In this document: positions 1 to 5,339 of the stretch, piece after piece
Layout: each line of letters opens with the position of its first letter
Position numbering within the stretch: position 1 is the stretch's first letter
IMG/VR virus record: IMGVR_UViG_2681813269_000006
Origin: a virus
Taxonomy: Duplodnaviria; Heunggongvirae; Uroviricota; Caudoviricetes
Length of the DNA: 5,339 nt
Reading direction: 5' to 3' (one strand)
Made by a program: the position numbers and the translations under genes
The notes under the pieces: model-generated
The model's database searches: none
What the model was told of the DNA's origin: nothing
What the model saw: only the letters and a program-made list of their open reading frames with translations

Positions 1-1
1 A

Positions 2-370
2 GGAGTGTCCGTTAAACTCAGGCTACCTCAGTCTGCTGATTTGAGTCGCTACAGTGGCACGGTGGTTAACCGTCCGACGTTTTTTGCTTTTGCAAAAGGC
101 GCGGGTGTGATGGGGGAAGCGGGACCTGAAGCCATTCTGCCACTGCGTCGCGGTGCTGATGGTAAGCTGGGGGGTGTGGCGGATACTGGTGGTTCAGGCA
201 TGGTGATGTTTGCCCCGCAGTACAACATTGAGATCAATAACGATGGCACGAACGGGCAGATAGGTCCGGCTGCCCTGAAGGTGGTTTATGACCTCGGGAA
301 AAAAGCGGCCGCGGACTTTATGCAACAGCAGGCCCGTGATGGTGGCCGGTTAAGTGGAGCATACCGGTAA
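2..370 (+). CDS. H: Tail tape measure protein (gpH-like), C-terminal fragment; 5' end lies upstream of the window (copy 1, diverged type)
   Basis: Frame is open from the window edge to TAA at 368-370. Translation contains the tape-measure-like stretch NRPTFFAFAKGAGVMGEAGPEAILPL and the motif INNDGTNGQIGPAALK, which recurs at the end of the second H-like segment (2839..2886). The stop overlaps the ATG of the downstream M gene (TAATG), the H/M arrangement I recall for lambda. Confidence 0.8.
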   Translation, partial: GVSVKLRLPQSADLSRYSGTVVNRPTFFAFAKGAGVMGEAGPEAILPLRRGADGKLGGVADTGGSGMVMFAPQYNIEINNDGTNGQIGPAALKVVYDLGKKAAADFMQQQARDGGRLSGAYR

Positions 371-699
371 TGGAGACGTTTCACTGGAAAGTGCGCCCGG
401 ATATGAATGTGGTATCAGAGCCGAAAGTGGTGACAGTGAAGCTGGGCGATGGTTATGAACAGCGTCGTGCGGCGGGACTGAATAACCAGTTGTCGACTTA
501 CAGCGTGAAGATACGTGTTCGTAAAGGTGAACACCCATTTTTAAAAGCCTTTCTGGAACGGCACGGTGGCGTCCGCGCATTTCAGTGGACGCCACCTTAT
601 GACTGGAAGCCGATCAGGGTGGTTTGTCGTAAATGGTCGGCAAGCGTGGGGGCGTTGTGGGTAACCATAACGGCAGATTTTGAACAGGTCGTGGCATAG
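370..699 (+). CDS. M: Minor tail protein M, copy 1 (diverged homolog)
   Basis: 109-aa ORF, the same length as copy 2 (2973..3302). By my hand alignment 59 of 109 residues are identical to copy 2, including conserved blocks GDGY, TYSV, HGG, WTPPY and the C-terminal FEQVV. Position directly after the H stop matches lambda gene order. Confidence 0.85.
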   Translation: METFHWKVRPDMNVVSEPKVVTVKLGDGYEQRRAAGLNNQLSTYSVKIRVRKGEHPFLKAFLERHGGVRAFQWTPPYDWKPIRVVCRKWSASVGALWVTITADFEQVVA

Positions 700-703
700 G
701 AGG
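698..703 (+). promoter_or_regulatory. Shine-Dalgarno sequence (AGGAGG) for L copy 1
   Basis: AGGAGG lies 5 nt upstream of the ATG at 709. Copy 2 has no equivalent spacer because its M stop and L start overlap (TGATG). Confidence 0.6.
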
Positions 704-708
704 CTCTG

Positions 709-1407
709 ATGCAGGATATTCCACAGGAAACACATCATGAGACGACACGCCTCACTCAGTCAGCCCAGGTGGTGCTCTGGGAAATCGATCTGACAGAGGT
801 CGGTGGAGAACGTTATTTTTTCTGTAATGAGCAGAACGAAAAAGGTGAGCCGGTTACCTGGCAGGGGCGGCAGTATCAGGCATACCCCATTCAGGGGACG
901 GGATTTGAACTGAACGGCAAGGGCAGTGCTGCCCGTCCGACACTGACGGTTTCTAACCTGCACGGAATGGTCACCGGGATGGCGGAAGACCTGCAGAGTC
1001 TGGTCGGCGGAACGGTGGTCCGGCGTAAGGTTTACGCCCGTTTTCTGGATGCGGTGAACTTCGTCAACGGAAACAGCGACGCCGATCCGGAACAGGAGGT
1101 GATCAGCCGCTGGCGCATCGAGCAGTGCAGCGAACTGAGCGCGGTCAGTGCCTCTTTTGTGCTGGCCACACCAACGGAGACGGATGGCGCGGTTTTCCCG
1201 GGGCGTATCATGCTGGCGAATACCTGTATGTGGACTTACCGTTCTGATGAGTGTGGTTACACGGGCAGGGCAGTGGCTGACGAGTTCGACAAACCAACGA
1301 CGGATATCCGGAAGGACAAATGCAGCAAGTGTATGCGCGGGTGTGAGTTGCGCAACAATACCGGTAATTTCGGCGGTTTCCTTTCCATCAATAAACTTTC
1401 TCAGTAA
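709..1407 (+). CDS. L: Minor tail protein L, copy 1 (about 88% aa identity to copy 2)
   Basis: 232-aa ORF, the same length as copy 2. Preceded by AGGAGG at 698..703 with a 5-nt spacer. The C-terminal cysteine cluster C-x9-C-x22-C-x2-C-x3-C (codons at 1225..1344) is conserved with copy 2. About 28 substitutions and no indels relative to copy 2. Confidence 0.9.
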   Translation: MQDIPQETHHETTRLTQSAQVVLWEIDLTEVGGERYFFCNEQNEKGEPVTWQGRQYQAYPIQGTGFELNGKGSAARPTLTVSNLHGMVTGMAEDLQSLVGGTVVRRKVYARFLDAVNFVNGNSDADPEQEVISRWRIEQCSELSAVSASFVLATPTETDGAVFPGRIMLANTCMWTYRSDECGYTGRAVADEFDKPTTDIRKDKCSKCMRGCELRNNTGNFGGFLSINKLSQ

Positions 1408-1411
1408 ATCC

Positions 1412-2155
1412 ATGACACAGACAGAATCAGCGATTCTGGCGCACGCCCGGCGATGTGCGCCAGCGGAGTCGTGTGGCTTCGTGGTAAGAACGCCGGAGGG
1501 AGACAGGTATCTTCCCAGCGAGAATATCTCCGGTGAGCCGGAGGAACGGTTCCGGATGGCTCCGGAGGACTGGCTGCGGGCACAAATGCAGGGTGAGATT
1601 GTGGCGCTGGTCCACAGTCATCCCGGTGGTCTGCCCTGGCTGAGTGAGGCTGACCGGCGGCTGCAGGTGCAGAGTGATTTGCCGTGGTGGCTGGTCTGCC
1701 GGGGGACGATTCATAAGTTCCGCTGTGTGCCGCATCTCACCGGGCGGCGCTTTGAGCACGGGGTGACGGACTGTTACACGCTGTTCCGGGATGCTTATCA
1801 TCTGGCAGGGATTGAGATGCCGGATTTTCATCGCGGGGATGACTGGTGGCGTAACGGTCAGAATCTCTATCTTGACAATATGGAGGTGACGGGTTTTTAC
1901 CGTGTCGCACTGACAGAGGCACAGCCGGGCGATGTGCTGCTGTGCTGTTTTGGTTCATCGGTGCCGAATCATGCCGCCATTTACTGCGGTGACGGCGGGC
2001 TGCTGCACCATATTCCTGAACAACTGAGCAAACGAGAGAGGTACACCGACAAATGGCAGCGACGCACACACTCCCTCTGGCGTCACCGGGCATGGCGCGC
2101 ATCTGCCTTTACGGGGATTTACAACGATTTGGTCGCCGCATCGACCTTCGTGTGA
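1412..2155 (+). CDS. K: Tail assembly protein K, copy 1; N-terminal JAMM/MPN-like domain plus C-terminal NlpC/P60-like domain
   Basis: 247-aa ORF starting 4 nt after the L stop. It contains HSHPGGLPWLSEAD (H-x-H-x7-S-x2-D, a JAMM signature) with an upstream AESCGF glutamate. The C-terminal half has Cys/His candidates typical of NlpC/P60 (GVTDCYTLF, VPNHAAIY). About 20 substitutions relative to copy 2. The ORF-track start at 1148 is an upstream extension that overlaps L in another frame and is not used here. An internal in-frame ATG at 1556 corresponds to a shorter 199-aa form. Confidence 0.85.
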   Translation: MTQTESAILAHARRCAPAESCGFVVRTPEGDRYLPSENISGEPEERFRMAPEDWLRAQMQGEIVALVHSHPGGLPWLSEADRRLQVQSDLPWWLVCRGTIHKFRCVPHLTGRRFEHGVTDCYTLFRDAYHLAGIEMPDFHRGDDWWRNGQNLYLDNMEVTGFYRVALTEAQPGDVLLCCFGSSVPNHAAIYCGDGGLLHHIPEQLSKRERYTDKWQRRTHSLWRHRAWRASAFTGIYNDLVAASTFV

Positions 2156-2486
2156 AAACGGGGGCTGAAGCCATCCGGGCACTGGCCACACAGCTCCCGG
2201 CGTTTCGTCAGAAACTGAGCGACGGCTGGTATCAGGTACGGATTGCCGGGCGGGACGTCAGCACGTCCGGGTTAACGGCGCAGTTACATGAGACTCTGCC
2301 TGATGGCGCTGTGATTCATATTGTTCCCAGAGTCGCCGGGGCCAAGTCAGGTGGCGTATTCCAGATTGTCCTGGGGGCTGCCGCCATTGCCGGATCATTC
2401 TTTACCGCCGGAGCCACCCTTGCAGCATGGGGGGCAGCCATTGGGACCGGTGGTATGACCGGCATCCTGTTTTCTCTCGGTGCCAG
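1999..2486 (+). repeat. Direct repeat copy A: 488-nt block with perfect identity to 4593..5080 (3' end of K plus 5' 434 nt of I)
   Basis: Base-by-base comparison of the two copies. The last mismatch upstream is at 1998 vs 4592 (G vs A). Identity ends at 2486/5080, where copy A continues into H-like sequence and copy B continues into I. Confidence 0.85.
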
Positions 2487-2976
2487 ACTGCTTAAGCAGG
2501 CAATGGTGGGGATTGTCGGGAGTATCGGCAGCGCCATTGGCGGGGCTGTTGGTGGCGGCGCATCCGCGTCAGGCGGTACAGCCATTCAGGCCGCTGCGGC
2601 GAAATTCCATTTTGCAACCGGAGGATTCACAGGAACCGGCGGCAAATATGAGCCAGCGGGGATTGTTCACCGTGGTGAATTTGTCTTCACGAAGGAGGCA
2701 ACCAGCCGGATTGGCGTGGGGAATCTCTACCGGCTGATGCGCGGCTATGCCACCGGTGGTTATGTCGGTACACCGGGCAGTCTGGCTGACAGCCGGTCGC
2801 AGGCGTCCGGGACGTTTGAGCAGAATAACCATGTGGTGATTAACAACGACGGCACGAACGGGCAGATAGGTCCGGCTGCTCTGAAGGCGGTGTATGACAT
2901 GGCCCGCAAGGGTGCCCGTGATGAAATTCAGACACAGATGCGTGATGGTGGCCTGTTCTCCGGAGGTGGACGATGA
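2053..2976 (+). CDS. Chimeric ORF: tail assembly protein I N-terminal 144 codons fused in frame to a tape-measure (gpH-like) C-terminal 163 codons
   Basis: Nucleotides 2053..2486 are identical to 4647..5080, the 5' part of I copy 2. From 2487 the sequence leaves I and encodes RLLKQAMVGIVGSIGSAIGG...INNDGTNGQIGPAALKAVYDMARKGARDEIQTQMRDGGLFSGGGR, which parallels the H C-terminus at 2..370. It ends with a TGA overlapping the ATG of M copy 2 (ATGA at 2973..2976). Whether it is expressed or functional is unknown. Confidence 0.55.
   Translation: MAATHTLPLASPGMARICLYGDLQRFGRRIDLRVKTGAEAIRALATQLPAFRQKLSDGWYQVRIAGRDVSTSGLTAQLHETLPDGAVIHIVPRVAGAKSGGVFQIVLGAAAIAGSFFTAGATLAAWGAAIGTGGMTGILFSLGARLLKQAMVGIVGSIGSAIGGAVGGGASASGGTAIQAAAAKFHFATGGFTGTGGKYEPAGIVHRGEFVFTKEATSRIGVGNLYRLMRGYATGGYVGTPGSLADSRSQASGTFEQNNHVVINNDGTNGQIGPAALKAVYDMARKGARDEIQTQMRDGGLFSGGGR
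2962..2966 (+). promoter_or_regulatory. Shine-Dalgarno sequence (GGAGG) for M copy 2, embedded in the 3' end of the H-like coding sequence
   Basis: GGAGG lies 6 nt upstream of the ATG at 2973; it encodes the terminal SGGGR of the H-like segment. Confidence 0.55.
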
Positions 2977-3302
2977 AAACCTTCCGCTGGAAAGTGAAAC
3001 CCGGTATGGATGTGGCTTCGGCCCCTTCTGTAAGAAAGGTGCGCTTTGGTGATGGCTATTCCCAGCGAGCGCCTGCCGGGCTGAATGCCAACCTGAAAAC
3101 GTACAGCGTGACGCTTTCTGTCCCCCGTGAGGAGGCCACGGTACTGGAGTCGTTTCTGGAAGAGCACGGGGGCTGGAAATCCTTTCTGTGGACGCCGCCT
3201 TATGAGTGGCGGCAGATAAAGGTGACCTGCGCAAAATGGTCGTCGCGGGTCAGTATGCTGCGTGTTGAGTTCAGCGCAGAGTTTGAACAGGTGGTGAACT
3301 GA
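2973..3302 (+). CDS. M: Minor tail protein M, copy 2 (lambda-like)
   Basis: 109-aa ORF MKTFRWKVKPGMDVASAPSV..., which I recall as matching lambda gpM. GGAGG at 2962..2966 lies 6 nt upstream of the ATG. Its stop overlaps the L start (TGATG at 3300..3304). Confidence 0.9.
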   Translation: MKTFRWKVKPGMDVASAPSVRKVRFGDGYSQRAPAGLNANLKTYSVTLSVPREEATVLESFLEEHGGWKSFLWTPPYEWRQIKVTCAKWSSRVSMLRVEFSAEFEQVVN

Positions 3303-4000
3303 TGCAGGATATCCGGCAGGAAACACTGAATGAATGCACCCGTGCGGAGCAGTCGGCCAGCGTGGTGCTCTGGGAAATCGACCTGACAGAGGTCGGTGGA
3401 GAACGTTATTTTTTCTGTAATGAGCAGAACGAAAAAGGTGAGCCGGTCACCTGGCAGGGGCGACAGTATCAGCCGTATCCCATTCAGGGGAGCGGTTTTG
3501 AACTGAATGGCAAAGGCACCAGTACGCGCCCCACGCTGACGGTTTCTAACCTGTACGGTATGGTCACCGGGATGGCGGAAGATCTGCAGAGTCTGGTCGG
3601 CGGAACGGTGGTCCGGCGTAAGGTTTACGCCCGTTTTCTGGATGCGGTGAACTTCGTCAACGGAAACAGTTACGCCGATCCGGAGCAGGAGGTGATCAGC
3701 CGCTGGCGCATTGAGCAGTGCAGCGAACTGAGCGCGGTGAGTGCCTCCTTTGTACTGTCCACGCCGACGGAAACGGATGGCGCTGTTTTTCCGGGACGTA
3801 TCATGCTGGCCAATACCTGCACCTGGACCTATCGCGGTGACGAGTGCGGTTATAGCGGTCCGGCTGTCGCGGATGAATATGACCAGCCAACGTCCGATAT
3901 CACGAAGGATAAATGCAGCAAATGCCTGAGCGGTTGTAAGTTCCGCAATAACGTCGGCAACTTTGGCGGCTTCCTTTCCATTAACAAACTTTCGCAGTAA
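3302..4000 (+). CDS. L: Minor tail protein L, copy 2 (lambda-like); putative iron-sulfur cluster-binding tail tip protein
   Basis: 232-aa ORF MQDIRQETLNECTRAEQSASVVLWEIDL..., which I recall as matching lambda gpL. Conserved C-terminal cysteine cluster (codons 3818..3937). Confidence 0.92.
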   Translation: MQDIRQETLNECTRAEQSASVVLWEIDLTEVGGERYFFCNEQNEKGEPVTWQGRQYQPYPIQGSGFELNGKGTSTRPTLTVSNLYGMVTGMAEDLQSLVGGTVVRRKVYARFLDAVNFVNGNSYADPEQEVISRWRIEQCSELSAVSASFVLSTPTETDGAVFPGRIMLANTCTWTYRGDECGYSGPAVADEYDQPTSDITKDKCSKCLSGCKFRNNVGNFGGFLSINKLSQ

Positions 4001-4005
4001 ATCCC

Positions 4006-4749
4006 ATGACACAGACAGAATCAGCGATTCTGGCGCACGCCCGGCGATGTGCGCCAGCGGAGTCGTGCGGCTTCGTGGTAAGCACGCCGGAGGGGGAAAG
4101 ATATTTTCCCTGCGTGAATATCTCCGGTGAGCCGGAGGCGTATTTCCGTATGTCGCCGGAAGACTGGCTGCAGGCAGAAATGCAGGGTGAGATTGTGGCG
4201 CTGGTCCACAGCCACCCCGGTGGTCTGCCCTGGCTGAGTGAGGCCGACCGGCGGCTGCAGGTGCAGAGTGATTTGCCGTGGTGGCTGGTCTGCCGGGGGA
4301 CGATTCATAAGTTCCGCTGTGTGCCGCATCTCACCGGGCGGCGCTTTGAGCACGGTGTGACGGACTGTTACACACTGTTCCGGGATGCTTATCATCTGGC
4401 GGGGATTGAGATGCCGGACTTTTATCGTGAGGATGACTGGTGGCGTAACGGCCAGAATCTCTATCTGGATAATCTGGAGGCGACGGGGCTGTATCAGGTG
4501 CCGTTGTCAGCGGCACAGCCGGGCGATGTGCTGCTGTGCTGTTTTGGTTCATCAGTGCCGAATCACGCCGCAATTTACTGCGGCGACGGCGAGCTGCTGC
4601 ACCATATTCCTGAACAACTGAGCAAACGAGAGAGGTACACCGACAAATGGCAGCGACGCACACACTCCCTCTGGCGTCACCGGGCATGGCGCGCATCTGC
4701 CTTTACGGGGATTTACAACGATTTGGTCGCCGCATCGACCTTCGTGTGA
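4006..4749 (+). CDS. K: Tail assembly protein K, copy 2 (lambda-like); JAMM/MPN plus NlpC/P60 domains
   Basis: 247-aa ORF starting 5 nt after the L stop, with the same HSHPGGLPWLSEAD motif and NlpC/P60-like Cys/His as copy 1. The internal ATG at 4150 would give the 199-aa form that I recall as the database annotation for lambda K. The longer form is preferred here because it includes the AESCGF glutamate expected for a complete JAMM fold. Confidence 0.88.
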   Translation: MTQTESAILAHARRCAPAESCGFVVSTPEGERYFPCVNISGEPEAYFRMSPEDWLQAEMQGEIVALVHSHPGGLPWLSEADRRLQVQSDLPWWLVCRGTIHKFRCVPHLTGRRFEHGVTDCYTLFRDAYHLAGIEMPDFYREDDWWRNGQNLYLDNLEATGLYQVPLSAAQPGDVLLCCFGSSVPNHAAIYCGDGELLHHIPEQLSKRERYTDKWQRRTHSLWRHRAWRASAFTGIYNDLVAASTFV

Positions 4750-5080
4750 AAACGGGGGCTGAAGCCATCCGGGCACTGGCCACACAGCTCCCGGCGTTTC
4801 GTCAGAAACTGAGCGACGGCTGGTATCAGGTACGGATTGCCGGGCGGGACGTCAGCACGTCCGGGTTAACGGCGCAGTTACATGAGACTCTGCCTGATGG
4901 CGCTGTGATTCATATTGTTCCCAGAGTCGCCGGGGCCAAGTCAGGTGGCGTATTCCAGATTGTCCTGGGGGCTGCCGCCATTGCCGGATCATTCTTTACC
5001 GCCGGAGCCACCCTTGCAGCATGGGGGGCAGCCATTGGGACCGGTGGTATGACCGGCATCCTGTTTTCTCTCGGTGCCAG
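4593..5080 (+). repeat. Direct repeat copy B: perfect-identity partner of 1999..2486
   Basis: Same comparison as for copy A; offset between copies is 2594 nt. Confidence 0.85.
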
Positions 5081-5318
5081 TATGGTGCTCGGTGGTGTGG
5101 CGCAGATGCTGGCACCGAAAGCCAGAACTCCCCGTACACAGACAACGGATAACGGCAAACAGAACACCTATTTCTCCTCACTGGATAACATGGTTGCCCA
5201 GGGCAATGTTCTGCCGGTTCTGTACGGTGAAATGCGCGTGGGGTCACGCGTGGTTTCTCAGGAGATCAGCACGGCAGACGAAGGGGACGGTGGTCAGGTT
5301 GTGGTGATTGGTCGCTGA
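4647..5318 (+). CDS. I: Tail assembly protein I, copy 2 (complete); N-terminal ubiquitin-like region followed by a Gly/Ala-rich hydrophobic segment
   Basis: 223-aa ORF MAATHTLPLASPGMARICLYGDL...VVVIGR, which I recall as matching lambda gpI. Its start lies 103 nt inside the 3' end of K in a different frame, the known K/I overlap. TGA at 5316..5318 is followed by what should be the I-J intergenic region. Confidence 0.9.
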   Translation: MAATHTLPLASPGMARICLYGDLQRFGRRIDLRVKTGAEAIRALATQLPAFRQKLSDGWYQVRIAGRDVSTSGLTAQLHETLPDGAVIHIVPRVAGAKSGGVFQIVLGAAAIAGSFFTAGATLAAWGAAIGTGGMTGILFSLGASMVLGGVAQMLAPKARTPRTQTTDNGKQNTYFSSLDNMVAQGNVLPVLYGEMRVGSRVVSQEISTADEGDGGQVVVIGR

Positions 5319-5339
5319 TGCAAAATGTTTTATGTGAAA

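Follow-up and report, generated by a model that had tools for sequence, protein, structure and literature searches.

Described counterparts of the locus

Phage lambda and lambda-like Escherichia coli prophages carry the tape-measure gene H followed by M, L, K, and I, and positions 2488-5339 of the DNA analysed here (the window, meaning the whole stretch of 5,339 nt) have an identical gene content and order, except that the H gene of the window is cut at a contig end. Tandem duplications within lambda reportedly arose by illegitimate recombination in the laboratory, in work of Bellett, Busse and Baldwin in 1971 and of Emmons et al. in 1975. The window presents the picture to be expected if a segment inside lambda were repeated head to tail; however, the laboratory duplications are said to have had a physically demonstrated joint and initially identical copies, whereas the joint in the window is unsequenced and its copies come from two phage lineages.

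The left part of the window has its counterpart in a chromosomal relic of Shigella sonnei CFSAN030807 (CP023645.1, ~1.953-1.956 Mb). Window positions 1-2252 are 99.7% identical to this relic, including the terminus of an insertion sequence (IS), a 121-aa remnant of H (H'), M, L, and K. In the chromosomes the relic has an I of its own after K (its middle part ~51% identical to the window), then J and lom, whereas the left part of the window passes into a lambda-type I allele and then stops.

False scaffold joins of paralogous prophage contigs, as expected in short-read draft assemblies from pipelines of the SSPACE/GapFiller type (PMC5320598, PMC3446322), resemble the window in having an N at the join and sides that are colinear with different ordinary loci, and also in the use of one sequence on both sides, in the position of three of its four contig ends in repeats, and in a sister assembly with another such join. 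In the Sanger assembly pipeline, joins made from read pairs yield N gaps, SSPACE and GapFiller are described as tools that "can lead to false joins", and the public S. sonnei assemblies have a mean of 405 contigs (PMC5320598). GapFiller uses reads to extend both edges of a gap, which is closed only when the extensions overlap (PMC3446322).

Two sets of tail-tip genes in the window

A preliminary description of the window reported that M, L, K, and I recur, each set preceded by an H tail, and open reading frames (ORFs) are indeed present for M at 370-699 and 2973-3302, L at 709-1407 and 3302-4000, K at 1412-2155 and 4006-4749, and I from 2053 and at 4647-5318; the 3' tails of H lie at 5-370 and 2488-2976. 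The genes recur at an offset of 2593-2603 nt (2603, 2593, 2594, and 2594 nt for M, L, K, and I, respectively). Its gene identifications agree with Pfam for both sets: the members of each pair fall into one family (E-values 1e-11 to 1e-101), namely Phage_min_tail (PF05939) for M, Phage_tail_L (PF05100) for L, Prok-JAB with NLPC_P60 (PF14464 and PF00877) for K, and Lambda_tail_I (PF06805) for I, in M-L-K-I order downstream of a tape-measure gene. Both sets therefore represent a lambda-type tail-tip module (gpM, gpL, gpK, gpI). The features are as follows, with X (1-2486) and Y (2488-5339) denoting the two contigs that flank position 2487.

1-30, minus strand: terminus of an IS3-family insertion sequence, the left contig end at a repeat boundary; reverse complement TGAGGTAGCCTGAGTTTAACGGACACTCCT
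28-370, plus strand: relic tape-measure (H-like) 3' remnant, IS-truncated; 121-aa ORF called at 5-370
370-699, plus strand: M, relic allele, contig X (PF05939, E-value 6e-39)
709-1407, plus strand: L, relic allele, contig X (PF05100, E-value 8e-97)
1412-2155, plus strand: K, relic allele, contig X (Prok-JAB and NLPC_P60)
1999-2219, plus strand: 221-nt stretch over the K 3' end and I start, identical in the relic, X, and Y in a three-way comparison; X changes allele here
2053-2486, plus strand: I, first 434 nt, lambda-type allele, right end of X; exact duplicate of 4647-5080
2487, no strand: scaffold gap, N in CXNR01000256.1 and A in the window
2488-2976, plus strand: lambda-type tape-measure gene H, last 489 nt, left end of Y; corresponds to lambda 12615-13103
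2973-3302, plus strand: M, lambda-type allele, contig Y (PF05939, E-value 8e-40; 99.2% DNA identity to lambda)
3302-4000, plus strand: L, lambda-type allele, contig Y (PF05100)
4006-4749, plus strand: K, lambda-type allele, contig Y (Prok-JAB and NLPC_P60)
4647-5318, plus strand: I, complete, lambda-type allele, contig Y (PF06805)
5289-5339, plus strand: right contig end, a 51-nt run identical in the relic and lambda-type I-J regions

The identity between the two copies climbs from left to right, from 60% (nucleotide) and 36% (amino acid) in the H tail, through 60% and 54% in M, 84.5% and 88% in L, and 93% and 92% in K, to 100% over codons 1-144 of I; the likeness of the two gene sets is far beyond chance. 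Positions 1999-2486 equal 4593-5080 without a single difference (488 nt), against a divergence of 7-40% in M, L, and K. An exact repeat of this length beside such divergence fits one physical I allele that was used twice.

The base at position 2487 and the contigs on either side

Sequence comparison identified CXNR01000256.1 (GCA_001256515.1; 5,339 bp), a complete draft record, as the same sequence as the window with a sole mismatch at position 2487, where the record has N and the window has A. This A agrees with neither lambda H nor I, both of which have T there. Because 2487 is N in the source record, the supposed I::H junction at 2486/2487 is a scaffold gap of one N between contigs X and Y, without any sequence reading across it, and neither flank runs into the other. 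What the preliminary description saw as a tandem duplication is consequently confirmed as a repeat pattern in the text of the sequence, but not as physical contiguity of the copies. The in-frame I::H ORF of 307 aa arises from the substitution of A for N at 2487; in the public record itself, a 274-aa CDS is called across the N. The sequences flanking the joint are ...GAAATT|CTGCTT in lambda H and ...GTGCCAG|TATGG in I; microhomology-mediated recombination was rejected, as the H and I flanks have no sequence in common, and the discovery of the N left the question without object. If the join is false, I would continue 3' of 2486 as TATGGTGCTC..., and the H sequence on the 5' side of 2488 would be ...GACAGAAATT.

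Contig X is not one diverged copy of the module: the relic allele extends to 1998, positions 1999-2219 are common to all three sequences, and 2220-2486 match the I allele of copy 2 exactly. At its left end, positions 1-30 occur five times in a 20.7-kb S. sonnei-type locus (L003), in which 1-35 occur once and HTH_Tnp_1/rve transposase ORFs adjoin the site of the IS terminus; E. coli H genes match the window only from position 28 on. The H-like remnant shares 95% identity with the tape-measure gene of E. coli MIN11 at its 3' end, and the same 121-aa ORF adjoins the IS in S. sonnei-type chromosomes. The exact relic M protein occurs in ~2,290 assembly blocks (always single-copy in the contexts listed) and the exact relic L protein in ~2,350 blocks, mainly contigs of 5-10 kb and S. 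sonnei-type chromosomes; the exact protein of the relic K allele in the window occurs in only four draft contigs, the window's own record among them. The lambda-type part of I in X is identical at 136 of 267 positions to the relic I that lies 3' of K in two sister assemblies (L024 and L026). On its right, X ends within an exact run of 24 nt (5061-5084) common to both I alleles.

Contig Y is an ordinary lambda-like H(3')-M-L-K-I segment that matches lambda 12615-15465 (NC_001416) at 99.2% identity, with 22 substitutions and one extra base near window position 4140; DNA comparison at this identity upholds the earlier proposal of lambda as the parent of 2973-5318. Its H part is 99-100% identical to the H genes of lambda and of E. 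coli prophages, with all matches beginning exactly at 2488. The exact lambda-type L protein is found in ~15,000 blocks (among the contexts listed, always single-copy and with a full-length H upstream), the exact K protein in ~9,900 blocks in single-copy context, and the I protein is identical in seven of eight lambda-like loci. K and L of copy 2 are very common alleles, and tracing of the lambda-like element through sister assemblies by means of them gave only large unrelated chromosomes.

According to an exact-run analysis, repeats are present at three of the four contig ends, namely the IS terminus, the 24-nt I-allele run, and the 51-nt run. The start of Y is the exception: no repeat or mosaic boundary was found at this point (lambda 12615), and a natural mosaic boundary between H alleles was rejected, as eight lambda-like loci and lambda are 98-100% alike on both sides of 12615.

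Explanations for the repeat

The I-to-H joint was found in none of 5,426 complete E. coli genomes at a coverage of at least 80%, and when window positions 2250-2750 were compared by BLAST with E. coli genomes, phages, and plasmids, no place covered both halves. An exact 40-mer and a degenerate 23-mer of the joint had no matches in GTDB representative genomes, IMG/VR, or JGI metagenomes, and the I::H fusion protein is not on record. Places that appeared "88% covered" in whole-window BLAST were dismissed as single-copy loci matched by both halves of the query (spans of ~2,852 bp in the records), and not tandem. Contiguous relatives are single-copy at 20 chromosomal relic places and 18 lambda-like places (38/38 among the matches listed) and in all phage records; X is colinear with the relic and Y with a lambda-like prophage, two distinct ordinary loci, and the same joint was seen in no independent or related genome of the collections searched. 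Among sister drafts, L023 has a single-N join of its own at its position 4072 with other breakpoints; its second block opens precisely with base 1 of the 221-nt stretch, a graph-node boundary, and its I gene is unbroken through the equivalent of window position 2486. L024 and L026 carry a plain single-copy relic, and in 10 complete S. sonnei-type chromosomes the relic continues through I-J-lom without a lambda-type neighbour.

We conclude with high confidence that the apparent tandem duplication consists of two paralogous prophage contigs serially joined by a scaffolder, and is not biology. The earlier suggestion of a mis-assembly of two co-resident lambdoid prophages was right as to an artefact, but the artefact is a scaffolder join of paralogous contigs and not a collapse. 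The source is a short-read draft assembly in many fragments, and the strain is most likely of S. sonnei type, with an old lambdoid relic truncated by an IS (H'-M-L-K-I-J-lom) and, probably, a lambda-like prophage as well. X and Y would be parallel, paralogous renderings of the tail-tip region, which a read-pair scaffolder would have set in series, keeping one N where the ends never overlapped; the N, shown as A, closes the spurious I::H ORF. X itself is ambiguous, as it passes through the 221-nt stretch of both modules and then through lambda-type I sequence that is also in Y. A join of this kind requires read-pair links between X and Y. The analysis shows the N, what each block is and where it normally lies, the repeated use of the exact 488 nt, the lack of the joint in other sequences, and how the sister assemblies behave; we infer both the joining software, a pipeline of the SSPACE/GapFiller type, and the reason for the join.

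It is improbable that one prophage holds a genuine tandem duplication or an unequal recombinant (...H'-M-L-K-I(5')::H(3')-M-L-K-I-J), with its joint in or around the N and the left copy partly replaced by relic sequence. In favour of this reading, the scaffolder did link X to Y and estimated the gap at about zero (a single N), and the start of Y otherwise has no explanation; with such a duplication a de Bruijn graph would branch exactly at nt 434 of I and at H 12615, and lambda duplications by illegitimate recombination are reportedly known from the laboratory. Yet a unique novel joint would receive read coverage and be assembled or gap-filled instead of being left as N, and this one is absent from all databases searched. 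Sisters that share the K allele show either the relic in single copy (L024 and L026) or an intact I and a different N-join (L023), and the 488-nt block of 100% identity beside 7-40% divergence would require an additional recent conversion. The claim that the virion could draw on two tail-tip sets from a genuine, diverged tandem duplication is not supported: the joint is N, it is absent in all collections searched, and the contiguous relatives are single-copy. There is likewise little probability that the link made by the scaffolder reflects a true adjacency, in which a Shigella/E. coli isolate would carry a hybrid prophage remnant with two non-identical tail-tip modules, M-L-K of relic type and M-L-K-I of lambda type, placed head to tail by illegitimate or unequal recombination of two lambdoid elements and with the joint hidden at the N.

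The chance is slimmer still that X and Y are true chromosomal neighbours brought together by an IS-mediated rearrangement of two remnants, with an unassembled repeat such as an IS of ~1 kb hidden behind the N. Copies of IS1 and of IS3-family elements crowd the surroundings of the relic in the host-type chromosome, and the left end of the window is an IS boundary, but unlike that end neither the right end of X nor the left end of Y has IS terminal sequence; the single N denotes an estimated gap of at most one base, compared with the ~1 kb needed, and the 10 complete chromosomes noted above carry relic I-J-lom with no such neighbour. An engineered or cloned construct, for example of lambda fragments joined at an AflII site (CTTAAG, 2491-2496, lambda 12618), has a negligible probability: the site is only 4 nt away from the joint, on its right, but it is native to lambda and the joint is off the cut position. 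The left block, moreover, is a relic of the chromosome with a flanking IS, and no plasmid matched. The record is a whole-genome shotgun draft contig with N at the joint, which effectively refutes a construct.

A true duplication would be of modest interest as a curiosity, the counterpart in nature of the laboratory tandem duplications of lambda, in the setting of a degraded, IS-truncated relic incapable of making virions anyway. The main value of the finding is in quality control: an N silently rendered as A made a scaffold gap look like a recombination joint and a 307-aa fusion protein. When draft assemblies are scanned, N positions should be kept or masked, and a short contig with diverged tandem repeats of prophage modules should raise the suspicion of a scaffolding error.

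Tail-tip gene sets and their divergence

The preliminary description had proposed a tandem, diverged duplication of the lambda-type tail-tip module (H tail, M, L, K, I) and had noted that a mis-assembly of two co-resident lambdoid prophages would look alike. As a property of the string the repeat was upheld: two gene sets lie head to tail, far beyond chance, with start-to-start offsets for M, L, K, and I of 2603, 2593, 2594, and 2594 nt, respectively. Identity between the copies increases from left to right along the module.

Tail-tip genes of the window (copy 1 and copy 2), with identity between the copies
H 3' tail: 5-370 and 2488-2976; 60% nt, 36% aa
M: 370-699 and 2973-3302; Pfam Phage_min_tail in both copies; 60% nt, 54% aa
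L: 709-1407 and 3302-4000; Pfam Phage_tail_L in both copies; 84.5% nt, 88% aa
K: 1412-2155 and 4006-4749; Pfam Prok-JAB+NLPC_P60 in both copies; 93% nt, 92% aa
I: from 2053 and 4647-5318; Pfam Lambda_tail_I in both copies; 100% nt, 100% aa over the first 144 codons

The joint at position 2487

Copy 1 closes with 488 nt (1999-2486) that recur at 4593-5080 without a single mismatch. The I reading frame ends at 2486 and is followed by a single orphan base, with lambda H starting at 2488 (from lambda nt 12615); no microhomology was found at this I::H joint. Base 2487, an A in the window, agrees with neither parent (lambda H or I), and the frame is preserved over it to give a 307-aa ORF, I(1-144)::H(C-terminal 163 aa). 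When the copy-1 K protein was looked up by exact match, four draft contigs were found, one of them 5,339 bp long and with the same gene layout (NCBI GCA_001256515.1, CXNR01000256.1). Compared base by base, the window and this record differ solely at 2487, which is A in the window and N in the record; the window is therefore the complete draft scaffold, in which contig X (1-2486, carrying copy 1) and contig Y (2488-5339, carrying copy 2) are set across a one-N gap. No sequence was ever read across the I::H "junction", and the in-frame 307-aa ORF owes its existence solely to the display of that N as A. A 274-aa CDS (2152-2976) annotated in the record itself likewise crosses the N.

Thus, a sequenced novel joint, the defining feature of a tandem duplication, is absent from the window. 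Among complete genomes of E. coli (5,426 searched), no place spanned the joint, and no phage or plasmid record did so either; exact and degenerate joint patterns had no match in GTDB representative genomes, IMG/VR, or JGI metagenomes, and the I::H fusion protein is not on record. An AflII site (CTTAAG, 2491-2496), 4 nt from the start of contig Y, prompted consideration of an engineered construct, which was rejected; the site is lambda's own (lambda 12618), and its proximity to the joint was dismissed as coincidence.

Origins of the two contigs

The copy-1 M and L proteins have exact matches in ~2,300 assembly blocks, mostly 5-10 kb contigs, with some IS-rich chromosomes of ~4.8 Mb; one chromosome carrying them, CP023645.1, is that of Shigella sonnei CFSAN030807 (PMC11594029). 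The locus in those chromosomes is a lambdoid prophage relic comprising an IS3-family IS, a truncated H', and M-L-K-I-J-lom, each in single copy. The IS cuts the relic tape-measure gene short (window 28-370), leaving a 121-aa ORF. Window 1-2252 is 99.7% identical to the relic locus, including the first 30 nt, which (minus strand) are the IS terminus (reverse complement TGAGGTAGCCTGAGTTTAACGGACACTCCT). This terminus occurs five times in a 20.7-kb example locus, so the left end of the window is of the kind typical of short-read contigs. This IS-truncated relic of S. sonnei type, a known element, makes up the left block.

Contig Y is 99.2% identical to lambda 12615-15465. The copy-2 K and L proteins occur in ~9,900 and ~15,000 blocks, respectively, and all 18 places shown for them are ordinary prophages with one H (~853 aa)-M-L-K-I-J set; the right block represents an unexceptional segment of a lambda-like prophage. 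The reference lambda record (NC_001416 / J02459) is one base short at ~14267 relative to the window (~4140, in copy-2 K) and to other lambda records. The missing base falls just upstream of the annotated 199-aa K start; in the window and the ~9,900 assembly blocks K is read as 247 aa, comprising an N-terminal Prok-JAB domain and NlpC/P60.

Copy 1 is also a composite. In a three-way comparison the window follows the relic as far as 1998; over 1999-2219 (221 nt, the K 3' end and I start) the relic, copy 1, and copy 2 (4593-4813) are all identical; and over 2220-2486 the window matches the lambda-type I allele perfectly, where the relic's own I is only ~51% identical. The two I alleles, ~51% identical in the middle, reach 95% again over 5061-5339. 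The right end of contig X falls inside the equivalent of 5061-5084, the only 24-nt exact run in which the two alleles re-converge, and the right end of the window lies in a 51-nt run common to both. The identical 221-nt stretch, followed by a divergent I middle and then renewed similarity, forms a sharp, natural mosaic joint among lambdoid tail genes, which is also where the lineage's assemblies disagree.

Among the four draft assemblies with the copy-1 K allele, two (L024 and L026) run from K into relic I (267/267), whereas a third (L023) and the window run into lambda-type I; such differing connections over the 221-nt repeat are the behavior of an unresolved repeat. Exact re-use of 488 nt beside 7-40% divergence is expected where a single physical I allele has ended up in both contigs, and is unlike two diverged physical copies.

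Scaffolding and alternative explanations

The sister draft L023 (GCA_900159865.1, FUBD01000174.1) has a false "duplication" of its own, in which relic H'-M-L-K leads into lambda-type I and the 5' part of J, and a single N (4072) is then followed by the 3' end of K and by relic I and J; the stretch from lambda-type I onward lies at 2219-4830. Its second block starts exactly at base 1 of the 221-nt shared stretch, a graph-node boundary, and its I gene continues unbroken past the equivalent of window 2486 (247/259 identity to the remainder of I). This suggests that scaffolding errors are recurrent at this prophage pair in the lineage's assemblies.

Tandem duplications of lambda are known from the laboratory. 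A real one here would branch the graph exactly where X ends and Y starts (I nt 434 and H 12615); the link between X and Y was, moreover, made by a scaffolder. However, a unique joint is normally assembled or gap-filled, and a genuine duplication with its joint concealed at the N, against which the sister assemblies and all databases speak, is very improbable. Concealment of an IS in the gap between X and Y is very unlikely, given that IS terminal sequence is missing from both inner ends and that a single N means an estimated gap of about zero.

As the source of the join in CXNR01000256.1, we infer the Sanger high-throughput pipeline (Velvet, SSPACE, GapFiller), in which read pairs join contigs and N gaps are put in; its authors caution that these tools, being greedy, "can lead to false joins". 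Public S. sonnei assemblies from it have a mean of 405 contigs (PMC5320598). GapFiller uses reads to lengthen both gap edges one base per step, and closure requires an overlap of at least 10 nt between extensions and a fit to the estimated gap size (PMC3446322). Here, the edges may have been extended until the estimated space was consumed, never overlapping, with a minimal N left. Such extension would account for the re-use of lambda-type I reads in the tail of X, the start of Y at a site in H with nothing else to mark it out, and the mismatch between the two ends. The apparent tandem duplication is judged to be a scaffolding artefact, disguised as a joint by an N-to-A substitution, and not a real biological feature; the genes themselves are ordinary ones of the lambda tail-tip module.

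Follow-up and report, generated by a model that had tools for sequence, protein, structure and literature searches.

An apparent tandem duplication of lambda tail-tip genes that very probably reflects the joining of two prophage contigs at a single N

The window analyzed here, a 5,339-nt stretch of tailed phage DNA from the IMG/VR virus record IMGVR_UViG_2681813269_000006, contains lambda tail-tip genes in two collinear sets, one before and one after position 2486, as determined from the list of open reading frames and a comparison of the window with itself (Table 1). The first set begins within the tape measure gene H and runs through M, L, and K into the 5' part of I, and the second covers the same genes through to a complete I. 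We use "S-type" here as a name for the defective, IS-truncated lambdoid prophage behind positions 1–2219 of the window, and "lambda-type" for the sequences that follow phage lambda itself.

Table 1. Features of the window and their positions, counted from its first nucleotide.
Feature	Position	Strand	Remarks
IS3-family element end, truncating S-type H	1–30	.	Left contig end
H 3' remnant (tape measure), S-type, contig 1	2–370	+	ORF 5–370; collinear with S-type loci
M, S-type	370–699	+	109 aa; PF05939 match
L, S-type	709–1407	+	232 aa; PF05100 match
K, S-type (T99 variant)	1412–2155	+	PF14464 and PF00877; last 157 nt inside shared block
Native S-type/lambda-type shared stretch (3' of K, 5' of I)	1999–2219	+	221 nt; three-way comparison
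I 5' part, set 1	from 2053		ORF list and self-comparison
Lambda-type I 5' sequence, right end of contig 1	2220–2486	+	267 nt; duplicates 4814–5080
Scaffold gap	2487	.	"N" in CXNR01000256.1, "A" in window
H 3' end, lambda-type, start of contig 2	2488–2976	+	From lambda coordinate 12615 (codon 692)
M, lambda-type	2973–3302	+	Exact product in 13,848 blocks
L, lambda-type	3302–4000	+	ORF list; lambda alignment
K, lambda-type, 247 aa	4006–4749	+	Exact product in 9,893 blocks
488-nt block, second occurrence, normal lambda-type context	4593–5080	+	Self-comparison
I, lambda-type, complete	4647–5318	+	Contig end falls in I–J spacer

Close relatives of the left half were found in ten IS-rich chromosomes of 4.6–4.9 Mb, which match positions 1–2255 at 2247/2255 nt (99.65%), the first 27 nt included. 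These ten S-type chromosomal loci begin with the IS, which is followed by 'H, M, L, K, I, J, and lom, and over positions 1–2219 their sequence differs from that of the window by only four bases (at 807, 1021, 1706, and 1714). Bases 1–27 of the window are identical in all ten chromosomes, where genes for HTH_Tnp_1/rve transposases lie directly upstream, and the terminal ...TCA at 28–30 is one that we take to be compatible with an IS3-type end. An IS3-family element has truncated H, about 370 nt short of the end of the gene. The same IS/H junction is present at all ten S-type chromosomal loci examined, which indicates an old, lineage-wide insertion, and it had no match in the species-representative genome set. 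The left end of the contig lies at this element, and the IS is the reason that the contig stops there.

Searches of complete E. coli genomes and of phages gave a best match to positions 1–2486 of 95%, to mEp460/cdtI-like relatives, and this match started at base 28. The 5,426 complete E. coli genomes searched contained no S-type element of >95% identity. In the assembly collection, the S-type M (109 aa) and L (232 aa) products were found exactly in 2,286 and 2,352 blocks, respectively, which puts the S-type in about 2,300 assemblies, always with the regular order 'H–M–L–K–I–J. The host of the S-type prophage is probably Shigella, based on the match of the left half to a remnant typical of IS-rich 4.6–4.9 Mb chromosomes and on the absence of the S-type at >95% identity from those complete E. 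coli genomes.

Only four recorded contigs, CXNR01000256.1 among them, encode exactly the K product of the first set; the draft assemblies with this K variant are GCA_001256515.1, GCA_900159865.1, GCA_900159845.1, and GCA_900159905.1. Relative to the ten large S-type chromosomes, the differences in K, at 1706 (codon 99) and 1714 (codon 101), amount to the replacement A99T and one synonymous change, and the T99 K protein marks a small sub-lineage. Short-patch gene conversion of the first set toward the second was considered for the four differing positions (807, 1021, 1706, and 1714) and found to be unnecessary. At 1706 and 1714 no conversion is needed because the K in question is a natural S-type variant that also occurs in a normally ordered draft (L033), and at 807 and 1021 because the changes are synonymous and the sites are conserved in the lambda-type.

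The right half of the window (positions 2488–5339) differs from lambda 12615–15465 at 23 positions (99.19% identity) and is 99.7% identical to a prophage in E. coli TUM18781. Contig 2 is part of an ordinary lambda-like prophage, starting within H and covering the rest of the genes through I. In the assembly collection, the lambda-type M product was found exactly in 13,848 blocks, with the order H–M–L–K–I–J wherever listed, and the lambda-type K product in 9,893. The upstream order was H–M–L–K in 10/10 places listed for this K, and it was followed by I–J in nine of the ten, I being absent from the other (L044).

Comparison of the two gene sets bore out several properties that an earlier note, made from the letters of the window alone, had described. 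Positions 1999–2486 are identical to 4593–5080 at 488/488 positions, at a fixed offset of 2594, and the next longest identical runs at that offset are of 110, 64, and 42 nt. The amino acid substitutions that the note had put at about 28 in L and about 20 in K were counted as 28/232 and 20/247, respectively. The tail of H and M are highly diverged, as the note had stated, with ~55–60% nucleotide identity in 100-nt windows; 50 of the 109 residues of M differ, and 37 of 72 aligned residues are identical between the S-type and lambda-type H tails. Overall nucleotide identity between the two sets was 208/351 aligned columns for M, 591/699 for L, and 536/587 for K up to position 1998.

What could not be reproduced was a steady fall of divergence toward the junction, which the note had seen as a gradient ending in the perfectly identical block. 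Sliding windows of 100 nt revealed a mosaic with repeated dips, the course of which is non-monotonic: identities in successive windows were 77, 94, 82, 97, 89, 72, and 79% across L, and 95, 85, 97, 100, 83, 90, and 100% across K. The apparent gradient toward the breakpoint would be a consequence of the contig join described below. The related proposal that the pattern is a signature of lambdoid mosaicism holds in part, in that mosaicism explains the abrupt alternation of identity and 221 of the 488 nt, but not the gradient, the breakpoint, or the tandem arrangement.

The make-up of the 488-nt block emerged from a three-way comparison of the first set, an S-type locus (L003), and the second set. 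At positions 1999–2219 all three are identical (221 nt); from 2220 onward the S-type locus diverges, at 56–70% identity, and the window still equals the second set. The block is composed of 221 nt of native identity between the two prophages and 267 nt of lambda-type I sequence foreign to the S-type, very probably one and the same lambda-type DNA written twice. The exact 221-nt run from 1999 is common to the S-type locus and 14 of the 20 lambda-like loci, in unrelated genomes, and the full 488 nt occurs exactly in seven ordinary lambda-like prophages. Between the native S-type and lambda-type sequences, identity is 100% at 1999–2219, 56–70% in the middle of I, and 94–97% in the 3' part of I, a profile in which 1999–2219 is an island and there is no slope toward the junction. 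The note had suggested that the left-hand parent might already have shared the 3' part of its K and the 5' part of its I with the right-hand parent, and this is correct for the 221 nt at 1999–2219 but not for the 267 nt at 2220–2486, where the S-type reaches only the lower identity given above. A second conserved island, at 5097–5296 (94–97% relative to L003), lies just before the right contig end and could likewise mislead short-read assembly.

The deposited record from which the window derives, CXNR01000256.1 of the draft assembly GCA_001256515.1 (locus L034), is identical to the window at 5,338 of 5,339 positions. The sole difference falls at 2487, where the record has N and the window has A. 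The contig has no other N, and this one coincides with the break in collinearity. The A at this position contrasts with a T in lambda I, a T in lambda H, and a T in 10/10 lambda-like loci. The breakpoint that the note had placed next to the identical block was therefore never sequenced, being an N in the source record for which the window has an A that fits no parent. The substitution of A for N hides the scaffold join from readers of the letters alone.

On the two sides of the join, I ends at lambda 15206 and H starts at lambda 12615, with zero homology or microhomology between them. The join, which reads I codon 144, then AGN, then H codon 692, preserves the frame and yields a 307-aa I–H ORF at 2053–2976. 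This spurious fusion ORF was created by the change of N to A, and neither it nor the novel joint is backed by sequence. A 300-nt query spanning the joint, each half of which is common, had no hit that spanned the joint in 5,426 complete E. coli genomes and 50,697 phage records, and a 41-mer across the joint had no match in viral, genome, and metagenome contigs. Exact look-ups of the I–H fusion protein from its three possible starts (307, 294, and 274 aa) were also empty, as is expected since the deposited product carries an unknown residue at the codon with the N.

Two further consequences that the note had drawn from the block, namely that gene conversion between the tandem copies had homogenized it and that it is a substrate for recA-dependent loss or amplification, both depend on the junction, which is a scaffold gap represented in the deposited record by a single N. 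The lambda-type tract at 2220–2486 replaces S-type sequence, and it is only through that N that the copies are physically linked. Other origins of the join were also considered and rejected. An AflII or cloning junction is not indicated, because the CTTAAG located 5 nt to the right of the join is native to lambda (lambda 12618) and the join is off the cut site. A de Bruijn-graph chimera through a k-mer common to both sides of the I/H join was dismissed since these sides have no homology; the switch from S-type to lambda-type within 1999–2219 is of this shared-k-mer kind, unlike the I/H join.

A parallel case was found in another draft with the same K variant. In contig FUBD01000174.1 (L032) the only N, at position 4072, is the joint of a different pseudo-duplication. 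The order in this contig is S-type 'H–M–L–K, shared block, a foreign I with the 5' portion of a J, N, shared block, and S-type I–J–lom. In this pseudo-duplication (2320–4326 of L032) the foreign insert interrupts an S-type prophage that is otherwise intact, and it is flanked by a duplicated 254-nt K/I block. The right-hand contig starts at the equivalent of window position 1999, which is the first base past the last single-nucleotide difference between S-type and lambda-type, and the flanks are collinear S-type sequence, 99.96% identical over 5,419 nt. In L033, a sister draft, the genes follow the ordinary S-type order and there is no N. That two drafts have two different joints, each on the only N of its contig, implies repeat-induced false joins and not an inherited rearrangement.

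We consider it very probable that the tandem duplication is an assembly artefact over ordinary lambdoid mosaicism, in which two prophage contigs were joined at one N. The strain, probably a Shigella, would have two lambda-family tail regions, an S-type 'H–M–L–K–I–J–lom and that of an ordinary lambda-like prophage, with the two prophages presumably at separate chromosomal sites. Contig 1 would have been built along the S-type, into the 221-nt repeat, and out along the lambda-type I for 267 nt to position 2486, and the scaffolder would have set contig 2 (2488–5339) behind it, leaving the single N. The software steps were probably read-pair scaffolding and then base-by-base extension of the gap edges, as in programs of the SSPACE/GapFiller type, and such extension without closure would leave arbitrary contig ends against a residual N. 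SSPACE and GapFiller have been described as greedy, in a manner that "can lead to false joins", and joins are written as N, which denotes "an unknown number of bases" (Page et al., PMC5320598). In GapFiller the edges of a gap grow one base at a time and closure occurs only if the extensions overlap (PMC3446322).

The tail-tip genes are present as a single copy in normal order at all S-type chromosomal loci (10) and lambda-like loci (20) examined, with no duplications (IS insertions and the locus without I, L044, aside), and the two source loci are linked by identical runs, of 221 nt and of 110 nt. Both the tandem duplication and the in-frame I–H fusion ORF would follow from the contig join. 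Two points count against a scaffold join. A scaffolder requires some read-pair support, and pairs that would link the end of I to the start of H are unaccounted for; in addition, a frame kept by chance has a likelihood of about 1 in 3, yet it is also what would be expected of a real fusion under selection.

In its features the locus resembles known false joins or duplications of paralogous or allelic loci by scaffolders and gap-fillers, as in the SSPACE/GapFiller-type improvement of Velvet-type short-read assemblies: the join is marked by a gap character, the redundant contig end is identical to the interior of its neighbor, the two similar loci have in common exact repeats that exceed the read length, the event recurs at another joint, and it is missing from finished genomes. 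It shares with lambdoid mosaicism the sharp alternation of near-identical and diverged segments, the boundaries of which are reproducible across independent genomes. The difference is that the mosaic here is between two separate prophage types and not between tandem copies, and it is otherwise in no way unusual. On paper, the arrangement also equals a lambda tandem duplication, with a 2,592-bp direct repeat of lambda 12615–15206 and a novel joint. It differs from one in that the joint is an N, the left copy belongs mostly to another prophage type, and the joint is in no other record.

A real, diverged tandem duplication would require that a lambda-like phage in which lambda 12615–15206 had been duplicated by illegitimate recombination recombined with the resident S-type via the 221 nt, and that one base remained uncalled. 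Tandem duplications of lambda via illegitimate recombination are classically known, which counts in its favor. The preserved frame would also suit such an event, as would the scaffolder's placement of the contigs side by side, with the smallest of gaps, and the lambda-type character of both flanks of the join, which are identical over 267 nt as if they had arisen in one lambda-like genome. If it were true, two diverged M–L–K tail-tip sets would be present in tandem along with an in-frame I(1–144)–H(692–853) fusion protein. However, we regard this explanation as extremely unlikely, since a random ambiguous base would fall on the joint, as the contig's only N, by a coincidence of about 1 in 5,339, and the second draft repeats the pattern of an N at the joint with another joint. 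Moreover, the join is without microhomology, the joint is missing from every collection searched, and all other S-type and lambda-like loci examined are single-copy.

The contigs might instead be truly adjacent, with sequence hidden in the gap, for example an IS in a hybrid S/lambda I beside a second, H-truncated lambda-like remnant. A single N is silent on the true length of a gap (PMC5320598), and in these IS-rich chromosomes IS copies break contigs, as at the left contig end, which is an IS end. That end, however, keeps 27–30 nt of the IS, whereas the ends at 2486 and 2488 have no non-phage bases; an IS of 0.8–1.3 kb is normally beyond the reach of short-insert pairs, and such an arrangement occurs at 0/10 S-type chromosomal loci, making hidden sequence very unlikely. 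There is also a version in which only the join at the N is false, and the strain has a genuine hybrid prophage with an S-type K and a lambda-type I that arose by homologous exchange in 1999–2219. Exchange in conserved stretches is what makes lambdoid mosaics, the 221-nt block would be a suitable substrate, and L032 likewise passes from an S-type K into a non-S-type I. In that contig, however, the S-type I–J follows the N, so that the foreign I is one of two mutually exclusive continuations, and the S-type I follows K in L033 and in all complete chromosomes. Positions 1900–2486 are matched at ≤98.8% in complete E. coli genomes, and the 221-nt repeat exceeds the typical short-read length, hence a wrong branch is expected there; we consider a genuine hybrid unlikely. 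The N on the joint, the second draft, the lack of foreign bases at the contig ends, and the uniform single-copy order disfavor all three of these alternatives relative to a scaffold join.

The duplication is almost certainly not a real feature of this DNA, and the underlying biology is routine lambdoid mosaicism. The replacement of an N by a normal base was enough to produce a convincing tandem duplication, a gene fusion, and a block of perfect identity at the breakpoint. In windows taken from short-read scaffolds, gap characters should be kept or flagged, and duplications that have their joint on an N, or a second copy whose start coincides with a repeat boundary, are best presumed to be false joins pending inspection of the reads.

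A separate observation concerns the lambda-type K. Compared with the lambda reference (NC_001416/J02459), the window carries an additional G at position 4140 (lambda 14267), which fuses an upstream ORF with the annotated 199-aa K into a 247-aa K that has a Prok-JAB (MPN) domain ahead of the NlpC/P60 domain. Among the lambda-like loci examined, the majority have a K called at 247 aa. The interval aligned to 2488–5339 is 2,852 nt long in re-sequenced lambda records, versus 2,851 nt in the reference, and the 1982 lambda reference therefore appears to be one base short, lacking the G at 14267.

Follow-up and report, generated by a model that had tools for sequence, protein, structure and literature searches.

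The K locus and its two alleles

The window, i.e. the whole stretch of 5,339 nucleotides that was analysed, contains two sets of lambda-type tail-tip genes, one after the other (Table 1). The sets are 91-93% identical in their best-matching stretches and less similar in parts of H and M. The window corresponds to the whole of public contig CXNR01000256.1 (draft assembly GCA_001256515.1), and the two differ solely at position 2487, with N in the contig and A in the window. No homology was detected across this join, the junction was found in 0 of 5,426 complete E. coli genomes, and the gene index contains no 307-residue 'I::H fusion' protein. A tandem duplication giving rise to an I::H fusion protein was therefore rejected. 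The K 'copies' are alleles of two lambdoid prophages which were brought together by the scaffolder; as two independent alleles they are still useful.

Table 1. Features of the window. Residue numbers refer to the 247-residue K protein.
Feature	Position	Strand	Remarks
Set 1: H, 3' end	5-370
Set 1: M	370-699
Set 1: L	709-1407
L stop codon, copy 1	1405-1407	+	4 nt upstream of the K ATG
K gene, copy 1	1412-2155	+	Diverged allele from a second lambdoid prophage; likewise a 247-codon ORF
Set 1: I, 5' part			Follows K of set 1
Scaffold join	2487	none	N in the public contig, exactly where the I fragment meets the H 3' end
Set 2: H, 3' end
Set 2: M	2973-3302
Set 2: L	3302-4000
L stop codon, copy 2	3998-4000	+	5 nt upstream of the K ATG
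K gene, copy 2 (lambda-type)	4006-4749	+	247 codons plus stop
JAMM/MPN (Prok-JAB, PF14464) domain	4012-4317	+	Residues 3-104; Pfam, PDB 2KKS, Foldseek
Glu19 codon	4060-4062	+	Predicted JAMM catalytic glutamate (P-x-E-x-C-G); conservation, 2KKS alignment
GGAGG and internal ATG	4134-4152	+	GGAGG 4134-4138, 11-nt spacer, ATG 4150-4152 (codon 49); start of the 199-residue form
H68-S69-H70-x7-S78-x2-D81	4207-4248	+	Predicted zinc-binding part of the JAMM motif; motif, family conservation
NlpC/P60 (PF00877, C40 peptidase) domain	4336-4677	+	Residues 111-224; Pfam, conservation, Foldseek
Predicted catalytic codons of NlpC/P60	C121 4366-4368; H187 4564-4566; H199 4600-4602	+	Family conservation
Set 2: I	4647-5318	+	Ubiquitin-like beta-grasp domain, then a Gly-rich linker and a plug domain at the C-terminus; shares 103 nt with the 3' end of K

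Inspection of the two alleles bore out several elements of the original prediction. It had placed a complete K ORF 4-5 nt past the L stop in both copies, and ORFs of 247 codons were found after gaps of 5 and 4 nt; the internal ATGs that it had given at 4150 and 1556 both correspond to codon 49. The alleles differ at 51 nucleotides and 20 amino acids. The predicted number of about 20 differences thus held for the protein, whereas 10 rather than nine of them were counted in the first 58 codons; seven of these lie within codons 1-48. The predicted motifs are free of differences between the copies, with none at residues 17-22 and 68-81 and AESCGF untouched. The dN/dS ratio between the alleles was 0.48 in codons 1-48 vs 0.16 downstream, based on just 14 differences which cluster in predicted loops. 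The exact copy 1 protein was found only on four draft contigs.

Domain architecture of the 247-residue K protein

In Pfam searches the 247-residue protein matched two peptidase families with scores above the curated cut-offs: (i) Prok-JAB with 52.3 bits (cut-off 25), where profile positions 3-112 of 114 aligned with residues 3-104; (ii) NLPC_P60 with 48.3 bits (cut-off 23), where the complete profile (1-105 of 105) aligned with residues 111-224. Both folds were matched as well (see below), in agreement with the predicted JAMM/MPN plus NlpC/P60 architecture. The matches extend over the full length of both domains, and the JAB domain starts upstream of the internal Met. The 199-residue form aligned with Prok-JAB profile positions 63-112 only and scored 23.3 bits, i.e. 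below the cut-off of 25. Two more specific models gave scores far below their thresholds, namely the NCBIfam desampylase model NF041370 (29.8 vs 130 bits; a weak match to residues 3-103) and TIGR02219, 'phage cell wall peptidase' (26.6 vs 81.9 bits). K is thus related to these families and a member of neither.

The JAMM motif has been defined as E-x(n)-H-S/T-H-x7-S-x2-D (Ambroggio et al. 2004, PMC300881). In K it is complete and consists of E19, H68-S69-H70, the seven residues P71-L77, and S78-E79-A80-D81; AESCGF comprises residues 18-23 and HSHPGGLPWLSEAD residues 68-81. AESCGF had been put forward as a candidate for the stretch with the motif glutamate. This assignment is backed by the JAMM protein of PDB entry 2KKS, which aligns with K residues 7-105 such that E19 falls on the Glu of its PNEACG, and by the presence of Glu at this position in 105 of 106 relatives. 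The 199-residue form starts at codon 49, downstream of E19, and hence lacks the glutamate, as had been predicted. As judged from the sequence, the functional residues would be E19 (general base), H68, H70 and D81 (zinc ligands) and S78.

The fact that no activity of gpK has ever been reported, and that its role and location are still called unknown (PMC10721106, PMC12617516), would also be compatible with a catalytically dead JAMM domain which serves as a scaffold like the MPN- domains of Rpn8 and CSN6, with NlpC/P60 as the sole enzyme and an N-terminus that matters for folding only. All residues of E...HxH...S..D are, however, present in K, each of them in at least 97% of the 106 relatives if Thr is counted together with Ser. 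Inactive MPN- domains (Rpn8, CSN6) characteristically lack motif residues. A dead JAMM domain is therefore considered very improbable.

Structure prediction with AlphaFold2 based on an alignment of 106 sequences yielded a model of K with a mean pLDDT of 97.2 and a pTM of 0.91; this model was used throughout, a single-sequence run having reached a pLDDT of 39. Residues 1-48 were modelled with a pLDDT of 97-98 and contribute a helix (residues 3-15) and two strands (21-27 and 30-36) to the first domain. Foldseek searches of the PDB returned two groups of structures. The JAMM group included PfJAMM1 (5LDA/5LD9, alone and with the ubiquitin-like SAMP2), 2KKS, Rpn11 and CSN5, all with a probability of 1.0. 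In the NlpC/P60 group, MepS/Spr (8XUP, 2K1G), LytE (8I2E) and 9UBF were matched with a probability of 1.0, and C. difficile autolysins were also among the matches. For PfJAMM1 the TM score normalised on the target was 0.67-0.69, with an rmsd of 2.5 A over 107 columns. A fold search of BFVD found nothing beyond other two-domain phage relatives. According to the model, helix 1, two core beta-strands and the catalytic JAMM Glu would all be missing if K began at Met49.

Conservation of the first 48 codons

A HMMER scan of 1.84 billion representative sequences identified 2,773 relatives of K. In full-length relatives with 35-51% identity, the alignment starts at query residue 3-15 and at residue 3-17 of the relative, and the N-termini of these distant proteins thus coincide with the long K start. 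Among 105 distant relatives, E19 is kept in 97%, C21 in 91%, G22 in 98%, N38 in 97% and F47 in 92%, and 62% of them have Ile at position 49. In the curated alignment of 106 sequences, G22, N38, H68, H70, D81, D120 and H199 are invariant. The same alignment shows S69 as Ser in 100 and Thr in six sequences, S78 as Ser in 97 and Thr in eight, and the NlpC/P60 triad as C121 (105/106), H187 (105/106) and H199 (106/106); a Met at position 49 is present in 17. Conservation therefore reaches upstream of the internal Met (E19, G22, N38, F47), as expected if translation begins at the long start.

A similar picture was obtained by tblastn against 50,697 phage genomes. K matches were present in 1,750 records, and in a sample taken evenly down the ranking 39 of 40 alignments began at query residue 1-8. 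Hosts in this sample included Mannheimia, Burkholderia, Ralstonia, Moraxella, Aeromonas, Pseudomonas, Klebsiella and Agrobacterium. In the window, in natural contexts and in four distant phages, K follows L (PF05100) and precedes I (PF06805) and J, in a siphophage tail module. The annotated K homologue starts 1-3 nt past the L stop or overlaps with it in three of four phages inspected (Mannheimia, HK633 and T1-like Sfin-5 phages); in Bcep176 the two are separated by 48 nt.

For an analysis at closer range, 69 distinct K alleles with at least 85% identity to copy 2 were extracted from 99 loci. The start ATG was found at the same place in all 69, PAESCG was invariant, and not one of them contained a stop or a frameshift within codons 1-48. 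In codons 1-48, 22% of the sites were polymorphic, 59% of these were third positions, and 23% of the residues varied. For the three measures, codons 49-110 gave 22%, 61% and 23%, and codons 111-247 gave 19%, 57% and 23%. The third-position share in codons 1-48 (19/32) differed from one third with p=0.002. The first 48 codons vary like coding sequence, with values that match the rest of K. A stop-free run of 48 codons arises by chance with a probability of about 0.1 and taken alone is not significant; it is the evidence from conservation that lifts this segment above chance.

Together, domain boundary, residue conservation, fold, synteny and allele variation support the original prediction that the longer, 247-residue start is probably the real one. 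Positions 4006-4749 are accordingly read as gene K of a lambda-type prophage, located in an H-M-L-K-I-J module, whose main product is a 247-residue protein with two peptidase domains that starts at the ATG 5 nt past the L stop. The probability of this reading is put at roughly 0.9.

A single-base deletion in the lambda reference sequence

Lambda K is listed with 199 residues in AAA96551, NP_040598, the Swiss-Prot/UniRef entry TIPK_LAMBD and many lambda-derived records. The origin of this annotation is a deletion of a single G, which shifts the frame of the N-terminus in J02459/NC_001416. While J02459 reads GGAGGC-TATTTCC, the sequence of the window, lambda imm21 and HK630 is GGAGGCGTATTTCC. 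The G is missing after J02459 nt 14266, which corresponds to window nt 4140 in codon 45. The J02459 ORF that begins with the long ATG (14133) loses the frame at the deletion and ends after 76 codons, and the first ATG in the downstream frame, 14276, is the annotated K start.

Among 119 phage records containing this stretch, the deletion was present in four: J02459, its RefSeq copy NC_001416, OR474059 and OR974322. OR474059 is an engineered strain marked UNVERIFIED, and OR974322 is described as a 'chicken swab isolate' with coordinates and annotation in the style of the reference. Both records are likely derived from J02459. OR974322 has the Sam7 base together with the deletion and, at what are presumed to be the relevant positions, lacks the cI857 and ind1 changes; its assembly looks reference-guided. 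The G is present in DE3 of BL21(DE3), lambda imm21, imm434, h434 imm21, KT232076, PV340536 and LC730321. The last of these has a length of 48,503 bp, one more than J02459, and is otherwise identical over the 7.9 kb compared. Complete E. coli genomes containing the stretch were also surveyed, and in none of 3,898 was the best match identical to J02459, each best match having a gap or a mismatch. The simplest reading is that the deletion is a sequence error of 1982 or a private mutation of the template used.

It seems highly unlikely that the lambda cI857 Sam7 stock from which the 1982 sequence was obtained truly had the deletion, and that commercial lambda DNA still carries it. If this were so, a viable lambda would exist with K split into products of 76 and 199 residues, or with its JAMM domain inactivated, and the JAMM half of K would be dispensable or able to work in trans. 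With its combination of Sam7 and the deletion, OR974322 would point to a real deletion in one laboratory stock, provided that it was assembled independently of the reference.

These records also bear on the view that K is the 199-residue protein alone, starting at 4150, in which case nt 4006-4149 would be a relic or a spacer that is not translated. It agrees with the annotation of J02459, NC_001416, TIPK_LAMBD and many lambda-derived records, and with the strong Shine-Dalgarno (SD) site at the internal ATG. The 199-residue call rests, however, on a reference with a frameshifting deletion that was seen neither in other sequenced lambdas nor in complete E. coli genomes. In records which carry the G and yet list 199 residues (HK630, DE3, lambda imm21), the annotation was copied and is marked 'similar to lambda'. 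In addition, nt 4006-4149 show codon-position-biased variation, are uninterrupted in 69 alleles and encode the most conserved residues of the family, and the 199-residue form scores below the Pfam JAB cut-off. A K gene confined to the short form is considered extremely improbable.

The long form, which is preferred here, is already annotated in some records, i.e. in PGAP entry WP_000194780.1 ('C40 family peptidase') and in PV340536, a lambda record of 2025. Exactly the 247-residue lambda K sequence is encoded by at least 1,000 contigs, where its names include 'C40 family peptidase' and 'metal-dependent protease of the PAD1/JAB1 superfamily'. No paper dealing with the K start or the discrepancy in the reference was found in the searchable literature; lambda specialists may know of it already.

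Initiation at the long and the internal start codon

The long K ATG is devoid of an SD site, the computed duplex energy being +0.7 kcal/mol. For this reason translational coupling to L is proposed, in agreement with the close spacing of L and K in other phages: the long ATG would probably be reached by termination-reinitiation, with the L stop as the likely site. An experimentally determined N-terminus of gpK was not found in the literature searched.

The internal ATG is a possible secondary initiation site, and a second product may exist in addition to the 247-residue protein made by coupling to L, namely a 199-residue protein (NlpC/P60 with a non-functional JAMM remnant) made by internal initiation. 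The anti-SD duplex at the internal ATG has an energy of -9.5 kcal/mol, similar to that of the M start and stronger than that of the L start. The codon is kept in 67 of the 69 lambda-like alleles, gene callers often pick it, and clusters of 199-residue proteins have thousands of members. Nested products have precedents in lambda with C/Nu3 and S107/S105. On the other hand, GGAGG lies within codons G41-E42-P43-E44 and may be kept for coding reasons; the internal ATG is replaced by ATA or CTG in the other two lambda-like alleles, whose ORFs are otherwise intact, and position 49 is rarely Met in the wider family (see above). Moreover, in the model the strands and helices formed by residues 49-110 belong to one JAMM fold, the N-terminal half of which would be absent from the short form. 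Given the strong SD site and the retention of the internal ATG, a shorter second product is conceivable but considered rather unlikely.

Proposed role of K in tail-tip assembly

Lambda gpK is needed for tail assembly but has escaped detection in virions by mass spectrometry and is not resolved by cryo-EM (PMC10721106, PMC12617516). Its neighbour gpI has been described as starting with a ubiquitin-like beta-grasp domain, which has a conserved glycine at its end and is followed by a Gly-rich linker and the C-terminal domain (PMC1779556); within the tail tip, the resolved part of gpI extends only from residue 134/135 to 222/223. A further tail protein, gpH, is cut in a Gly-rich region.

On this basis, K may act as a transient, non-structural peptidase of tail-tip assembly, and gpI is predicted to be its substrate or partner. 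Following the proposal of Iyer, Burroughs and Aravind (2006), the JAMM domain would cut gpI after the ubiquitin-like domain, around G96 (numbering of the 223-residue protein), during assembly of the tip. Candidate targets of the NlpC/P60 domain are gpI and gpH, and processing of gpH might be a further task of one of the two K peptidases.

In lambda, a reference phage, gpK ranks among the last tail proteins without a known role. Several recent studies use the 199-residue form, as exemplified by an HHpred analysis of '199 residues' (PMC7291167) and a gene library with NP_040598. This form is devoid of a third of the JAMM domain including the catalytic glutamate, and constructs based on it probably cannot fold or cleave. 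The 247-residue form makes the 2006 prediction of a JAMM enzyme which processes the ubiquitin-like domain of gpI directly testable, and it bears on the cleavage of gpH. From the viewpoint of annotation, a 40-year-old single-base discrepancy has been spread by similarity transfer, which matters mostly for curation and for the cloning of K from the reference.

Comparison with known systems

That lambda K combines JAB with NlpC/P60 has been described previously (Anantharaman and Aravind 2003; Iyer et al. 2006, PMC1779556), and lambda K has been listed among JAMM proteins (Ambroggio et al. 2004, PMC300881). As this architecture was published in 2003-2006 and the 247-residue model is present in RefSeq for prophages, the finding is already known in kind; what is added here is the cause of the 199-residue lambda annotation and quantitative support for the long start.

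With JAMM/MPN+ isopeptidases (the desampylases PfJAMM1 and HvJAMM, AfJAMM, DSY2949/2KKS, and eukaryotic Rpn11 and CSN5) K shares the complete motif and the fold, and it adjoins the gene for a ubiquitin-like beta-grasp protein, gpI. It differs from them by its fusion to NlpC/P60, and the module encodes no E1-like or E2-like partner. Similarly, K resembles the NlpC/P60 (C40) peptidases MepS/Spr and LytE and phage tail lysins in its PF00877 score above the cut-off, the Cys-His-His residues and the fold, but it has neither a signal peptide nor a cell-wall-binding domain. As gpK has not been seen in virions (PMC10721106), a role as a wall-degrading tail lysin is unlikely.

The closest counterpart is lambda gpK itself (tail tip assembly protein K), of the TAPK family of Iyer, Burroughs and Aravind (2006). 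The reference entries AAA96551, NP_040598 and TIPK_LAMBD are devoid of residues 1-48, whereas the window has the G at 4140. Once this G is restored, the two proteins are 99.6% identical over 247 residues, the genes being two nucleotides and the proteins one amino acid (H140Y) apart, and they have in common the gene order L-K-I-J and the combination of JAB and NlpC/P60 domains known from TAPK (PMC1779556).

The K reading frame and the lambda reference

The lambda reference genome (J02459/NC_001416) is one G short at nt 14266-14267. The corresponding base, at window position 4140, is carried by the other lambda stocks whose sequences were compared; likewise, wherever a complete E. coli genome contains this stretch, its best match has the G. 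The single-G deletion in J02459 shifts the reading frame of K and accounts for the 199-aa K annotation found in RefSeq, Swiss-Prot and many derived records. GenBank record OR974322.1 (compared here as L095 and L099) is titled as a lambda isolate from chicken cloacal swabs. It is colinear with the lambda reference, has the Sam7 base at 45352, and shows changes clustered at 45037-45041. This record is probably control-DNA contamination that was assembled against the reference.

In copy 1, the K frame remains open further upstream and overlaps L, which is read in another frame. Since this extension, which brings the frame to 335 aa, is absent from copy 2 and not conserved, it is a chance open frame.

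Coordinates of the features in the window
Feature	Position	Remarks
Extended K frame, copy 1	1148-2155	open up to GTG 1148; 335 aa
I-to-H junction	2487	inside ORF 2053-2976
Gene I	4647-5318	alternative starts 4686 and 4746
K/I overlap	4647-4749	103 nt; frames differ

The I-to-H junction

Scaffolding produced the seeming tandem duplication as well as the 307-aa I::H fusion ORF; both are artefacts. The base at the junction, A in the window, is N in the public contig CXNR01000256.1; no homology was found across the join, no complete E. coli genome among the 5,426 searched contains the junction, and the I::H fusion protein was not found in the gene index. On these grounds both a genuine duplication and a genuine fusion ORF were rejected.

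A related draft contig (L106; FUBD01000174.1) carries the exact K allele of copy 1. At positions 2219-4768 of this contig, I (190 aa) is followed by a 413-aa ORF without a Pfam match and a second I (213 aa), all located ahead of J. This odd repeat arrangement is possibly another assembly artefact.

The start of gene I

The last approximately 20 residues of K are highly polymorphic across lambda-like alleles and lack conservation further afield: alignments with distant relatives stop near residue 226. The question of where gene I starts is the mirror image of that for K. The PGAP-style start, GTG 4746, overlaps the K stop and yields a protein of 190 aa in which only profile positions 26-83 of 83 remain of the Pfam Lambda_tail_I/ubiquitin-like domain. 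In the 223-aa form the match spans positions 2-83 and begins at residue 14. A good Shine-Dalgarno sequence (-9.3 kcal/mol) is associated with ATG 4647; neither ATG 4686 (M14) nor GTG 4746 has a good one. The 190-aa annotation of I is probably too short.

Follow-up and report, generated by a model that had tools for sequence, protein, structure and literature searches.

In phage lambda, the tail assembly genes K and I form a pair that Iyer, Burroughs, and Aravind (2006) described in a computational study, with a cut by the JAB domain predicted at the terminal glycine (PMC1779556). This is the work that the initial annotation of the present locus had referred to as pairing a JAB peptidase with a ubiquitin-like protein, and the paper does make that pairing. 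[quoted passage not shown] A literature search for a primary paper on gpK-gpI cleavage found none, only this summary and an F-pyocin preprint; the cleavage by gpK is reported only in the summary. The preprint concerns the F-type pyocin of Pseudomonas aeruginosa, whose PA0640 is a homologous tip plug that loses its N-terminal region ahead of the joining of tip and tube (a "proteolytic checkpoint"); by mass spectrometry, this region is gone in mature particles and kept in stalled tips (bioRxiv 10.64898/2026.02.24.707460). Tip assembly cannot proceed without PA0639, the gpK homologue, which the particles lack, just as virions lack gpK. The pyocin differs in being a tailocin rather than a phage, and the study names no responsible protease. 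In lambda itself, none of the virion structures shows the gpI Ubl, and gpK is missing from virions (PMC10721106, PMC11101478, PMC12617516).

Beyond these tails, the MoaD, ThiS, SAMP, and CysO Ubls share with gpI the beta-grasp and a "...P-x-V-x-G-G/A" tail, and the JAMM fold and motif of K recur in the PfJAMM1-SAMP2, Mec+/CysO, and Rpn11-ubiquitin systems. Unlike these sulfur-carrier and modifier Ubls, that of gpI forms the N terminus of a structural protein, from which it is cast off. It comes with no E1/E2 and no sulfur chemistry, and its second glycine is Ala or Ser. K has an NlpC/P60 domain in addition. The Bil and type II CBASS Cap2/Cap3 systems likewise combine a Ubl with a JAB-family deubiquitinase, and Bil targets the central fibre of the tail tip (bioRxiv 10.1101/2023.09.04.556158); however, both have an E1 and an E2 with which the Ubl is attached to targets, and the Pfam scan described below recovered nothing alike.

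In the 5,339-nt stretch of DNA analyzed here (the window), two copies of the lambda-type genes for tail-tip assembly, H (3' end)-M-L-K-I, follow one another in tandem on one strand, head-to-tail, in the order H'-M'-L'-K'-(I::H)-M-L-K-I, with all nine ORFs intact (Table 1). The downstream module corresponds to lambda, with window positions 2488 to 5339 matching lambda 12615 to 15465 at 99.2% identity; only 21 nt remain 3' of the I stop, in a region colinear with lambda, where J comes next. In the upstream module, H' is a 97% match to the tape-measure CDS of an E. coli prophage, and over its final 69 aa it shares 52% identity with the C terminus of lambda H. In a search for the parent of copy 1, the best match was E. 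coli FDAARGOS_944 (97%), which departs from the window past nt 2255, and copy 1 is thus without an exact parent. Positions 1999 to 2486 recur at 4593 to 5080 with 100% identity. A K-type JAB/NlpC peptidase gene lies upstream of both I and the chimera, in agreement with the earlier observation that the K/I pairing occurs twice (K' with the ORF at 2053 to 2976). A Pfam scan of eight of the nine long forward-strand ORFs (all but L', which is identical to L at 204 of 232 residues) recovered only tail proteins and the K peptidase domains and no E1 (ThiF/MoeB-like) or E2 enzyme. The locus has the gene order of lambda and its overlap of K and I, and the proteins agree with lambda gpI (TAPI, PF06805) and gpK (TAPK) in domain architecture and catalytic motifs; it differs from lambda by an added upstream, diverged module whose I is cut at codon 144 and fused to H 692-853.

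Table 1. Features of the window (primes denote the upstream copy)
Feature	Positions	Strand	Basis or remark
H', 3' end of diverged lambdoid tape-measure gene	2..370	+	Frame enters from upstream of window
M', distal tail protein, diverged copy	370..699	+	PF05939, E = 6e-39; 59/109 aa shared with copy 2
L', tail hub protein, diverged copy	709..1407	+	204/232 aa identical to copy 2 (PF05100)
K', JAB + NlpC/P60 tail assembly peptidase, copy 1	1412..2155	+	PF14464, PF00877; matches K at 227/247 aa
Chimeric ORF, 307 aa: I(1-144) + Arg + lambda H(692-853)	2053..2976	+	Sequence comparison
Ubiquitin-like beta-grasp of chimera, residues 14-97, identical to that of I	2092..2343	+	Within the 100% repeat
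I/H junction: I ends at 2486, filler A at 2487, H begins at 2488	2486..2488	.	In frame, without microhomology
12-bp perfect palindrome CTGCTTAAGCAG, beginning exactly at first H-derived base	2488..2499	.	One of two 12-bp palindromes in window
M, lambda-type copy	2973..3302	+	PF05939; inside 99.2% lambda match
L, lambda-type copy	3302..4000	+	PF05100, E = 3e-101
K, 247-aa form: JAB residues 3-104, NlpC/P60 residues 111-224	4006..4749	+	Pfam, AF2
JAMM zinc motif H68-S-H70-x7-S78-x-x-D81 of K	4207..4248	+	Glu19 upstream at 4060-4062
Cys121 of K, candidate catalytic residue of the NlpC/P60 domain alongside His187 and His199	4366..4368	+	Invariant in K homologue alignment
I (gpI), tail tip assembly/plug protein, 223 aa	4647..5318	+	Pfam, 8IYK match
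Ubiquitin-like beta-grasp of I, residues 14-97, end P92-R-V-A-G96-A97	4686..4937	+	AF2, Foldseek, Pfam, profile alignment to MoaD-related protein
Gly96-Ala97 of I, equivalent in position to ubiquitin/MoaD C-terminal Gly-Gly; preferred candidate cleavage site	4932..4937	+	Conservation, profile alignment
Gly100-Gly101 of I, GG of the initial annotation, four residues past G96-A97	4944..4949	+	Present
Two Gly/Ala-rich hydrophobic helices (H1, H2) of I	4944..5111	+	AF2 helices 100-129, 136-155
C-terminal plug/beta-augmentation domain of I; missing from chimera	5112..5318	+	PMC10721106

By its motif, Pfam, and fold matches, K is a predicted JAMM/MPN+ metallopeptidase, as had been proposed from its sequence. 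The Prok-JAB profile (PF14464) scores 52.3 bits against a cutoff of 25, and the profile of the NlpC/P60 (C40) cysteine peptidases scores 48.3 bits against a cutoff of 23. The AF2 model (mean pLDDT, 81) was matched by Foldseek both to the MepS, LytE, and Acd autolysins and to PfJAMM1 (including its SAMP2 complex), Rpn11, CSN5, and AMSH; K also matches PDB entry 2kks (E = 1e-5). Both copies have E19 and the H68-S-H70-PGGLPWL-S78-EA-D81 motif, and Cys121 is intact in K'. Across 24 K homologues, E19 is invariant and H68, H70, S78, and D81 are at least 90% conserved. C121, H187, and H199 are invariant in the K homologue alignment, and the NlpC/P60 triad is assigned by this conservation rather than by geometry.

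The I protein is identical to lambda gpI (PDB code 8IYK, chain I) at 221 of 223 residues, the differences being A132T and I165T, and matches PF06805 (Lambda_tail_I) over residues 14 to 97 (E = 1e-28; 99.9 bits against a cutoff of 23.8). Its gene does overlap that of the JAMM protein, by 103 nt, or by 64 nt if I begins at Met14, the start in most homologues. The structure prediction that had been suggested as a check on the N terminus returned an AF2 model with pLDDT values of >90 over residues 14 to 92 and a b-b-a-a-b-b topology. In a Foldseek search of the PDB, the top 50 matches were all to Ubl, MoaD, SAMP, or ubiquitin structures, headed by SAMP1, CysO, MoaD, Urm1, and ubiquitin (probability, 1.0; target TM-score, 0.68 to 0.75). 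Thus, as modeled, the N terminus of I is a ubiquitin-like beta-grasp, and the initial annotation was right on this point. PDB chains 9l9p_A and 25vf_9 are two further I homologues that match the Ubl profile. Downstream of the fold, the VAGAKSGG segment (residues 94 to 101) is followed by a Gly/Ala-rich hydrophobic stretch (residues 102 to 150), both as described earlier. H1 and H2 have been put forward as putative membrane-inserting helices (PMC11101478). This Gly-rich hydrophobic linker leads into the TAPI-C plug domain; in the lambda tail tip, gpI residues 135 to 223 are resolved and contact gpJ and gpH residues 818 to 842 (PMC10721106).

Where the Ubl ends bears on where it would be cut. 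The initial annotation had it end in Gly-Gly, with K possibly cutting after that dipeptide. The dipeptide is there, at G100-G101, but the beta-grasp ends structurally at P92 and the equivalent of the diglycine is G96-A97. In 51 diverse I homologues, P92 is present in all, G96 in 49, and A, S, or G at position 97 in 48, against 22 for G100, 40 for G101, and 29 for the GG pair. In profile alignments, "FPPVAGG" of 1v8c pairs with "VPRVAGA" of I, and the chain end of 4n6e_B pairs with G96; as the matches of the Ubl to MoaD profiles from the PDB are weak alone (E values of 0.2 to 0.8), we used them, beside the fold search, only for the register of the C-terminal tail. From conservation and this register, we infer that a cut directly after G96-A97 is to be preferred over one at G100-G101; the MoaD-type GG aligns to G96-A97, and the assumption of a cut after the GG is unsupported. 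A cut after Gly100-Gly101, with the diglycine as the recognition element, is nonetheless a possibility that we rate somewhat below even. JAMM enzymes classically cleave behind a C-terminal Gly-Gly, and G101 is fairly well conserved (40/51); against this, a GG between G96 and the first helix occurs in only 29 of 51 homologues, several have no Gly there (GAGK-IGQ, GASKSPVV, and GSKDDVV), and G96-A97 is the structural equivalent of the ubiquitin/MoaD diglycine. Closed-tail gpI is resolved "from position 101 onward" (PMC11101478), in keeping with the G100-G101 site, and this puts the start of mature gpI no later than residue 101; should the model of mature gpI indeed include that residue, a cut after G101 is excluded. 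The G-A/G-G motif of I is present and exposed on cleavage, and nothing points to conjugation of the released Ubl.

We consider it very probable that the trimming of the Ubl off gpI by K, in a duplicated lambda module in which I::H is the by-product of an illegitimate join, explains the locus as a whole. That cleavage occurs and that K performs it are taken from the literature; the protein identities, the fold, the catalytic motifs, and the conservation come from the present analysis, and the exact scissile bond and the acting K domain are deduced. The K/I interpretation itself is already known and not new. On this reading, gpI would enter the nascent tip with its Ubl still attached, and K would act as a nonvirion assembly factor that removes the Ubl, most likely via its JAB domain and probably by cutting directly after G96-A97 rather than G100-G101. 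Removal of the Ubl would then be an assembly checkpoint that lets the tape measure and tube dock.

The Ubl might instead never be removed and stay in the virion as a flexible gpI domain invisible to cryo-EM, given that the cryo-EM papers call the N-terminal domain merely "unresolved." We regard this as highly improbable, as it conflicts with the gpK cleavage in the conference report (PMC12908700) and with the F-pyocin, in which mature particles are without the N-terminal region and stalled tips have it (bioRxiv 10.64898/2026.02.24.707460). Furthermore, the lone gpI peptide detected when lambda virions were examined by mass spectrometry (9.87% coverage) must be the 22-mer at the C terminus, although the Ubl holds several tryptic peptides of 7 to 26 residues.

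A different role for K follows from a speculation of Hor et al. (bioRxiv 10.1101/2023.09.04.556158), in which its JAB domain would be mainly a counterdefence deubiquitinase that strips host Bil-type tags from the central tail fibre rather than a processor of I. Bil does attach its Ubl to the central fibre (J type), with which gpI is in contact. As the main role of K, this appears improbable to us: the gene for a Ubl substrate lies in cis and overlaps K; lambdoid and T1-like phages and F-pyocins all keep K paired with I; PA0639 is needed for F-pyocin tip assembly with no defence system invoked, pyocins not being phages; and gpK is reported to cleave gpI directly (PMC12908700). A counterdefence role and the processing of I by K are not mutually exclusive.

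The second K/I pairing requires an explanation of its own. As stated in the initial annotation, the Ubl of copy 1 is joined to an H C terminus: 144 residues of I are followed, after a single Arg, by lambda H 692-853 with one substitution (M to L). The only Pfam match in the chimera is PF06805 at residues 14 to 97 (102 bits against a cutoff of 23.8), and TAPI-C is missing. The H-derived tail covers the span of gpHC (~690 to 853; extent from PMC12617516), including the helix at 818 to 849 that binds the gpI trimer. We propose that the pairing arose when I codon 144 was joined illegitimately, in frame, to H codon 692, so that a diverged lambdoid module came to abut one of lambda type. The product would keep the Ubl and both candidate cleavage motifs and would have lost the plug domain, the anchor of gpI in the tip; hence, rather than a new functional unit, it is most likely a by-product that is inert or competes mildly. 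The earlier suggestion that K would release the same Ubl fragment from it appears doubtful by analogy with gpI, since cleavage is reported only after gpI engages the tip via its C-terminal domain (PMC10721106), which is absent from the chimera.

Searches for the join elsewhere were negative: megablast against 5,426 complete E. coli genomes and 50,697 phage records did not find the I/H junction, nor did exact-pattern scans of IMG/VR, GTDB species representatives, and JGI metagenome contigs; no match in a tblastn-confirmed IMG/VR search with the junction peptide spans the junction; and exact-protein look-ups found neither the 307-aa nor the 294-aa form on record. The junction is probably a one-off product of illegitimate recombination or an artefact. 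The absence of junction and protein from these collections would fit chimerism of a read or clone, or misassembly of a sample with two lambdoid phages, as would the many odd I ORFs of public draft contigs (internal duplications and L::I, gpA::I, and K::I fusions), some of them probably artefacts themselves. We nevertheless judge an artefactual origin of the tandem arrangement and the chimera unlikely, if well worth bearing in mind, for the modules are head-to-tail on one strand, the join keeps the frame, none of the nine ORFs is disrupted, and the H breakpoint lies exactly at the edge of the 12-bp palindrome, a plausible site of recombination or breakage. Because the junction is without homology, and a repeat-driven misassembly would not make such a join, we dropped repeat-mediated misassembly as the sole explanation.

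A far stronger claim would be that the chimera is real, expressed, and selected as a Ubl-capped copy of gpHC with hydrophobic helices, supplied in trans and uncapped by K or K', that docks on the gpI plug or titrates K. This strikes us as extremely improbable. If true, the chimera would be an alternative means of gpHC loading or a prophage decoy hindering the tail assembly of related phages, and the position of the H breakpoint (692), close to the start of gpHC (~690), would hint that the second peptidase domain of K might process gpH.

More broadly, the K/I pair shows that phages have a checkpoint built into assembly that consists of a Ubl domain and a JAMM "deubiquitinase" and is related by evolution to the processing of ubiquitin in eukaryotes. 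This checkpoint was predicted in 2006 and is now being demonstrated by others, and the window adds nothing fundamental to it. Our contribution is a predicted scissile bond, as conservation across the family and the homology to MoaD and ubiquitin point to Gly96-Ala97 as the canonical end of the Ubl, instead of the more conspicuous Gly100-Gly101. The I::H fusion, if real, also offers a natural construct for asking whether K needs the I plug domain, and hence tip incorporation, to cut. The sole unusual trait of the locus is the doubling of the module, which gave a one-off Ubl fusion to the tape-measure end.

Two further proteins came up in the comparisons. A protein of 2,783 aa with 23 weak matches to I residues 10 to 63 is a translated tandem repeat with superficial similarity and was discarded. 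The other, of 428 aa, is a natural K::I fusion that comprises the full JAB, NlpC, and I regions.

The open reading frame (ORF) listing and comparison with phage lambda showed two tandem copies of a lambda-type tail-tip assembly module in the window, both on the + strand, with the gene assignments borne out by Pfam. Lambda NC_001416 12615-15465 matches window 2488-5339 at 99.2% identity, and lambda 12965-15206 aligns to window 232-2486 at 85%. The 223-aa ORF noticed in the initial annotation is gpI, the tail tip plug protein, with two substitutions (A132T and I165T); its VAGAKSGG motif (residues 94 to 101), the Gly/Ala-rich hydrophobic stretch that follows, and its 103-nt overlap with K were all confirmed, and a match this strong (Pfam, E = 1e-28) is well outside chance expectation.

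Features of the two tail-tip modules (primes denote the diverged first copy)
Feature	Window coordinates	Strand	Domain or note
H' 3' end	2-370	+	
M'	370-699	+	PF05939
L'	709-1407	+	
K'	1412-2155	+	Prok-JAB + NlpC/P60
Chimeric ORF (I::H)	2053-2976	+	PF06805
M	2973-3302	+	PF05939
L	3302-4000	+	PF05100
K	4006-4749	+	Prok-JAB + NlpC/P60
I	4647-5318	+	PF06805
C-terminal tryptic 22-mer of I	5253-5318		residues 202-223

An AlphaFold2 model of I built from 51 diverse homologs has pLDDT values of >90 across residues 14 to 92, with strands at 14-19 and 29-33, helices at 37-47 and 49-57, and strands at 60-64 and 87-92, followed by two long helices (100-129 and 136-155) and a low-confidence C terminus. When this model was searched against the PDB with Foldseek, the top 50 matches were all ubiquitin-like beta-grasp proteins, including SAMP1 (E = 2.5e-4), CysO, MoaD, Urm1, Caldiarchaeum ubiquitin, ubiquitin, SUMO, and NEDD8 (probabilities of ~1.0; target TM-scores of 0.68 to 0.75 for the top, MoaD/SAMP-type matches). 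Hence, the N terminus of I is predicted to adopt the beta-grasp fold, as had been proposed. Both K copies retain E19, H68-S-H70-x7-S78-x2-D81, and C121/H187/H199; across 24 homologs each of these residues is either invariant or conserved at 90% or more. The K model (mean pLDDT, 81) matches NlpC/P60 endopeptidases (MepS, LytE, and Acd autolysins) and JAMM deubiquitinases (Pyrococcus JAMM1 alone and with SAMP2, Rpn11, CSN5, and AMSH). The reading of K/I as a JAB peptidase paired with a ubiquitin-like (Ubl) domain is correct in outline and already known. TAPK was described as JAB plus NlpC/P60, and TAPI as starting with a ThiS/MoaD-like Ub domain whose C-terminal glycine is conserved, continuing through a Gly-rich linker into TAPI-C; the JAB was proposed to free the Ubl domain, probably by cutting at the C-terminal-most glycine (Iyer, Burroughs, Aravind 2006; PMC1779556). 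The locus is a textbook one, its mechanism predicted in 2006 and now under demonstration by others; the gpK homolog PA0639 is essential (F-pyocin study, bioRxiv 10.64898/2026.02.24.707460).

Regarding where the Ubl domain ends, the proposed Gly-Gly terminus held only in part: G100-G101 is present, but the conserved equivalent of the diglycine lies upstream. Among 51 I homologs (34 to 60% identity), P92 is conserved in all and G96 in 49; residue 97 is Ala in 40, Ser in 6, and Gly in 2. G101 is conserved in 40 of the 51 and G100 in only 22; 29 homologs have a GG in the interval from G96 to the first helix, and several have no glycine at all in it. A Ubl-only profile paired 'ihivPvvaGak' with 'LDLFPPVAGGG' in 1v8c, a MoaD-related Thermus protein, and placed G96 (profile position 83) opposite the next-to-last residue of 4n6e_B, a ThiS/MoaD chain of 90 residues; both E-values are weak, and both matches agree with the fold search. 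The segment H89-I-V-P-R-V-A-G96-A97 of gpI lines up position by position with H-L-V-L-R-L-R-G-G of ubiquitin. Homolog conservation, profile, and ubiquitin alignment together place the canonical 'diglycine' position at G96-A97, with G100-G101 falling in the spacer. We infer that the scissile bond lies somewhat more probably after A97, a cut after G101 being a less favored but substantial alternative. The closed-tail structure is stated to resolve gpI 'from position 101 onward' (PMC11101478); this agrees with cleavage before residue 101 and is hard to square with a cut after G101. This refined site prediction is a small new element.

Virion structures resolve only 101/134/135-223 of gpI, and virions are without gpK (PMC10721106, PMC11101478, PMC12617516). 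The published lambda virion mass spectrometry table has a single gpI peptide at 9.87% coverage, and the C-terminal 22-mer VVSQEISTADEGDGGQVVVIGR is the sole predicted tryptic gpI peptide giving that value. No Ubl peptides were reported there, though the domain has several tryptic peptides of 7 to 26 residues.

The 307-aa chimera consists of I(1-144), an Arg, and H(692-853), joined in frame as ...CTCGGTGCCAG, one filler base (A), and CTGCTTAAGCAGG..., with no microhomology at the I/H junction. The first H-derived base is also the first base of a 12-bp perfect palindrome, CTGCTTAAGCAG (2488-2499; AflII site inside). The window has two such palindromes against ~1.4 expected by chance; this one may be a hairpin-prone site at which illegitimate recombination broke the DNA. 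Copy 1 is mosaic: its identity to copy 2 is 56 to 96% up to nt 1998 and 100% over 1999-2486; this 488-bp block (identical to 4593-5080) comprises the K 3' end and the first 144 I codons, including the non-lambda A132T codon, a pattern consistent with mosaic exchange between the copies or with gene conversion. The closest natural relative of copy 1, E. coli FDAARGOS_944 (97%), diverges past nt 2255. Searches of E. coli complete genomes, phage records, IMG/VR, GTDB representatives, and JGI metagenomes, together with exact-protein look-ups, recovered neither the junction nor the chimeric protein. The most economical history is that lambdoid genomes recombined illegitimately, either with one another or internally; an artefactual origin of the tandem structure and chimera is a less likely but substantial alternative.

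The breakpoint (window 2488; lambda H codon 692) lies at about the start (~690) of gpHC, the C-terminal fragment remaining when gpH is cleaved to gpH*, a cleavage whose site and protease PMC12617516 reports as unknown. A hydrophobic segment predicted weakly at 691-712 also starts there (PMC12617516). We treat both proximities as coincidence.

The chimera retains the Ubl domain and both candidate cleavage motifs. It lacks I residues 145-223, with which gpI inserts into gpJ by beta-augmentation and which form the plug (PMC10721106). Since gpI cleavage as reported depends on incorporation into the tip (PMC12908700, a conference report), it is uncertain whether the chimera would, as suggested earlier, yield an identical Ubl fragment. 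The candidate I::H fusion is unique in the collections searched and, like the site prediction, a small new element.

Many rearranged I ORFs occur in public records (proteins P0001-P0007, P0003, P0009, P0034, P0026, P0049, and P0301; locus L002, 6001-6873), including internal tandem duplications of the Ubl/linker and L::I, terminase-gpA::I, JAB::I, and full K::I fusions; in contig GCA_005381225.1 BDKX01000007.1, K is also elongated and H is split. Either noise in assembly or a real instability of the region may lie behind these rearrangements. P0169 (2,783 aa), which in the representative search matched I residues 10-63 weakly in 23 places, proved to be a translated tandem repeat (motif FGDFENLSRRMDLKVFADAIRASIREQL) rather than a poly-Ubl protein, and we discount it as a spurious hit.

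More than one start is plausible for I (window 4647-4748). Lambda uses Met1 (223 aa), and in the window a Shine-Dalgarno-like GAGAGG stands 11 nt upstream of this ATG. Most homologs start at the position equivalent to Met14; the K/I overlap may therefore really be 64 nt. Many pipeline annotations start I at Val34 (GTG inside a GTGA start/stop overlap with K), which would remove beta-grasp strands 1 and 2, predicted at pLDDT >90. K in NC_001416 (L001, 4277-4876) is annotated as 199 aa from Met49, dropping the first 48 JAB residues, catalytic Glu19 among them. The 247-aa ORF (5' region, window 4006-4152) begins 5 nt past the L stop, is conserved in both copies, and is the form in current E. coli RefSeq annotation.
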